From assembly GCA_964461035.1 (NCBI GenBank), contig CAYWRI010000004.1, positions 342-47,943 on the forward strand: DNA of 47,602 nt, written 5' to 3'. The DNA is from an uncultured Methanosarcinales archaeon. GTDB taxonomy: Archaea > Nanobdellota > Nanobdellia > Woesearchaeales > CAYZNE01. Shown piece after piece: positions 1-47,602 of this stretch. Within the stretch, counting starts at the first letter, position 1, and every line of letters begins with the position of its first letter. The translations under genes were made by a program, and so were the position numbers. Below the pieces are notes generated by a model. That model ran no database searches. It was not told where the DNA came from and saw nothing but the letters and a program-made list of their open reading frames with translations.

Positions 1-210
1 AACAAATTCAACAGTTGCAAGTTCATCAGATTTAATCTCTTTTTTCATTAAAGCAACAACATCATCTGCAACTTTGTTAGATCGAGATCTATCATGTCCT
101 CCGACTGCTCTTGCAGCTTTGAATATCGCAAATGCAATTTTCTCTTTTTCAAATGGCACTATTATTCCATTTCTCTTCTTTATTTTTATCATTTTTAATT
201 CTTTTTCCAC
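1..210 (-). CDS. Ribonucleotide reductase N-terminal ATP-cone (partial, runs off window start; probably anaerobic NrdD-type)
   Basis: Manual translation from GTG210/ATG192: MIKIKKRNGIIVPFEKEKIAFAIFKAARAVGGHDRSRSNKVADDVV..., a typical ATP-cone; directly downstream of nrdR; AGAGGA SD-like site upstream of the GTG. Confidence 0.8.
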   Translation of the reverse strand, partial: MEKELKMIKIKKRNGIIVPFEKEKIAFAIFKAARAVGGHDRSRSNKVADDVVALMKKEIKSDELATVEFV

Positions 211-230
211 ACAAATTCCTCTTCTATTTT

Positions 231-698
231 TTATAATTCTTTTTTTTTACCATTATCGATAAGTTTTTTTAGTTCATCTGCAAAAGAATCTAAATCTGCA
301 AATTCTTTGTAGACTGAAGCAAATCTAATATATGCAACTTTGTCTAATTTTTTTAATTCACGCATTATTATATTTCCAATTTTATTAGTTTTGATTTCTT
401 TGAGACCGTTTTTCATAATGTGTGCTTCAATACGAGAAGCAATGTTTTCAATTTGTTCCTGAGTTATCTGTCTTTTTTCACAAGCTCTTATAACTCCTTG
501 TATAATTTTTTGTCTGTCAAATTGTTGAGAAGTTCCATCTTTTTTTACTACCCTAATATTTAGTTCAATCCGTTCATATGTGGTAAATCTAGCTTCGCAT
601 TTATTACATTCTCTTCTTCTTCGTGTAACTGAGAATTCTTCTGTATCTCTACTTTCAAGGACTTTTGTATCATTACTTGAGCAAAAAGGACATTTCAT
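231..698 (-). CDS. nrdR: Transcriptional repressor NrdR
   Basis: MKCPFC...RRRRECxxCxxRFTTYE zinc ribbon, ATP-cone and VAYIRFASVY motif; start placed at MKCPFC (ORF track starts at 710). Confidence 0.96.
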   Translation of the reverse strand: MKCPFCSSNDTKVLESRDTEEFSVTRRRRECNKCEARFTTYERIELNIRVVKKDGTSQQFDRQKIIQGVIRACEKRQITQEQIENIASRIEAHIMKNGLKEIKTNKIGNIIMRELKKLDKVAYIRFASVYKEFADLDSFADELKKLIDNGKKKEL

Positions 699-703
699 AT
701 TAA

Positions 704-750
704 GCACCATATATGGTGTTTTGTAGTAACTTTAACACCATATCTATTGT
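704..750. promoter_or_regulatory. Tandem NrdR boxes
   Basis: gCACCATATATGGTGt (704-719) and ACACCATATCTATTGT (735-750) match the acaCwAtATaTwGtgt consensus and start 31 bp apart. Confidence 0.85.
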
Positions 751-930
751 TTTGGAATGATGTCATATATAAAGTTTTTGCTACTAAAATAGCTATGTTA
801 ATTTGATTAGTTTAAATCACTAGCTTTAAAACTTGATGTAATTGATGAATTCTTGCTTCTTAGAAACCATTTATATATATGTATAGTTTAGTGTTAGATT
901 AGGAAATTTTAATTTTTTTGGTCTTATTTT

Positions 931-1386
931 TTAGTTCTTATTTCCCGTAGAACCATAGCCACCAATTCTTTGTTGATCTGGAGAAATATCATCATCAGCT
1001 AAAAGAACTTTTTGAAACATTGCCTGACAAAATCTATCTCCTCTACTTATTGTAAACTCTTTACCAGATGTGTTTAGTAGTGCAACAAGTAGTTCTCCTT
1101 CATTATCAGGATTATTATAATAATCAGAATCAATAACTGCAACAGAATTTCGAAGTTGTATTCCGTATTTACAGCCTAGACCACTTCGAGTATAAATGTG
1201 TAAAACTTCATCTTCTTGAAAATACGCTTTTATTCCTGTTTTTACAACAACACTTTTTCCTGCAGGAATATTAACTTCAACAGGAGAAAACAGGTCATAT
1301 GCAACACTATGCTTTGTTTTTCTAACAGGTAATTTAACATTTTTATTATCCCTTTCACTATTTATTTTTTCAAATCCTCTTATCAT
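931..1386 (-). CDS. dut: Trimeric dUTPase
   Basis: Motifs AYDL, RSGLG, VIDSDYY, GDRFCQ, RIGGYGSTG. Confidence 0.95.
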   Translation of the reverse strand: MIRGFEKINSERDNKNVKLPVRKTKHSVAYDLFSPVEVNIPAGKSVVVKTGIKAYFQEDEVLHIYTRSGLGCKYGIQLRNSVAVIDSDYYNNPDNEGELLVALLNTSGKEFTISRGDRFCQAMFQKVLLADDDISPDQQRIGGYGSTGNKN

Positions 1387-1442
1387 TTCAAAATTGAAAA
1401 GTAAATCATATATAAATATTGGGATTTTAAGCAGAAATCACT

Positions 1443-2204
1443 TTAAATGTGGTTAATAACAAATTCAGAAATCAAACTCAGCATCTTTTCAAAATCAGAA
1501 GGTTTTGTATAAGTGTGGTCTGCCCCTTGAATTATTTCCAGTGTACAATCTTCAAGAATACTTGCAGTCTTCTTACTTTGTTCAATCGGAACAGATTCAT
1601 CTTTATCTCCATGAACAATCAAAACAGGTATTTTGATTGTTTCAGATGCTTTGTAACCATCATTATTTTTAAAATCTTCAAAAAAAGAATAGTTAAGCTT
1701 TCTCTTTTCTCCTTTTCCGTATATGCGAATTATAAAACCATCTGATTTCCATTTTTCTATTTCTTTTTTAGTTCTTTTTTGTAGTTCTTTATCAAGATAG
1801 TTTGAAACAGGTGATTTTAGAGCAAGCACAGAAAGATCACTTGTTTTAGATGCAACCATAAGACTTGATGCTCCACTAAAACTTGAACCTATCAGTCCTA
1901 ATTTTGAAAACCCTTTTTCTTTCACAAATTTTATGGCATTCAGTATATCATTGACTGCTTCAGAAATCGTAATATTCTCAAAATCACCTTCACTTTCACC
2001 ATGACCAAACAAATCAAATCTGAATGTCGCAATTTTTTGCTCATTGAATATTTTTTCGAATCTTCTATTTGTAGAATTATTTTTTGAAGTTGTAGAACCA
2101 TGACATAGGATAATTACAGGACTACTCAAGTCAGATGTTGGATTGGAAAGTATTCCACAGAGTTTATCTCCTTTTGAATTTGAAAAGTAAATTTTCTCTT
2201 GCAT
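1443..2204 (-). CDS. Alpha/beta-fold hydrolase
   Basis: LCHG, RFDLFGHGESEG, GSSFSG nucleophile elbow, HGDKDESVP, GADH. Confidence 0.9.
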   Translation of the reverse strand: MQEKIYFSNSKGDKLCGILSNPTSDLSSPVIILCHGSTTSKNNSTNRRFEKIFNEQKIATFRFDLFGHGESEGDFENITISEAVNDILNAIKFVKEKGFSKLGLIGSSFSGASSLMVASKTSDLSVLALKSPVSNYLDKELQKRTKKEIEKWKSDGFIIRIYGKGEKRKLNYSFFEDFKNNDGYKASETIKIPVLIVHGDKDESVPIEQSKKTASILEDCTLEIIQGADHTYTKPSDFEKMLSLISEFVINHI

Positions 2205-2279
2205 ATTATTATAGAGTGCCAGATATAATATAAATGTTTCTAAAGAGTAATGTAAACCTTAGTTATATTAATTTTATCA

Positions 2280-4619
2280 TTACTCCTCACTCTTTCTGAC
2301 AACTCCTTTTTCACCATCAAATTCAACTAAGTCTCCATCTTTAAATACTTTAGTCGCAATTTTTGTTCCAATAATACAAGGTTTGCCTAATTCTCTTGCA
2401 ATAATTGATGCATGACTTGCTATGCCTCCTTCATCAGTTACTATTGCCGAAGCTTTTTTCATAGCAAAAATTAGATGAGGTCTTGTCATACTCACAACTA
2501 AAATTTCTCCTTTTTTCATTTCAGAAATTGCTTTCTCCTGATCGTTAGTCATAGCAGAAATAATTTTAACTCTTGCTTTTACATAACCTTTATTAGCAAC
2601 AGTTCCTTTAACTTCTTTAATTTTAGAATAATTCTCTTCCTGAATTTCTCTATTTTTTAGTTTTTTAGCTGCGTCACCTGAAAAAAAATTAAGTTCATCA
2701 TTTTTCAAAAGATAAGCATAGTTATATCTTGCTTTTATTTCTTCAGCAGATACTTTATTATTATTTCTTAATAAATCAATTATTTCTTCTGGTTTGTATC
2801 TTTCAAGCATTTCTTGTTTTACATCTGTTCTTTTTTCTATTTCTCTGAAAATAAAATTATTAAGATACCCTGCTCTAATCCATTTAAGTCTGATGCTTAA
2901 TCTTAGCTGAGAAAATATTTTTACAAATTCTATTAATTGTTCAATTGATTTATTGATTTCTAATCTATTTATAATTTCTTTTTGTGTTTTTTTTAATTCA
3001 GTTTTATGAACTTTTTTTCTCTTAATTTTTTGTTTTAATTTTTCTTTTGATAATTTTAAATCTTTATCAATCTCTTTTTTGAAATATTTAACATCCCATT
3101 CATTTTCAGAGTCTGAAGTTCCAATCCAACCGTATTTTTTTTGATGTTCATGAATTCTGAGCGCAATATCTAATCTATCTAACTCTTCTTTATCTAATAG
3201 ATTTTTTCTGTTATTTGTCGTTAATAACGAAAAAATTGTATCCAAATCTTTTTTATGAACTTTTCTTTTTAAGTTATTTTTAATTTCCTTTTCAATAGAT
3301 TCAAAAAATTCAGGTCTTGAGAGATCATATGCTGCAAAAAGTAATTTGAAATTTTCAATAAATGCTGAGTATTTTTTAGCAAGCTCTTTATTAGAAAGGA
3401 TTTCCTTATCTTTTAATATTGATTTTATATTTTTAATTAGTTCTGTGTTGTTGTTTTTAATTAATCTAATGTAATCACAGACTTTTTTTGTATCTTTAAA
3501 AAGTTTCAATGCTTGAGCCGATTTTCTATCTAAATCCTCTTGAGAATAATACATCTGAACTTTTTTATCTTTACAAATTGCAAGTAATTTTGAATAGTCA
3601 CTACCTAAAACTTTTTTATTTACATGTCCATTCATGAATATATCTATTCTATTATGAGGATGAACAGATTCCCATCGTAAAACCCATTTTGAAGATAATG
3701 TTTTAACTTCGCCGATATCTGCATTTACTTCTATAATTTCTCCGTCTTTAATAATCTGTGTGGCATTTTTTGTTCCAATAATGCAGGGTTTTTTCTGTTC
3801 TCTTGCAATAATCGCTGCATGAGAAAGACTTCCACCTTCATCAGTTACTATTGCAGAACACTTTTCAATAGCAGAAATATATGACGGTCTTGATATTGGA
3901 ATTACTAAAATCATTCCTTCTTTGATTGATAAAACTTTTTTTATAGGATCTTTGTCTTTGTCTGTTATTACTAACGCTTTTCCAATTACTTTTCCAGAGT
4001 AAGCGACAGTACCTTTAACTTTATTTGTCTTATTATCATTCTTTTCAATCATTTTAAATTTTGATAGAATCTTTTGAGCAAAAATGAAAATTTTTTTATG
4101 ATTCTTTTTTTTAGCTAATTCAGATATTTCTTTTGTTTTAAGAAGAATTCTTTGACTTTTTGAACCCCACTCTTCAAAATGTTTTTCTAAGCCATCTTTA
4201 GTATACATTAAGTCTCCAAAAACACTTAATAATGTTACTTTTTGGTTTCCAATTTTATGATTTACAAACTCTTCTGAAAAAGAGTTATAATATTCATCTG
4301 ATTCAAGAACAATATCAAAATCTGCTTTCAATATTCTGTGAAATTCAGAAACATCTTTTGCATACATTGAATTTTTAGGTATTGTTGTGTCTATACCTAG
4401 GAGCGATTTATCATATTTCCATGGCAAAGCTGATGCTTTCATGATAATATTATAATGTGGTGGACCTGATCTTAATGATTTTTTCAAATTATATCCTTGC
4501 AAAATATCAGAAAAATGAATCATTAGAGCCCAGTCTTCTTTATTGATTTTCCATTTGTCAAATATTTTTTTTATTTCAAGGATATCTTTTTCAATATTTT
4601 TAATTTGTTTATTTTCCAT
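2280..4619 (-). CDS. Protein with degenerate NTase-like N-terminal domain and two PEP-utilizing-enzyme mobile (phospho-His swivel) domains
   Basis: Two copies of the TDEGGxxSHAxIIARExxKPCIIGTKxAT motif; no recognisable ATP-grasp or pyruvate-binding barrel; N-terminus similar to 36415-37296. Confidence 0.8.
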   Translation of the reverse strand: MENKQIKNIEKDILEIKKIFDKWKINKEDWALMIHFSDILQGYNLKKSLRSGPPHYNIIMKASALPWKYDKSLLGIDTTIPKNSMYAKDVSEFHRILKADFDIVLESDEYYNSFSEEFVNHKIGNQKVTLLSVFGDLMYTKDGLEKHFEEWGSKSQRILLKTKEISELAKKKNHKKIFIFAQKILSKFKMIEKNDNKTNKVKGTVAYSGKVIGKALVITDKDKDPIKKVLSIKEGMILVIPISRPSYISAIEKCSAIVTDEGGSLSHAAIIAREQKKPCIIGTKNATQIIKDGEIIEVNADIGEVKTLSSKWVLRWESVHPHNRIDIFMNGHVNKKVLGSDYSKLLAICKDKKVQMYYSQEDLDRKSAQALKLFKDTKKVCDYIRLIKNNNTELIKNIKSILKDKEILSNKELAKKYSAFIENFKLLFAAYDLSRPEFFESIEKEIKNNLKRKVHKKDLDTIFSLLTTNNRKNLLDKEELDRLDIALRIHEHQKKYGWIGTSDSENEWDVKYFKKEIDKDLKLSKEKLKQKIKRKKVHKTELKKTQKEIINRLEINKSIEQLIEFVKIFSQLRLSIRLKWIRAGYLNNFIFREIEKRTDVKQEMLERYKPEEIIDLLRNNNKVSAEEIKARYNYAYLLKNDELNFFSGDAAKKLKNREIQEENYSKIKEVKGTVANKGYVKARVKIISAMTNDQEKAISEMKKGEILVVSMTRPHLIFAMKKASAIVTDEGGIASHASIIARELGKPCIIGTKIATKVFKDGDLVEFDGEKGVVRKSEE

Positions 4620-4658
4620 TTTATTACCTTTTGTTTATAATTAAAAATAAAATAAAAA

Positions 4659-5753
4659 TTAGTAAGCAGTGTAATCTGTTTGGGGAAGTAGAGTTTTTTC
4701 AATTATGGTTCCGTCTCGTCTTTGTTCCTGAACCAAATCATTAATATAATCTGTAAAAGAACAATTTTGTAGACCCAAATTTTTTGCTTCAGCAGGATTT
4801 GGTGCTTGATTCATTCCTAGAGCATACCATTCGTGTATGAGATCAAATCCATCAATTCCCCTAACATCTCCTTCTTTGATTTTAGCAAGAGTCATTTTAT
4901 ATGCTAATGCAATTGTTTTTATACAAGTAAATAATTGACCTTGACCCATATTTTCTTTTGCAAATTTAATTTCTCCAGCTATTTGATTAAGATATTCTCT
5001 TTGCAAATACATTCCACTTTGGATTTTTCCTTTATTAACTTCATTTAATGCAAAGTAGTTTCCAATTTTGTCTTTTTTCAAAACTTCTCCAAAGAATTTT
5101 TCTCTTTTTTCAATGTGTGGTGTAAATTTCTGAAGAGTATAATCATAAATTGTTGCTTCAGGATTTTTGTCAGTAAATAGTGCGACAATCTTGGTTGTTC
5201 CATCAAAAATAAGACTTGGATTGGTTCCTGTCAATTTATCTGCTAAATAAGTTATTTGAGCCAGTCTATCTAAATCTTGAAATCTTCCAGATTCTCCATT
5301 TAATTCATATAATCCAGTTTCTGGATTCATCTTTCCTGCAGTAGAAATTATTGCATTAGTAATCTCACTAATATCTCCTTTTGTTAAATTAACGCCGAAA
5401 TTATTTAACATATTAATTGTTGTTGGTAGATTTAAATAATAATTTGTAAATCTTGCACTTTCTCTTTCTTCATTATCATCCAATCCTTGTCCATTATAAC
5501 CCCACTCGTTGGCAAATATTTTTTCAATATTACCTCCAATAGGAGTTTGTTCTGGCTGTATTATGTCATGCATAAGTCCTGATATGTATGCTTTCATTAT
5601 TTCTCTTTCTGTCAAATTTGCATTTTCTGCTATACTGATAGCTTTTGAAGCTACAAGTGCAGTATGATCTCTCATTCCATGTCCTTTCTTGAAATTGGAT
5701 TCTTCATGTAAAGTATTCATTTCATCAAATAATTTTTTTTGTAATTTTTCCAT
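4659..5753 (-). CDS. HD-domain protein (putative phosphohydrolase)
   Basis: H (RDHT) ... GLMHDI ... YLADKL pattern; GGAGG SD; 40 bp from the downstream gene. Confidence 0.7.
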   Translation of the reverse strand: MEKLQKKLFDEMNTLHEESNFKKGHGMRDHTALVASKAISIAENANLTEREIMKAYISGLMHDIIQPEQTPIGGNIEKIFANEWGYNGQGLDDNEERESARFTNYYLNLPTTINMLNNFGVNLTKGDISEITNAIISTAGKMNPETGLYELNGESGRFQDLDRLAQITYLADKLTGTNPSLIFDGTTKIVALFTDKNPEATIYDYTLQKFTPHIEKREKFFGEVLKKDKIGNYFALNEVNKGKIQSGMYLQREYLNQIAGEIKFAKENMGQGQLFTCIKTIALAYKMTLAKIKEGDVRGIDGFDLIHEWYALGMNQAPNPAEAKNLGLQNCSFTDYINDLVQEQRRDGTIIEKTLLPQTDYTAY

Positions 5754-5817
5754 TTTGATTAACCTCCAAAAATATGCTTGTTACACCTAAGTAGTGATGC
5801 TAATTATATAAACCTTA

Positions 5818-5837
5818 GTCCTCCCCTGGGGGAGAAC
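5818..5837. promoter_or_regulatory. GC-rich palindrome, probable operator of the adjacent TrmB-family regulator
   Basis: GTCCTCCCC-TG-GGGGAGAAC near-perfect dyad between the two divergent TATA boxes (about 5805-5812 minus, 5849-5856 plus). Confidence 0.65.
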
Positions 5838-5878
5838 AAATAAGAATATTTATAAATGATTGTGAATTAGATTAGTTC

Positions 5879-6640
5879 ATGGATACCTTTTTACTGGAAA
5901 AAATAGGGTTAACTAAGGGAGAAATAAGAGTATATTTTGCACTGTTAGAATTGGGAAATACAACAACAGGGCCTATTATAACCAAATCTCTTGTTGCTAG
6001 GTCTAAAGTATATGAAATACTTGAAAGATTAAAAATTAAAGGACTAGTAACTGAAGTAATTGAAGGTAAATTAAAACATTTTCAGGCATCCTCTCCAGAA
6101 AAAATCTTGGATTATATTAAAAGGAAAGAAAATGAACTCAAGAAACAAGAAGAGAGTTTTAAAGAGTTACTTCCTCAGCTAATACAAAAACAAAAATTTT
6201 TAGAATCAACACAAGAAGCAAAAGTATACGTGGGTATTGAAGGCATAAAAACATTTTTTGATGAACTTTTAAATCAGCTTGAACCTCAAGATGAATTTCT
6301 TACAATGACCATGGCGTGGGAGGGGTGGATTGGTAAATCTCCTTCTTTTATTTTCAAAAATTTTCATATGAAACGAGCAGAGAAAAAAGTCAAAGCAAAA
6401 ATATTATCAAATAATAAAAAACTTGCAAAAGAAGACAATGTTAATTTTTCTAAGACGGGATTATATGAGTTTAGAACAACAAATTTGACTTTGCCAACAG
6501 GAATAACTATTTGTAGAGATATTGTTGCAACGTTTAATTGGGGTAAAATTCCTCGAGTTTTTGTAATAATATGTAAAGAAAACGCTGATCAATACAGAAA
6601 GTTTTTTTATGAATCATGGAATAATAGCAAAAAAAATTAA
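5879..6640 (+). CDS. TrmB-family transcriptional regulator
   Basis: LEKIGLTKGEIRVYFALLELG...RSKVYEILERLKIKGLV wHTH, coiled coil, VYVGIEGIK effector domain. Confidence 0.92.
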   Translation: MDTFLLEKIGLTKGEIRVYFALLELGNTTTGPIITKSLVARSKVYEILERLKIKGLVTEVIEGKLKHFQASSPEKILDYIKRKENELKKQEESFKELLPQLIQKQKFLESTQEAKVYVGIEGIKTFFDELLNQLEPQDEFLTMTMAWEGWIGKSPSFIFKNFHMKRAEKKVKAKILSNNKKLAKEDNVNFSKTGLYEFRTTNLTLPTGITICRDIVATFNWGKIPRVFVIICKENADQYRKFFYESWNNSKKN

Positions 6641-6710
6641 GTAAAAATTTAAAAAACAAAGGCTTTATAATTGTAGTATATAACTAATAAATGAAATAAA
6701 TGAAATAAAA

Positions 6711-7475
6711 ATGGTAAAAATAGTATCTTGGAATGTGAATGGAATAAGAGCTTGTGAGAGAAAAGGGCTTTTTGATTTTATTAAAAATCAAGATGCCGAT
6801 ATATATTGTTTACAAGAAATAAAAATACATAAAGATGACATAACTGATCAATTCAAAGAATTTGCAGAATATTTTAGTTATTGGAATTCTGCAGAAAAAA
6901 AAGGTTATAGTGGAGTTGCAATATATTCAAGTTTAAGACCTATAAATAGCATTAAAGGAATAGGTAATAAAGATTTTGATAGCGAGGGAAGAGTTTTAAC
7001 TTTAGAATTTGAAGATTTTTATATTGTTAATGTATATTTCCCTAATTCTCAAAGAGGTTTGATGCGATTAGACTTCAGACTTGAGTTTAATTCAGTCTTC
7101 TTATCATTTATACAAAATCTAAGAAAAAAGAAAAATGTTATTATTTGTGGAGACTTTAATGTTGCTCATCAAGAAATAGACTTAAAAAATCCTAAATCAA
7201 ATAAACACAATCCAGGATTTACAATAGAAGAACGAAATTGGTTTACACATTTATTAAGTAGAGATTATATAGATACATTCAGATATCTACACCCTGAAAA
7301 AATACAATATACTTGGTGGTCATATATGTTTCATGCTAGAGAAAAAAATATTGGGTGGCGTCTTGATTATTTTATTATGAATAAAGAATTAACTGATAAA
7401 CTTGATTCTGCAATAATATTAGATAAGGTTTTAGGGAGTGATCATTGTCCAATACAAATAAGTTTAAAAACTTAA
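6711..7475 (+). CDS. xth: Exodeoxyribonuclease III / AP endonuclease
   Basis: SWNVNGIRA, LQEIK, GYSGVA, GDFNVAH, GWRLDY, SDHCP motifs. Confidence 0.96.
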   Translation: MVKIVSWNVNGIRACERKGLFDFIKNQDADIYCLQEIKIHKDDITDQFKEFAEYFSYWNSAEKKGYSGVAIYSSLRPINSIKGIGNKDFDSEGRVLTLEFEDFYIVNVYFPNSQRGLMRLDFRLEFNSVFLSFIQNLRKKKNVIICGDFNVAHQEIDLKNPKSNKHNPGFTIEERNWFTHLLSRDYIDTFRYLHPEKIQYTWWSYMFHAREKNIGWRLDYFIMNKELTDKLDSAIILDKVLGSDHCPIQISLKT

Positions 7476-8090
7476 TTTTTAACATCTAATTTAATCAGTT
7501 CTATTATTTCAGGAAACTCAGATATTTGAAAGTGCCCATTTTTACTTTCATAGATTATTATCTTTGCATCTTTTAATTTCTTTTTAAATTTTTCAGCATG
7601 AGAAACAGGAACAACATCATCATCTTTAGAAAACATTAAATAAAGATTATTTGAGTTTTTTTCGAGTAAAGATAAATTTAATTTAAGTTTAAATCCGCCC
7701 ACTAAATCTTCTTTAAACAAAGTATTATTATATGGGGGACAAATTAAATAAGTTGAAAGAATCTTCTTAGGAAATTTATTTTCAGACAAATATTTCGCAA
7801 GAAAAATTCCACCTAAAGATGAACCAATTAAAATTATGTTGTTTTTTAATAAAGGAAAATATTTTTCAAAATGAATTTTCCATTCTTTGTATTTTGCATT
7901 ATCTTGTAATGGCATACGAGGTTTGATGATTTCAAAATCTTTACCTAATCTTTGTTCAAGAAATTCATCATACCACCTAATCTTTTTTTCTAGAGATATT
8001 TTTTCGAGTTTTTAAGAAATCTACGCAGTCTTTCTTATTCTTGAAAGTCAGTTCACCATGAACAATAAGTATCTGAATTTTATCATTCAT
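7472..8090 (-). pseudogene. Frameshifted alpha/beta hydrolase (RBBP9/YdeN-like)
   Basis: ATG8090 gives MNDKIQILIVHGELTFKNKKD...; removing one A from the A6 run at 7999-8004 joins it to ...EIIKPRMPLQDNAKY...GSSLGG...DDDVVP...NGHF (ORF 7472-7915). Confidence 0.75.
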
Positions 8091-8285
8091 ATTCTTTTAT
8101 TAGTAATTAGACTTTATTAATTTATTTGAATAAATTATCTATTTCTACACTTATTCAATATTCTATTTAAAATTAATTTAAATTAGTTCATATTCTACTT
8201 TTAATATTAATGATATCAGTAAATAACAAAAAGAAGTATGTTATTACTTAATAATAACAATAAAATAAAAATTAAGGGTGAACAA

Positions 8286-8717
8286 ATGAATTTAAAAAAA
8301 ATCATAAATGAAATTCAAGCAACTAAAGTAGATAAACTTACTGCACTATTGACAGGACAGATTTCAAATGTTTTATGGATGGGTAATGAAATGTGTCAAA
8401 TTGCTTCAGTTGAAGGAGATATAAATTATCATCCTATTTTTGGACAAGGAAGTAATTTTGCTGTTGGTGCAATGCTTACATCTTGTGCTCTATACTATTC
8501 TCGTAACTTCAGTCCAACAATACAAAAAATTGCTGTAATTCTTCCCACAATAATATTATCTGCCTATGAATTTTTTCCCTTTGTTCCTAGAGCTAAAACA
8601 TTTGATGTCAAAGATATGGTTGCATCAGCTGCGGGATCACTATTGGCATATGGAATTATTAAAAGCATCTCATACTACGAGAATAAACAAATAACTAATG
8701 ATGCACGAAATTGTTGA
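8286..8717 (+). CDS. Hypothetical membrane protein
   Basis: GGTGA SD before ATG8286; 3-4 hydrophobic segments; YE...TFDxxD motif reminiscent of VanZ-like membrane proteins. Confidence 0.6.
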   Translation: MNLKKIINEIQATKVDKLTALLTGQISNVLWMGNEMCQIASVEGDINYHPIFGQGSNFAVGAMLTSCALYYSRNFSPTIQKIAVILPTIILSAYEFFPFVPRAKTFDVKDMVASAAGSLLAYGIIKSISYYENKQITNDARNC

Positions 8718-8801
8718 AAATATTTTGCAGCATTATTGTGAGCAACCCCAAGTTAATAATGATTTATCAAATAACCAAAATAAAACTTAAGATGTGAAAA
8801 A

Positions 8802-8912
8802 ATGAATTTAAAAAAAATCATAAATGAAATTCAAGCAACCAGATTTATAGATAAGCGTACAGCATTGTGGACAGGAATTGGTTCTGTTTTTTTATATGTT
8901 GCTAATGAATAA
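8802..8912 (+). pseudogene. Truncated tandem paralog of the 8286-8717 gene (36 aa)
   Basis: First 38 nt identical to 8286-8323; MNLKKIINEIQATRFIDKRTALWTGIGSVFLYVANE* aligns with MNLKKIINEIQATK-VDKLTALLTGQISNVLWMGNE. Confidence 0.7.
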
Positions 8913-8987
8913 TGTTAACTTGCCTCACGTTTAGGTTTTGAGTTCTTCTTATTCTTCATCTTCTTACAATCTTCCTTAAGCTTTAAC

Positions 8988-10235
8988 TTAATGGTTTTCT
9001 TCTTCAAAACTAAACTCTTTTTTCCTTGCCTTCCCTTCAAGTATAAGCTTCTTTTTATCATTCTTTTTCTGAAACTTAATTTTCTTTTTATCGTCATTAA
9101 CTTTCTGTAACTTAGACTTAGTCAACTTAACTTTCTTTTTCTTAGGTTTAGTCTTGTCTTTACCAACCTTCTTTTTTGATTTAAGTTTAACCTTTGAATT
9201 ATTCTTACGATCCTTTTTCTCTAATCGTAACTTCTTTTTTTCTTCTTTCTTTGTATCTGCCAAAGCTTTCTTACTGTCTCTAGCTACCTTTCTCAATTCC
9301 CTAGTAGATTTCTTCTTTTCAATCTCTTCTTTAAGCATAGGAATCCTTCTATTAATATCTCTGATTAACTCTTTAAATTTATTTGTACGAACATTAAATG
9401 TTTCTTTAGGTATTGTTTTTTCTTCAAAATATTTAAATTGAGAATCAGCTATCAATTCCTTCAACGTTTTCTTTTCCAGTTCTAACTTTCGAATTTTTGA
9501 TTTAATTTTATAAATTGATATTCTTTTATGCAATATTATTATCAACAAAACAATTATTGCAAGAGTAATAAGAATAGTTTGCCAATATTTTTTTAGAAAA
9601 TTAGTTACTGTCTGAGTTGCAGCAGTATAAATAACTGCAGAAGTAGTACTCATAGATTCAATATAAGATATTTTATCATATGTTTGTTCTATTAATAAAA
9701 AAGTATCAGTATATCTCTCTTTTGAAAATTCTTCTTTTGCTTGTAATAATAAGACTTCTGCTTCACTAAGATTAAGACTTTCATCTAGACTATCCATATA
9801 AAATGTTAGTGCAGCAAATTCATCACTCACTTCTATTGCTTCATCTTTTATTCCTTCAATTATATTAATATTTTCTTTAACAAATTTAAAGTTAGGAATT
9901 CCCTGGTTATCCTCTAACGCTTTTTGTGCCTCGTAAGATTGTTCTGCTTCTCCTAAGATGTCACCCATTCTAACAATTCCTAAACCTAAATCTTCAAGCT
10001 CAGCAATATCCTCTTTGACATTATCAATCCAATCCTTAGCCAATGTGCGGTTGTGATAATCTATTTCTTGATAACTATCTTCTATGGAGCTTAGTTGTAA
10101 AGAAGTATCAACTGAAGTATCTTCCACTACATACCCTGTAATACTTTTACCGGAAAAAAAGGCAAGAATAACTATTGCTATAAAAATCATCACAACAATT
10201 AACTTATTATTTTTTTTGTAATTATCTCTTCTCAT
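8988..10235 (-). CDS. Membrane-anchored helical protein with Lys-rich C-terminal tail
   Basis: N-terminal TM with SITGYVV motif, acidic helical region, second TM, cytoplasmic domain paralogous to the C-terminus of 11212-15201. Confidence 0.75.
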   Translation of the reverse strand: MRRDNYKKNNKLIVVMIFIAIVILAFFSGKSITGYVVEDTSVDTSLQLSSIEDSYQEIDYHNRTLAKDWIDNVKEDIAELEDLGLGIVRMGDILGEAEQSYEAQKALEDNQGIPNFKFVKENINIIEGIKDEAIEVSDEFAALTFYMDSLDESLNLSEAEVLLLQAKEEFSKERYTDTFLLIEQTYDKISYIESMSTTSAVIYTAATQTVTNFLKKYWQTILITLAIIVLLIIILHKRISIYKIKSKIRKLELEKKTLKELIADSQFKYFEEKTIPKETFNVRTNKFKELIRDINRRIPMLKEEIEKKKSTRELRKVARDSKKALADTKKEEKKKLRLEKKDRKNNSKVKLKSKKKVGKDKTKPKKKKVKLTKSKLQKVNDDKKKIKFQKKNDKKKLILEGKARKKEFSFEEENH

Positions 10236-10289
10236 TTTAAATTCGTTTTTATAATTTTTTTAATTCTACAATCTGCAAAAATATTTTAA

Positions 10290-11180
10290 TTAAGTTAATT
10301 GGAATTCACCCTTTAAAACATTTTTAGGAAAAACTTTTATTCCTTTTTTTGTAATACTCATTTTTACAATTCTTCTATCAATCTCAACTCCTCTCATTTT
10401 CAGAACTTCAATTGCTCTTTTTCTTTCACCATTATTATAAACAACATTATACACAACTATTATGCCATCTGAAAGAAAACTAATTGCTTCTCCTTTTTCA
10501 AAACCTGTTTGCCCAATATGTGCAGGAGATGCAACTTCTCTAATTAAAATAGATGTTATTTTTGATCTCTCTAAATATCTAAAAAGTTGTTCTATGTAAA
10601 TTCTAAATCTATTTTCTTCTCCGGAAAAAGCAGAAGAAATAGAAGTTAAAGAGTCCATAAGTACAAGTTCAGGTTGAAAATCCTTAGGAAAAAGAACAGG
10701 TTTAATATCAATAAGAAGTTCTTTTTTAGCTGCACTTAACAACGCTTCAACACTTCGGGAAATATCTAATGCATCAAACCTTTTTATTTTAAGTAGTCCC
10801 TTATCAATATGTTTTTGAACATTCCACCCACAGGATTCCATGTGTTGAATCAATCTATCTTCAGCTTCTTCAAAAGACATGTATAATACTTTCTTTCCTT
10901 GTTCACAAAAATTATAGGCTACATTCAAACAAAAATTAGTCTTACCTGAACCAGGTCCACCTTCTATTAATACGGAATTTCCTTTAGGAATTCCTGTACC
11001 AAGGAGTTTATCAAAGCCAACAATTCCTGTAAAGACTCTCTCTGGTTTAACTCTTGCTTTAGTTTTTGTTTCTTTAGGGAATTCCTTAACTTTATTTTTT
11101 AATTTAAATAATCCTTTAGAATGAGTTACCTTAGGTTTCTTTAGGACTTTTGTTTTTTGCGATTGTGTTTTTTTAATCAT
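10290..11180 (-). CDS. KaiC/RAD55-like RecA-superfamily ATPase (single domain)
   Basis: TGIVGFDKLLGTGIP, Walker A GGPGSGKT, SFEE, MDSLTS, SDGII, KMRG. Confidence 0.92.
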   Translation of the reverse strand: MIKKTQSQKTKVLKKPKVTHSKGLFKLKNKVKEFPKETKTKARVKPERVFTGIVGFDKLLGTGIPKGNSVLIEGGPGSGKTNFCLNVAYNFCEQGKKVLYMSFEEAEDRLIQHMESCGWNVQKHIDKGLLKIKRFDALDISRSVEALLSAAKKELLIDIKPVLFPKDFQPELVLMDSLTSISSAFSGEENRFRIYIEQLFRYLERSKITSILIREVASPAHIGQTGFEKGEAISFLSDGIIVVYNVVYNNGERKRAIEVLKMRGVEIDRRIVKMSITKKGIKVFPKNVLKGEFQLT

Positions 11181-11211
11181 CTTTATTTACCTCATACTTC
11201 GAACTATTTTC

Positions 11212-14200
11212 TTATTTCTTTTTAACTTTAACTTTTTTAAATTTATGTTTTTTCATGGCTTTTTTAGCTTCTTGTAGAGCAATTTTTTCTTCAATTTCGG
11301 CTAATTTGGAAGTATAACTTTTAATTTTAATTTCATAAGCTTGAGTTTCAATGCTTTTTTTAACCATGTATTGTTCTTGAGTATTTTTAATTAGGGAAAT
11401 TAATAATTCACGTTCTTTATGGATTGCTTTACTTTTTAACCTAAAAAAATAAGTTTTTCTATTTTCAAAATCGATAGTGCGTTCGATAATAATACTTAAT
11501 TGATCTTGATAACTGGTCATAGTAGTTTTATACTCATCCATACTTAACTTTTTTTCACTAAAACATTCATTTTGAGTGGCTTTCATCAAACCTTGAACAA
11601 TCAATTTTTCCTTACTTAAAGCCTTTAAAGTTTTAACCAAAAATAACCATCTAACAAACATAAAAACACAATAAATTAGTGTAACTATAATTAATAAAAT
11701 AATAAGTAATTGAATCCACTTATCTTTAACAAATTGAACAATACTAAATTGACCTTTAGTTTCCAAAGCAAAAGTTAATTCGGCCTCTTCCAAGCGATCC
11801 ATGGCAGTAACGTAATCACCACGTAAAATAGTGGCATCGATCATTCGAACTAGTCTTTGAGTACCAACAACATTCATACCTTTACTTAAAGAATAATTCA
11901 AACGATTACTAAAATTAGCATACCTAAAACTAAAAGATTCAGCAACAACAAAACTTTCTCCAATTAATTTACTAATCTCTTCAACACCTTCATAATCATT
12001 ATCAACCAACAATTCTTCGCCTTGACGAATCAACTTTTCAACACTCTTAGTATAATAACCCTTAAGAATCATATCGTTAAAAACAACCTTAGACTTAACC
12101 AACAAACCAGTAGCACTTTCACGACTTAAAGTATGAATATCTAAAATAACGGAAATAGCATGAGAAAAACCAGTTAACATAGTCCTGTTAGAAGAAAAAC
12201 CATTAATAACCTCTTGAATCAAACCTTGTATGGTGAAATTAAGTTTATGTTCACCGCGAGTAAAATAAGACGGAGTGTTAATGCTAATAATCAAAGGCTT
12301 AGTTTCGTTAACATTAATCACGCCCATACTAGACCTATAATTAATATATTGAGACAAAAAACCATTAACAACAATAGTAACATTAATCAAAGTAGCATTA
12401 AAAGGATTAGTAACATTAATAACAAAAGAGTTATCCTCACCACTAACTAACTCAAAAACTTCTTCAGTAGACAATAAACGACTAGCACTGGCAAAACTCA
12501 AAGTAGGGGCAGATCTACTAGAACTACTACCAGAACCACCACCAGAACCACCACCAGAAGTAGTAACGGTAGTAACAGATTTAGAACAATCAGGATCATT
12601 ACCATAACCACAATCAACAACACAAACACCATCCTTCTCATTAAAACACTCAAAAGAAACAACAATACTCTCATTAAGTATTGAAGAATTAAGATTAGAA
12701 TAATTAATAATATCCCCACTAACATTATAACCAACAGCCAATAAAGAAACAATCTTTGCGCCTGGAGAAAAAGAAGACAAATCAGAAAAACCAATAACTA
12801 CATTATTATAATGTAAAGAATTATCAGAAATATTAGAAAAATTAGTAACCAAATCATCAGAAACATTAGTCAAGCCATTAGGCAAAGACCAGTAAAAACT
12901 AACGTTAAAAGCAGTATTAGAAGCGTTAACAATAACACCACCCATAATATTTCTTAAATATCCTTGCAAAGAAAAATTAGTAGTAGTCAAATCAACAGTA
13001 ATAGGTGAAGAAGAAACAGACTCAAACAAATAAGGACCAACCTGATTGGAAATAATGGTTGCAGAAACATTACTCGAACTAACATTAGAACGAGACCTTA
13101 TTTCAGCAAGAGTTAGGGTAATATCTTCTTCAGATATCTCAGATAAAAAAGAAGCATTAATTTGAATTGTTTGATTAGCTCCTGCAGCCAAATCTTCAAT
13201 AGCAAGTAAATTTTTAATATACTCATTATCATAATAGATTCTTCCTTCATCAAGATTATAATCCAATCTAAAGTCTAAACTGCAGTTATTATTAGTATAT
13301 CTTGGATCGCCAGTATTATTAATAGTGATATTACCAATCCGCTTATTTTCATTCCAACCAGCAACTTGTCCCAAATCTGTTGTTGCTTCCCAAGTACAAT
13401 CCCAAGAAGAAACCAAAGTTTGATTAATAGAAGAATTAAAATTACCAAAACTATCATTAGCCCAAACCCTATAAGAATAATTAACTTCATTATCAATCAA
13501 ACTAATATTAGCCTGATAAATATCACTGCCAAGAGGAACCATAGATACATTAGCCCAACCAGAACCATTAAAATACTCCAAAAACACAGTACTAACATTA
13601 ACCCTAACATCCAAAACAGTAGCATTAAAAGTAATATTAACACCCGGATCAACAACACCTTTAGCATTAGGATAAAAAGTTATTAAATTAGTAATAGGTG
13701 GATACACATCAATAACAAAGCTCTTTGCAATAGAAGTGTTAGAATTACCAACACCATCAACACAAGCGACATTCCAATAATGTAAACCACCACTAATATT
13801 AACAGCATCCAAACTAGTAAGAGTGTTATTAACAACAGACTTATTAGAACTCTGAAAAATAGAATCAATATACAAAGAACAATTCATATTAGGAGGATAA
13901 TTTTCTATTGCAGTAAAACTAAAAGTGATATTTTCTGAATCAGAACTATAATTTTCAACAGGAATACTAAGATTAATATTCGGAGGAGTAGTATCTAACA
14001 TAACATAATCAAAAGAAACATTATACAACTCAGGAGAAAAACTAGCATTATTAGTCGTGAAATCAACTTTATACTGAAAATACCATCCAGTTAAATTAAA
14101 ACTTTGAGGATTAGACGAATTAAGAGCCTGCCAAGAACCATCCGAACAATCAGCAGAGGAACAATTCCTAACAGAAATAGTTATGTATAAATCAGGAGTT

Positions 14201-15201
14201 ACAGAAATATCATATTTTTCACTAAGATAATTCTCAACCTTAGCTCTTTCATCTTTCCCAATTGAATTATTATAGACAATAATTTCAGCAATATCGCCAG
14301 ACCAACAAAAAGCTGACGAATCATACCAACTACCAACAGTAAAAGGACCATCATTTAAGGGTGCAGTTGGAAAAGTTCCACCATGCAGCACAGTTGCTTT
14401 AGAATCTCCATCAACATAAACTTCTATATAATTACGCTGTTCTATCCAAGTAGGAACATGCCAATTTACTATTTTAGGTGAACCTACAGGTAAATAAGAA
14501 CCAGATGAAGTTCTTCTTCCAGCAGAACGCCATTGATCGGTACCGATCCTTCCAACATCCCCAGAGCCCATAGTAACAAACCCCATTGAAGTATCCATAC
14601 CTGCTTTTTGACCCAGAATAGCACCATAAGACACAAAAACCCCCCTTCTTACAACTACTGCAAAAACATTTATTGAGAAATCAGAGCCACTAAAACCTGA
14701 ATTAGAATTTGAACTTAAAACTTGATGATAGCTATCGAATCTTACTACGGGCTGACCATTAATGATGTCAGTTTTATAAGTGGGCTGGTAAGTCGTAGAA
14801 CCAGTTTGTTTAACAAAATTTGCGTTGGGACTTTCATCAATCCAGTTGGATACTTTGTCTCCATCGTCATAATCAATTAAACTATCTGCTCTTAACCATA
14901 ATTGTAAATTATCAACATCATCAGGTAAAAAATCATTTAGGTTGTCGCTCCAAGAAATATTCTCCCATCTTGCCAAACCATTTGGATTCAATACTTGACT
15001 AGTAAAAGTTCCAGAAGTTTGCCCAGTATTCAACTGCACAAACCCCGAATTATTGTAAAAAGTATTAGAATAAGTTCCATTAGTAAAATCACTAGAATCA
15101 GAATCAATAATTGTTAACGCATAACCCCCAATAATAGTTATCAAACTAATTAATACTATTATTACCAATAATCCCCCTCTTTTTTTGTTCACTTTAATCA
15201 T
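11212..15201 (-). CDS. Large cell-surface glycoprotein (LamG/concanavalin-like and Ig-like domains, C-terminal TM and cytoplasmic repeats)
   Basis: Signal peptide; LQLWLRAD...W.DES...PVVRFD...GDIAEIIVYN LamG-like block; many N-x-S/T sequons; DGVC...DPDC and Gly/Ser linker; TM near aa 1165-1190. Confidence 0.8.
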   Translation of the reverse strand: MIKVNKKRGGLLVIIVLISLITIIGGYALTIIDSDSSDFTNGTYSNTFYNNSGFVQLNTGQTSGTFTSQVLNPNGLARWENISWSDNLNDFLPDDVDNLQLWLRADSLIDYDDGDKVSNWIDESPNANFVKQTGSTTYQPTYKTDIINGQPVVRFDSYHQVLSSNSNSGFSGSDFSINVFAVVVRRGVFVSYGAILGQKAGMDTSMGFVTMGSGDVGRIGTDQWRSAGRRTSSGSYLPVGSPKIVNWHVPTWIEQRNYIEVYVDGDSKATVLHGGTFPTAPLNDGPFTVGSWYDSSAFCWSGDIAEIIVYNNSIGKDERAKVENYLSEKYDISVTPDLYITISVRNCSSADCSDGSWQALNSSNPQSFNLTGWYFQYKVDFTTNNASFSPELYNVSFDYVMLDTTPPNINLSIPVENYSSDSENITFSFTAIENYPPNMNCSLYIDSIFQSSNKSVVNNTLTSLDAVNISGGLHYWNVACVDGVGNSNTSIAKSFVIDVYPPITNLITFYPNAKGVVDPGVNITFNATVLDVRVNVSTVFLEYFNGSGWANVSMVPLGSDIYQANISLIDNEVNYSYRVWANDSFGNFNSSINQTLVSSWDCTWEATTDLGQVAGWNENKRIGNITINNTGDPRYTNNNCSLDFRLDYNLDEGRIYYDNEYIKNLLAIEDLAAGANQTIQINASFLSEISEEDITLTLAEIRSRSNVSSSNVSATIISNQVGPYLFESVSSSPITVDLTTTNFSLQGYLRNIMGGVIVNASNTAFNVSFYWSLPNGLTNVSDDLVTNFSNISDNSLHYNNVVIGFSDLSSFSPGAKIVSLLAVGYNVSGDIINYSNLNSSILNESIVVSFECFNEKDGVCVVDCGYGNDPDCSKSVTTVTTSGGGSGGGSGSSSSRSAPTLSFASASRLLSTEEVFELVSGEDNSFVINVTNPFNATLINVTIVVNGFLSQYINYRSSMGVINVNETKPLIISINTPSYFTRGEHKLNFTIQGLIQEVINGFSSNRTMLTGFSHAISVILDIHTLSRESATGLLVKSKVVFNDMILKGYYTKSVEKLIRQGEELLVDNDYEGVEEISKLIGESFVVAESFSFRYANFSNRLNYSLSKGMNVVGTQRLVRMIDATILRGDYVTAMDRLEEAELTFALETKGQFSIVQFVKDKWIQLLIILLIIVTLIYCVFMFVRWLFLVKTLKALSKEKLIVQGLMKATQNECFSEKKLSMDEYKTTMTSYQDQLSIIIERTIDFENRKTYFFRLKSKAIHKERELLISLIKNTQEQYMVKKSIETQAYEIKIKSYTSKLAEIEEKIALQEAKKAMKKHKFKKVKVKKK

Positions 15202-15400
15202 TTTTTATGCAAATAATGTGATTTGCAATTATCAATAGTTTTAACATCAATTAAGTTTGCACCATCTAATTTCATAAGTGCTAGTGAAACGGTAATTCTT
15301 AAAACTTTTGTTTTTTCTAAAAGTTTTTGAATATTTAAACCCTTACATCTTTCTTAAAAATTTCAGTTATTTGTTTAATTACTAAATCGATTTTATCTAT
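15198..15400 (-). pseudogene. Decayed small winged-helix DNA-binding protein gene
   Basis: Manual translation (ATA)DKIDLVIKQITEIFKKDV / frameshift near 15343 / GLNIQKLLEKTKVLRITVSLALMKLDGANLIDVKTIDNCKSHYLHKK*; TGA overlaps the ATG of the surface protein. Confidence 0.6.
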
Positions 15401-15576
15401 TAATAATTATTTATAAATATTACGATTAGTAGCTTTTATTACTATTCTTTAAGTCTATTATTAGCAGTTTGTTTAAAAGTTTATTATTAATATAAACTTA
15501 CACTTAGTTAAATTAAAAACACCAACAAAAAAGTGTTTATTGTTAATTTATCTAATTAAACTTTTACTTTATTATT

Positions 15577-15960
15577 TTAAGAATTAATCCAATTTTTTGC
15601 TTCTTGTTCTGAAGAAAATGATTTTGTTACAAAAGTATTATCAGGATTATCTTGTTTAACAGTTGGTTTATCACTTATGAACGCAAACTTTTCAACTTTG
15701 ATTTTATTATACATTGAAATTATATTCTCTTTTCTCCAACTAAGTACATCATCACTTAAACTATATCCAAACTTTCTCATATCTACAATAATTTTTAAAC
15801 TATTTTGTGATTGAACCACATTAATAAATTTAATTGCTTCTTCTTTAAAATCTACATCTGTAAAGTTTACAGTATTTTCCTTCCAACTAAGAGTTAGAAT
15901 GTCATTCTCTTTAAAGACTAACATATATTGATTATCAATAAATTCTTCCATATAAATCAT
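15577..15960 (-). CDS. SpoIIAA/STAS-SEC14-like small protein
   Basis: LSW...IIVDMRKF...W...KFAFI...FSSEQEAKNWI pattern. Confidence 0.6.
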   Translation of the reverse strand: MIYMEEFIDNQYMLVFKENDILTLSWKENTVNFTDVDFKEEAIKFINVVQSQNSLKIIVDMRKFGYSLSDDVLSWRKENIISMYNKIKVEKFAFISDKPTVKQDNPDNTFVTKSFSSEQEAKNWINS

Positions 15961-16083
15961 ATTTTTATAACATTTAAATATTTTTTTACAAACGTACTCA
16001 TTTCTGTGATAAAGCTTTAAAAAACATAAAACTTAATAAAATGATATTAATTATATCCTATTATAGAATTTATAGTTAATAAA

Positions 16084-17118
16084 ATGAAAATAATCCATAA
16101 AGAATTAAATAAGGGAATTGTAAAGGTAGAGGTTGAGAACCCTGATGACTTTTGGTATCTAGATCAAATAATAGAACCAGAAGATAAGATTAAAGGTAGA
16201 ACTATTAGAAAAATAAAAATTGGTGATGAGAGCAATCCTAAAATAGTAAAAAAACCTGTTTTCTTAACAATAACTGTTGATAAAGTAGAATTCCATGAAA
16301 CAACAGGTCATTTAAGAATTTCAGGAAAAATAATTGATGGTCCTGATGATATGCCTCGCGGTAATTATCATACATTTACAATAACTGAAGGAACAGTTAT
16401 TTCAATACTTAAAAATAAGTGGATGAAACATCATCTTGATAAAATAAAAGAAGCACAACTAAAACCTTCAGAATATTTAGTTGTTTTATTCAATAGAGAA
16501 GAGGCAATATTTGCAGAACTCAAACGAAGAAGATATAATATATTATCTGGAATAAATGCGGATGTTCAGAAAAAAGATGCACCTGAAACAAAATCTGATA
16601 ATATCTATAAAGCTATTGTAAAAAATCTTCAAGAGTATGTGAAACGAAATGATTACAAAAACATTATAGCTGCAAGTGCAGGTTTTTGGAAACAGTATCT
16701 TGAAAAAGAATTAACAGAAGAATTAAAAGCAAAAACTGTTTATGCAATAGTTTCAGGAGTAAATCCTTTAGCATTAAATGAATTAGTCAAAAGACCTGAA
16801 CTAAAAAAATTATTATCAGATGAAAGAGGTTCTCAGGAATTAAATTTAGTTGATGAAATACTTAAAGCAATATCGCACGATACTGCTTGCTATGGGTTAG
16901 ATGATTGCAATTCCTGTGTTGAACAGGGAAACATAAAACTGCTTGCTGTTAGCAATAATTTAATAATACAAACAAGACAGAATGATAAATTTAGATATCT
17001 TGATAAGATAATGAAAACTGCTGATTCAGTTCAAGCAGATATTCACATTGTCAGTCACAAAGACGCTATGAAACAACTTGATTCTCTCGGCGGTGTTGCT
17101 GGCGTAAAGAGATGGTAG
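16084..17118 (+). CDS. pelA: mRNA surveillance / ribosome rescue protein pelota
   Basis: ENPDDFWYL, T.RKIK, LRISGKI, YHTF, QLDSLGGVAG motifs. Confidence 0.95.
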   Translation: MKIIHKELNKGIVKVEVENPDDFWYLDQIIEPEDKIKGRTIRKIKIGDESNPKIVKKPVFLTITVDKVEFHETTGHLRISGKIIDGPDDMPRGNYHTFTITEGTVISILKNKWMKHHLDKIKEAQLKPSEYLVVLFNREEAIFAELKRRRYNILSGINADVQKKDAPETKSDNIYKAIVKNLQEYVKRNDYKNIIAASAGFWKQYLEKELTEELKAKTVYAIVSGVNPLALNELVKRPELKKLLSDERGSQELNLVDEILKAISHDTACYGLDDCNSCVEQGNIKLLAVSNNLIIQTRQNDKFRYLDKIMKTADSVQADIHIVSHKDAMKQLDSLGGVAGVKRW

Positions 17119-17190
17119 TGCGAATTTATGATTTTAATATTTATTAATTAGTAGTAAAACTTATAAAAGCAAATTCTTTTCTCTTTTTTT

Positions 17191-17529
17191 ATGACTGGTT
17201 TATTAAATCAATTAAATAAATTTTATTGTGGAACTTTAACTGAGGTTAGGGAAATAAATTATGCATTATATGTTGGTTTACATATTATGGAGGTATTGAA
17301 TATTCCTTCTTTCTTATGTGGTTTAAAACAAGGAGAATTTGACCCTATTTCTTTTTATCTTTCTGTGGATTGTGTTTGTAGAGTTGCAAATAATGTGGCT
17401 AATACTCTTTTTCCAGATTCTGATACTTTAGATTCTGATAAAAATATTTCATCTACATATACTAGGAATATGGCTCAAGGACTTATAGGAACAATAAGAG
17501 AACAAATACAATATTATAACAAAAAATAA
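17191..17529 (+). CDS. Hypothetical protein
   Basis: 112-aa ORF with TATA box (TTATAAAA at 17161) 30 nt upstream of the ATG. Confidence 0.55.
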   Translation: MTGLLNQLNKFYCGTLTEVREINYALYVGLHIMEVLNIPSFLCGLKQGEFDPISFYLSVDCVCRVANNVANTLFPDSDTLDSDKNISSTYTRNMAQGLIGTIREQIQYYNKK

Positions 17530-17978
17530 AAAAATTAATCTTTTTTTTAAGTTGATTCTTCAGAAGTAGATTCTTTTTTTTCAGAATCTTTAGAAAGTTT
17601 ATGTTCTTCTTTTTTTCAGATTTAACTTTAAAAGATACTTCTTTTTGCTTTTCTGATTTTATATCTGATTTTACATTAACTTTAGGCTCAGATTTAGCGT
17701 CAGCAGTTTTTTCAACAACTTTTGTTTCAAAGTGAAAGCTTTTTTTTAACTTCAACTTTTTTTTAACTTCAACTTTTTTAGAAGGAACATCCTTTGTAAT
17801 AGCATCATCTTTTTTATTTTTTGGAGTTTCTTCAACTTTATCTTTTTTGATAATTTTTTTTTTAGAACCGCCAACTTTGTTCATCATTCTATCTTTAATA
17901 GCTTTTTTTTCTTTTTACCATCAACATATTTATGTCCAAAGAGTTCTGCTTTTACAATACTTTCTTTATCTTTGATAA
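17525..17978 (-). pseudogene. Degenerate duplicate of the 3' half of rpl31e
   Basis: Clear nucleotide similarity with indels to about 19410-19814 (e.g. tatttatgtccaaa.agttctgcttttacaat; IVKAELFGHKY remnant). Confidence 0.85.
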
Positions 17979-18026
17979 ATATCGGCTTGAAAATAATATA
18001 AATAAATAGAAATAATAACTTTTTTC

Positions 18027-19184
18027 TTAATCTGTGTAAAATGTAAAATCTTCCGCCCCTGTTACTAATGTGAGGTCATATTTTCCATCAGGTTCGTTTC
18101 CTGCTAAATAAATTCTGAAATTATCAAGAACATTAACTTCATTATTATTTGTGCCAATGTTCTTTGTATTTAATAGTCCCATTACTTTAAACAGTTCTTC
18201 GTCTTCTCCCGCAGTTGTTATTTTTTCAAATTTGTTTAAGTCTCCGAGTATTTCTTTAATTACATAGTTACAAAGTTCCTTTCGGGGATTTTCAGTTAGT
18301 TCATCATAAATTGGTATAATTACTGCATTCTGATGATTTTGAGCTTTTCTTATATCATCTACAACTTCTATTCTTTCATATTGAAACTGTCCTTGTGTCA
18401 AGGTTTCATAGATTTTTTTTGCTTCTTCTGTATTCTTAGGAACATGTCTTCCAGTTCCGTTCAGTATGACTAACTTTTTGTTATTTTCTTCATCAGTTAT
18501 TTGAAATGCTACAGTATCAACATCAACCGTTCTTAAAAGAGTTTCATATTTTGTTTTCTCCAGAAGTTTATTTTCCAGAGACTTTGGTACCTGATAATTT
18601 CCTAATAGCTTAATTAATTCTGAAAGAGTTATGTCCTTGTCCAGTTCTTTAGAAGCAGTATAAATTGCAACGCGGTTATCTATTGTACTCAGAGTGTATT
18701 TTGCAAATGCTCTTTCTAAACGATTTTTAAGTTCTTGTTCTATTGCTGGGTGTTGACTTAGATATTTTTCACTGAAGTTTGTAATTGCTTTAGTAGATAT
18801 TTTCCGATTAGGTTTTTCAATAGGTTCTAGATTTTTAATCTTTTTCTTTACTTTATTTATTAGTCTGGTATCCCACACATATCCTAATTCTAAAATCTCT
18901 TCGAATTTTTTAGGAGCATTTATACAACATTCTAAGTCTTTTTTTTGGGGTTCATATCTTGAAAATTGTTTTATAATATTTCCAAGTCTATTTTTAGCAT
19001 TTTCAGGAAGATCATTTTTCTCCCCAAATTCTTTTAATTCATTATATATTAATTCATATGGGTCAGGACACTTCAGAGTCAGAGGTGCAAGCATTTCCAT
19101 TAGTTCCTGAAATTCTTTATCCTTCATTCCTATTTTTAGTAGATTTGTTATTTGTTTGATCTTTCTTGGGGAGTATAGTATCAC
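18027..19184 (-). CDS. Hypothetical protein
   Basis: 385-aa uninterrupted ORF with upstream TATA-like box; no motif recognised. Confidence 0.7.
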   Translation of the reverse strand: MILYSPRKIKQITNLLKIGMKDKEFQELMEMLAPLTLKCPDPYELIYNELKEFGEKNDLPENAKNRLGNIIKQFSRYEPQKKDLECCINAPKKFEEILELGYVWDTRLINKVKKKIKNLEPIEKPNRKISTKAITNFSEKYLSQHPAIEQELKNRLERAFAKYTLSTIDNRVAIYTASKELDKDITLSELIKLLGNYQVPKSLENKLLEKTKYETLLRTVDVDTVAFQITDEENNKKLVILNGTGRHVPKNTEEAKKIYETLTQGQFQYERIEVVDDIRKAQNHQNAVIIPIYDELTENPRKELCNYVIKEILGDLNKFEKITTAGEDEELFKVMGLLNTKNIGTNNNEVNVLDNFRIYLAGNEPDGKYDLTLVTGAEDFTFYTD

Positions 19185-19422
19185 ATTATCACCATTAATT
19201 CTTAAGTATTTGAGGGAGTAATTTCTTTATTTATAAACTTTTTTATTTCATAATCACTCATTAGTAGTAATTAAGGGGTTAATATTCTAAACTAAATTTT
19301 TGGGAGGATGAGAATATTTTTATATATTAAATTGCTAAACACTTTGCTTGATAATAATGCACGTTTTTCTCTAGTTCAGAAAAGTATTAATAATAATAAA
19401 AAATAATAGAATAAAAAAATAA

Positions 19423-20034
19423 CTAATCAGTTTTTTTGTCTTCAGTTGATTCTTTAGAAGTAGAGTCTTTTTTTACAGGGTCTTTAGAAGGTTTAGGTTC
19501 TTCTTTTTTCTCTTCAACTTTAGCATCAGATTTTACATCAATTTTAGCATCAACAGTTTTTTCAACAACTTTTGGTTCTGAAGGTTTTTCTTCAACTTCA
19601 ACTTTTTTGGAAGAAATATATTTCTTAATAGTATCATCTTTTTTAGCTGGTGAAGATTCTTCAACTTTATCCTTTTTAACTATTGTTTTTTCAGGACCGC
19701 CAATTTTACTCATGATTCTATCTTTAATGGATTCTTTTTTCTCTTCCTTTTTACCATCAATATATTTATGTCCAAATAGTTCTGCTTTTACAATGCCTTC
19801 TTTATCCTTGATAACATCAACTTTTATATGATGTGGTGGATTTTTCATACCATGTTTCCACACATCTTCATTAAGTTGTTTACCTAATCTAATATCTTCA
19901 GATTTCATATGTTTCTTTAGAAAGTCTTTAACCACTCTGATACAGACTTTTGCTCTTTTATGTTTAGCCTTAAATCTAAAACCGGATCTAAGAGGAATAT
20001 TATATGTTCTTTTGATTTCTTTTTCTTCTGTCAT
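19423..20034 (-). CDS. rpl31e: 50S ribosomal protein L31e with long charged C-terminal extension
   Basis: RTYNIPLR...KRAK...FLKKHMK...LNEDVWKHG..NPP; about 110 extra K/E/D/S-rich residues. Confidence 0.95.
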   Translation of the reverse strand: MTEEKEIKRTYNIPLRSGFRFKAKHKRAKVCIRVVKDFLKKHMKSEDIRLGKQLNEDVWKHGMKNPPHHIKVDVIKDKEGIVKAELFGHKYIDGKKEEKKESIKDRIMSKIGGPEKTIVKKDKVEESSPAKKDDTIKKYISSKKVEVEEKPSEPKVVEKTVDAKIDVKSDAKVEEKKEEPKPSKDPVKKDSTSKESTEDKKTD

Positions 20035-20042
20035 AATATCAC

Positions 20043-20216
20043 CTATACTTTAGTACTTCCTCTTCTCCAAGTTCTTTTTATATGAGTGTGTCTTCCAGGA
20101 TGAACTCTTCTTCCAATACCGTATTTCTTTGCAACAGTCCATACAGGTGCCCATCTTGTTTGTTTACCTTTTTTTATAAGTCTTAGTTTTTTTGCAATAT
20201 GTTTGAATGTAGCCAT
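20043..20216 (-). CDS. rpl39e: 50S ribosomal protein L39e (missed by ORF track)
   Basis: MATFKHIAKKLRLIKKGKQTRWAPVWTVAKKYGIGRRVHPGRHTHIKRTWRRGSTKV*; canonical position between rps19e and rpl31e. Confidence 0.93.
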   Translation of the reverse strand: MATFKHIAKKLRLIKKGKQTRWAPVWTVAKKYGIGRRVHPGRHTHIKRTWRRGSTKV

Positions 20217-20227
20217 TTTGAGTTCCT

Positions 20228-20641
20228 CTATTTCTTCATTTCCTTTACTGTTCCGTAAAGTAATTTTCTTCCATCTCCAGTTATAAGTCTGCCTTTGTGA
20301 ACTCCCTTATTGCCCTTTTCTACTAATTTTGCATCTTCAAGTTGTTGTAGAATAGTTCTAATTATCTTTCCAGAACCTTTAAATGTGTGTTCAGGTTTCA
20401 TTCCCCTATTTTTTCTACCACCATATTTAGTTCTTAATTTAGAAACGCCGATAGGTCCTTTATTTTCTACGGCTCTTAATATTGATGAGGCACGCATGTA
20501 CCACCAATCTTCATCTAAAGGAGGTCGTTCTTTATTCACTCCAGTTTTAATAAAATTCGCCCAATGTGGCTTATCTATAATAGATTTTAGCTTTTCAGCA
20601 ACTTTAATTATTAATTCATTTGTGTCTTCATAATCAATCAT
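20228..20641 (-). CDS. rps19e: 30S ribosomal protein S19e
   Basis: PHWANFIKTG..KERPP...WWYMRASSILR...YGG...GSGKIIRTILQQLE. Confidence 0.97.
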   Translation of the reverse strand: MIDYEDTNELIIKVAEKLKSIIDKPHWANFIKTGVNKERPPLDEDWWYMRASSILRAVENKGPIGVSKLRTKYGGRKNRGMKPEHTFKGSGKIIRTILQQLEDAKLVEKGNKGVHKGRLITGDGRKLLYGTVKEMKK

Positions 20642-20864
20642 TTATTTCACCTTTTGCTTTCATATTCCCAAAGCCATACTTTAGAATACTCCCAAGTATG
20701 TGTGTTATCAACTCGAGAACCCCATTTTATTTATAAAGTTATTGTGTGTCTTTTCTCCTGTTTGATATTATTATCTCTTTTTCTTGTTTAATTTCAAAAC
20801 AAAGATATATAAACAATGGAAGACTCCTTTAATTTAGTTTTTTTCAACAAATAATATTAATGAG

Positions 20865-21074
20865 TTGATAAATGTGGTCGAAGGAAATTATTCAATAACT
20901 AATTTAGATGTTTCATCAACATATTTTCCCGGTGCAGGGTTTATATGTGAACAAGTTAATCTCTTTCATGATTTGTTAGGTTCTTCAGAAGATATAATAC
21001 CTATTAGAGATACTTATTTAAAATCATTTGATATATATATCAAAAAAATTATAAATAAACTCTTTTTCCGATAA
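20865..21074 (+). CDS. Possible small hypothetical protein or gene remnant
   Basis: 69-codon TTG-start ORF filling an intergenic gap; no motif. Confidence 0.3.
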   Translation: MINVVEGNYSITNLDVSSTYFPGAGFICEQVNLFHDLLGSSEDIIPIRDTYLKSFDIYIKKIINKLFFR

Positions 21075-21131
21075 TATCTGATGCATTATTCAATATTAAC
21101 TGTGGTAAATAAAATTATAGAGTTAAATAAA

Positions 21132-22193
21132 ATGGTAAAAAAAAATAATAAAAAAAACAGAGTTCTAGTAACTGGCGGTTCAGGTTTTTTAGGAATAAAT
21201 TTAGTAAGATATCTTTACAAAAAAAATTATGATATAACTGTAATTGATAGAGTTGCTTTTACATATAAAGATATGAACGATAAAATAAGATTTGTTAAAG
21301 GAGATATTAGAAATAAAACCGCTCTTGAAACTGCAATGAAAGATGTTGATATTGTTGTTCATACAGCCGCAGCACTTCCACTTTACAAAAAAGAAGAAAT
21401 ATTTTCAACAGATATAAAAGGAACAAAAAATGTTATGGAAATTGCTAAAAAAGTAGGAATAAAGAAAGTTATTCACATATCATCTACTGCAGTTTATGGA
21501 ATTCCTGATCATCATCCACTTTATGAAACAGACAAAATGATTGGTGTTGGTCCTTATGGTATAGCAAAAGTTAAAGCTGAAAAAGTCTGTGAACTTTTCA
21601 GAGAAAAAGGAATGATAATTCCAGTTATAAGACCAAAATCATTTATGGGTCCTGAACGACTTGGTGTGATGGGTGTTTTCTATGATTGGATTGTAAGAAA
21701 TAAGAATATTCCTTTAATTGGTAATGGTAAAAATAAATATCAACTATTGCATGTTTTAGATTTATGCGATGTCATTTATCTGACTATGACTTTACCTGAT
21801 AAGAAAGTCAATACCACATTCAATATTGGTGCTAAAGAATTTGGAACAATGGCTTCTGATGTTTCTGCTGTTCTAAAACATGCAAATAATGGAAAAAGAG
21901 TTATTCCATTTCCTGCAAAACCTTTAATTGCTATTTTAAGAGTTTTAGAGTTTTTTCATATTTCTCCTCTATACAAATGGGTTTATGAAACAGCTTGCGA
22001 AGATTCTTTTGTATCAATAGAAAAAGCAGAAAAGATTTTGGGATACAAACCAAAGTATTCTAATGCTGAGACTTTAATAGATAATTATGATTGGTATATG
22101 GCTCACAGAACAGAATTCGAAGGCAAAACAGGAGTCTCACACAGACTCCCCTGGAAACAAGGTGCATTAAAAATCGCTAGTTGGTTTTTTTAG
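21132..22193 (+). CDS. NAD-dependent epimerase/dehydratase (extended SDR)
   Basis: LVTGGSGFLG, HTAA, ISSTAVYG, YGIAK; start placed at ATG21132 (ORF track 21081). Confidence 0.92.
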   Translation: MVKKNNKKNRVLVTGGSGFLGINLVRYLYKKNYDITVIDRVAFTYKDMNDKIRFVKGDIRNKTALETAMKDVDIVVHTAAALPLYKKEEIFSTDIKGTKNVMEIAKKVGIKKVIHISSTAVYGIPDHHPLYETDKMIGVGPYGIAKVKAEKVCELFREKGMIIPVIRPKSFMGPERLGVMGVFYDWIVRNKNIPLIGNGKNKYQLLHVLDLCDVIYLTMTLPDKKVNTTFNIGAKEFGTMASDVSAVLKHANNGKRVIPFPAKPLIAILRVLEFFHISPLYKWVYETACEDSFVSIEKAEKILGYKPKYSNAETLIDNYDWYMAHRTEFEGKTGVSHRLPWKQGALKIASWFF

Positions 22194-22280
22194 TTTTTTT
22201 ATTCTATTAATCTAAATTTTATTGATGTCACCAATTAATTTATCAGCAAATATTTAAAGAAATAGTAATTAATATTTTTT

Positions 22281-24053
22281 ATGATTAAAAAGCAGAATAA
22301 ACATAATAGTTCAGTAAAAAAAAATAAATTGGTGAAAAATAGTTTATCGGACACAGATAATTACCAAGAATACATGAAAGATGTAATTTCTTTTATAGAA
22401 AAAAATAAACCTCTAAAATCAGAACTTAACAGATATAAGATAAAATTATGTTCTAAATATCACATTAAACAAATGCCTAATGATATTCACATAATGATGA
22501 ATGCACCACTAAAAAAACTTCCAAAGATAAAAGAATATCTAAGTATAAAACCAACAAGATCCGGAAGTGGAGTTACGGTTGTTGCTATAATGACAAAACC
22601 TTTAGCTTGTCCAGGAAAATGTATTTATTGTCCTGGGGGAGTAAATAGCGTATATGGTGACACTCCAAAATCTTATACCGGAAAAGAGCCTGCTGCAAGA
22701 AGGGCTCAAAGAAATCATTTTGATCCTTATCTTCAAGTTTTTAATAGATTAGAACATTACATAGTTTCTGGCAATGTTCCTGACAAAGTAGAATTAATAA
22801 TTATGGGTGCAACTTTTCCAGCATTTAATAAAGATTATCAAAATGAATTTATTTATTTTGCATTTAAGGCAATGAATGATTTTTCAAAACTATTTTATAA
22901 TAAAGAAAATATTATTAATCTAAAAAAGTTCAAAGAGTTCTTTCAGCTTCCAGCAGATATGAATGATGTTGAAAGAACAGAGCAAATTCATTCTAAACTT
23001 TTGAAACTGAAAAATAAAAATATTAAAACTTTGACACAAGAACAAATAGAGAATCAATCTGTAAAAATAAAATGTGTTGGTCTTACAATAGAAACAAGAC
23101 CTGACTATGCTAATTTAGAAATTGCAAAATATCTTTTAGAGTTAGGAACAACAAGAATAGAACTCGGAATACAGAGCACATATGAATCTGTTCTTAAAAA
23201 TGTTCAGCGTGGTCATACTGTGAAGCAAAGTAAAGAAGCAATTGCACTTCTCAAAGATTTAGGATTTAAATTAAACTTTCATATAATGCCTGGTCTTCCA
23301 GGTGTTGATGAGAAAAAAGACTTAGCAGGATTCAAAAAATTATTCTCAGATCAATCATTCAGACCTGACATGTTAAAAATATATCCTTGCATGGTTATGC
23401 AAGGGACAAAATTATCTGATTTATACAAAAAAGGAAAATTCAAACCATTAACAACTGCAAAAGCCGCATCATTAATTGCAGAATTCAAAAAATATGTTCC
23501 TCGTTACACAAGAATTATGAGAGTTCAGAGAGACATTCCATCAAACATTGTTTTTGCAGGAGTTGATAAAACAAATCTTAGACAATATGTTTCCAAAGAA
23601 CTTGAAAAAAAGAAAATAAAATGTAATTGTATACGATGTAGAGAAATAAAAAAAACAGTAATATCTGAACCAAAACTTAATATATTCAGATATAATTCTA
23701 GTAATGGTGTAGAATTTTTTATAAGTATTGATGATGCAAAAACAGACAAGATAATAGGATTCTGCAGATTAAGATTTCCATCTAAGCAATTAATAAAAGA
23801 AATAACTTCTAAAACTGCGTTAATACGAGAATTACATGTTTATGGAACAACTCTTGCAATACATCAACATCAATCATCTGAAAAAATAGTTCAACATAAA
23901 GGGTTTGGAACATTGCTTTTGAAAACAGCAGAATTAATTTGTCAAGAAAACAACTATAACAAACTCGTAATAATAAGTGGTGTCGGCGTTAGAGATTATT
24001 ATGCTAAATTTAATTACAAATTGGATGGACCTTACATGAGTAAGAAACTTTAA
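22281..24053 (+). CDS. elp3: tRNA uridine(34) acetyltransferase Elp3 (radical SAM + KAT)
   Basis: CPGKCIYCPGG, PKSYTG.EPA, IETRPD, LKIYP, RELHVYG, QHKGFG, ISGVGVR.YY. Confidence 0.96.
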   Translation: MIKKQNKHNSSVKKNKLVKNSLSDTDNYQEYMKDVISFIEKNKPLKSELNRYKIKLCSKYHIKQMPNDIHIMMNAPLKKLPKIKEYLSIKPTRSGSGVTVVAIMTKPLACPGKCIYCPGGVNSVYGDTPKSYTGKEPAARRAQRNHFDPYLQVFNRLEHYIVSGNVPDKVELIIMGATFPAFNKDYQNEFIYFAFKAMNDFSKLFYNKENIINLKKFKEFFQLPADMNDVERTEQIHSKLLKLKNKNIKTLTQEQIENQSVKIKCVGLTIETRPDYANLEIAKYLLELGTTRIELGIQSTYESVLKNVQRGHTVKQSKEAIALLKDLGFKLNFHIMPGLPGVDEKKDLAGFKKLFSDQSFRPDMLKIYPCMVMQGTKLSDLYKKGKFKPLTTAKAASLIAEFKKYVPRYTRIMRVQRDIPSNIVFAGVDKTNLRQYVSKELEKKKIKCNCIRCREIKKTVISEPKLNIFRYNSSNGVEFFISIDDAKTDKIIGFCRLRFPSKQLIKEITSKTALIRELHVYGTTLAIHQHQSSEKIVQHKGFGTLLLKTAELICQENNYNKLVIISGVGVRDYYAKFNYKLDGPYMSKKL

Positions 24054-24059
24054 TTCTAT

Positions 24060-24599
24060 TTATCTAACACTGTCCATTCCCATTGCAATCTTTAATTCAT
24101 TAGCCAAAGTTTGAGAAAGCGGATCTAAAAAACCAACTTCTTTCAAAAGAATTTCATTATATTTGATTATAATCAAAAGGTTATTTAACCAAGCATAAAA
24201 TTTTTCAGTTCTTGTTTTTGCGAGTTTAGAACTAGGATAACGATTTTTCCAATCAGTTATTAATTCAGGCATAATATCTATTTGAATTTTGCCTTGACCT
24301 TGAATTTGTTTTTTTCCATTTATCACAACTTCTTTTTCGTAATATCCCCAAAGATGAAAATCAACTTTTATCTCATATTTAAAATATTCATCTTTATAAT
24401 AAAATCCATACATGTTAATATCCATTGTGCTTCCTTCATATGCACAAGGTTTATCTTTATATCTATTTTCATGATACTCAAAATGATGTCTTCCAAACCA
24501 ATCTGCCACAACTTGATATACTTTTGCAAGATTAAACTTACCTGACAATTTAATCTGCATGCCTCTTGGTTCATAAATACCTAGTTTCTCTGCAACCAT
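24060..24599 (-). CDS. Hypothetical protein
   Basis: 179-aa ORF with upstream TATA-like box; aromatic-rich alpha/beta pattern. Confidence 0.7.
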   Translation of the reverse strand: MVAEKLGIYEPRGMQIKLSGKFNLAKVYQVVADWFGRHHFEYHENRYKDKPCAYEGSTMDINMYGFYYKDEYFKYEIKVDFHLWGYYEKEVVINGKKQIQGQGKIQIDIMPELITDWKNRYPSSKLAKTRTEKFYAWLNNLLIIIKYNEILLKEVGFLDPLSQTLANELKIAMGMDSVR

Positions 24600-24702
24600 A
24601 ATATGTTATTTGTTAACTCTTTTTTTAAAGTTTGTTATTCATGTGCTTTAAGATGCCTGATAATACTAAAATATATAAATGAATTCGTTTTATACTTTAA
24701 TT

Positions 24703-25677
24703 ATGGATAAAGAAGCTAATAGTATGTGGACAGAAAAGTATCGACCAAAGAGTTTTGCAGAAGTAAAAGGTCAAGAAGAAGTTGTTAAACGAGTTAAAGC
24801 ATTTGTTGAAAAGAAAAACATGCCTCATTTAATGTTTGCAGGTCCTGCAGGAGTTGGAAAAACAACTTTGGCACTTGTCATTGCAAGAGAGCTTTTTGGT
24901 GAAGATTGGAGAGATAATGTTCTAGAATTAAACGCTTCAGATGAAAGAGGAATTGATGTAGTTCGAGTAAAAGTAAAAAATTTTGCAAGAACCCGTGCAA
25001 TTGGCTCAGCGCCATTTAAATTAATTTATTTAGATGAGTGTGATGCTCTAACAAAGGAAGCTCAACAAGCACTGAGAAGAACAATGGAAAACTACACTCA
25101 GAATTGCAGATTCATACTTTCTTGTAATTATTCATCCAAAATACTTGATCCAATACAATCAAGATGTGCAATGTTTAGATTTAAGCTTCTTGCAAAAGAA
25201 CAAGTAAAAGATCTTATTGATAAAATTGCTAAAACAGAAAAAGTAGAAATAACTTCCTCAGGATTTGATGCGCTTTATGAAGCATCGGGTGGAGATGTAA
25301 GACGAATTGAAAATATATTTCAGAGTTGTGCATCTGTATCAAATAAAATAGATGATGATCTTGTTTTTAAAGTCGCTAGTGTTGCAAAACCTAAAGAAAT
25401 ATTAACAATTTTAGAACATGCAGTAAAAGCAGAATTCATAGAAGCAAAAAAACTTTTAATCAATACTATGTTAGAATATGGTTTATCAGGAATTGATGTA
25501 ATAAAACAAATACAGCAAAAAGTTTGGGACATTTCATCTGAATTAGCAACAGATAAACAAAAACTTGAAATAATAAAACTCTGCGGAGATATAGAATTCA
25601 GACTTGTTGAAGGAAGTGATTCATACATACAGCTTGAAGCATTACTTGCAAAAATTGGGGCTGTTTGTGAAAAATAG
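24703..25677 (+). CDS. rfcS: Replication factor C small subunit
   Basis: WTEKYRP, GPAGVGKTT, ELNASDERGIDVVR, LDECD, SRC; start placed at ATG24703, about 30 nt after the TATA box. Confidence 0.97.
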   Translation: MDKEANSMWTEKYRPKSFAEVKGQEEVVKRVKAFVEKKNMPHLMFAGPAGVGKTTLALVIARELFGEDWRDNVLELNASDERGIDVVRVKVKNFARTRAIGSAPFKLIYLDECDALTKEAQQALRRTMENYTQNCRFILSCNYSSKILDPIQSRCAMFRFKLLAKEQVKDLIDKIAKTEKVEITSSGFDALYEASGGDVRRIENIFQSCASVSNKIDDDLVFKVASVAKPKEILTILEHAVKAEFIEAKKLLINTMLEYGLSGIDVIKQIQQKVWDISSELATDKQKLEIIKLCGDIEFRLVEGSDSYIQLEALLAKIGAVCEK

Positions 25678-25722
25678 TTTATATTTTTTTTAATTCATAA
25701 AATATGATGATTAGGTGATAAA

Positions 25723-25938
25723 ATGGGATTATTGAGTTGTATAAAGAAAATTTGGAATGTGTATTTTTCAATCGGTTTAGATGAAGACAGTTCTGATTTT
25801 GATACTAAATATGGATTCGAGTCTTATTTAAATCGGGATTTATCTGATAAATTTATTCTTCTAGATAATAAATTGGGTAGTCACATTCCTTCAGTTTCAT
25901 CATTTTCTCACTTAGATGTCTTTGAACACTATCGTTGA
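25723..25938 (+). CDS. Small hypothetical protein
   Basis: AGGTGA SD 4 nt before the ATG; 71 aa. Confidence 0.5.
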   Translation: MGLLSCIKKIWNVYFSIGLDEDSSDFDTKYGFESYLNRDLSDKFILLDNKLGSHIPSVSSFSHLDVFEHYR

Positions 25939-26036
25939 ATTGTGTGAATAAATATTATTAATTTGTTTTTATTGTTGTTTTATTACACCATTTTAGAGTA
26001 ATAACGTTTATAAATGAATTATTATTTCTTATTTCA

Positions 26037-26858
26037 ATGCCGACACCTAAAACACACATGTATTTAATATTTCAGATTTTTTGTGAAAATATAAATTTAA
26101 ATTTATTCAAAAAATTAAACTTAGATTATGTTTATCAAGGTGCAGCATTTCCAGATATAACCCACGTTCTTAAACATGATTCAGATAATTTTGATTTACA
26201 TCAAGATATAAATTTCGGAAAAAAATTAGTAGAAAAATCTCATTCAATAGAAGAAAGGTCGTTTGCAGTAGGTTACTTAAGTCATTTAATTATTGATGAA
26301 TACCTTCATAATACTTTAAGAGAGCTTAAAATAGAAAAACTCGATCACTTGTTTTTAGAATATTTTTTAGAAAGTAAAATAAAATTCAATAAATTAATAC
26401 CTCTTCATAAATTTCCAAAAAAACTTTTTCAAGAAACATTAGCAGAAGCTCAAAAAGACTTCCAACCCAATTATTCTATTTTAACTCTTGTAGAATATTC
26501 TTTTAAGATCTATTGTTTACAACAATATATTCAACGGAAATTTTCAATACCTGTTTCTGAACCACCTTCTGAATCAAAGTCATTAGATGATGTTTTTAAC
26601 GATAAAAGTCTAAATAAAACTTTGCAATTCAATCTTTATTCTTTTTTCAAACAACAAACCAGAGATTTTGTAGAAAATCAAATGATAAAACATTTTGAAT
26701 ACAATTCTAAAAGTGAATTTAAGACAGATTCTAAAAGAATAAAATCTCTTGATTTTTCCTGGTCTAATGAAGAAATTCAAACAATAGAAAATAGTATAGA
26801 CTCAGCTAAAAAAGAAGTTATAGCATATCTTATTGATTTAAATCAGAAAACAATTTAG
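26037..26858 (+). CDS. Zinc-dependent phospholipase C-family (Zn_dep_PLPC-like) protein
   Basis: MP...TH, GAAFPD, LH, GYLSHLIIDEYLH, H..LE motifs. Confidence 0.8.
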   Translation: MPTPKTHMYLIFQIFCENINLNLFKKLNLDYVYQGAAFPDITHVLKHDSDNFDLHQDINFGKKLVEKSHSIEERSFAVGYLSHLIIDEYLHNTLRELKIEKLDHLFLEYFLESKIKFNKLIPLHKFPKKLFQETLAEAQKDFQPNYSILTLVEYSFKIYCLQQYIQRKFSIPVSEPPSESKSLDDVFNDKSLNKTLQFNLYSFFKQQTRDFVENQMIKHFEYNSKSEFKTDSKRIKSLDFSWSNEEIQTIENSIDSAKKEVIAYLIDLNQKTI

Positions 26859-27934
26859 TGATTACGATTTAACATAAATTCTGCAAAAGCTTCAAAAAAT
26901 TCTGTATCAATATCTAAATTTGCTAAATACTTTTTGGCCTGAATAATTAAATTAGTTGCATAACTTTTACAATAATTTAATGCACCACATTCTTCTATTA
27001 TTTTTGCAACTTTTTCTATTTCTTCTTTTGAAGCAGTTTTATTTCCTAAAGTTTTTATCAAAATTTTTTTATCTTTTTCAGAGCACAATTCTTTTGCTTT
27101 AATTATTAACAAAGTGTTTTTACCTTCTCTAATATCTGCACCCGAACTATTTCCTTTTGATTCAGAAGAATAAATATCCATAATATCATCATGAATCTGA
27201 AATGCTGGAGCCATTGTTTCTGCAAATTTTACAAGTTTATTTATTTGATCTTCAGTAGCATCAGCAAGTATTGCGCCAAACTTTATTGCAGAAACAAATA
27301 AGTAAGCAGTTTTAAGAAATATCATATTTAAATATTGCTCTTCTGAAATATTTTTATGAGTATAATCAACATCAAGAAGTTGACCTTTACCAACATGTTC
27401 ATTGGTTTCGTAATAAATTTTTAGTAATTTTAGCTTTTTATCATTAGAAATATCAGATTCAAGAATTGTATTAATACCTAACATACTTAAAATATCTCCT
27501 GTAACTAATGCTTGTGAAACAATGTATTGTGCTTTTTTATCTTTAAAAAATAATTTTCCTTCAGTTTCAAAATATTCTTTATTTAGTGAATCTGTACAAT
27601 AAGTATTGAAAAAAGAATTCATATTATCTGAATTTCTCCTAGTAAAATCTTCATCAATAATATCATCATGTATGAGTGTGTAATTATGAAATAATTCTAA
27701 TGACTGAGCTATTCTAATTATATCTTTATCATATTCTTTTTTTATAGATTTATATGTTGCAAGAATAAGTGCAGGTCGAAGTCGTTTACCACCTGTAAAA
27801 ATAAAGTCTTTTAAAAAATTATAAACCTGTTTTAAGAATTTATCTTCTTCTTGATTAATTTTCCCTTGAAATAATTGTTCTAATTCAATATTAATTTCTT
27901 GTTTAAATATTTTAAGCTGTTCTAAAAACTCCAT
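26855..27934 (-). CDS. Polyprenyl (GGPP-type) diphosphate synthase
   Basis: GGKRLRP, FARM HDDIIDEDFTRR, GQLLD, KTA, SARM FQIHDDIMD, DIREGK. Confidence 0.94.
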   Translation of the reverse strand: MEFLEQLKIFKQEINIELEQLFQGKINQEEDKFLKQVYNFLKDFIFTGGKRLRPALILATYKSIKKEYDKDIIRIAQSLELFHNYTLIHDDIIDEDFTRRNSDNMNSFFNTYCTDSLNKEYFETEGKLFFKDKKAQYIVSQALVTGDILSMLGINTILESDISNDKKLKLLKIYYETNEHVGKGQLLDVDYTHKNISEEQYLNMIFLKTAYLFVSAIKFGAILADATEDQINKLVKFAETMAPAFQIHDDIMDIYSSESKGNSSGADIREGKNTLLIIKAKELCSEKDKKILIKTLGNKTASKEEIEKVAKIIEECGALNYCKSYATNLIIQAKKYLANLDIDTEFFEAFAEFMLNRNH

Positions 27935-28058
27935 AAAATAAGCAGAATATTTATTCTTTATAAATTATATGGATTTAATTTTATTAACTATTTAAAGTTC
28001 TCCTCTTAAAGAACAATCAATAACATTTTTAAATGAATATCTTTTCTCAAGTTTCATT

Positions 28059-28142
28059 GCCTCCGTAGCTTAGTGGTGGAGCGTGCGGCTGTTAAAGCTT
28101 ATTGAAACCGCAAGGTCACCAGTTCAAACCTGGTCGGAGGCG
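28059..28142 (+). tRNA. tRNA-Asn(GTT) with 12-nt intron at position 37/38 (28095-28106)
   Basis: Acceptor GCCTCCG/CGGAGGC, anticodon arm TGCGG-CT-GTT-A[AAGCTTATTGAA]A-CCGCA, T arm ACCAG-TTCAAAC-CTGGT. Confidence 0.92.
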
Positions 28143-28152
28143 TTTTTATCTT

Positions 28153-28226
28153 GGCCCTGTAGCTTAGTCTGGTAGAGTGCTCGACTGATAATCGAGTGGT
28201 CCCGTGTTCAAATCACGGCAGGGCCA
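28153..28226 (+). tRNA. tRNA-Ile(GAT)
   Basis: Acceptor GGCCCTG/CAGGGCC, anticodon arm CTCGA-CT-GAT-AA-TCGAG, T arm CCGTG-TTCAAAT-CACGG. Confidence 0.96.
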
Positions 28227-28237
28227 TACCTATAATA

Positions 28238-28948
28238 CTATTTCTTCATGTAATATGCTCGTTTATCAGAATCAAACTTTTCTATTGCATATCTCAAGCA
28301 AGTTCTAGGCATTGTTTCATGGTATTTTTCAAGAAATCTTTCTTCAACAGCCTGATCTTTTTTACCTATTTCTCTAAGCATCCAACCAACAGCTTTATGT
28401 ATTAAATCATGTTTATCATAAAGCAGAATTCTTGCAATTTTAAGAGCATCTAAAAATTCATTATCCTTTATAAATGCAAAACAAGATAGTATGGCTATTC
28501 TCTTTTTCCAAAGATGTTTAGTTTTGGCAAACGTATACAGAATATCTTTATTTTTATTTTTTAAATATTTTCCAACTATGTTTGGGGCGGTTAAATCCAC
28601 AAGATCCCAATTATTTATATTATCTGCATTTCTAATATAAATATCAAATACTTTTTCCTGTTCTTCAGAATTTTTTTTATTATTTTTGAATTTAACTTCA
28701 AGTATTAATAATGCAATCAGTCTAAACTCATGTATTTTACTATTAAGCAATTCTTCTATTGTTTCGTAATCCGCAGTTTTTGCAAATTTTTTACTTATTG
28801 CTCTGGATTCGGGATTTCTAAGACCTATGAATTTATCATTTTCACCATACTCGCCTTTTCCTGTTTTGAAATATCTTTGTGAATGTTGTGCATATTCTTT
28901 ATTTGCCTTAAGCATTATTTCTTTTTCTATATTTTTTAAAATATTCAT
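28238..28948 (-). CDS. DNA alkylation repair enzyme (AlkD-like)
   Basis: YFKTGKGEYGE.D.F.G, NNWDLVD, LW.KRIA, HDLIHKAVGWMLREIGK, MPRT.LRYAIEKF. Confidence 0.92.
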   Translation of the reverse strand: MNILKNIEKEIMLKANKEYAQHSQRYFKTGKGEYGENDKFIGLRNPESRAISKKFAKTADYETIEELLNSKIHEFRLIALLILEVKFKNNKKNSEEQEKVFDIYIRNADNINNWDLVDLTAPNIVGKYLKNKNKDILYTFAKTKHLWKKRIAILSCFAFIKDNEFLDALKIARILLYDKHDLIHKAVGWMLREIGKKDQAVEERFLEKYHETMPRTCLRYAIEKFDSDKRAYYMKK

Positions 28949-28949
28949 T

Positions 28950-29642
28950 TTATTTTTGAAGTGTTAAAAAAAGATTTTTGTCATCTTTCTGACTTTTTAT
29001 AATTTTAAAATCTACTTTTTCACAAAGAGTCTTTATTTCTTCTTCATCAAATAAATAATAATACCTATCAAAAACTTCTCCACCAGAATTTACAGTGTAA
29101 TGAACTCTTACAATTTTATTTTTTTTATTTGTAAATAAGAACTTTCCTTTTTTTAAGTTTTTTTCTATGAATTCACTTTTAGGAAACCAATTAATTATTA
29201 TTGCTTTAGCATCTTTTTTCATTACTCTTTTAATTTCTTGAAGTGCTTTAAGTTGATCTTTTGATTTAAGATTATGATGAAGTGCAGCATTACACATTAC
29301 AATATCAAAACTTTCATTAGTGTAATCAAGATTTATCATAGAACAAACTTTAGCACCAAACCCTTTTTTCTTTATTATATTAATTTGTCCTTCAGAAAAA
29401 TCACAACCTTTAATATTCTCTTTTGAATAACCAATTTTAAGCGCGGCTTCCATATCTCTTCCTGTTCCGCATCCAACATCCAGTAGAATTAAATCTTCTT
29501 TATTTTTTTGTTCTTTTAGAAAACTCTTAACAATATCCCAACTTATTCTATGTTTAATATCCCAATGTTCAGAAACAGAATTATATGTGTTTCTAGTAAT
29601 TTCTTGATATTTTTGACATTCTTCTTGATTCATTATTGACAT
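28950..29642 (-). CDS. Class I SAM methyltransferase, Trm9/ALKBH8-like
   Basis: YNSVSEHW....W..V..FL, LDVGCGTGR, AALHH, RYYYLF...E pattern resembling tRNA cm5U34 methyltransferases. Confidence 0.75.
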   Translation of the reverse strand: MSIMNQEECQKYQEITRNTYNSVSEHWDIKHRISWDIVKSFLKEQKNKEDLILLDVGCGTGRDMEAALKIGYSKENIKGCDFSEGQINIIKKKGFGAKVCSMINLDYTNESFDIVMCNAALHHNLKSKDQLKALQEIKRVMKKDAKAIIINWFPKSEFIEKNLKKGKFLFTNKKNKIVRVHYTVNSGGEVFDRYYYLFDEEEIKTLCEKVDFKIIKSQKDDKNLFLTLQK

Positions 29643-29843
29643 AATTATTAGATATATTATAAAATTATTGGTGCATATTAGTGAACTGATAGCTTTTTCA
29701 GACTAATCTATTTTAGAATTTTTAATCTTATTTTTTTTCAGAATTTACAAAAAAATTAGCGCGTGAAGAGTTAAAAAATATAAAAAGAATATTTTTAATT
29801 ACTATACAATAAATTTATAAAAAAACCCATCTTCTTTATAGTT

Positions 29844-29942
29844 ATGGCAAAAATAAGTTATTATTTATCAACGGCCTCAGGCTCTAGAAAAGTTTTTAAG
29901 CTACTTCTTCATAATTGTAATAATATTAATAATTTAAATTAA
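29844..29942 (+). CDS. Putative Asn-rich leader peptide (uORF) of asnS, 32 aa
   Basis: MAKISYYLSTASGSRKVFKLLLHNCNNINNLN*; TTTATAAA at 29814, 30 nt before the ATG; oligo-T tracts between stop and asnS. Confidence 0.6.
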   Translation: MAKISYYLSTASGSRKVFKLLLHNCNNINNLN

Positions 29943-30013
29943 ACTTTTTAAACATCGTTTTTTTAATTTTACATAAAATTTATATAAAAATAACATTATT
30001 CAGAGGTAATAAA

Positions 30014-31333
30014 ATGGAAGAAACAAGATTAGATAAAAAATTCATAAGTATTAAAACAGCTTTAGAAAAAAAATCAGGAAAAGTCTCAGTTAGAGGCTGG
30101 TGTTATAGAGAACGAGGATCAAACGCAGTAAGATTTATTATTATGCGAGATTCTACAAATATTATTCAATGTGTTTTTGATAAAGAAAAAGTTTCTGAAG
30201 AAATGTGGGAACAAAGTCAAAAGATAAAAATGGAAGCGTCTTTTCAAGTGACCGGAGAACTTTCAGAAAACTCTAAGGCGCCTACAGGTTATGAAATTCA
30301 TGTTGAAGAACTTGAAATAGTTGGATTATCAGATACATACCCAATATCCAAAGATTTTAGTCCTGAATTCTTACTTGACAACAGACATTTATGGTTAAGA
30401 AGTAGAAAAATGACTTCAATCTTGAAAATAAGAAGTACTGTTTTTGGAGCAATAGATGAATACTTTAAAACTAATGGTTTTTACGAATATCATTCTCCTG
30501 TTTTGCAGAGTGTTCAATGTGAAGGTGGTTCAACACTTTTCAATGTTGACTTCTTTGGTAAAAAAGGTGTTTTTTTAGCTCAAACTTGGCAATTATATGC
30601 AGAACCCGCAATCTTTGCACTTGAAAAAATATATACGATTGCGCCTTCTTTTAGAGCAGAAAAATCAAAAACATCAAGACACTTATGCGAATACTGGCAT
30701 GCTGAAATGGAAATGGCGTGGTCAACTTTTGAAGATATTCAAGATCATGGTGAAAAGTTAATAAAATTTATTGTTGCCACTGTTCTTGAAAAAAACAGTT
30801 CTGAACTCGAACTTCTAAAAAGAGACATAAATAAATTAAAACCTGTTGTTGAAAAACCTTTTGTTAGGATGACTTACAGTGAATCATTGATAATATTAAA
30901 AGAAAAATGTAATATAGAAATTCCTTGGGGTAAAGACTTGAGAACAATCGAAGAAGATAAATTATCATCTTTGTACGATGTTCCTATAATTTGTACAAAT
31001 TATCCCAAAGAAGTAAAAGCATTTTACATGATGCAAGATAATGAAGATCCAAGAACTGTTTTGGGTGTTGATTTTATAGCGCCTGAAGGTTATGGTGAAA
31101 TAATTGGTGGAAGCCAAAGAGAACATGACATAGAAAAAATCAAAAAAAATCTTCTTGATTCAGGAGAAAAGCCTGAAGAATATGAATTTTATATGGACAC
31201 AAGAAAATATGGTTCTGTTCCTCATGGAGGTTTTGGATTAGGTGTTGAAAGAGTAATATCTTGGGTTTGCGGTCTTGACAATATCAAAGATGCAATTCCA
31301 TTCCCAAGAACAATGCTAAGGTGGAAACCTTAG
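30014..31333 (+). CDS. asnS: Asparagine--tRNA ligase
   Basis: OB-fold N-terminus, RHLWLRS, EGGSTLF, FRAEKSKTSRHL.EYW, GYGEIIGGSQRE, PHGGFGLGVER, PFPR. Confidence 0.93.
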   Translation: MEETRLDKKFISIKTALEKKSGKVSVRGWCYRERGSNAVRFIIMRDSTNIIQCVFDKEKVSEEMWEQSQKIKMEASFQVTGELSENSKAPTGYEIHVEELEIVGLSDTYPISKDFSPEFLLDNRHLWLRSRKMTSILKIRSTVFGAIDEYFKTNGFYEYHSPVLQSVQCEGGSTLFNVDFFGKKGVFLAQTWQLYAEPAIFALEKIYTIAPSFRAEKSKTSRHLCEYWHAEMEMAWSTFEDIQDHGEKLIKFIVATVLEKNSSELELLKRDINKLKPVVEKPFVRMTYSESLIILKEKCNIEIPWGKDLRTIEEDKLSSLYDVPIICTNYPKEVKAFYMMQDNEDPRTVLGVDFIAPEGYGEIIGGSQREHDIEKIKKNLLDSGEKPEEYEFYMDTRKYGSVPHGGFGLGVERVISWVCGLDNIKDAIPFPRTMLRWKP

Positions 31334-31476
31334 TTTTCTTTCTTTCTTTGTTTTCATAAATAAAAAACAAACGTTTATTAATTGTTTTGGTTTCCTCTTC
31401 TTCTTATTATATTAAAAAAGAGGTTTGATGGCAAAATTTTAATAAATGCAAGCCTCTGACTTGTTCTACTAGGAAA

Positions 31477-33012
31477 ATGACAGATAGTGATGTAAGTGAA
31501 AGGAAACTTGAAGAAAGAATAGAATCATTTAGCTTAGTTTTTGCTCAACTGCCAGATCCAAAAATTATTATGGATGCTAATTTCAATATAATCTCAATTA
31601 ATAAACCATTTGAAGAGTTGTATGGTTATTCTTTGGAAGATGTTTTAGGAAAAAGACTTAGCTTGTTAAATGCTGAGCAAGTAACAAAAGAGATTCAGCA
31701 AGATATTTATAAAACCATTTCTACTAATGGAATATGGATAGGATCTCTCTTAAATATGACAAAATCTGGTCATAAGTTTATCTGTGAGACAAAGATTTCA
31801 GCATTAATTGATGAGCAGGGCATACCATTTGCTTATGTTGGAACTCAAACAGATATCACAGAAAAAAAGAAAGTAGAAAACTTAAAGGCTGTTCTATACC
31901 AAATTTCTGAAGCAGTAAGTTTTTCAAGTAGCCTTGAGGAGTTATTAGAAATTATTTGCAAAAAGGTCGATTTAATCATTGACACGACCAATTTCTATGT
32001 TGCACTTTACGATGAAGAAGATGATCTGTATTCTTTTCCTTATTGCATTGATGAACATGAAGAGTTGACGGAATTTACACCACAGCAACTTCGAAAAAGC
32101 CTCACTGACTATGTAAGAAGAACCGGTGCTCCTTTTATGTCTGATGATAAAACCGACAAAATGCTGAAACTAAATGGTGAAGTTGAACTTGTCGGCACTC
32201 CTTCTTATCAATGGCTTGGAGTACCCCTTAAAACAGCAAAATCAATTATCGGCGTGGTTGCGGTTCAAAGTTATTCTAACCCTGCCTTGTATACTTCAGA
32301 TGATTTGGAATTGATGACATTTGTATCAGAACAAATTGCACTTGCTATTGAGCACAAGCAGACTGAAGAAGAATTAAAAGAAAGCGAAGAAAAATACCGT
32401 CAGCTATTTGATAATAGTATAATTGGACAGTTTATCACAAAACCTGACGGAACAATACTTGATTGTAATCTGAAATTCGCACAGATGTTTGGATATGAAT
32501 CAAAAGAAGAAATCAAAAAAATGAGTGCTAAGGATTTATATCAAGATCAAAAGATGAGAAATAAGTTCTTATAAGAGATTGCAAAGTTGGGAAGAGTTAT
32601 GAATTATAAATCAAAATTCGAAAATATAATTATGGGGGAAACAATGCACACTCTAGAAAATTCATATGGGGTAACTGATGATACAGGAAAAATAATAAGA
32701 ATAGAAGGGTCAATACAAGATGTAACTGTTTTTAGAAATGCTGAAGAGTTAATTACTCGTGAAAGATTAGCACTGACCTATGCACATCACGTGGGTTCAC
32801 CACTTGGTGTATTAACTGCTGCTCTGGACTTTTTAGAAGATGAAATTAATGATTCTGACGACGGACGTGCTGCTTTTCGTGACGTAATGGCTGCTTATAA
32901 CCGAGCTTTATTAATTATTAAAAAAACACGAGACGCTCTTTTGTCTGATACAATAGAATATACAGGACAACTTGGAAAAAATACTATGTATAAAATTGGA
33001 GAAAAAAAATGA
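31477..33012 (+). pseudogene. PAS-GAF-PAS-HisKA sensor gene interrupted by an in-frame TAA (32572-32574) and lacking a HATPase domain
   Basis: ORFs 31477-32574 and 32587-33012 are in the same frame 12 nt apart; RNKFL*EIAKLGRV lies mid-PAS; H-box-like TYAHHVGSPLGVL near the end. Confidence 0.75.
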
Positions 33013-33524
33013 AACAAATTGAAATACCAGGTAAATATAACTCAAAGAGCTATATTGTGAATGTGGCTGATGCTGATGATAATAGGACTTTTAATATTAC
33101 GGTTATAGATGATGATGATTACATGCGTTGGGCATTAAACAAACAGATTGAAAAGAAATGGGTTAATAAGTCTGGCATCGCTAAAGACACATTAGATGGA
33201 GATATATGGACGTATAATCCTGTCATCGCTAAAGACACATTAGATGGAGAAATATTATTTGAAGAAGCAAAGAAGTTAGATGTTAGATTAGATATACTAA
33301 TTCAGGACATTAAAATGCCTGGAGGAATGCCAAATGGACTTGATTTTGTGGATAAAATACGAGAGGTATATGAAATAAATATGATTATTTTTATATCTGG
33401 AGCCGGTATGGAACCTGAAACAAAGAGAAGAATAGAAGAAGGAGGATATATGTTCTTCGAAAAAGATAGCCCCACTTTTTATAAAGATTTGAAACGTGTT
33501 ATTGACCAATACATATCAAAATAA
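33009..33524 (+). CDS. Response regulator receiver protein
   Basis: VIDDDDYMR, ILIQDIKMPG...GLDF, IFISG, FFEK; ATGA overlap with the sensor gene. Confidence 0.88.
   Translation: MKQIEIPGKYNSKSYIVNVADADDNRTFNITVIDDDDYMRWALNKQIEKKWVNKSGIAKDTLDGDIWTYNPVIAKDTLDGEILFEEAKKLDVRLDILIQDIKMPGGMPNGLDFVDKIREVYEINMIIFISGAGMEPETKRRIEEGGYMFFEKDSPTFYKDLKRVIDQYISK
33176..33250 (+). repeat. 27-bp direct repeat (48-bp period) inside the receiver gene
   Basis: CATCGCTAAAGACACATTAGATGGAGA at 33176-33202 and 33224-33250 (IAKDTLDG twice). Confidence 0.95.
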
Positions 33525-33640
33525 AAAGTCTGTGAAATTAATATTTTACGAAAATTCTTATTTTTCACGAACACTAAATATCAACATTCTTAGAATTAGA
33601 AAATAAATAAATTTAATAATTATGAATCATTAAAATAAAT

Positions 33641-34693
33641 TCAATCTTTAAAAGAATCCATTTCTTGTTTTATTCTTTCAGTGAAATGTTTAAAGTCTTC
33701 AGCACGTATATTAGCACCACAAGCGTTTTTGTGTCCTCCACCATATGCTGCTTCGAATTCAGGTAAAACTTTTTCTAAAACAGATCTAACATCATGTTTC
33801 TGAGATCGAAGAGAACAATGCATAAAATCAAATTTTTTCCTTGCAACAATTATAAATTTATCAGGATTTCTGTGTTGAATTTCATTACTTAATATTGCTG
33901 AGAATGAAAACTGTTCATCATCATATGTAAAAACTAATAATTCATCTTTTTTCTTTTTTACACTATTAATAAGCTCATCATATCGTTCATTCATGCTGTT
34001 AAAATGTTTATTTATGAATTTTGCTTTAGGAGAACTCACTTCCATAATTTCTATTGGATCAGTTATTCTGCTGAGGATTTTAACACAGGTATTTACTTTT
34101 TTTCTTGTGCCTTTTAAACAAGAATTAAATATTTTAACTAATCTTCCAATTTTTTGATCGAATAAAGCTTCAGAAGGATTTGTGATTTCAGGATTTAATA
34201 AACCAGGATATAATTCATTAAATTCTTTAGAAAAATCAGGAATATACCAATCTGAAATACAACCAACTTCTGCAATCCAAAGATTTTCAGGATTTTTCTT
34301 TTGAGTTATTTTATATGCCCAGAAACTTACAGGACTATTATCTTCTTTATCGTTTTTAAGAGGATTAAAATAATCTACTTTTCTGGACTCATCCGTAATT
34401 GGGTGATGATCAATCCACAAAATAGGAACTTTAGCTTTATCAATAAATTCTTCAGAAACTTGGGGTTTATCTAATATGATTATTCTATCTGGTGCATATT
34501 CTTCTACATTTCTTAAATATTGTGTGTTAAGATCGGGAGATGTTTTAATAGGTATTCCTTTGCCATCTCCAATATACTTGTAAACCATTAAAAAGCTACA
34601 TAATCCGTCTGGGTCATCGTCAAAAAAGATTAAAGGTCGGTGTGTATTATCAAGGATTTCTCTTATTTTTTTAATTTCATCATTGCTTATCAT
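33641..34693 (-). CDS. DHH/DHHA1-family phosphoesterase
   Basis: DDDPDG, ILD, IDHH, SLRS, GGGHKNACGA. Confidence 0.92.
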   Translation of the reverse strand: MISNDEIKKIREILDNTHRPLIFFDDDPDGLCSFLMVYKYIGDGKGIPIKTSPDLNTQYLRNVEEYAPDRIIILDKPQVSEEFIDKAKVPILWIDHHPITDESRKVDYFNPLKNDKEDNSPVSFWAYKITQKKNPENLWIAEVGCISDWYIPDFSKEFNELYPGLLNPEITNPSEALFDQKIGRLVKIFNSCLKGTRKKVNTCVKILSRITDPIEIMEVSSPKAKFINKHFNSMNERYDELINSVKKKKDELLVFTYDDEQFSFSAILSNEIQHRNPDKFIIVARKKFDFMHCSLRSQKHDVRSVLEKVLPEFEAAYGGGHKNACGANIRAEDFKHFTERIKQEMDSFKD

Positions 34694-34747
34694 TAAACCC
34701 TAAGAAAAAACACAATATTTAAAAATGTGTTTGTTTTCTTCGAATAA

Positions 34748-35016
34748 GTAGGCAAGTAGCTAATTTTCGCTCCTAGAGTGAGGAAAGTCTGCCCACTATA
34801 AAAGGTTAGCACAAATGTGTGTTCTGAAAAGAACGGCAACCACTCAGAAACGGTACCTCTTAAGTTAAGAATGATGGATTAAATCCGGACATTTCTTAAG
34901 GATGGTTGAAACGGTGAGCCCTAACTAGTGCAAGTCGTTGTGGCGCTTAGTAGAATATTAGCAAGGTCCATCCAGCATGCTTGGGATCTACAGAAGGCAG
35001 CTTATAACTTGTCTAC
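34748..35016 (+). ncRNA. rnpB: RNase P RNA (compact archaeal type)
   Basis: P1 GTAGGCAAGT/ACTTGTCTAC; GAGGAAAGTCTGCC (CR-I), CAGAAAC, TGAAACGG, AGTAGAAT, ACAGAAGGCAGCTTA (CR-V) with P4 complementarity CTGCC/GGCAG. Confidence 0.93.
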
Positions 35017-35040
35017 ACTTTTATTAAAAAGAGGTCGAAA

Positions 35041-35694
35041 ATGAGAAAATTCCTAATATTAATTTCTTTACTTAGTTTATCAGTTATATTATTATCTTCA
35101 TGTGGAACAAAGTATATTTGTGCTGATGGTTCAGAAGTTTCTGATGCTGCATCATGTCCATATGATGAATTATCTAAAGTAGCTGAGAGAGAAGCAACCA
35201 AATATGCAGAAGATTATGTTAAAGCCTATGTTAGATACCTTGATATGGCTACAACAACTGTGAACACTTATAGAGAATTAGGAAACTATCGTGTTAATTT
35301 TGTTCTATCTGAAAAATCAGGAGAAGCACACGAGGTAATAATACAAATTGACAGAATGACTGGAACACCTTCATGTGTTTTTGGATGTGATATTTTTATT
35401 CCTAAAATAAATTCTTTTTCTGCGATTTACAATTCATCATTCATATCAGAAAGAAATTCGAGATACTTAAACATAGTTTATGTTGTTGAAGATTCAGATA
35501 TAATTTCTTGTGAAGGAACATACACTACTGAATCAGATGAAGGAATGGAAACTCAGGATTGTATTTTAGGTAAACTTATTACGGAAGATTATGATCTTCC
35601 AGTAGAATTAATAACTTCTTACGAAGAAAACTCTGAGTTAATTGTCGATTGGACAGAGGGTAAAGCAGCCTACACGCTAGAGATTCTTGAGTGA
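35041..35694 (+). CDS. Putative lipoprotein
   Basis: Signal peptide with LSSC lipobox; CADGSEV....CP motif; GAGGT SD. Confidence 0.75.
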   Translation: MRKFLILISLLSLSVILLSSCGTKYICADGSEVSDAASCPYDELSKVAEREATKYAEDYVKAYVRYLDMATTTVNTYRELGNYRVNFVLSEKSGEAHEVIIQIDRMTGTPSCVFGCDIFIPKINSFSAIYNSSFISERNSRYLNIVYVVEDSDIISCEGTYTTESDEGMETQDCILGKLITEDYDLPVELITSYEENSELIVDWTEGKAAYTLEILE

Positions 35695-35987
35695 TTTTTT
35701 ATTTTTTATTTTTTAATAAATGTTTGCTAAAGTTTTATAAAAGATGCTGCATTCCTATTTATTAAGAGATAATAATAATATTCTGTGATTCAATCTTTGA
35801 ATATTTCTTTTAATTAATATTTCGACAAATAAATCTTTTATTTGTAAAAAATTTTGTGATTTGACTAAATCTACAATTTTGGAAAACTAACCGAATTCAT
35901 TTACTCCTTTTTGTGCTAATTGAATTTATAGACTTTTTTATTAGAAATGTTATTATCTTCTGAATTAATTATACGAGGTATACTAAA

Positions 35988-36179
35988 ATGATAAATATGT
36001 ATTTAAACAATGGTGATTGCAATTACTATAAAATAAAACAATTTAAAAATGAACCAATGGCTACGGCAGGAGATAAACAAGATGGTTTGCAATCACGTAT
36101 CTACAATGGTAAAGGTCTTAAAATTATTGATAAAATTAATTATGACCATAACCATGATCATACGTTTAGTGATAAATAG
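35988..36179 (+). CDS. Small hypothetical protein
   Basis: GAGGT SD upstream, T-rich tract after the stop; 63 aa ending DHNHDH. Confidence 0.45.
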   Translation: MINMYLNNGDCNYYKIKQFKNEPMATAGDKQDGLQSRIYNGKGLKIIDKINYDHNHDHTFSDK

Positions 36180-36217
36180 TTTTTTTAATTTTATCTTTTC
36201 TATTTTTTAAAGTTAAT

Positions 36218-36299
36218 ATCAAGCTCTGCTTGATTTTTACCAAAGCAATGCTTTGGTCTTTACCAGGTGTTGCCTGGCAATAGCTGAGCAAAGCTTAGC
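36218..36299. repeat. Array of four triloop palindromes phased at 22/22/21 bp
   Basis: ATCAAGC-TCT-GCTTGAT, ACCAAAGC-AAT-GCTTTGGT, CCAGGT-GTT-GCCTGG, GCTGAGC-AAA-GCTTAGC; centres at 36226, 36248, 36270, 36291. Confidence 0.85.
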
Positions 36300-36319
36300 A
36301 TAGATATGTAAAAATAAAA

Positions 36320-36344
36320 AAATAATTCTTAGAAATAATTAATA
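36320..36344 (+). repeat. 25-bp direct repeat, copy 1
   Basis: AAATAATTCTTAGAAATAATTAATA, identical to 38642-38666. Confidence 0.85.
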
Positions 36345-36414
36345 GAATAACTCAATCTAAACTACTTATGCAGATAAATATTTGCAGTATTCACACATTT
36401 CTTGTAAATAAGAA

Positions 36415-37296
36415 TTAATTATGATTTAATTCAACTTCACCCTTATCAAAGTTAATCGTAACATATTGCCCTTCTTTAATAAGTTTTGTTGCATTTTTTA
36501 CATTCATAATTACTGGAACATCAAATTCTTGAGAAACAAAAGATATGTGAGAAGTAAATCCTCCAGACTCAGTTATAACCCCAATTAATTTATTGAAATG
36601 CACAATTTGTTTTACACTAAATTCGTCTGTAACTAAAATCATTGGGTCAAATATTTTTCTTGAGTTTCCTTCTTTAAATATGATTGCTTTACCTGTAATT
36701 GAGCCTTCACCTAATGAAACTCCATGAAGTTCCTTATTGGATTCAAGAGGTTTCATGCCTGAATATTTATCGATTATTCTTGTACATTCATCAATCACAA
36801 TTTGTTCTTTTTTTAATTCAGCTAAGTTTTTAAGATCTTCAATAGCATCTAAAAGTCTTAAGCCTTTATAAATTCCCAATCTGTTTTCATCACAATTACT
36901 AAGTTTAATATCCACAATTTTTAAATTAGATAAAATCGAGCAATAATAAATATGAAAAGTATTAATCGTTTTTTTAATTCTGTCTTTTTTTAATTGTTCA
37001 AATAAATCTGCACTACAAGGAGTAATATCTAAATCATAATTCTGTTCTGTAAAAAAATTCATATATTGTTTAAAATATTTTGTTTTTCTTTGAGGAATTG
37101 ACTCTGCAAAATCTAAAAAAGATGGTTTCCAAGGAAGTTTTGCTGCATCAACAAATATATTTATGTGATTTTTTCTTAATTGTACTTTATAACCTGCAAA
37201 ATTTCTTGCATGTTTTCCTGTTACTATCCAATCTTCTTGTTCTATTCCCCAACTTCTTAAAAGTTTGATAATTTCTTCAAATATTTGAAAATTCAT
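36415..37296 (-). CDS. Degenerate NTase-like domain fused to a PEP-utilizer mobile (phospho-His) domain
   Basis: C-terminal ITESGGFTSHISFVSQEFDVPVIM; N-terminal DWIVTGKHA..AGY...HINIFVD..LPW similar to 2280-4619. Confidence 0.78.
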   Translation of the reverse strand: MNFQIFEEIIKLLRSWGIEQEDWIVTGKHARNFAGYKVQLRKNHINIFVDAAKLPWKPSFLDFAESIPQRKTKYFKQYMNFFTEQNYDLDITPCSADLFEQLKKDRIKKTINTFHIYYCSILSNLKIVDIKLSNCDENRLGIYKGLRLLDAIEDLKNLAELKKEQIVIDECTRIIDKYSGMKPLESNKELHGVSLGEGSITGKAIIFKEGNSRKIFDPMILVTDEFSVKQIVHFNKLIGVITESGGFTSHISFVSQEFDVPVIMNVKNATKLIKEGQYVTINFDKGEVELNHN

Positions 37297-37418
37297 AACA
37301 CGATAAAAATAGAGATAATATATAAATGTTTCTTTAAATAACTTAGTTCATAATATTAATATTAACTAAATAGCCATTTCTCAAAAAACTTATAAATAAA
37401 AAGTAATTATCTAAAGAT

Positions 37419-37502
37419 ATGAGAATTTCAACAATAAAATTAAATGCTTTAAATATGTGTAATCAAGGTTTACTTAGATTGAATTCTTGTTGTTGTTTCT
37501 AA
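37419..37502 (+). CDS. Putative Cys-rich leader peptide (uORF) of cysteine synthase, 27 aa
   Basis: MRISTIKLNALNMCNQGLLRLNSCCCF*; CTTATAAA at 37389, 30 nt before the ATG; TTTTTCTTTT tract downstream. Confidence 0.7.
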   Translation: MRISTIKLNALNMCNQGLLRLNSCCCF

Positions 37503-37584
37503 TAAATAATCTTAATTATAAAACTTATTAATTAATTTTTCTTTTACAAATATATTATTTAGGAGGTAATTAAAATGATGAAAG

Positions 37585-38493
37585 GTGATTATACCTGTAA
37601 AAAATATACTTGAAACAATAGGAAAAACACCCCTTGTTAAAATAAATAGATTAAATAAAAATAAAAATGTGAACATATTTGCAAAACTTGAGAGTTTTAA
37701 TCCTAGTGGAAGTATAAAAGATAGAATCGCTTTCAGAATGATAGAAGATGCAGAGATATCAGGAGAATTAACTAAAGAAAAAACAATAATTGAAGCAACT
37801 TCAGGAAATAAGGGTATTGGTTTGGCACTAGTAAGTGCAGTTAAAGGATATAACTTAGTGGTTGTTATGTCAGAATCAGTAAGTGTAGAAAGGCAAAAAA
37901 TTCTCAAAGCATATGGTTCAAAAATAATTCTTACTGATCCAATGAAAGGAACAGATGGCGCTATAGAAAAAGTAAGATTGATTCTAAGAGAAAATCCTGA
38001 AAAATACTATAATCCTAATCAATTTTGCAATGAAAATAATGTTCTTTCACATTATAATACTGCTGAAGAAATAATTTATCAGATGCAAGGTAAAATAGAT
38101 GTTTTTATTGCAGCTAAAGGAACTACAGGAACATTGATGGGTATTGGAAAAAAACTAAAAGAATTCAACTCTAAAATAAAAATCATAGGGGTTGAACCAA
38201 ACCTAAAACACAAAATTCAGGGTTTAAAAAATATGAAAGAATCAATAATTCCTAAAATATACAATCCTAATATTCTGGATAAAACCATTTTTATTGAAGA
38301 TGAAAATGCATTTCAAACAACAAGAGATCTTGCAAAACATGAAGGTCTTTTTGTTGGTATGAGTTCTGGGGCTACAATGTATGTCGCTTTAAGAATTGCA
38401 GAAAAAATGCATCAGGGAAATATTGTTGTTATTTTTCCAGATAATGGGGAAAAATATCTTAGTACAAATTTATTTATTACAACAGGGGTTTAA
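37585..38493 (+). CDS. cysM: Cysteine synthase (O-acetylserine sulfhydrylase, CysK/CysM family); start ambiguous
   Basis: IGKTPLV, AKLESFNPSGSIKDR, EATSGN, GTTGT, GMSSGA, PDNGEKYLST; some conserved positions deviate (SGNKG for SGNTG). Confidence 0.9.
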   Translation: MIIPVKNILETIGKTPLVKINRLNKNKNVNIFAKLESFNPSGSIKDRIAFRMIEDAEISGELTKEKTIIEATSGNKGIGLALVSAVKGYNLVVVMSESVSVERQKILKAYGSKIILTDPMKGTDGAIEKVRLILRENPEKYYNPNQFCNENNVLSHYNTAEEIIYQMQGKIDVFIAAKGTTGTLMGIGKKLKEFNSKIKIIGVEPNLKHKIQGLKNMKESIIPKIYNPNILDKTIFIEDENAFQTTRDLAKHEGLFVGMSSGATMYVALRIAEKMHQGNIVVIFPDNGEKYLSTNLFITTGV

Positions 38494-38532
38494 TATTCCT
38501 CAGTTTTACTGAGATATTTAGATTGTAATGAC

Positions 38533-38600
38533 CAAAAATACTAAAATCTGCTAATATCCTTGAGTTTTGTTTCGAGGAGTAGTAAATATTAGTATTTTTG
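38533..38600. terminator. Long imperfect inverted repeat between convergent cysM and rps27e
   Basis: CAAAAATACTAA...TCCTTGA / TCGAGGA...TTAGTATTTTTG; a smaller CTCAGT-TTT-ACTGAG hairpin lies at about 38499-38513. Confidence 0.5.
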
Positions 38601-38641
38601 TGTTTATTAGCATGCTACAAGGTGCTTTTTATTCTTAAAAT

Positions 38642-38666
38642 AAATAATTCTTAGAAATAATTAATA
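38642..38666 (+). repeat. 25-bp direct repeat, copy 2
   Basis: Identical to 36320-36344; 22 bp past the rps27e stop. Confidence 0.85.
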
Positions 38667-38688
38667 TGTAATAAAATAAAAATTAAAA

Positions 38689-38886
38689 TTATCCAAGCAA
38701 CTCAAGAATTCTTGCTTTAATCTTTGTTTTACCGCCTGATGATTCTGCGATAACAGTTTCACAGACTAAACATTTTATTTTACTTGACGCTTTTCCAAAA
38801 ATGATTTGTTCATTCTTACACTTTGGACATCTCACTTTTACAAATTTTGATTTTGTTGCCTTTAATTTATCTTTTGAAGTAGTCAT
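38689..38886 (-). CDS. rps27e: 30S ribosomal protein S27e
   Basis: SKFVKVRCPKCKNEQIIF...CLVC......GGK. Confidence 0.97.
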   Translation of the reverse strand: MTTSKDKLKATKSKFVKVRCPKCKNEQIIFGKASSKIKCLVCETVIAESSGGKTKIKARILELLG

Positions 38887-38897
38887 TTTGATAACCT

Positions 38898-39209
38898 TTA
38901 TACTAATTCGATTTTTTTAGCTCTTATACCTTTTGCTTGTGCATGAGATTTTTTACATTCAGAGCATTTATATCTATAATCAGTTTTTTTAGTTGATTTT
39001 TTACCAGTACTTTTCCATTTTGTAATAGGAGGTTTTGATCCCAATTTTCCAAGATTACCTGTCCCATGTCCAAAATTAGTTCTTGATTTTGCACCTTTAC
39101 TTAAAGGATGTGTACTATTAGGTGCTTTTCTTTTAGAAAGACTAACAGTGTGAGCTGTATGTTTCCTACAAAAAGGACAGTATCGTTTTATCTCTTTAGG
39201 CTTTTTCAT
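38898..39209 (-). CDS. rpl44e: 50S ribosomal protein L44e
   Basis: MKKPKEIKRYCPFCRKHTAH...KSTKK.D.RYKCSECKK. Confidence 0.96.
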   Translation of the reverse strand: MKKPKEIKRYCPFCRKHTAHTVSLSKRKAPNSTHPLSKGAKSRTNFGHGTGNLGKLGSKPPITKWKSTGKKSTKKTDYRYKCSECKKSHAQAKGIRAKKIELV

Positions 39210-39224
39210 TTTTGAACTCCATTA

Positions 39225-39824
39225 TTATCTTGATGCATCTGCCTGTCTTTCTAATTCTAATTTTTTCTGAATTATTGAAGACGTTTGATTCATTTCATAT
39301 GCATTGATGATTTCTTCAGCTAATGCAGTTTCAGCAGATTTCTTTTTATTGAAACATTTTTGATATGTTCCTTGAGTAATAAATTTAAGAACAATGTCAA
39401 CTCTTCTTTGAGGTGATACTTCAACAGGTTTTGGATATCTTGCTCCTCCATATTCTATGGTTATTATTTCTTCTCTTGGAGCACTATTTTCTATTGCTTT
39501 AACAAAGACTTCAATAGGATTTTTATTAAGTTTTTTTTCAATAATTTCAAAAGCTTTAATTACTATACTCATTGCTTTATTATTTTTCCCAGTGTTGTGA
39601 CCAGAACTCATTTTATGCTTTTTGGATTTATGTCCTGAAACCATTAGTCTATTTATTAGTCTTTCAACAATAAAAACTCTTGATTTGTGAAATTTATTTC
39701 CAGCATATTTTCCACCAGTCATAGGAACAATTTTAGGACTCAAACTTATATATTTTGCAAGACCAGGGTCTTTTACTGCTATTCCTTCTACCGTCCATTT
39801 ATTGAATGCCAAAATTTCACTCAT
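39225..39824 (-). CDS. rps7: 30S ribosomal protein S7
   Basis: DPGL..YISL, IVERLIN, NPIEVFVKAIENSAPREE, SPQRRVD, KKLELERQADASR. Confidence 0.97.
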   Translation of the reverse strand: MSEILAFNKWTVEGIAVKDPGLAKYISLSPKIVPMTGGKYAGNKFHKSRVFIVERLINRLMVSGHKSKKHKMSSGHNTGKNNKAMSIVIKAFEIIEKKLNKNPIEVFVKAIENSAPREEIITIEYGGARYPKPVEVSPQRRVDIVLKFITQGTYQKCFNKKKSAETALAEEIINAYEMNQTSSIIQKKLELERQADASR

Positions 39825-40073
39825 TTTTTATACCACCGATTTACTATTTAATTACTATAAAATATTTATATACACTTAATTACTCAATATGTGCTCTCAA
39901 TATCAAATTGTGGAACCGCAATTAATTTATAAATGTTGTTATTGAACAAATGTCTTTAGAATATATTTGTTTTCTATGTTGTGGTTAAGTTTTGATAAAA
40001 TTTTGCTGAATTTTAATCTTTGATTTTGATAATTTAGTGATCTTATACAAAATTTATTTCAAAATTGATTTTA

Positions 40074-40652
40074 TCATTTTCTGTTCTGCACTTGTTGAAC
40101 TAAGTTTCTAGAATAATTTTTAATTTCTTCAACCAATTTCCAGTTTTCCTCGGGTTTGTAATCTTCTTCTTCTATAGAATAATTACCTTCAAGAATTGTT
40201 TCAAGTATTCTTCTAACATATTTTGCGTTATATATTTCAGATATTTTTCCTTCTTCATAATGCGCGGTGCATAAGGGGGATTTAAGATGACCTAAAATAC
40301 AACCCTCTCCAAACTTGTGAAATGGACAAGCATCATTAAGTCCCATTAAATGTTGATGTTTACTTAATGCTTTTTTTAATTCTTCATCTCTTTTCTGAAG
40401 AATTATTGATTCTGCAGGACCTTTAATCCCTGCTTCAGAATTTGTTTTTGATATTTTGCATTTTCCTATTCCATCTTTTAAATGAGATTCTTCAGGTGCA
40501 AAATCAAATAAAGTATTTAATATTTTAACAGCTGTTTTGTATTGCTCGAGAATTGTTCTCTTAACTTCATAATATCTTTTAATATTCTTGTGAGCAGTAT
40601 AAATATCTATTTTTTTAGTATTATCCCTCACATTATTAGTTGCATTATTCAT
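40074..40652 (-). CDS. Hypothetical protein with Cys cluster
   Basis: CPFH...GCIL...KSPLC motif suggests metal binding. Confidence 0.6.
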   Translation of the reverse strand: MNNATNNVRDNTKKIDIYTAHKNIKRYYEVKRTILEQYKTAVKILNTLFDFAPEESHLKDGIGKCKISKTNSEAGIKGPAESIILQKRDEELKKALSKHQHLMGLNDACPFHKFGEGCILGHLKSPLCTAHYEEGKISEIYNAKYVRRILETILEGNYSIEEEDYKPEENWKLVEEIKNYSRNLVQQVQNRK

Positions 40653-40768
40653 TCTTTATTCAATTATAACTCATTTATATAAAAATGTTTTGAAGATTAT
40701 TTGTTAAAAAATAATGTTAGTATTGTTTAGGGGCAAAACTTATAAGTAATCTCTTTTTTCCGTCTAAA

Positions 40769-41746
40769 ATGATTAAATTAAGTAAAAAAGGACTTAAAAA
40801 AATTCAAAGTAAAATAAAAAGTGAACTTTCACAATATACTTATGGACTTCAAGAGTTATTAAATGAAAAAAATTTGGAATTAAATTACATTGAATCAGAA
40901 AAGACTTTGTTTATTAATCGTGCACATGGCCTAAATTTAAGTGCTAAAACAGGTATCTGTTTTGAACTCATGAATTATGAATTTGTTAGATTACAAAAAG
41001 AATATCCTGAGTTTCAAGTTCTTAGATGTGATGGTAATGGTAAAGACATATTTAATCATTCAACAAGTTCTCATTCTTTTATTTTGTTATATGCTGGAGA
41101 TAAAATAATACAAACTCCAGAGGATATTTCATCAACTTTAGAAAAAGAAATATTAGTTGTTGATCCATCAGTTCAACTTGTAAAAACAATGAAACAATCA
41201 CAATATAAGTTTAGAAAAATATATGGTCCTGAACAAACTATTTTCTATCCTAAATCTAGAAAATTAAACGAAAATGAAGGGTTACCTCTATTTAAATTAG
41301 AAAATAATGAACTTGTTTATTTAATAATTAATTCAGAATTTGAATCTGATTTAGGCATTGTTTTTGACAAACCTACAAAGATGACAACCGAAATTATACC
41401 TCTCTTTGAAAAAATAAATCGTAATGAATCTACTGAAGACTTTCAAGCACATGATCTTTATTCTGCGAGTTTAGACAATGAAACTGTTTATAGAGATTCT
41501 CAATTAAAACAAATTATTGATTTATTTCGAACTAATATTACTCGTATTAAAAGTTTTGCTCAAAATGAAAGATTAGAAAAAAAAGTGTTTTTCTATGATT
41601 CTATAACTAATATAGCTCGTTATCAAACATTTCCTTCTCGCAATTCAAAATTTTATAAAAAATGGGAAAAATTTAAAGAACAAACCGATTTAGGATATAA
41701 TGTAGCAATTCAAAACAAAGAACCATTTTATGTTGTCAATTTTTAA
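40769..41746 (+). CDS. Hypothetical protein, possible transglutaminase/papain-like Cys-His-Asp triad
   Basis: GICFEL ... SHSFIL ... VVDPS order and spacing. Confidence 0.55.
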   Translation: MIKLSKKGLKKIQSKIKSELSQYTYGLQELLNEKNLELNYIESEKTLFINRAHGLNLSAKTGICFELMNYEFVRLQKEYPEFQVLRCDGNGKDIFNHSTSSHSFILLYAGDKIIQTPEDISSTLEKEILVVDPSVQLVKTMKQSQYKFRKIYGPEQTIFYPKSRKLNENEGLPLFKLENNELVYLIINSEFESDLGIVFDKPTKMTTEIIPLFEKINRNESTEDFQAHDLYSASLDNETVYRDSQLKQIIDLFRTNITRIKSFAQNERLEKKVFFYDSITNIARYQTFPSRNSKFYKKWEKFKEQTDLGYNVAIQNKEPFYVVNF

Positions 41747-41765
41747 TTACTTTTTCGTTTTATGC

Positions 41766-43196
41766 TTATTTGTTCTTTCTAGTATTTTTTTTTAACAGAT
41801 TTTTTCTTACTATTTTTTTCTTAACAACTTTCTTTTTTGTAGTAGATTTCTTCTTAATAGTTCTTGTTTTCTTTTTTGTAGTTTTCTTACGAATAACCTT
41901 TTTTTCCTTAGAAGTTTTCTTCTTACCCCACTTCTTAATTGCTTCACGCAATTCAATATGAATTTTTGCTGATTCTTCTAAAGAAACTCCTTTAAGTGTT
42001 GCATCCATAGCTTGTCTAATTGCTATTGCACCTCTAAGTGTTCCTAATGGATGACCATGACAACCGCCACCGAATTGCATAACAACATTCTTACCCATGG
42101 CATTATAGACTGCTGGAATTCCTAAAGGACTTAGACCACCTGAAGCCACAGCTAAAACAGGTTTAATATTGTGCCATTCTTGTTCAAGCATGAATTCTTT
42201 ATCATTTTCTTCAAGTTCAATTTTTTCTATTTCATTTTCAATATCAATAATTTCTCTTTTAGAACCATCCATTTTCCCAACGCCTGCAGTTCCAATATGA
42301 ATTTGATCAACTCCAATTAACCTATATATTTTAGCTAAAACAAGCATAGATAGTCCCTGTTTATGATCTTTAGTTATTGCTGCATGCATTGCTCTATGTG
42401 CATGAATAACAAGAGTCGTATTATTTCTTAAAGTTTGAAGTGCAGACCAACCTGCAGTAATAACATCTATCATTACATATTCATTACCTTTCTTTTTAAC
42501 ATAATCTGCTCGTCTAAGCATTTCCAAAGTTTCTGCAGTAACATTGGGCATGTATATTTTTTTCTCACCAGTTCTTTTTTCAGCAAGTTTTTTCATTTTT
42601 ATGGTTTCATCAATTCTTTTCTTAAAATGATTAAAACTCATACTGCTAAGATTTTCATCGTCTTTAACAATATCCAGTCCTCCTGCCCATGCTTCGTAAG
42701 CGACTTTAGCATGTTGTTTTTCATTAAGACCAACTTTAGGTTTTACAATTGTTCCAAGAAGAGGTCTATCTTTTATTTTCAGAAGAGCTCTTATTCCATC
42801 AATACCATATCTTGGACCTTTGAAAGATTTAATTATTGACAAAGGAAAATCTATATCTTCTAATCTTAAACCATTTAACATTTTCATGCCAAAAATATTT
42901 CCTGCAATACTGCTTAGTATTTGGGGCATATTACCGGGTTCAAATAATTCTGGAGAATATGCAATCTTAATTAGTTTTGTTTTTTCATCAATATAATAAA
43001 CATGTGGTTTAAGTCTTGTTGCAATTTTGTTATTCATAGTTGATATTGTTGTCCATGTTCCAATACTTGATTCTGCAGCAATTTGTTCAGCACAATAATG
43101 TAAATTATACCCTTTAGCAGGTTCTACTCTGTATTCAACAAGAACTTCTGTGTTCTTAGGAACATATTTTAAATTTATATAATCTAACATTCTCAC
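41766..43196 (-). CDS. rbcL: Form III-like RuBisCO large subunit with Lys-rich C-terminal tail
   Basis: AAESSIGTWT, GNIFGMK, GTIVKPKVGL, catalytic GGLDIVKDDENL, HAHRAMH, HIGT..GKM, SGG, GGGCHGHP. Confidence 0.95.
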   Translation of the reverse strand: MRMLDYINLKYVPKNTEVLVEYRVEPAKGYNLHYCAEQIAAESSIGTWTTISTMNNKIATRLKPHVYYIDEKTKLIKIAYSPELFEPGNMPQILSSIAGNIFGMKMLNGLRLEDIDFPLSIIKSFKGPRYGIDGIRALLKIKDRPLLGTIVKPKVGLNEKQHAKVAYEAWAGGLDIVKDDENLSSMSFNHFKKRIDETIKMKKLAEKRTGEKKIYMPNVTAETLEMLRRADYVKKKGNEYVMIDVITAGWSALQTLRNNTTLVIHAHRAMHAAITKDHKQGLSMLVLAKIYRLIGVDQIHIGTAGVGKMDGSKREIIDIENEIEKIELEENDKEFMLEQEWHNIKPVLAVASGGLSPLGIPAVYNAMGKNVVMQFGGGCHGHPLGTLRGAIAIRQAMDATLKGVSLEESAKIHIELREAIKKWGKKKTSKEKKVIRKKTTKKKTRTIKKKSTTKKKVVKKKIVRKNLLKKNTRKNK

Positions 43197-43334
43197 ACCC
43201 CTCTTTTACTTTAATAAAACATCTATGAACTTAAATATCATATTCTTTGCTGTTCATCTTTTTAAAGTTAGTGATTTAATGAAAAATAAAATACATAATA
43301 AAAATATTTAAAACAATAAACATTTGCAAAGCTT

Positions 43335-43703
43335 ATGGAATTTATGGTTGGTGATTTTGTAGACAATTGTTTGTCTGATTCAAGCGAGTTTCAAATTTTA
43401 TTTGAAAAAAAAGTTACTTTAGAAAATGCAACCCAAAAATTATGTGAATTGTATGGCTTCTACACTTCACGTTCTATTGAATACAAATTAGTTAATAATG
43501 ATAATGATTTATATGGATGTATTGATTCAGAACCTCTTTTTGGCGATACAATTTGTGTAATACCTAATAATATGTATGATTTAAAACTACTTAATAATGA
43601 AGGTTTAGAATTGCAAGACCATTATGTAATTCAAGAAAGAAATATGGATTCTAAAGATTTTCAAAAATTTCATGCTTTTTTAGATAAAATAGATAAATCT
43701 TAA
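43335..43703 (+). CDS. Hypothetical protein
   Basis: 122-aa acidic ORF with TATA-like box about 30 nt upstream. Confidence 0.55.
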   Translation: MEFMVGDFVDNCLSDSSEFQILFEKKVTLENATQKLCELYGFYTSRSIEYKLVNNDNDLYGCIDSEPLFGDTICVIPNNMYDLKLLNNEGLELQDHYVIQERNMDSKDFQKFHAFLDKIDKS

Positions 43704-43744
43704 AATTTCATTAGATTTTTAAAGAATTAAACTTTTTAATAAGC

Positions 43745-44236
43745 ATGGTTGATATTACATCTATTGACGGATTAAAAGAAAACATTAATTGCATAGGCTG
43801 TGCATTAGTTTCTAAAAAAATTAAAAATCCTTTTCCAATAATATATGAAGATGAATATTTTATGGTAAGTCAAGATTATGAAGTTCCAATATCTGGTTTC
43901 GTGGTTTTAGCATCAAAAAGACATATCCAAGGAATTCTTGATTTTACAGAAATCGAACTTAAATTTTTTTACAGATTACTTAAAATAATAAGATTGGCAC
44001 TTAAAGAATGTCTTGGAATTAATTATGTTATGTTATTTTCTAATGAAAGTAAAATAATTAGTAAGATAAACCCTTCCCATTTTCATTTTTGCTTTTTACC
44101 TAAAGACGGATTTGAATCAAAAAATCTTAATGAAACTTTAGCGTATGCAAAAGCTAATATGAAAACTGAAGAAAATTTTAAAAAAGTACAAGAATCAGCA
44201 CTTAAACTAAAAGAATACATATCTAATTCTGTCTAA
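43745..44236 (+). CDS. HIT-family protein
   Basis: CIGC, IYEDEYF, P..GF....KRH, HFHF. Confidence 0.85.
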   Translation: MVDITSIDGLKENINCIGCALVSKKIKNPFPIIYEDEYFMVSQDYEVPISGFVVLASKRHIQGILDFTEIELKFFYRLLKIIRLALKECLGINYVMLFSNESKIISKINPSHFHFCFLPKDGFESKNLNETLAYAKANMKTEENFKKVQESALKLKEYISNSV

Positions 44237-44267
44237 ATATGTGCAACAAGATTAAGAAGTAATAATT

Positions 44268-45035
44268 TCAAACTCTAAATAAAGAACTAGGTCTTTCTCT
44301 GTTAGAAACGTATAGGTTAGGAAAAAAGAATTTTCTGTGTTTAATTGTTGAAGCCATATTATTATAAGCAAGAGTTTCAGTATTATTGTTTAAACTCAAG
44401 TGTCCAAGAACAAGATTATGCAATCTTCGTTTAGCATGTTCTAAAGTTAAAAGTGATGATTGAGTATTGCTAAGATGTCCAAAATCAGAAAGTATTCTTT
44501 TCTGTAATATTGGAGGATATTTTCCATTTTTTAACATGTAAACATCATGATTACTTTCTAAAATAAGTGAATCAGAATTTTTAACAGCATCAATAACATT
44601 ATTACAAGGACTTCCAATATCCGTTAATATTCCTAAATTTCTATTACTCTGAATAAAAAAAGATACAGGTTCAATAGAATCATGTTTTTTCTTTATCAAA
44701 TTTATTTCTAAATTTTGTTTTTTTATCATTTCATCAGGTTTAAAAAAATTTATTTTTTCAGGATCTAATTGAAGACTTGAATTTAGAAATGTTTTTCTTG
44801 AAATATATATTTCTGCATCAGTTTTCTTAGCTAAAACATCAACTCCTCTAATGTGATCAGAATGTTCATGACTAATAAAAATAGAATCAAGTTTTTCAGG
44901 ATTTAATCCAAGTCTTTCCATTCTTAAGAAAATCTGTTTACAACTAATTCCTGCGTCAAATAGATAAATCTTATCTTTATTCTCTACAACAAACGCATTT
45001 CCACTGCTTCCTGATGCTAATACTGCAAATCTCAT
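44268..45035 (-). CDS. MBL-fold metallo-hydrolase (YycJ/WalJ-like)
   Basis: LASGSSGNA, DAG, SHEHSDH, HD, TDIG, LESNHD, GHLSN, GHLS..NN. Confidence 0.92.
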   Translation of the reverse strand: MRFAVLASGSSGNAFVVENKDKIYLFDAGISCKQIFLRMERLGLNPEKLDSIFISHEHSDHIRGVDVLAKKTDAEIYISRKTFLNSSLQLDPEKINFFKPDEMIKKQNLEINLIKKKHDSIEPVSFFIQSNRNLGILTDIGSPCNNVIDAVKNSDSLILESNHDVYMLKNGKYPPILQKRILSDFGHLSNTQSSLLTLEHAKRRLHNLVLGHLSLNNNTETLAYNNMASTIKHRKFFFPNLYVSNRERPSSLFRV

Positions 45036-45109
45036 ATTTCAATCACAAAATTAGCTAATCTAAGAACTATATAATTGTTTTGTTTTTTCGGGGTTAATTA
45101 AAACGGAAC

Positions 45110-46090
45110 TCATCGCCATCCTACAATAACTTTATCAGTTCGTTCGTAGGGTTTGACAATACTATTCGCGATAGAAGTTTTAATGCCTGAGTTTAGCATT
45201 AGTTCTCCTGTTAGAGCAATCATTGCAGCATTATCAACATTGAATTCGTTTGGAAGAATGAAACATTTTATTCCTCTTTCTTTAGCAAGAATCTTAGCCA
45301 TTTTTTGTAATCTTGAATTGCAAGCAACTCCTCCTCCAAGAAGAATTTCTTCTTTACCTGTATGCGCAACAGCTCTTTCTGTTACTTCCATTAACATTGC
45401 AAAAACAGTTTCCTGAGCAGAATAACATAAGTCTTCTATTTTATATTTTTTAGATTTTAATTTTGTTCGAAGATTAGTAAGTATTCCTCCAAAAACTAAA
45501 TCCATACCTTTAACGTTATAAGGAAGTTCAATATAACTATTAGATTTTTTAGCAAGTTCATCTATTTTTGGACCTGCAGGAAAACCAAGACCTGCATACC
45601 TTCCAAAAGAATCAAGAAAATTTCCAACACCAATATCTAATGTTTCTCCAAATATTCTGTATTTATGTTTATCATATGCAATTATTTGGGTGTTTGCTCC
45701 AGAAGCATAAACAAGAATCGGATCCTTTGCTCCAAGCAAGATTCGTCCAACTTCAAGATGTGCAATACAATGATTAACTCCAATAAGTGGTTTTTTTAAT
45801 AAAAGTGATAAAGATCTTGCAAGTGTTGCACCAATTCTTAAACTAGGTGCAAGACCAGGTGCCTGAGAAAAAGCTATTGCATCAATATCTTTAAAAGAAA
45901 ATTCTGCTTTTTTTAATGACTCTTTTAATAAACTTAAAAACTCATTAAGATGATGTTCAGCAACTTTAAAAGGAATCATCCCACCTTCCTCTGTTGTAAA
46001 GCACCGTCTATTATTGCTTAATACTTTTTGATTTTTAGTAACCGCAATTCCTAAAGTGTGAGCAGTACTTTCAATTCCTAAAATTATCAT
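45110..46090 (-). CDS. kae1: tRNA t6A37 threonylcarbamoyltransferase Kae1/TsaD
   Basis: LGIESTAHT, PGL, NHCIAHLE, SGANTQ, GETLDIGVGN, GGVACN, DNAAMIA. Confidence 0.96.
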   Translation of the reverse strand: MIILGIESTAHTLGIAVTKNQKVLSNNRRCFTTEEGGMIPFKVAEHHLNEFLSLLKESLKKAEFSFKDIDAIAFSQAPGLAPSLRIGATLARSLSLLLKKPLIGVNHCIAHLEVGRILLGAKDPILVYASGANTQIIAYDKHKYRIFGETLDIGVGNFLDSFGRYAGLGFPAGPKIDELAKKSNSYIELPYNVKGMDLVFGGILTNLRTKLKSKKYKIEDLCYSAQETVFAMLMEVTERAVAHTGKEEILLGGGVACNSRLQKMAKILAKERGIKCFILPNEFNVDNAAMIALTGELMLNSGIKTSIANSIVKPYERTDKVIVGWR

Positions 46091-46205
46091 AATACTAAGA
46101 TAAATAAGGTTTGATTTAAATTTTTTTATGATTATTGGCGTAATTTAATCAATATTCTAAAACAAGAAACTTTATAAAAAGAATCAGATTCACCAGTTTA
46201 ATAAC

Positions 46206-46265
46206 ATAATTGGCCCGAGTGGATAGCGTTGTAGGGTTTTTGGCGCTGCTTCTCGAAACAATTAT
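46206..46265 (+). promoter_or_regulatory. Structured 5' leader of the rps13-rps4 operon (candidate r-protein autoregulatory element)
   Basis: Nested stems ATAATTG/CAATTAT, CGAG/CTCG, TAGCGTT/GGCGCTG between the TATA box (46171) and ATG46294. Confidence 0.5.
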
Positions 46266-46293
46266 TTACAAATAATACGTTGAAGGTTTTAAT

Positions 46294-46749
46294 ATGGTAG
46301 AATTTAAACATTTGGTAAGGATTGCGAACACTGATATTAAAGGTGAAAAAGCTATTCTTTATGCTCTAAAAAAAATAAAAGGTGTTGGAGTTATGTATGC
46401 AAACATGGCATGCTACAATGCAGGTATAGATAAAACAAAAAAAGCAGGAGAATTAACTGCTGAAGAAATTAAAGTTCTTGAATCTGCTTTACTAAATCCT
46501 GAAGCACCTGCATGGATGTTAAACAGAAGAAAAGATCCTGAAACCGGTGAAGATAAACATCTTATAGGTTCTAACTTAATATTTACAAAAGATAATGATA
46601 TAAAATCTATGAAAAAGATAAAGTCCTATAGGGGCGTAAGACATATTCAAAGACTTCCTTCGAGAGGTCAGAGAACTAAATCAAACTTCAGAAGAAATAA
46701 AGGTAAGGCTGTATCAGGTCTTAAGAGAAAAGGAGTTATGAGAAAGTAA
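46294..46749 (+). CDS. rps13: 30S ribosomal protein S13
   Basis: VRIANTDI.G, IKGVG, WMLNRRKD.ETG, SYRGVRH...LP.RGQRTKSN. Confidence 0.97.
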   Translation: MVEFKHLVRIANTDIKGEKAILYALKKIKGVGVMYANMACYNAGIDKTKKAGELTAEEIKVLESALLNPEAPAWMLNRRKDPETGEDKHLIGSNLIFTKDNDIKSMKKIKSYRGVRHIQRLPSRGQRTKSNFRRNKGKAVSGLKRKGVMRK

Positions 46750-46764
46750 ACATAGGAGAATATA

Positions 46765-47602
46765 ATGGGAGATCCAAGAAAAATTCGAAAGAAATATGAA
46801 ACGCCTGTTCATCCTTGGCAAAAGGAAAGAATTCTTGAAGAACAGGTATTAATGAAAGAATATTCTTTGAAAAATAAAAAGGAAATTTGGAAATTCTCAT
46901 CATTTCTTAAAAAATATAAGGATCAAGCGAAAAAATTAATTGCTATGCGTGGTAAACAAGCAGATTTAGAAAGAAAACAAATGATGGATAAACTTAAATC
47001 ATATGGTTTAATAACAGCTAGCAGTGAAACTTTTGATGCAATATTTTCTCTTCAATTAAGAGATGTTTTAGATAGAATGTTACAAACAAGATTATTCAAG
47101 AAAGGACTTGCAAGAAGTATTAATCAAGCAAGACAATTTGTTGTTCATGGTCATGTTCTTATAGGTGATCAGAAAATAACTGCTCCAAGATATTTAGTTC
47201 GTGTAAATGAAGATCATTTAATTAATTTTGTTGTTTCATCTCCACTTTACTCTACTGAACATCCTGAAAGACCTAAACCAGAAACTAATAAATCTCCTGA
47301 AGAAGTTTCTAATGTTGATAAAGATAAAAATGTATCTAAGAAGAAAACTACTTCAAGTTCTAATATAAAATCTGAAAAACCTTCAGAAATTTCTAAAAAA
47401 ATAGAAAAAAAAGATTCTGTAGGTTCAACTAAGTCAAAAGCAGATAAAAAAGAAAAAAAAGAATCTGTTAAGGAAGATACTAATACTAAAGAAGAAGTGA
47501 AAGAGAAGAGTGAAACTGCTAAAAAGGTTGTTGATACTAAAGGAAACACTAATACTAAAGAAGAAGTGAAAGAGAAGAGTGAAACTGCTAAAAAGGTTGT
47601 TG
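46765..47602 (+). CDS. rps4: 30S ribosomal protein S4 with long charged extension (partial, runs off window end)
   Basis: Manual translation MGDPRKIRKKYETPVHPWQKERI...LQT..FKKGLARSINQARQFVVHGHV...HPER, then a K/E/S-rich tail; AGGAG SD. Confidence 0.95.
   Translation, partial: MGDPRKIRKKYETPVHPWQKERILEEQVLMKEYSLKNKKEIWKFSSFLKKYKDQAKKLIAMRGKQADLERKQMMDKLKSYGLITASSETFDAIFSLQLRDVLDRMLQTRLFKKGLARSINQARQFVVHGHVLIGDQKITAPRYLVRVNEDHLINFVVSSPLYSTEHPERPKPETNKSPEEVSNVDKDKNVSKKKTTSSSNIKSEKPSEISKKIEKKDSVGSTKSKADKKEKKESVKEDTNTKEEVKEKSETAKKVVDTKGNTNTKEEVKEKSETAKKVV
47479..47602 (+). repeat. 69-bp-period tandem repeat in the S4 tail
   Basis: 55 identical bp at 47479-47533 and 47548-47602 (TNTKEEVKEKSETAKKVV). 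Confidence 0.93.

Follow-up and report, generated by a model that had tools for sequence, protein, structure and literature searches.

Putative leader-peptide ORFs upstream of asnS and cysK in a DPANN archaeon, and an apparent family of Cys leaders in its order

Two short ORFs that precede asnS and cysK in a 47,602-nucleotide stretch of archaeal DNA (the window) have the appearance of genuine leader-peptide ORFs of the leaderless kind, with codons for the cognate amino acid at their C-terminal ends. The host is a small uncultured archaeon from an order of small-genome archaea (DPANN, Woesearchaeota/Nanoarchaeota-type), and its Cys leader is a member of a widespread, apparently undescribed archaeal family. 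Judging from sequence, we consider it on balance probable that the Asn and Cys ORFs encode the leader peptides of ribosome-stalling attenuators acting on transcription read-through. The translation-coupled attenuation proposed in the first-pass annotation is an inference, and so are, in our reading, stalling, the direction of regulation and a read-through output (as opposed to translation or RNA stability). What was observed is the two ORFs with their promoter spacing and cognate enrichment, conservation of the Cys leader and its element across the order, and the linkage to cysK, cysE, cysS and tRNA-Cys.

Putative leader ORFs of asnS and cysK in the window

The Asn leader and asnS comprise the following features.

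29814..29821, + strand: TATA-like box of the Asn leader, TTTATAAA, first base 30 nt 5' of the ATG
29844..29942, + strand: Asn leader ORF (uORF1), 32 codons plus TAA, encoding MAKISYYLSTASGSRKVFKLLLHNCNNINNLN and then stop
29943..30013, + strand: asnS spacer (71 nt), with T5 at 29945-49, T7 at 29958-64 and the Shine-Dalgarno (SD) sequence GAGGT at 30003-07
30014..31333, + strand: asnS, asparagine--tRNA ligase (NF003037, the NCBIfam AsnRS equivalog; 487.9 bits, cut-off 414)

The features of the cysK region are given in the same way.

37390..37397, + strand: TATA-like box of the Cys leader, TTATAAAT, first base 29 nt 5' of the ATG
37419..37502, + strand: Cys leader ORF (uORF2), 27 codons plus TAA, ending ...LNSCCCF and then stop
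37503..37574, + strand: spacer after the Cys leader, with T-rich TTTTTCTTTT at 37536-45 and the SD sequence AGGAGGT at 37561-67
37575..37613, + strand: uORF-B, a second short ORF of 12 codons, encoding MMKGDYTCKKYT and then stop, served by the strong SD
37585..38493, + strand: cysK/cysM-type cysteine synthase (TIGR01136, cysKM subfamily; 363.9 bits, cut-off 344.15)

As annotated in the first pass, each ORF follows a TATA box (TTTATA at 29814, 30 nt 5' of the ATG, and TTATAA at 37390, 29 nt), appears to be leaderless (32 codons before asnS, 27 before cysK) and carries the cognate residues at its C-terminus. A TATA box 27-32 nt before the ATG forms a sharp peak for the non-SD (leaderless-type) genes of this genome. 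Most of its genes are leaderless; asnS and cysK have strong SDs. Of the 504 genes preceded by 150 nt or more of upstream sequence, 267 have an ATG ORF of 15-45 codons there, so that the presence of an upstream ORF is ordinary, but the cognate enrichment is an outlier. Six of the last nine residues of the Asn leader are Asn. When Asn was counted in the last 10 codons of 386 uORFs, 174 had none, 150 had one, 53 had two, seven had three, one had four and one had six; this last, with the richest Asn tail, is the asnS uORF. CCC was present in one of the 386, the cysK uORF. When the 81 sORFs whose TATA spacing is of the leaderless type were ranked blind, the Asn/asnS pair came first, Val/valS third and Cys/cysK fourth.

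The valS leader of this genome has Val at 4 of its last 8 residues; its gene has TATA-like boxes and no SD. A cognate-rich upstream ORF was found at asnS and valS only among the 19 aaRS-type genes identified in this genome. The search for cognate ORFs before other aaRS genes therefore succeeded for valS and failed for 17 of 19, and the notion of a genome-wide system did not hold. Upstream regions of most aaRS-type genes here are short and of the leaderless type.

Other parts of the shared layout fared less well. The spacers of 71 and 72 nt with T-runs exist (29943-30013 and 37503-37574), and strong SDs are followed by ATG at 30014 and 37575. However, ATG 37575 is out of frame with cysK. As a cysK start it was rejected: it lies in another frame, the CysK frame is closed by a TGA just upstream, and the sole start is GTG 37585, which places the Cys leader stop 82 nt from cysK. 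The close agreement in spacing is thus in part artefactual, and leader-to-gene distances in relatives span roughly 10 to over 300 nt. The SD contexts read GAGGTAATAAAATG before asnS and GGAGGTAATTAAAATG at ATG 37575; their resemblance, like the matched spacing, carries no particular meaning. GAGGTAATAAAATG is also the asnS ribosome-binding site in another genome. What starts at ATG 37575 is uORF-B, which runs across the GTG start of cysK and contains a Cys codon (37596-98). This arrangement was found in six cysK loci.

Neither leader region of this genome showed significant RNA structure (z +0.63 for asnS, z +1.18 for cysK). In the minimum-free-energy fold of the cysK leader, the SD region is paired with the T-rich tract, whereas the partner of the Cys run is the 5' part of the leader itself and not the SD. 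Rfam covariance models gave no match in 29780-30060 and, in 37350-37650, nothing but a snoRNA model that, at 23.5 bits, fell short of its gathering score of 50.

For asnS and valS of this genome only, the sORF could instead form a small transcription unit of its own or have arisen by chance, with the T-runs as its own terminator, the gene served by its own promoter and the Asn tail reflecting AT-rich low complexity. TTTATA at 29979-84 is a TATA-like box inside the asnS spacer, 35 nt 5' of asnS, and a TATA-like box between leader and asnS is conserved in 4/4 genus mates, at about 42 nt (the SD-gene distance) in three. As TATA-like boxes occur at asnS in the four genus mates and at valS, and valS lacks an SD, independent transcription of both genes is possible. 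Nor is the Asn leader conserved: it was strong at 1 of 24 order loci and present at just 1 of 55 further asnS loci from metagenomes. In intergenic DNA of 25% GC, AAT codons are common. One genus mate (G001) has a homologous sORF at the same offset that lacks the Asn run; on the other hand, it differs from the Asn leader ORF by synonymous third-base changes, i.e. it is conserved at the codon level. Moreover, the Asn tail is unique among the 386 uORFs and stands before the one AsnRS gene, the internal box at 35 nt lies off both promoter-distance peaks of this genome, and CATCG at 29953-57 followed by T7 at 29958-64 resembles the CATYGT plus T-rich element of the Cys leader family. We consider an independent or chance sORF improbable, and a leader of asnS the better explanation.

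The Cys leader family

Of 56 cysK loci of the order, 40 were flagged for an upstream sORF that ends in a Cys run; a stricter filter left 39 of 56, which have a Cys doublet or longer run within the last seven residues. The first, less strict count without three unpublished genomes was 38 of 53. In a single pipeline, control upstream regions gave 0/24 for asnS and 0/28 for valS (0/52), compared to 25/37 for cysK. Among 36 leaders of the family, a TATA-like hexamer precedes the ATG by 27-33 nt in 24, the Cys codons are TGT (108) and TGC (33), and the median length is 14 aa. The frame is kept across interrupted Cys runs (CCCDCCCC, CCFCCC). Only the Cys run is conserved; N-terminal parts and lengths vary. 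Conserved Cys runs could also mean that the sORFs encode functional small Cys-rich peptides, e.g. metal- or redox-active ones, rather than regulatory leaders. We regard this as very improbable: the shortest products are 7 aa (MQFTCCC), conservation is confined to the terminal run and its stop-adjacent position, and the genes linked to the sORFs are specifically those for Cys-tRNA and Cys synthesis.

Besides cysK, the Cys leader precedes cysE, cysS and tRNA-Cys, usually with a TTCT..CATTGT element. cysE was downstream in all six loci tested, once followed by cysS. A tRNA gene was downstream in 13 of 48 Cys-leader loci; ARAGORN identified tRNA-Cys in 10 of these, and the remaining three genes, which contain introns, were called Lys (L043), Ile (L148) and Cys (L151). 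In 10 of the 13 loci the tRNA starts 22-35 nt after the leader stop, too close to accommodate a promoter of its own.

The post-stop element was recognized in 24 of 34 Cys leaders by a CAT lying 5-10 nt 3' of the stop, with the consensus AATTCTTTCATTGTYTTAGTTTT and the fuller form TTCT..CATTGT(T/C)TTAGTTTT. CATTG occurs at 6 of 700 ordinary gene ends in this genome, where TTCTT and TTTTT are the most enriched k-mers after ordinary stop codons (2.8x and 3.7x). Searching 401 genomes for Cys-Cys-stop plus the element returned 31 matches, versus four for a reversed control. T4 runs within 30 nt of the leader stop (16/34) were no commoner than after ordinary genes (348/700). CATTGT is not evident after the Cys leader of this genome, where only TTCT, overlapping the stop, was found.

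Sporadic versions for other amino acids occur in the order. In other genomes, MICVVVVVA-stop is followed by CATTGT, an SD and valS; ...MNTTTM-stop by CATCGTCTT, an SD and thrS; and ...HKFNNN-stop by AATTCT, an SD and asnS.

Proposed mechanism and its output

In the mechanism that we favour, each leader has a TATA box to itself and would be the first, leaderless ORF of a transcript starting approximately 30 nt further downstream. When aminoacylated Cys-tRNA or Asn-tRNA is scarce, the ribosome would stall on the cognate codons at the ORF end and cover the T-rich, terminator-like element directly 3' of the stop. With the element covered, RNA polymerase would read into the downstream gene, which would be translated from its strong SD site. 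With an ample supply of the amino acid, the ribosome would finish and leave, and the naked RNA would be subject to termination by oligo-U, possibly together with aCPSF1/FttA. The gene for this factor, which the first-pass annotation had suggested looking for, is encoded (840.5 bits, cut-off 580.2).

A more inclusive proposal is that of archaeal leader-peptide attenuation in which the stalled ribosome shields TTCT..CATTGT and U-tracts from oligo-U/aCPSF1/FttA termination, one sensor serves tRNA-Cys (as a mini-ORF inside the pre-tRNA 5' leader), cysK, cysE and cysS, and the module has been adopted for Val, Thr and Asn as well. Some loci, that of this window included, would have a second tier at the cysK start, with a hungry Cys codon in the SD-driven, out-of-frame mini-ORF shifting ribosomes +1 into the CysK frame. 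We put this combination forward tentatively; that all of it holds is rather unlikely.

Translational attenuation of the mycobacterial type would assume constant co-transcription, with structure or a pyrimidine-rich anti-SD masking the SD until a stalled ribosome opens it. The strong SDs of asnS and cysK in a mostly leaderless genome fit this reading, as do the pairing of T-rich tract and SD region in the cysK fold and the precedent, demonstrated by experiment, of SD sequestration by the Cys codons of polycysteine leaderless sORFs (10.1101/834739). In some loci (L154, L135), only 10-20 nt separate the leader stop from the SD; there is no room for a terminator, and those loci must work differently. 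However, the folds were no more stable than shuffles, the post-stop element had no consistent complementarity to GGAGG, and control of translation would be meaningless for the tRNA genes that follow leader and element in 13 of 48 loci. As a tRNA is not translationally regulable, these loci favour a transcript-level output, and we judge translational attenuation to be unlikely.

Transcript stabilisation would also act at the transcript level. Here, a ribosome stalled near the 5' end would block 5'-to-3' exonucleolytic decay (RNase J / aCPSF2 type) and raise the level of the downstream tRNA or mRNA, much as ribosome stalling in the ermC leader of Bacillus subtilis stabilises the mRNA. Every architecture (tRNA, short spacers and long spacers) would be accommodated, and the genome encodes a second beta-CASP nuclease homologue (C9:5764-7050, 319.5 bits). 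Conservation of TTCT..CATTGT exactly after the stop would be left unexplained, and stabilisation seems to us improbable.

Comparison with known systems

In Mycobacterium smegmatis, polycysteine leaderless sORFs were shown experimentally to be Cys-responsive attenuators of a 'Cys ribulon' (Canestrari et al., 10.1101/834739). The two systems share a first cistron with at least two consecutive Cys codons near its end, a position upstream of cysteine-metabolism genes, on their strand, at several independent loci, and, by prediction in our case, a leaderless start and a ribosome that senses Cys-tRNA. The leaders described here differ in that they are archaeal (DPANN), have TATA/BRE promoters, are assigned a function predicted from sequence, and also precede tRNA-Cys genes, implying a transcript-level output; the TTCT..CATTGT element has no counterpart described in the portion of the report considered. 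No Cys-codon/SD duplex of the mycobacterial type was found when folds were compared to shuffles (z +1.18 here, family mean 0.07).

Leader-peptide attenuation is a textbook bacterial mechanism, exemplified by the transcription attenuators trpL, hisL, thrL, pheL and others. These likewise have a short ORF rich in the regulated amino acid before the cognate gene and U-rich sequence after it, but in our leaders the regulatory codons lie at the very end of the ORF and the predicted start is leaderless. Mutually exclusive terminator/antiterminator hairpins were not found across the family (mean z 0.07 for 36 leaders, four of them below -2). Archaeal termination requires no hairpin. In a CPR bacterium (L068), a Cys leader is followed by the classical hairpin-plus-U form.

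In E. coli tnaC and Rho-dependent attenuation, a ribosome at the end of the leader ORF masks a termination-factor site. Our favoured model is similar in that a ribosome held at the leader end would mask an adjacent site of this kind; it differs in that the proposed agent is aCPSF1/FttA or oligo-U, and that stalling would result from codon starvation and not from an arrest peptide. The T-box riboswitches of Firmicutes, which control aaRS and Cys genes in cis by cognate tRNA charging, would be functional analogues, control by charging being predicted here; in contrast, neither leader has a tRNA-binding RNA structure or an Rfam match.

uORF-B recalls prfB (RF2), in which a programmed +1 frameshift occurs with UGA as the slow A-site codon. 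An SD-like AGGTGAT, TAT, a P-site codon and a potentially slow A-site Cys codon come in succession; the main ORF is shifted by +1, and a stop closes the zero frame a little further on. The geometry AGGTGAT-TAT-ACC-TGT is present here and the arrangement recurs in four further loci, and in L171 without the SD-like part. Unlike prfB, these six loci have no slippery P-site codon (ACC, CGG, CCG), and ordinary initiation at the +1-frame GTG is an alternative.

A full-text literature search for leader-peptide attenuators returned bacterial or eukaryotic cases only, and we know of none in archaea. The signature of such a sensor is found at dozens of independent DPANN loci, and its components (TATA promoters, leaderless initiation and T-rich ends that lack hairpins) are archaeal ones. 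If functional, these leaders would be direct evidence that transcription-translation coupling is used in archaeal gene regulation, and would provide a natural substrate for studying ribosome interference with archaeal termination (FttA/aCPSF1). They would also include a tRNA gene controlled by an ORF in its own 5' leader, of which, to our knowledge, there is no description. Finally, the finding bears on cysteine supply in genome-reduced symbionts, many of which have no cysK.

Upstream ORFs of asnS and cysK

The source genome (G000; 1.26 Mb in 34 contigs, 28% GC, 92.5% complete) is archaeal, as it encodes ribosomal protein L44e and an archaeal RNase P RNA at 34748-35016. Its relatives make up a single order with small genomes (0.6–2.7 Mb), and the nearest named cysK loci are those of MAGs assigned to Woesearchaeota and Nanoarchaeota. 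Two marine metagenome runs contain the region; among RNA runs, none containing 29700-38600 was listed. Crude calling gave a set of 1192 genes. A TATA hexamer starts 27–32 nt 5' of the ATG in most genes without a Shine-Dalgarno (SD) sequence, indicating that leaderless mRNAs are the norm in this genome, and the TATA of SD genes lies ~42–50 nt away. Genome-wide, promoters showed an A-rich BRE (−37 to −33), TATA (−30 to −23), T at −12/−11 and a further T at −1, directly ahead of the ATG; where the upstream region is long, about two in three genes are without an SD and appear leaderless. Peptides in the text are written up to the stop codon.

Features of the window
28059-28142: tRNA gene
28238-28948: ORF of 236 aa, no NCBIfam match
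29844-29942: Asn leader ORF, 32 codons
30014-31333: asnS
32587-33012: ORF of 141 aa between a PAS/GAF sensor gene and a receiver-domain gene, no NCBIfam or Pfam match
34748-35016, forward strand: archaeal RNase P RNA (Rfam RF00373, 142.8 bits) between a DHH-family gene and the 217-aa ORF
35041-35694: ORF of 217 aa, no match in NCBIfam or Pfam
37419-37502: Cys leader ORF, 27 codons
37575-37613: second short ORF (uORF-B), 12 codons, out of frame with cysK and overlapping its GTG start; SD AGGAGGT at 37561-67, Cys codon at 37596-98
37585-38493: cysK

The first-pass annotation had described a shared layout before asnS and cysK, and the TATA-like boxes, T-runs, SD contexts and both upstream ORFs were found at the positions it gave. 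The first gene encodes a true AsnRS and the second a cysK/M-type cysteine synthase. The ATG at 37575, which it had taken as the cysK start, is out of the CysK frame and opens a 12-codon ORF (MMKGDYTCKKYT); the only start of the CysK frame is the GTG at 37585, with TGA codons closing the frame just upstream.

Short upstream ORFs (uORFs) are common in this genome, preceding 267 of 504 genes. Among 386 uORFs, that of asnS had the most Asn in its last 10 codons (six; the runner-up had four), and CCC occurred once, in the uORF of cysK. Both have leaderless TATA spacing (30 nt for asnS, 29 nt for cysK). We ranked the 81 short ORFs (sORFs) with such spacing by tail enrichment of any amino acid, before the downstream genes were known.

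Top of the blind ranking
Rank 1: Asn x6; asnS downstream
Rank 2: Thr x4, MMETTCTLT; PLD/NucT-type nuclease downstream
Rank 3: Val x4, MRVNVILVVQ; the downstream gene turned out to encode ValRS
Rank 4: Cys x3; cysK downstream

The rank-2 sORF was rejected as a cognate leader, the nuclease not being cognate to Thr. Annotation covered ranks 1–4 and seven sORFs below rank 11, and no cognate bias was found in those seven. The sORF upstream of metG is not Met-rich and was discarded as a Met leader. We conclude that the observation is real and non-random; judged from sequence, its earlier interpretation appears correct in kind and over-stated in scope, with the mechanism a proposal.

For the tRNA at 28059-28142, ARAGORN gave 'Stop (tta)' when no intron was assumed and 'Ser (tga)' when a non-canonical intron was. 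Removal of a 12-nt intron at the canonical 37/38 position yields the anticodon GTT, and the mature tRNA lacks a long variable arm. As no other tRNA-Asn was found among the 26 tRNAs of the genome and a long-arm tRNA-Ser(tga) is present elsewhere, this gene is probably an intron-bearing tRNA-Asn(GUU). A tRNA-Ile(GAT) begins 9 nt after it.

The Cys leader family and its downstream genes

The cysK gene is patchy in the order: at E<=1e-60 it was detected in 62 of 401 genomes, and all three genus mates of the source genome lacked a match. An ATG-initiated ORF with at least two Cys in its last six residues preceded 40 of the 56 cysK genes with usable upstream DNA; 39 were left after a stricter filter (Cys doublet, <=75 aa), and the count before that filter was 38 of 53 when three unpublished genomes were left out. 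Examples are MQFTCCC, MKHTLCCC, MTIKQCCCC, MTKTTCCCDCCCC and MKKATKKQKCECCCCCKCDCC. When upstream regions were passed through one pipeline, Cys runs were found at 25 of 37 cysK genes, 0 of 24 asnS genes and 0 of 28 valS genes. A TATA-like hexamer lay 27–33 nt 5' of the ATG in 24 of 36 leaders, and their Cys codons were TGT (108) and TGC (33). What is conserved is the terminal Cys run adjoining the stop; the N-terminal sequence and the length vary (median 14 aa, range 7–71, n=36).

Four loci from Woesearchaeota MAGs (L357, L394, L402 and L429) have longer Cys leaders sharing ...MIRQDYYRCYCCC, so that peptide conservation in this sub-family extends past the Cys run; L357 has cysE downstream. In L068, from a Candidatus Moraniibacteriota MAG (a CPR bacterium), the leader upstream of cysK is also Cys-rich (MINQKINQIMMCCMCFC), and a classical hairpin-plus-U terminator takes the place of the archaeal element after it; this is a bacterial counterpart of the archaeal leader. 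Open frames of 776–804 aa containing cysK occur in three relatives (G043, C89:1332-3056; G121:C3; G092:C2), and the 804-aa frame of G043 also holds a cysS match, which suggests putative CysK–CysRS fusion proteins in some relatives.

A pattern of Cys-Cys-stop plus the post-stop element (TTCT..CATTGT) gave 31 matches in 30 of the 401 genomes, compared with four for the reversed pattern. Six pattern loci lacking a cysK match were tested, and in all of them cysE (serine O-acetyltransferase) came next, with cysS behind it at one. Of 28 loci, two had cysS immediately after a Cys leader, and two more had it after the leader–cysK pair. Of 48 leader loci, 13 had a tRNA gene downstream (11 of 46 if unpublished genomes are excluded), identified by ARAGORN as tRNA-Cys(GCA) in 10 of the 13. 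The tRNAs of L043, L148 and L151 bear introns, and the calls for L043 and L148 were ambiguous. In 10 loci the tRNA started 22–35 nt from the leader stop, too close for a separate promoter, so the mini-ORF would lie inside the pre-tRNA 5' leader. Leader-linked tRNA-Cys genes often have introns of ~30 nt or more (L151, L148, L177, L043), and at L055 and L135 the tRNA is upstream of the leader rather than downstream.

We also ran a stricter pattern against genomes of 185,579 species; at least 120 stretches matched, of which the first 80 (81 matches) were considered. Among the matches listed, 22 of 81 were leader-like. A tRNA-Cys, cysK or cysE gene lay downstream in 14 of the 81, and 13 of these were leader-like, the exception being L404, where no leader beginning with ATG is present. 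The source of each of the 14 was a low-GC record labelled Woesearchaeota/Nanoarchaeota or an automatically labelled MAG.

The uORF-B layout occurs in six cysK loci (G000, L045, L136, L056, L171 and L173). In each, the strong SD belongs to an ATG ORF in another frame, which ends ...G(G/D)Y(R/T/P)C..., and CysK is in the +1 frame with its GTG start within a conserved AAGGTG(G/A)TTAY. The short ORF retains its Cys codon, while the CysK residues that overlap it differ between loci (G/P/R, then A/V), and the zero frame ends 26 nt after the GTG in four of the six. The layout AGGTGAT-TAT-ACC-TGT resembles that of the +1 frameshift site of prfB, a Cys codon replacing the stop; uORF-B has no slippery codon. 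From its sequence, uORF-B might act as a hungry-codon +1 frameshift site, or it may be a uORF over the GTG start, which is the ordinary reading. A search for further loci with the pattern AAGGTGRTTATNNNTGY returned 45 places and about as many reversed-pattern control matches, and five inspected matches lay inside unrelated genes; the pattern is therefore not specific.

The post-stop element and candidate mechanisms

The sequence (A)ATTCTTTCATTGTYTTAGTTTT directly follows the stop in most leaders, with TTC starting 0–7 nt from the stop in 27 of 34 and CAT located 5–10 nt past the stop in 24. The most enriched 5-mers at ordinary gene ends of the source genome (n=700) were TTTTT (3.7x) and TTCTT (2.8x), so the first half of the element resembles the gene-end signal of this lineage. 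CATTG occurred six times at these ends and full TTCT..CATTG not at all, which marks the CATTG half as special to leaders. The Cys leader of the source genome has TTCT only, overlapping the stop, and its Asn leader is followed by CATCG and T7, a fair match to the element; among 21 intergenic CAT[CT]GTYYY sites in this genome, the asnS site alone follows an sORF and precedes a gene.

Three other roles for the element were considered by eye and set aside: pairing of its CAU with the 5'-terminal AUG (extension beyond 3–4 bp was inconsistent), an internal promoter with TTCT as −10 region and CATT|G as initiator (TATA/BRE absent at −25 to −37) and an antisense mini-ORF (ATGAAAGAATTCTAA; length not conserved).

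Folding of the two leaders of the source genome and 36 family leaders revealed no alternative hairpins, and neither of the former had an Rfam match. A conserved hairpin around the Cys codons was rejected, because the perfect AAAACAAUG/CAUUGUUUU stem of one locus, L168, is not general to the family (mean z 0.07, 4 of 36 below −2). The closest system is the polycysteine leaderless sORF 'ribulon' of mycobacteria, for which SD unmasking has been shown as the mechanism (10.1101/834739). SD unmasking is a live alternative here. The present leaders differ in being archaeal and in promoter type, post-stop element and tRNA target, and a Cys-codon/SD duplex was not detectable. Searches for archaeal leader-peptide or uORF attenuation found only bacterial and eukaryotic work, subscription journals lying outside the coverage.

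The tRNA linkage argues for an output at the transcript level. Since the Cys run adjoins the stop on one side and the T-rich element on the other, a stalled ribosome may cover the element. From this geometry together with a transcript-level output we favour a model in which a termination signal is occluded: on stalling at the cognate run, a ribosome would cover the adjoining element, which would act through oligo-U, possibly with aCPSF1/FttA, a protein that the source genome encodes. The logic is similar to that of tnaC/Rho. Two facts do not fit: some loci have spacers of 10–20 nt, where occlusion cannot work, and T4 runs after leaders are not over-represented relative to ordinary gene ends. 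Stabilization of the transcript 5' end by the stalled ribosome is likewise a live explanation. For asnS, transcription independent of the sORF is a real alternative, because a TATA-like box between the two is kept in all four genus mates; the distance between box and ATG is ~42 nt in three genomes but 35 nt in the source genome, the latter off both promoter-distance peaks.

Leaders for other amino acids

A genome-wide system had been proposed, but the leaders do not extend across this genome. Pfam searches identified 19 aaRS-type genes in the source genome, with no match for GluRS or ArgRS (the genome is 92.5% complete), and a cognate-rich upstream ORF preceded asnS and valS only; the upstream regions of the remainder were mostly short and of leaderless type. 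Neither CysRS nor tRNA-Cys of this genome has a Cys leader.

Cognate valS leaders occurred in 2 of 28 loci, those of the source genome and of G022. The G022 leader, MICVVVVVA, precedes CATTGTTCTCTAGTT, and an SD lies 42 nt from the leader stop. One of seven thrS loci had a cognate leader (MAATKFLTMNTTTM, then ATTCATCGTCTTCT and an SD). Among 24 asnS loci of the order, the source genome alone has a strong Asn leader, and 1 of 55 metagenome asnS loci has an Asn-run leader (...HKFNNN, then AATTCT and an SD). The genus mate G001 carries a homologous sORF at the identical offset before asnS (MARLTTYMQTARGFKKSLLLLTPNR, followed by TTCTATCATTA); it differs from that of the source genome by synonymous third-base changes and holds one Asn only. 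Ile-rich sORFs before ileS (3 of 29) were uninformative because Ile makes up 10.5% of uORF residues; at one such locus, L531, a clear promoter lies between the sORF and ileS.

Taken together, the sporadic Val, Thr and Asn leaders and the conserved Cys leader make the leader module look general to the lineage. On this comparison it would be conserved for Cys, with sporadic occurrence for other amino acids, perhaps by repeated evolution.

Follow-up and report, generated by a model that had tools for sequence, protein, structure and literature searches.

The window analysed here is the whole 47,602-nt stretch of DNA, taken from an uncultured marine DPANN archaeon (genome of 1.26 Mb, 28% GC, 92.5% complete) whose relatives carry the labels Woesearchaeota/Nanoarchaeota. 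Upstream of its asparaginyl-tRNA synthetase gene, asnS, lies a 32-codon leader ORF preceded by a TATA box (Table 1). Asparagine accounts for six of the last nine codons of this ORF and for none of the first 23 (it ends N-C-N-N-I-N-N-L-N), and the Asn tract resembles a 9-nt unit, AATAATNTN, occurring twice over. The Asn codons come right at the 3′ terminus of the ORF, U-rich RNA starts 2 nt past its stop codon and a gap of 71 nt on the same strand leads to the ATG of asnS. The TATA box, the ATG 30 nt on, the ORF, the two T tracts and the GAGGT–ATG of asnS all lie where the first-pass annotation had placed them, and long pieces of matching contigs from two DNA runs show no differences along the stretch from the leader ORF to asnS. 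The leader peptide matches no Pfam family. The identity that had been given to the downstream gene is confirmed: its product contains the Pfam tRNA-synt_2 domain and an anticodon OB fold and scores 487.9 bits against NCBIfam NF003037 (cut-off 414), with the Asp-tRNA ligase models remaining below their own cut-offs. No gene of the AsnB or AsnA family was found in the 92.5%-complete host genome, so that its asparagine supply may be external and variable; these DPANN archaea appear to be dependent on imported asparagine.

Table 1. Features of the asnS and cysteine synthase loci in the window (positions are those of the window).
Feature	Position	Strand	Remarks
TATA box P1, TTTATAAA	29814-29821	+	First T 30 nt before ATG 29844
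Leader ORF, 32 codons + TAA, MAKISYYLSTASGSRKVFKLLLHNCNNINNLN	29844..29942	+	Putatively leaderless
Asn-codon tract AAT TGT AAT AAT ATT AAT AAT TTA AAT	29913..29939	+	6 Asn in 9 codons
T5 tract	29945-29949	+	Candidate oligo-U termination or pause signal (putative role)
T7 tract	29958-29964	+	Candidate oligo-U termination or pause signal (putative role)
P2, second TATA-like element, TTTATATA	29979-29986	+	Possible asnS promoter, 35 nt before asnS ATG
Shine–Dalgarno-like GAGGT of asnS	30003-30007	+	Starts 11 nt before ATG 30014
asnS, asparagine–tRNA ligase, 439 aa	30014..31333	+	Pfam and NCBIfam
Cys leader, 27-codon ORF MRISTIKLNALNMCNQGLLRLNSCCCF with TTATAAAT at 37390	37390..37502	+	TTATAAAT 29 nt before ATG 37419
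Cysteine synthase	37585..38493		Downstream of Cys leader; cysKM TIGR01136

The motif TTTATA[AT] begins exactly 30 nt before the ATG in 77 of 872 long host ORFs, compared with about two per position elsewhere. This spacing is the leaderless peak of the genome, and the leader ORF therefore has the canonical geometry of a leaderless gene. The Shine–Dalgarno (SD) peak of the genome lies at −14 to −9; the GAGGT of asnS, at −11, falls inside it, as expected of a downstream cistron. The second TATA-like element, P2, is off both of the peaks seen in 146 asnS loci (−28 to −31 for leaderless and −40 to −45 for SD-led genes), and transcription starting 30 nt past it would begin after the SD of asnS. An element homologous to P2 is found at about −41/−43 in the three congeners (G001, G002 and G003; the host genome is G000). 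More generally, a TATA-like box between the leader and asnS is present at −35 in the host and at −40 to −43 in six of the 12 leader-bearing loci, so that asnS may also be transcribed independently of the leader. Runs of at least five T residues occur in the spacers of ten of these 12 loci, a raw count that we do not take as evidence of termination.

Within the host genome the Asn tail is exceptional. Among 820 ATG ORFs of 20–80 codons in crudely defined intergenic DNA, the leader ORF is the only one to reach six Asn residues in a nine-codon window, the next best being 11 ORFs with four. When all six frames of the 1.26-Mb genome are scanned this density is reached at 39 places, mostly inside long coding ORFs. 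Defining as Asn-tailed any ORF with at least three Asn among its last six codons, seven further Asn-tailed small ORFs are found in the intergenic DNA of the host, one of which (19308..19406) is flanked on either side by a minus-strand gene and precedes no gene.

We then compared 218 non-redundant asnS loci, near-duplicates having been merged by shared 16-mers. The counts leave out L174 (no start codon found), loci with less than 200 nt upstream (for example L120 and L178) and four loci from unpublished genomes (L290, L297, L300 and L313). Of 287 sense upstream ORFs of 15–60 codons, eight are Asn-tailed: those of the host (G000), of G223, G383, G353/L098, G279 and G319 (all family f31), of G041 (f39) and of G258 (f118). 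Their peptide sequences are free to diverge while the Asn tail is kept in place, as in G223 versus G383. The first-pass annotation had proposed to test the Asn enrichment against base composition, and the outcome favours an enrichment beyond it. When 146 loci were dinucleotide-shuffled 200 times, Asn-tailed loci averaged 0.66 and never exceeded five, and no shuffle reached the eight observed. Real DNA gives the same answer: Asn-tailed ORFs number one in 344 in flanking intergenic DNA (Fisher p = 0.013) and seven in 1145 in host intergenic DNA with the leader ORF left out (Fisher p = 0.004). Ile-tailed ORFs, as an AAT repeat would give in its second open frame, occur only twice, compared with eight Asn-tailed ones. 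An Asn tail before asnS is thus more than chance.

The Asn tail is also tied to other features of these loci. A TATA box at −34 to −27 precedes seven of the eight Asn-tailed ORFs versus eight of 265 other upstream ORFs (p = 2e-9), and in the eighth a TATA box lies at leaderless distance from an internal ATG. Conversely, across the 218 loci a TATA box at leaderless distance is found on 15 upstream ORFs, and 12 of these have an Asn within their last four codons. Asn-tailed leaders occur at eight of 51 SD-led asnS loci versus none of the 167 others (p = 6e-6). Across the order, at least four GTDB families include asnS loci with a TATA-preceded short ORF ending in Asn codons. The arrangement is rare (eight of 218 loci overall, seven of the 40 with an upstream GC content below 0.30), and because five of the eight loci come from one family, only about four independent lineages are represented. 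No Asn-tailed ORF was found in 25 further loci from other families with a G033-type AsnRS, and 78 further asnS loci from genome contigs gave two hits, both repeats of known loci. Upstream of five asnA-like–asnS operons we found one possible Asn-tailed case (L020, ...NVFFNN) and four loci without.

Among the closest relatives the picture is different. The congener G001 contains a 25-codon ORF, MARLTTYMQTARGFKKSLLLLTPNR, at the same −170 offset before asnS and with a homologous TATA box at −31/−30. It is homologous to the first 24 codons of the leader (ten of 24 residues identical) and is its nearest true homologue, yet it has a single Asn and stops right after AAT CGT, so the Asn tail of the host is a lineage-specific extension. 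A related ORF in G297 ends PNRY. In G002 and G003 the leader ORF is absent and a divergent gene abuts asnS; since G003 has the closest AsnRS found (79% identical) and yet, like G002, lacks such an ORF, the leader is dispensable. Conservation in relatives, which the first-pass annotation had asked about, is seen for Asn-tailed leaders in at least four GTDB families, the three congeners being without the Asn run. Substitutions between the host and G001 fall evenly on the three codon positions (9, 11 and 12 over 24 codons), and there is thus no signature of coding selection on the peptide. An nhmmer search with the core shared by G000 and G001 detected no further copy in 104 loci or in the host genome. 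A genome search with the 32-residue peptide returned only the window's own copy; this search also missed the G001 homologue and is uninformative on absence.

The first-pass annotation had pointed to bacterial leader-peptide control as in pheST; the alternative hairpins of that mechanism find no counterpart in the predicted RNA structures. The leader RNA folds with a minimum free energy (MFE) of −17.7 kcal/mol (z = +0.96), and 167 of 200 shuffled sequences are equally or more stable. A comparison of 12 leaders by MFE structure revealed no shared fold or helix and no stable or conserved duplex sequestering the SD, and alternative terminator/antiterminator hairpins overlapping the leader ORF were not found. 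These tests consist of MFE folding only, the leaders being too divergent for an alignment-based test. A scan of the whole window at Rfam gathering thresholds identified only RNaseP_arch and two tRNAs, with no T-box and no leader RNA.

A second system of the same design is present in the window, upstream of cysteine synthase (363.9 bits against cysKM TIGR01136, cut-off 344): a putatively leaderless ORF that ends Cys-Cys-Cys-Phe. A poly-Cys-tailed, mostly TATA-preceded ORF precedes cysK at 19 of the 27 cysK loci of the order, including that of the window, compared with a background of seven poly-Cys tails among 16054 ORFs of 7–70 codons in the host genome. This strict parallel shows that the design is real in the lineage. 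At six loci the leader ORF is separated from cysK by a tRNA-Cys gene. In the loci inspected this gene starts some 20–70 nt past the leader stop, and several of them leave no room for a separate promoter, which argues for control of transcription or RNA fate and not of a ribosome-binding site (RBS). The stop-to-gene spacers of the Cys system range from 10 to 351 nt. Within 9 nt past the stop, 15 of 19 Cys leaders and five of 12 Asn leaders share the motif TTCT (background 508 of 7961 small ORFs). One poly-Cys mini-ORF, in contig C6, lacks a TATA box and was set aside as noise; its flanks look as if they might be antisense to a coding region.

How does this architecture compare with known regulators? 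The bacterial leader-peptide attenuators (trpL, hisL, pheL and pheST) are defined by alternative terminator and antiterminator hairpins, and in its textbook form bacterial attenuation relies on coupled transcription–translation together with hairpin terminators. Archaea also couple the two processes, yet terminate differently. The asnS leader shares with the bacterial attenuators a short ORF on the same strand, cognate codons near its end, a T/U-rich spacer before the gene and, as proposed here, control by ribosome position; it differs from them in that the defining hairpins are absent and the ORF is putatively leaderless instead of SD-led. T-box riboswitches are the usual tRNA-sensing control of aminoacyl-tRNA synthetase genes in Firmicutes. 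The proposed system would likewise tie synthetase expression to the charging of the cognate tRNA, but would do so through an ORF instead of a structured RNA, and no T-box match exists in the window. In tnaC, a conserved arrest peptide senses free tryptophan, and a ribosome arrested where the leader ORF ends bars the termination factor, Rho, from the nascent RNA. Here too the regulatory codons are beside the stop at the 3′ end of the ORF, with U-rich RNA 2 nt on. Unlike in tnaC, however, the peptides are unconserved, the proposed signal is charged tRNA and any factor in the place of Rho is hypothetical.

The nearest parallel comes from mycobacteria, where stalled ribosomes on polycysteine leaderless short ORFs disrupt an RNA duplex that hides an RBS, as described by Canestrari et al. 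(10.1101/834739). Those ORFs are leaderless 5′-most cistrons, as ours are predicted to be, and both contain a codon run cognate to the downstream pathway; the cysK leader of the window is an almost literal archaeal counterpart. The same source sets out the idea of a ‘ribulon’, in which several loci of one genome share one short-ORF design; the design found here also recurs at several loci (Cys at 19 of 27 cysK loci; Asn at eight of 218 asnS loci and possibly at the L020 asnA–asnS operon). The differences from the mycobacterial ORFs, as there described, are the archaeal host with its TATA/TBP-type promoter in place of a bacterial one, the lack of an RBS-hiding duplex in our folds, the amino acid (Asn) with an aminoacyl-tRNA synthetase as target, and a Cys version that may target a tRNA gene. 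According to two sources, oligo-U suffices for archaeal termination, whether or not aCPSF1/FttA takes part (PMC8716108; PMC11616081). Steric competition between a ribosome and FttA in archaea is put forward as a hypothesis in one of them (PMC11616081), and shielding by ribosomes is presented as a general principle in a third (PMC13675443). Full-text literature searches found no precedent for an archaeal cognate-codon leader ORF, and neither ‘attenuation’ or ‘attenuator’ nor ‘leader peptide’ occurs in a review of archaeal coupling (PMC8116511).

We consider it probable, if only by a little, that the leader ORF is a ribosome-stalling cis sensor of Asn-tRNA(Asn) supply controlling asnS, and about half of this confidence rests on termination read-through as the output step. 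The leader ORF would be the first, leaderless cistron of a transcript starting from the TATA box at 29814. With charged tRNA(Asn) plentiful, a ribosome would pass the six terminal Asn codons and be released at the TAA; U5 and U7 would then be exposed and most transcripts would end there, by intrinsic oligo-U termination or via aCPSF1/FttA, leaving asnS with basal expression, for which the proximal promoter may account. With charged tRNA(Asn) scarce, the ribosome would stall on the Asn codons that close the ORF, cover the stop codon and the first U-tract and shield the nascent RNA, so that RNA polymerase would continue into the SD-led asnS and more AsnRS would be made. The sequences themselves show the anatomy, the leaderless geometry, the repeated occurrence of Asn tails ahead of asnS in several families and the parallel Cys system. 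We infer that the ORF is translated and shares a transcript with asnS, as well as which way the response goes and how termination enters; the SD-led asnS and the T5/T7 tracts past the stop are indirect hints of one transcript with conditional termination. The first-pass annotation had likewise proposed a sensor of Asn-tRNA charging for asnS; recurrence and composition favour the proposal, whereas a hairpin mechanism of the pheST type is not supported and the homologous region in G001, G002 and G003 speaks against it. That relatives share the design suggests that archaea may sense amino-acid supply by stalling ribosomes, as bacteria do. A wider generalization, to which we give somewhat less than even credence, is that Woesearchaeales-type DPANN archaea have a ribosome-based network for sensing amino acids, in which leaderless mini-ORFs with homo-codon tails (Asn before asnS; Cys before cysK and tRNA-Cys) gate read-through of hairpin-free terminators that are oligo-U or factor-dependent. 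Such a network would be the first case of leader-peptide attenuation in Archaea, and its Cys branch would give a pre-tRNA a translated 5′ leader.

A stalled ribosome could also act without any role for termination, by opening the RBS of asnS, blocking 5′–3′ decay or altering RNA processing. The closest experimentally studied analogue does unmask an RBS (10.1101/834739); asnS is SD-led at all eight Asn-tailed loci, and in the host the AAUAAU of the Asn tract is complementary to an AUUAUU just 5′ of the SD. Against such an output, the folds contain no stable or conserved SD-sequestering pairing, the Cys spacers vary in length (10 to 351 nt) and the first downstream gene at six Cys loci is a tRNA, which has no RBS to unmask; we regard it as distinctly unlikely. 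It is also conceivable that nothing is sensed: a small leaderless ORF, or a promoter followed by a chance ATG, would be partly conserved in the genus, the look-alikes in other families being coincidences of AT-rich DNA, and in the host the loss of a stop would have let the frame continue through a neutral, slippage-prone AAT-rich stretch. In a genome of 28% GC, slippage or duplication can lengthen AAT runs, which is a point against a sensor, and the tail does resemble a 9-nt duplication. In the G001 homologue the single Asn comes two codons before the end, G002 and G003 have no ORF, only eight of 218 loci (five in one family) are Asn-tailed, and the seven other Asn-tailed small ORFs of the host include the one at 19308..19406 that precedes no gene. 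Chance of this kind is hard to reconcile with the shuffles and real-DNA controls, the close coupling to a TATA box at −30 (p = 2e-9), the Asn within four codons of the end in 12 of 15 TATA-preceded ORFs, the exclusive association with SD-led asnS, the preference for the Asn over the Ile frame (eight versus two) and an unmistakable Cys counterpart built of rare codons (19 of 27 loci). We therefore judge the absence of sensing to be unlikely.

The leader ORF might finally be an independent micro-protein gene, the product of which acts in trans and the adjacency of which to asnS is synteny only. With its own canonical promoter and T-tracts past the stop it does resemble a complete transcription unit, and the same geometry is found on a 51-codon ORF in contig C10, plausibly a genuine small-protein gene, which we take to be Sec61-beta-like. 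The peptides are, however, unconserved apart from the Asn tail and match no family, nhmmer found no second copy in the genome or in 104 loci, and the residue type fits the downstream gene in two independent systems (Asn–asnS and Cys–cysK/tRNA-Cys), which makes a micro-protein very improbable.

If the sensor is real, these leader ORFs would offer a compact natural test bed for archaeal transcription–translation coupling and termination control, as well as a rare view of gene regulation in uncultured, reduced-genome DPANN archaea. Sensors of this kind could then be sought with a simple rule that looks for short ORFs with a homo-codon tail and a TATA box at −30. When the DNA upstream of 873 long host ORFs was scanned, 105 upstream ORFs proved to have a tail biased to one residue; of these, only the asnS leader has both a TATA box at −34 to −27 and a polar residue enriched in its tail. 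The other TATA-bearing ORFs of the 105 have Leu- or Lys-rich tails, with the addition of one 10-codon ORF with its TATA box at −34. Tails cognate to the downstream gene are found at two places in the host genome only, before asnS and before cysK.

The window belongs to a genome (G000) of 1,263,513 bases in 34 contigs with 28.05% GC, and the DNA contigs compared with it are identical. Because its RNase P RNA is of the archaeal type (Rfam RF00373), the host is placed in the Archaea; public records of its relatives read Candidatus Woesearchaeota, Nanoarchaeota or Nanoarchaeia, and the automated 'Methanosarcinales' labels carried by some were not trusted. The product of the 439-aa ORF downstream of the leader is a true asparagine–tRNA ligase (AsnRS) and not the Asp enzyme: it scores 487.9 bits with NCBIfam NF003037 (cut-off 414) and 428 with TIGR00457 (cut-off 343), and below the cut-offs of the Asp-tRNA(Asn) ligase models. 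The first-pass annotation had described a leaderless Asn-rich ORF here, and all of its elements (TATA box, ATG, 32-codon ORF, T tracts and the GAGGT-ATG of asnS) were recovered at the same coordinates. Upstream lies a methyltransferase gene on the minus strand, and the 371-nt intergenic region is therefore shared by two divergent promoters and the leader ORF.

Features of the asnS and cysK leader regions (window positions)
Feature	Position	Strand	Details
Methyltransferase gene	28950..29642	minus	divergent upstream neighbour
TATA box of leader ORF	29814-29821		TTTATAAA
Leader ORF	29844..29942	+	ATG 29844; 32 codons, MAKISYYLSTASGSRKVFKLLLHNCNNINNLN; TAA 29940-29942
T5 tract	29945-29949		after leader stop
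T7 tract	29958-29964		after leader stop
Second TATA-like element	29979-29986		TTTATATA; between leader ORF and asnS
SD-like GAGGT of asnS	30003-30007
asnS	ATG 30014		439-aa ORF
Archaeal RNase P RNA	34748-35016		RF00373, 142.8 bits
TATA box of Cys leader	37390		TTATAAAT
Cys leader	ATG 37419		29 nt after TATA; 27 codons, MRISTIKLNALNMCNQGLLRLNSCCCF; stop 37500-37502
T5 tract			after Cys leader
GGAGG	37562		after T5 tract
cysK/M cysteine synthase	37585..38493		TIGR01136, 363.9 bits (cut-off 344)

Within the crude intergenic DNA of G000 (the 205 kb left when ORFs of 100 aa or longer are removed), the leader ORF is the only one of 820 ATG ORFs of 20–80 codons to hold six Asn within nine codons, the 11 runners-up having four. 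In the whole genome, all six frames included, there are 39 places with six Asn in nine codons, the majority within long ORFs. Promoter geometry is a stronger argument against chance than this rarity. TTTATA[AT] starts exactly at −30 from the ATG in 77 of 872 long ORFs and at −31 in 30, compared with about two at each other position; the distance is thus fixed and the mRNAs of this host are mostly leaderless. The leader ORF has precisely this spacing. SD-like (Shine–Dalgarno) pentamers peak at −14 to −9 before the same 872 ORFs, and the asnS SD is canonical at −11.

Four of the genomes compared fall in the GTDB genus of G000. One congener, G001 (AsnRS about 62% identical), has a 25-codon ORF at the equal offset of −170 in clearly homologous DNA, with its TATA box kept at −31/−30 and the peptide MARLTTYMQTARGFKKSLLLLTPNR. 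Over the first 24 codons it shares ten residues with G000. The nucleotide differences are spread evenly over the codon positions (9, 11 and 12), so the peptide shows no obvious coding selection. In G001 the reading frame closes after AAT CGT; at that point G000 has AAT TGT and goes on through another seven codons (N N I N N L N), which resemble a duplicated 9-nt unit. In two other congeners, G002 and G003 (the latter with an AsnRS 79% identical), the leader ORF is absent: a divergent gene borders directly on asnS, with nothing but a proximal promoter and an SD left. Within the genus the leader ORF is thus old yet dispensable and the Asn run specific to G000. On these data alone a neutral reading would be favoured; the wider comparison changes this picture.

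For that comparison we gathered asnS upstream regions from a search of relatives (24 loci), a metagenome scan (74 loci), an order-wide search (asnS matched in 215 of 401 genomes, the best 80 of the list being used), four relatives of G033, a contig scan of genomes (80 loci) and 25 published loci with a G033-type AsnRS. After merging of near-duplicates, 218 non-redundant loci with at least 200 nt upstream remained, containing 287 sense-strand ATG ORFs of 15–60 codons within 350 nt of asnS. Eight of these have at least three Asn in their last six codons: besides G000 (...NNINNLN), they are L126 from G223 (...SNNPNSNNINN), L127 from G383 (...SNNINNNSNNNF), L098 (...HKFNNN, identical in G353), L108 from G319 (...DLVNNN), L128 from G279 (...NLTNNNC), L157 from G041 (...NLLNNN) and L165 from G258 (...STNSNN). 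Weaker cases end in ...AINNR (G033), ...TPNR (G001), ...FPNRY (G297) and ...CNIGNR (metagenome locus L096). The terminal Asn cluster recurs in at least four GTDB families of the order.

The first-pass annotation had cautioned that AAT codons arise easily in AT-rich DNA, yet the enrichment exceeds composition-matched background. When the first 146 loci were dinucleotide-shuffled 200 times, Asn-tailed loci averaged 0.66 and numbered 5 at most, and no shuffle reached 8. Lys tails are also somewhat enriched in this comparison (7 versus 1.96), a mild excess that poly-A would predict. With real DNA as control, intergenic DNA elsewhere in these loci contains 1/344 Asn-tailed ORFs (Fisher p = 0.013) and G000 intergenic DNA minus the leader ORF 7/1145 (p = 0.004). 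Moreover, if AAT repeats were mere DNA motifs, the Ile frame (ATA) would be expected as often as the Asn frame, and just two upstream ORFs are Ile-tailed. Five of the eight leaders come from one GTDB family (f31), where an ORF preceded by a TATA box and rich in Asn at its end was seen in 6/7 genomes examined; judging from kinship, the independent lineages number about four. The leaders of G279 and G319, two members of a single GTDB genus, are clearly homologous (MARVKTLKLKFGF... and MARTKSVKLKFGF...); their AsnRS genes belong to different types, as the G319 AsnRS is 70% identical to that of G000, and the G279 AsnRS is 73% identical to that of G033 (E = 1.8e-163 against G000). The gene body may have been exchanged while the leader persisted, or there may have been recombination.

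The Asn tails go together with a promoter. A TATA-like hexamer lies at −34 to −27 of 7/8 Asn-tailed ORFs versus 8/265 other upstream ORFs (p = 2e-9), and the eighth (L128) has one for its internal ATG. Conversely, 12 of the 15 TATA-preceded upstream ORFs in the whole set have Asn within their last four codons. The majority of asnS genes in the set are themselves leaderless (TATA at −28 to −31); Asn-tailed leaders occur in 8/51 loci with an SD-led asnS and in 0/167 others (p = 6e-6). Between G223 and G383 the peptide diverges even inside one genus, and the promoter and Asn tract are kept. L173 (MFAYY...YSSIN), TATA-preceded at −30, and its look-alikes L164 and L273 end in a single Asn and the stop. 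These three loci (G253, G108 and G193, one GTDB family, GC 0.52–0.58), together with L283, show a conserved ORF of a different kind before asnS, with the pattern MFAYY...Y..(I/L)N, the lone Asn codon abutting the stop; since the peptide sequence itself is conserved, it might be a leader of the arrest-peptide type. In L005, L020, L054, L272 and L294, an AsnA-like gene (AsnRS-paralogue type) lies 46–116 nt upstream of asnS, apparently forming an asnA-asnS operon, and in L020 a 20-codon ORF ending in ...NVFFNN lies ahead of it.

We scanned the regions upstream of 873 long ORFs in G000 for ORF tails biased to any one residue. Nearly all of the 105 ORFs obtained have Leu, Ile, Lys or Phe tails and no TATA box; two stand out, one being the asnS leader and the other an ORF preceding cysteine synthase in the same window. 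Such a cysK was found in 62/401 genomes of the order, and 19 of the 27 published cysK loci returned have an upstream poly-Cys ORF (ATG ORF of 8–35 codons with at least three Cys in the last five). The majority end in CCC or CCCC right at the stop, and in 14/19 a TATA box precedes the ORF at about −30; anywhere in G000, 7 of 16054 ORFs of 7–70 codons have such a tail. In six loci (L301, L304, L305, L306, L307 and L318) ARAGORN places a tRNA-Cys(GCA) between the leader and cysK; L309 and L316 have an uncalled tRNA-like sequence downstream of the leader, possibly missed owing to an intron. In several loci the tRNA-like sequence begins 22–34 nt past the leader stop, which leaves no space for a separate tRNA promoter. 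In L305–L307 the tRNA gene begins about 22–34 nt past the stop, and the pre-tRNA would thus carry the translated ORF as its 5′ leader. TTCT follows the stop within 9 nt in 15/19 Cys and 5/12 Asn leaders, compared with 508/7961 (6.4%) small ORFs of G000, and might serve in termination, in processing or as a site of protein binding. The motif appears as (A)(A)TTCT in the first 9–20 nt after the stop (e.g. L301, L307, L316, L022, L106, L108, L128), often continues as TTCTTTCATTGT, as in many Cys leaders, and in L316 forms the palindrome TAGAATTCTA with the TAG stop. At 37575-37613 in the window, an SD-preceded ATGATG starts a 12-codon mini-ORF, MMKGDYTCKKYT, overlapping the cysK GTG (37585) out of frame. 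Two readings are possible: another small ORF coupled to the start of cysK, or a different mode of cysK initiation.

This anatomy is directly seen, and so is the fact that it recurs in two systems (Asn and Cys), each time with the amino acid that matches; from these we infer the rest. The cognate codons lie at the extreme end of the leader ORF, with U-rich RNA just past the stop. A ribosome stalled at the terminal Asn codons would shield the stop and the first U-tract and so keep the termination machinery away, be it intrinsic oligo-U release, aCPSF1/FttA acting at U-tracts, or both, whereas a normally terminating ribosome would leave the U-rich RNA bare. U-tracts and aCPSF1 have been linked to termination efficacy (PMC8716108), and it has been proposed, as an untested hypothesis, that the coupled ribosome and FttA are steric competitors (PMC11616081). 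Alternatively, the stalled ribosome could unmask the asnS ribosome-binding site (RBS). However, the folding of the asnS leader does not surpass that of shuffles (z = +0.96), no RNA structure shared by the 12 leaders was found, and the gene regulated first in the Cys system can encode a tRNA and so be devoid of an RBS; together with the terminal codons and the U-rich RNA, this favours conditional read-through. Asn sensing would fit G000, in which no Pfam Asn_synthase (PF00733) or AsnA (PF03590) match was found, although at 92.5% completeness absence of the genes is unproven.

The chief doubt concerns the TATA-like element that separates the leader ORF from asnS. At −35 from asnS in G000, it matches neither of the two positions at which asnS promoters peak, and transcription begun some 30 nt further on would start past the SD; in 6/12 leader-bearing loci it lies at −40 to −43, from where the resulting leader would measure about 12 nt and begin at the SD. 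asnS may thus have its own basal promoter supplemented by read-through, or the leader ORF and asnS may be independent units. The proposal of the first-pass annotation, a sensor of Asn-tRNA charging controlling asnS, is strengthened by the recurrence with Asn/asnS and Cys/cysK and weakened by the single Asn of G001, the two congeners devoid of the ORF, the few lineages and the possible separate promoter. On the comparative sequence evidence the Asn sensor is the best-supported reading, and we place it just on the probable side.

The closest studied system is that of the polycysteine leaderless sORFs of mycobacteria (10.1101/834739), of which the Cys leader looks like an archaeal counterpart. 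Those are bacterial and work via RBS unmasking. The asnS leader differs from classical hairpin attenuators in lacking their defining hairpin, with no fold beyond shuffles and none in common, and the Rfam scan of the window found no T-box. No archaeal cognate-codon leader ORF is described in the openly available full texts searched, and the words attenuation, attenuator and leader peptide are all absent from a review of archaeal transcription–translation coupling (PMC8116511). Much of the interest stems from the Cys twin, which is far clearer than the Asn case.

Finally, it should be noted that tRNA-Asn is not among the 26 tRNA genes called in G000 by ARAGORN in bacterial mode, which probably misses intron-bearing archaeal tRNAs. 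The 86-nt stretch at 28058-28143, 9 nt before tRNA-Ile(GAT), is called 'tRNA-Stop, anticodon tta' by ARAGORN and scores 56 bits as an Rfam tRNA; this probably represents a tRNA that has an intron or a long arm and whose anticodon was misread, the alternative being a suppressor-like tRNA.

Follow-up and report, generated by a model that had tools for sequence, protein, structure and literature searches.

A candidate cysteine-sensing leader ORF upstream of cysteine synthase in an order of DPANN archaea

Ribosome-mediated attenuation is a textbook bacterial mechanism. Could an archaeal cysteine synthase gene be controlled in a similar way, by a ribosome that reads cysteine codons in a short upstream ORF? 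The question is raised by a locus in the 47,602-nucleotide stretch of DNA analysed here (the window), where an ORF closing with S-C-C-C-F-stop ends 82 nt upstream of cysK on the same strand (Table 1). An earlier note on this DNA had described a TATA box, an ATG, this 27-codon ORF with its terminal S-C-C-C-F and a U-rich tract, and had proposed a candidate cysteine-sensing attenuator; each of these features is present at the position it gave. The TATA 8-mer ends 22 nt before the ATG, and one further Cys codon (37458) precedes the terminal run. The downstream product is a clear member of its family (Pfam PALP, E = 3.1e-68; NCBIfam TIGR01136 cysKM, 363.9 bits against a cut-off of 344.15), and the physiological role of this CysK is uncertain because the genome contains no cysE above the family cut-off.

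Table 1. Features of the leader and cysK region, in window coordinates
Feature	Position	Strand	Basis
Archaeal promoter: A-rich BRE-like stretch (37383-37388), then TATA-like box CTTATAAA/TTATAAAT (37389-37397)	37383-37397	+	sequence inspection
Leader ORF MRISTIKLNALNMCNQGLLRLNSCCCF, 27 codons, predicted leaderless (ATG 37419; TAA 37500-37502)	37419-37502	+	ORF translation, counterparts in relatives
GAATTCTT, first 8 nt of the usual post-stop motif, here just 5' of the Cys run	37481-37488	+	comparison with element alignment
Run of three Cys codons (TGT TGT TGT), one codon 5' of the stop; proposed stall site	37488-37496	+	sequence inspection
Spacer between leader ORF and SD, with TATA-like TTATAAAA (37516-37523, possible second promoter) and T5CT4 (37536-37545), no CATTG	37503-37561	+	sequence inspection
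Shine-Dalgarno (SD) GGAGGT, 7 nt 5' of ATG 37575	37562-37567	+	sequence; similar SD in all 11 cassette loci
SD-led 12-codon short ORF MMKGDYTCKKYT, frame 0, overlapping the cysK start	37575-37613	+	sequence; 11-locus comparison
Conserved cassette GGTGATTATACCTGT: SD-like GGTGAT, TAT, rare ACC, Cys TGT (37596-37598)	37584-37598	+	11-locus alignment
Cysteine synthase, CysK/CysM family, 302 aa, GTG start	37585-38493	+	Pfam and NCBIfam

Recurrence and anatomy of the leader ORF

Taken alone, the window leader makes a weak case: its genome (1.26 Mb, 28% GC) has 186 copies of (TGY)3 over both strands, or roughly 0.01 per 170 nt, and 226 stop-to-stop frames carry at least three Cys among their last six codons. 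A whole-genome scan combining a TATA box 21-24 nt before an ATG with at least three terminal Cys leaves three matches, of which only the window leader is intergenic. Inspection of the regions upstream of this genome's tRNA-Cys and cysS revealed no leader, and an Rfam scan of 36900-38000 with E values up to 10 gave sub-threshold chance matches only. A 'tRNA-Stop' called at 28058 was considered as a possible suppressor, a reading that was rejected.

The comparison across relatives is more informative. From 401 genomes of the archaeal order to which the window belongs, we collected 69 cysK loci for which 150 nt or more of upstream sequence was available, and applied a criterion fixed beforehand: a same-strand ATG ORF of at most 80 codons, with its stop no more than 600 nt upstream and at least three Cys in the last six codons. 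Such a leader precedes 39 of the 69 loci, a count drawn from related genomes and not from independent samples, whereas the reverse-complement control and a control with bacteria-labelled cysK homologues (about 60% identity) each give 1 of 69. This difference from both controls strongly argues that the element occurs far above chance. The remaining 30 loci fail the strict criterion, and a looser scan recovers about 7 of them. In total, 56 unique elements were collected, spread over at least 36 family-level groups of the one order; three genomes of the window's genus have no cysK for comparison. When about 185,000 species genomes were scanned for exact 22-mer matches, nine stretches were returned, comprising one new Woesearchaeota cysK locus, four chance matches within coding frames and four that are probably loci already in the set. 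The one bacteria-labelled locus that scored positive, L067, is a low-GC contig with the archaeal motif.

The anatomy of the element is simple. In the 39 cysK-anchored loci, the TATA 8-mer has no mismatch in 29 and one mismatch in 10, and its end lies 22-23 nt from the ATG in 32. Such a spacing suggests that the leader mRNA is itself leaderless, with transcription starting at or next to the ATG. The ATGs positioned in this way by the TATA box fall in the three frames relative to the Cys run at 50:1:1, as compared with 109:44:25 for all ATGs in the same stretches. The 56 leaders span 7-29 codons (median 10) and contain 3-9 Cys codons each, whereas long ORFs have a background of 10-13 Cys codons per 1000; 167 of these codons are TGT and 47 are TGC. 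In 54 of the 56, the stop comes directly after a final Cys, and each of the three stop codons occurs. Conservation within the ORF is limited to the ATG, the Cys run at its end and the stop, while the N-terminal residues and the length vary freely, the shortest peptides being of the type MITLCCC. The earlier note had anticipated Cys-run ORFs with a TATA box, an ATG and TGT/TGC variation before homologous genes, and these are what the relatives show; the two outcomes it had named as counting against it, namely no Cys-rich uORF upstream of such genes or a TGT run conserved only out of frame, are contradicted by the 39 loci and by the frame of the promoter-positioned ATGs. Its candidate attenuator thus gains support from recurrence, promoter spacing and frame.

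Beyond the stop, the family usually carries a linear motif, TTCTTTCATTGTTTTAG (TTCT..CATTG), which includes the palindromic GAATTC and whose position is tied to the G of the stop and not to a reading frame. Of the 39 cysK-anchored elements, 28 have TTCT within 12 nt of the stop, as compared with 2 in the control region and 3.2 after shuffling; CATTG lies at +6 to +10 in 19, as compared with 1 and 0.8, respectively.

As judged from these features, the window copy is a divergent member of the family: it is at the long end of the length range, it is one of only two elements that end in Phe and not Cys, and the TTCT..CATTG motif is absent 3' of its stop. Such a combination indicates that the leader may be decaying. 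One could go further and regard the family as real but the window copy as a decayed or chance ORF, with cysK transcribed from the TATA-like TTATAAAA at 37516, which could give the gene a separate constitutive transcript. In addition to the features just listed, the abundance of (TGY)3 in this genome and the lack of a same-genus cysK agree with this view. However, the copy retains an exact 22 nt between TATA and ATG together with the terminal Cys run, it is the sole intergenic match of the genome-wide promoter, ATG and Cys-run scan, and downstream of it stands the SD-ORF cassette that L030, L032 and other loci with canonical leaders also have. We therefore regard a decayed or chance copy as improbable.

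A proposed link between ribosome position and the fate of the leader RNA

The genes that follow the element point to cysteine supply. A pattern scan, made blind to the downstream genes, found true elements before cysE, before tRNA-Cys followed by cysE and then cysS, before cysS, and before genes for TusA and a PIG-L deacetylase; an element also lies beside a ParB/Srx-like gene. In 14 of the 56 elements, a tRNA-Cys(GCA) begins 20-113 nt past the leader stop, and 14 of the 15 tRNAs called just downstream of leaders are Cys tRNAs.

Based on these observations, we consider it likely that the window ORF is translated into a leader peptide through which the level of charged tRNA-Cys is sensed, and that the RNA downstream is controlled in this way. 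Both parts of this proposal, translation of the leader and its regulation by cysteine, we infer from sequence. When Cys-tRNA is plentiful, the ribosome would complete the ORF and depart, leaving naked the nascent U-rich RNA made of the UGU repeats and UUCUUUCAUUGUUUU; the naked RNA would then be subject to early transcript ending or degradation, most plausibly through FttA/aCPSF1. When Cys-tRNA is scarce, the ribosome would stall at the last codons and cover the RNA just behind RNA polymerase, so that transcription could proceed into the cysteine genes. A quarter of the elements have a tRNA gene as their first downstream gene, and control would therefore be exerted on the RNA and not on a ribosome-binding site further downstream.

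The genome encodes an orthologue of FttA/aCPSF1, which scores 840.5 bits with TIGR03675 (cut-off 580.2). According to the part of PMC11616081 available to us, FttA touches the nascent RNA 20-36 nt behind its 3' end, and competition between the archaeal ribosome and FttA/aCPSF1 on nascent RNA is put forward there as a hypothesis. For a 10-codon ORF with the polymerase at the end of the motif, the segment contacted by FttA would run from the Cys codons across the stop into the first part of the motif. The earlier note had proposed that the stalled ribosome shields the U-tract or changes SD access. Shielding of the U-tract from FttA gains no support here: U4/U5 tracts past the stop are not enriched (21 of 39, as compared with 16 in the control region and 17.2 after shuffling), and what is conserved instead is the linear TTCT..CATTG, itself missing from the window copy. 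A U-tract terminator was consequently dropped as evidence, given the lack of enrichment over controls, and a termination reading draws only on the conserved motif and this geometry. Two loci, L007 and L110, do not fit a simple model in which stalling switches the gene on: their cysK SD is no more than about 20 nt away from the uORF stop, so that a ribosome stalled there should cover it.

The same element architecture would be compatible with translational attenuation of the mycobacterial style, in which the leader acts on the downstream SD. The match is a good one at first sight: in the mycobacterial system the sORF is leaderless and has its Cys codons clustered at the 3' end, as presented in the accessible text of bioRxiv 10.1101/834739, and many of our loci have a strong SD 30-120 nt downstream. 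Against this, RNAalifold finds no consensus structure or pairing across the 56 elements (energy 0.0), and by inspection UGU repeats are unable to pair with GGAGG. The minimum-energy fold of the window leader (37419-37600) pairs the Cys tract with the 5' part of the uORF and not with the SD, and is no better than that of shuffled sequences (z = +1.18). Furthermore, the next gene is a tRNA, without any SD, in the 14 elements mentioned above. Control of this kind is accordingly hard to credit. The energy of 0.0 and the window z score also mean that classical terminator/antiterminator logic is absent, in agreement with the earlier note, which had seen no such hairpin pair.

A Cys-rich micropeptide, for example one that binds metal or sulfur, could instead be co-expressed with cysteine genes without acting as a sensor. 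The ORF is indeed conserved and probably translated, and it stands beside sulfur genes such as those for TusA and the ParB/Srx-like protein. Yet a functional peptide is very unlikely to be the explanation: nothing of it but the Cys run is conserved, over a length of 7-29 codons with a variable N-terminus and members as small as MITLCCC; a post-stop nucleotide motif tied to the G of the stop points to a role at the RNA or DNA level; and a charging sensor would be expected to lie with tRNA-Cys and cysS, as these elements do.

It is equally hard to believe that the ORF is incidental to an untranslated DNA or RNA element (TG-rich repeat plus GAATTC..CATTG), such as the operator of a cysteine-responsive regulator: although the post-stop motif is linear, with a palindromic GAATTC and no RNA structure, and synonymous variation by itself does not prove the Cys frame because TGT-to-TGC is also silent in the overlapping YTG (Leu) frame, the 50:1:1 frame bias of the promoter-positioned ATGs, the placement of any of three stop codons right after the run in 54 of 56 elements, and the retention of ATG, Cys run and stop in the motif-less window, L007 and L110 elements all speak for translation.

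A cassette with a +1 offset at the cysK start

The earlier note had described an SD followed directly by the synthase gene. The SD GGAGGT is there, as it had said; the ATG that it serves (37575), however, is not in the cysK frame, which is +1 relative to it. The earliest start codon in frame with cysK is GTG 37585. An assembly error was considered as the source of this offset and ruled out: the contigs of two DNA runs match the window across 37505-37800, and the same +1 offset is found in 11 assemblies. The frame offset is therefore not an assembly slip in the A6 run, because the contigs show no indel. These two DNA runs are the sequencing runs listed as containing the locus, with no RNA run among them.

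The 11 loci share a cassette with the consensus GGTGRNTAY-(rare codon)-UGY, a 15-nt block that reaches 2.0 bits at six positions between unconserved flanks. All 11 have a GGAGG-type SD and an ATG in frame 0, and the +1 ORF encodes CysK in nine and a ParB-like protein in two. The junction UGY is invariant, and the codon before it is always a rare one (CGG four times, CCG and CCC twice each, and CGC, GCG and ACC once each), accounting for 4-12% of its codon family; ACC represents 6.1% of Thr codons in the window's genome. Slow decoding of the UGY would depend on the supply of cysteine. The cassette is carried even by a degraded cysK (L024), and at the homologous site of another cysK locus, L215, an ATG directly precedes the GTG. 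When the pattern GGTGRNTAYCSNTGY was scanned over the 401 genomes, matches looked about as frequent as with the reversed-pattern control. The 40 places inspected contained no new cassette, the rest lying inside long ORFs, for example in a DnaJ-like gene; overall, the cassette appears to be rare and tied to leader-bearing loci.

The cassette is possibly a Cys-hungry +1 frameshift site, or it may mark an overlapped GTG start. A frameshift site might be expected to leave the +1 ORF without an ordinary start codon, and this is not what is found: all 11 loci have a +1-frame start (GTG in 10, TTG in one) at a constant distance of 11 nt upstream of the Cys codon, so ordinary initiation of cysK is also possible. 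Tentatively, and with less than even confidence, we suggest that two ribosome-read cysteine sensors operate in series, the leader gating termination or decay and the cassette acting as a hungry-codon frameshift site. In such a second sensor, ribosomes loaded at the strong SD-ATG would shift +1 into the enzyme frame only when the Cys codon is hungry, and the cassette would be a portable 15-nt unit (SD-like GGTGRT, TAY, a rare GC-rich codon and UGY) placed before cysK and the ParB/Srx-like gene.

Known +1 programmed frameshift sites, those of bacterial prfB and of yeast antizyme and Ty3, offer a precedent. In prfB, an SD-like element lies 3 nt before the codon of the frameshift junction. The cassette places its SD-like GGTGRT likewise 3 nt before the junction codon, and it shares with prfB and antizyme a main ORF that is +1 to a short ORF with efficient start signals; the 'hungry codon' idea also fits. 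Antizyme sites include GCG_UGA_C and CCG_UGA_C, as given in the accessible part of Atkins et al. 2016 (PMC5009743), and the cassette junctions CCG_UGY and GCG_UGY mirror them, except that the stop is replaced by a Cys sense codon. Unlike prfB and antizyme, the cassette has a GTG/TTG start in its +1 frame, and frameshifting here is putative, proposed from sequence alone. In the available portions of the frameshifting literature that we examined, no natural regulatory frameshift on a Cys codon was found, and the cassette may be one.

Relation to known systems

Most likely, the ribosome senses cysteine shortage through this leader across an order of small archaea, a form of control not yet established in this domain. 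In the titles and abstract openings returned by full-text searching, no amino-acid leader peptide is described in Archaea; if our proposal is true, this would be the first amino-acid attenuator family there, and one that jointly controls a tRNA gene, its ligase and biosynthetic enzymes. The family has a defined promoter, ORF, predicted stall site and downstream motif, with a coherent putative regulon of cysK, cysE, cysS and tRNA-Cys in a DPANN order, and its members include a pre-tRNA with an apparently translated 5' leader. Competition between ribosome and FttA becomes testable, as the element geometry would put the stall site where FttA would bind. The element could also serve as a marker of cysteine-related genes in poorly annotated DPANN genomes, and it would account for the odd GTG start that gene callers assign to cysK.

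The regulon recalls the Bacillus T-box on cysE-cysS, where a structured RNA reads uncharged tRNA directly. In both cases, tRNA-Cys charging would govern serine acetyltransferase, the Cys-tRNA ligase and cysteine synthesis, but the proposed reader here is a translating ribosome, and no structure is conserved. In trpL/hisL attenuation, a short ORF rich in codons of the pathway's amino acid precedes the operon, and whether transcription continues depends on where the ribosome stands. In tnaC/Rho control, what counts is a ribosome at the far end of the ORF, adjoining RNA that the termination factor needs. With these systems the archaeal leader shares a short ORF of cognate codons and a stall site at its end; it differs in having no alternative hairpins, in the archaeal transcription and termination machinery, and in its predicted leaderless start. 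Measured against the classical description of an attenuator, the family offers a same-strand short ORF before the genes of one pathway, enriched in cognate codons with an otherwise variable peptide, and shows no mutually exclusive hairpins, either across the 56 elements or in the window.

The closest architecture is found in mycobacteria. Polycysteine leaderless sORFs with a Cys-codon run at the 3' end precede cysteine-metabolism genes at several loci, forming a 'ribulon' proposed to sense cysteine by ribosome stalling at Cys codons (Canestrari et al. 2020, bioRxiv 10.1101/834739, in the part accessible to us). According to the same portion of that report, the system acts on translation, the Cys tract and the SD downstream of it forming a very stable duplex. 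The leaderless short ORF (predicted in our case), the terminal Cys run and the several cysteine-gene loci are common to the two, whereas the archaeal family has a BRE/TATA promoter, no conserved pairing, a linear post-stop motif, and a tRNA gene and cysS in its regulon. The two systems almost certainly arose independently.

For the mechanism, the closest match to what we propose is the Rho proposal for Actinobacteria. The available text of Seliverstov et al. 2005 (PMC1262725), which also mentions tna control, predicts Cys leader peptides in these bacteria and proposes Rho-dependent termination. The two families have in common a Cys run near the stop, no conserved terminator hairpins and a proposal of factor-dependent termination adjacent to the leader ORF. 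The actinobacterial leaders, themselves known from prediction only, would rely on bacterial Rho; in the archaeal family, the corresponding factor would be FttA/aCPSF1, and a tRNA gene and a post-stop motif are added to the element.

The poly-Cys leader at the window locus and across the order

The product of the gene 3′ of the uORF is a cysteine synthase by Pfam PALP (E = 3.1e-68) and by NCBIfam cysKM (363.9 bits, cut-off 344.15), and the adjoining genes for ribosomal proteins S27e and L44e place the locus in an archaeon. The TATA box, ATG, Cys-run uORF, U-rich tract and Shine-Dalgarno (SD) sequence on which the earlier note built its attenuator proposal are all present at the positions it described. 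From the window's genome alone (1.26 Mb, 34 contigs, 92.5% complete, 28% GC), the uORF is not compelling: (TGY)3 occurs 186 times on its two strands, and 226 stop-to-stop frames carry at least three Cys in their last six codons. Adding a promoter-positioned ATG to the Cys-run requirement leaves three matches, the sole intergenic one being the uORF.

Features of the cysK locus and of a tRNA gene elsewhere in the window
Feature	Position	Strand	Remarks
tRNA gene	28058-28143	+	intron-bearing
A-rich stretch	37383-37388	+	promoter, before the TATA box
TATA box	37389-37397	+	ends 22 nt before ATG 37419
uORF MRISTIKLNALNMCNQGLLRLNSCCCF	ATG 37419, stop 37500-37502	+	terminal Cys codons TGT TGT TGT at 37488-37496
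GAATTCTT	37481-37488	+	inside the uORF, directly 5′ of the Cys run
TTATAAAA	37516-37523	+	downstream of the uORF
T5CT4	37536-37545	+	downstream of the uORF
GGAGGT (SD)	37562-37567	+	7 nt upstream of ATG 37575
SD-led ORF MMKGDYTCKKYT, then stop	37575 to 37613	+	ATG served by GGAGGT
cysK	37585-38493	+	first start codon in frame is GTG 37585, just 3′ of two in-frame stops

Three genomes of the same genus are without cysK, and the comparison was therefore widened to the whole order, which would correspond to the DPANN group usually called Woesearchaeales. The nearest cysK loci with the same element lie in records labelled Woesearchaeota, Nanoarchaeota or Nanoarchaeia, some of them labelled Methanosarcinales automatically. 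Homologues of cysK (E <= 1e-40) occur at 77 places in 73 of 401 sampled genomes, a tally that counts three genomes flagged unpublished; 71 places were analysed, the six excluded being those of the three unpublished genomes and three at contig ends. The search pattern, set in advance, was an ORF on the same strand that opens with ATG, spans no more than 80 codons, stops no further than 600 nt upstream and has three or more Cys among its last six codons. Such an ORF precedes 39 of the 69 cysK loci having at least 150 nt upstream, in genomes that are related rather than independent samples, as opposed to 1/69 when those stretches are reverse-complemented. The promoter-plus-ORF arrangement recurs in relatives, which is what the earlier note proposed to test. 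Of the 30 remaining loci, about 7 show a Cys-run leader in a looser scan. The leader of L042 and L214 sits further upstream, in front of an operon, and at least 36 family-level groups, by a tally of family labels, contribute elements.

A wider set of about 185,000 species genomes supplied the 80 closest homologues, 78 of them with enough upstream sequence. The bacteria-labelled ones, mostly Desulfobacterota and about 60% identical, give 1/69 matches, and their reverse-strand control also gives one; the single match, a low-GC contig with the archaeal motif, is probably mis-binned. Matches were found in 3/6 archaea-labelled and 1/3 CPR-labelled members. Many Desulfobacterota, at ~60% identity, are among the closest homologues of the window cysK; the gene, which the three genomes of the genus lack, looks patchily distributed and possibly transferred.

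The set of unique copies numbers 56: a pattern scan supplied 17, and the other 39 were anchored on cysK. All 39 cysK-anchored copies carry the TATA 8-mer TTTAAATA or a near variant (no mismatch in 29, one in 10), and in 32 it ends 22-23 nt before the ATG, a spacing that fits transcription starting at the ATG itself. Of the ATGs that have such a TATA box, 50 share the frame of the Cys run and one falls in each of the other two frames, against 109 : 44 : 25 for all ATGs in the same stretches, which answers the concern that the run might be conserved only as out-of-frame nucleotides. The ORFs have a median of 10 codons (range 7-29) and 3-9 Cys codons, with the synonymous variation sought by the earlier note (TGT 167, TGC 47); the final residue is Cys in 54/56, the stop is TAA in 21, TAG in 21 and TGA in 14, and the N-terminal residues are free to vary (MITLCCC, MKQTIDCCC, MTKTTCCCDCCCC).

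A linear motif with the consensus (G)AATTCTTTCATTGTTTTAGTT follows the stop. Counted in the 39 elements found without using the motif, TTCT lies within 12 nt of the stop in 28 (control region 2, shuffles 3.2) and CATTG at +6 to +10 in 19 (control region 1, shuffles 0.8). Its register tracks the G of TAG or TGA and not the reading frame, which points to the motif acting as nucleic acid. No consensus secondary structure is predicted across the aligned elements, in agreement with the earlier note, which saw no bacterial-style terminator/antiterminator hairpin pair. As for the U-tract to which a role had been given, T5CT4 is indeed present in the window, but U4 and U5 tracts after the stop are no more frequent in relatives than in controls.

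The window copy shares the promoter spacing and terminal Cys run of the family and departs from it in being long, ending in CCCF and lacking TTCT..CATTG after the stop. The first 8 nt of the usual post-stop motif, GAATTCTT, stand instead within its uORF, a placement that hints at rearrangement or shifting of the element.

Genes downstream of the leader

A pattern scan (TGYTGYTGYTRR, 4-14 nt, CATTG) of the same 401 genomes, blind to gene content, gave matches in 141 genomes, a tally that counts five flagged unpublished and unused. We chose 24 places by eye for motif-like post-stop sequence, mostly away from already-known cysK and not as a random sample; 16 have the TATA box, ATG and Cys run, and eight are chance matches inside longer frames.

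What follows the leader at the 16 places from the pattern scan
Downstream	Loci
serine acetyltransferase	L192, L197, L199, L214
tRNA-Cys, serine acetyltransferase, Cys-tRNA ligase	L200, L204, L205
tRNA-Cys, serine acetyltransferase	L198
tRNA-Cys	L203, L206
LAGLIDADG ORF, Cys-tRNA ligase	L201
PIG-L-family deacetylase	L207
cysK	L196
97-aa ORF with no assigned function	L187
contig end or remnant hard to read	L183, L202

Serine acetyltransferase (CysE) is assigned by HMM in L192, L197, L198, L199, L200 and L214, with 181-213 bits on TIGR01172, at or just below its cut-off of 210.65; all pass the threshold of the EpsC-type SAT model. HMMs also confirm CysS in L200, L201 and L205, TusA in L010, DUF2061 in L011 and PIG-L in L207, while the naming of CysE in L204 and L205 and of CysS in L204 is purely visual. 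ParB-like naming rests on weak or visual matches (ParB_N in L123, 23.3 bits, cut-off 26.3).

With introns allowed, ARAGORN places the start of a tRNA-Cys(GCA) 20-113 nt past the stop in 14/56 elements, and 14 of the 15 tRNAs called after elements are Cys. These genes lie too close to the motif for a promoter of their own, and we therefore read the ORF as part of the pre-tRNA 5′ leader. The window's genome has cysS and tRNA-Cys with no leaders in front, and no cysE above the family cut-off (best 23.9 bits, a hexapeptide-repeat protein; none by tblastn).

Several loci hold further features. At L201 (G377:C1), a 258-aa LAGLIDADG-type endonuclease ORF between leader and ligase gene may be a mobile insertion into a leader-controlled operon. 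The canonical leader MNLGCCC-stop with its motif precedes a PIG-L/LmbE-family deacetylase at L207 (G327:C11; Pfam E = 8.7e-25); the family includes enzymes making Cys-containing low-molecular-weight thiols, which hints that the regulon extends past cysteine synthesis and charging. Two similar SD-led mini-ORFs, MQTNYQTVNPEDKAEEFRDK ~47-110 nt after the leader stop in L192 and MQKMISITADDRSVDFEEK in the leader-DUF2061 gap of L011, may represent a further conserved small ORF. Between leader and cysK, L003 (G025:C177) has a tRNA-like gene with apparent introns, for which the Lys-with-intron call of ARAGORN is doubtful, and a second copy of its 3′ part together with the cysK ribosome-binding region, a local duplication of ~50 nt.

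Elsewhere in the window, ARAGORN by default calls the tRNA gene a 'tRNA-Stop' (anticodon tta). Allowing introns turns the call into Ser(tga), a tRNA of 74 nt with an intron of 12 nt and lacking a long variable arm; were the intron at the canonical 37/38 position, the anticodon would be GTT (Asn). A suppressor tRNA is thus rejected in favour of an intron-bearing one.

The cassette at the cysK start

The earlier note placed cysM directly behind the SD. The SD does stand upstream, but the ATG it serves is out of frame, cysK lying in the +1 frame of the SD-led ORF. This layout is common to 11 loci that share a 15-nt cassette, nine with the cassette before cysK (the window, L006, L024, L030/L111, L032, L142, L144, L153, L155) and two before a ParB/Srx-like gene between leader and cysK (L042, L123). 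The block reads GGTGRNTAY, a GC-rich codon and TGY, with six invariant positions, third positions fixed in both frames and both flanks unconserved. Its Cys codon is in frame with the SD-led ATG in 11/11, and the preceding codon is always rare (CGG x4, CCG x2, CCC x2, CGC, GCG, ACC; 4-12% of their codon families). In a bulk pattern scan for it, the cassette did not prove widespread beyond these loci. Contigs from two DNA runs, one possibly the source sample, equal the window over 37505-37800 with no indel, which rules out an assembly slip.

A +1 programmed frameshift set off by a hungry Cys codon has, in our estimate, slightly less than an even chance of being correct. Its sign is right, starvation switching the enzyme on, and SD-like GGTGRT stands 3 nt before the junction codon, as an SD-like sequence does in prfB. 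CCG_UGY and GCG_UGY also mirror the GCG_UGA_C and CCG_UGA_C of yeast antizyme and the GCG_AGU_U of Ty3. At those sites, according to PMC5009743, no cognate tRNA exists for the P-site codons, and the shift is driven by slow decoding in the A site. Such a frameshift, if true, would represent a novel form of control. The alternative, that translation begins in the usual way at the GTG and a regulatory short ORF overlaps this start, comes comparably near to an even chance: GTG or TTG occupies that position in 11/11 loci, and L215 has an ATG immediately before the GTG, with the frame-0 ORF broken. A ribosome stalled on the cassette Cys codon would cover the GTG, so this initiation has no obvious regulatory logic. 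Any other explanation appears improbable.

Proposed mechanism and comparison with known systems

Based on the above data, we propose that the element is quite probably a sensor of charged tRNA-Cys, its Cys codon run being read by the ribosome; a regulon of amino-acid synthesis, tRNA and ligase is as expected for such a sensor. Downstream of the stalled ribosome, the signal could be transmitted by factor-dependent termination. FttA/aCPSF1 is encoded in the window's genome, and the Cys run sits at the extreme end of the ORF with the unstructured U-rich motif directly after it. In the solved pre-termination complex, as described in PMC11616081, FttA holds the nascent RNA 20-36 nt back from the 3′ end, with cleavage at -22/-23; the authors put forward as a hypothesis that FttA and a coupled ribosome exclude each other sterically, and cooperation of aCPSF1 with terminator U-tracts is reported in PMC8716108. 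By our own arithmetic, once polymerase has reached the end of the motif behind a leaderless ORF of 10 codons (~58 nt into the transcript), the segment held by FttA would extend from the Cys codons through the stop into the first bases of the motif, exactly what a stalled ribosome would occupy. Termination is complicated by the lack of U-tract enrichment and by L007 and L110, where about 20 nt or less separate the uORF stop from the SD, which would be under the stalled ribosome. Guarding of the RNA against 5′ decay would fit about as well. Sequestration of the SD, the mycobacterial route, is unlikely because pairing is not conserved and a downstream tRNA has no need of an SD.

Among the Creative-Commons PMC and bioRxiv papers listed by full-text searches, none describes a leader peptide for amino acids, or attenuation mediated by the ribosome, in Archaea. 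A CPR record (L044, DAOVOJ010000009.1, labelled Moraniibacteriota) has a poly-Cys ORF, MINQKINQIMMCCMCFC, about 145-196 nt upstream of cysK, with a bacterial-looking -35/-10 so spaced that the transcript would start at the ATG or close to it; a GC-rich hairpin and a T-run follow. The arrangement resembles a classical bacterial Cys attenuator, here in front of the same cysK clade. Poly-Cys leader ORFs of Actinobacteria were predicted in 2005 (PMC1262725) and demonstrated in 2020 (10.1101/834739). The archaeal element has the sensing principle in common with the mycobacterial leaders, but differs in domain, transcription machinery, downstream logic and the presence of a tRNA gene in the regulon; the mycobacterial system acts by SD sequestration, as reported in 10.1101/834739, whereas the archaeal element has no conserved pairing. 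Its terminal Cys run and unstructured motif resemble instead the hairpin-less actinobacterial leaders for which PMC1262725 proposed factor-dependent termination, and the archaeal and actinobacterial leaders are probably of independent origin.
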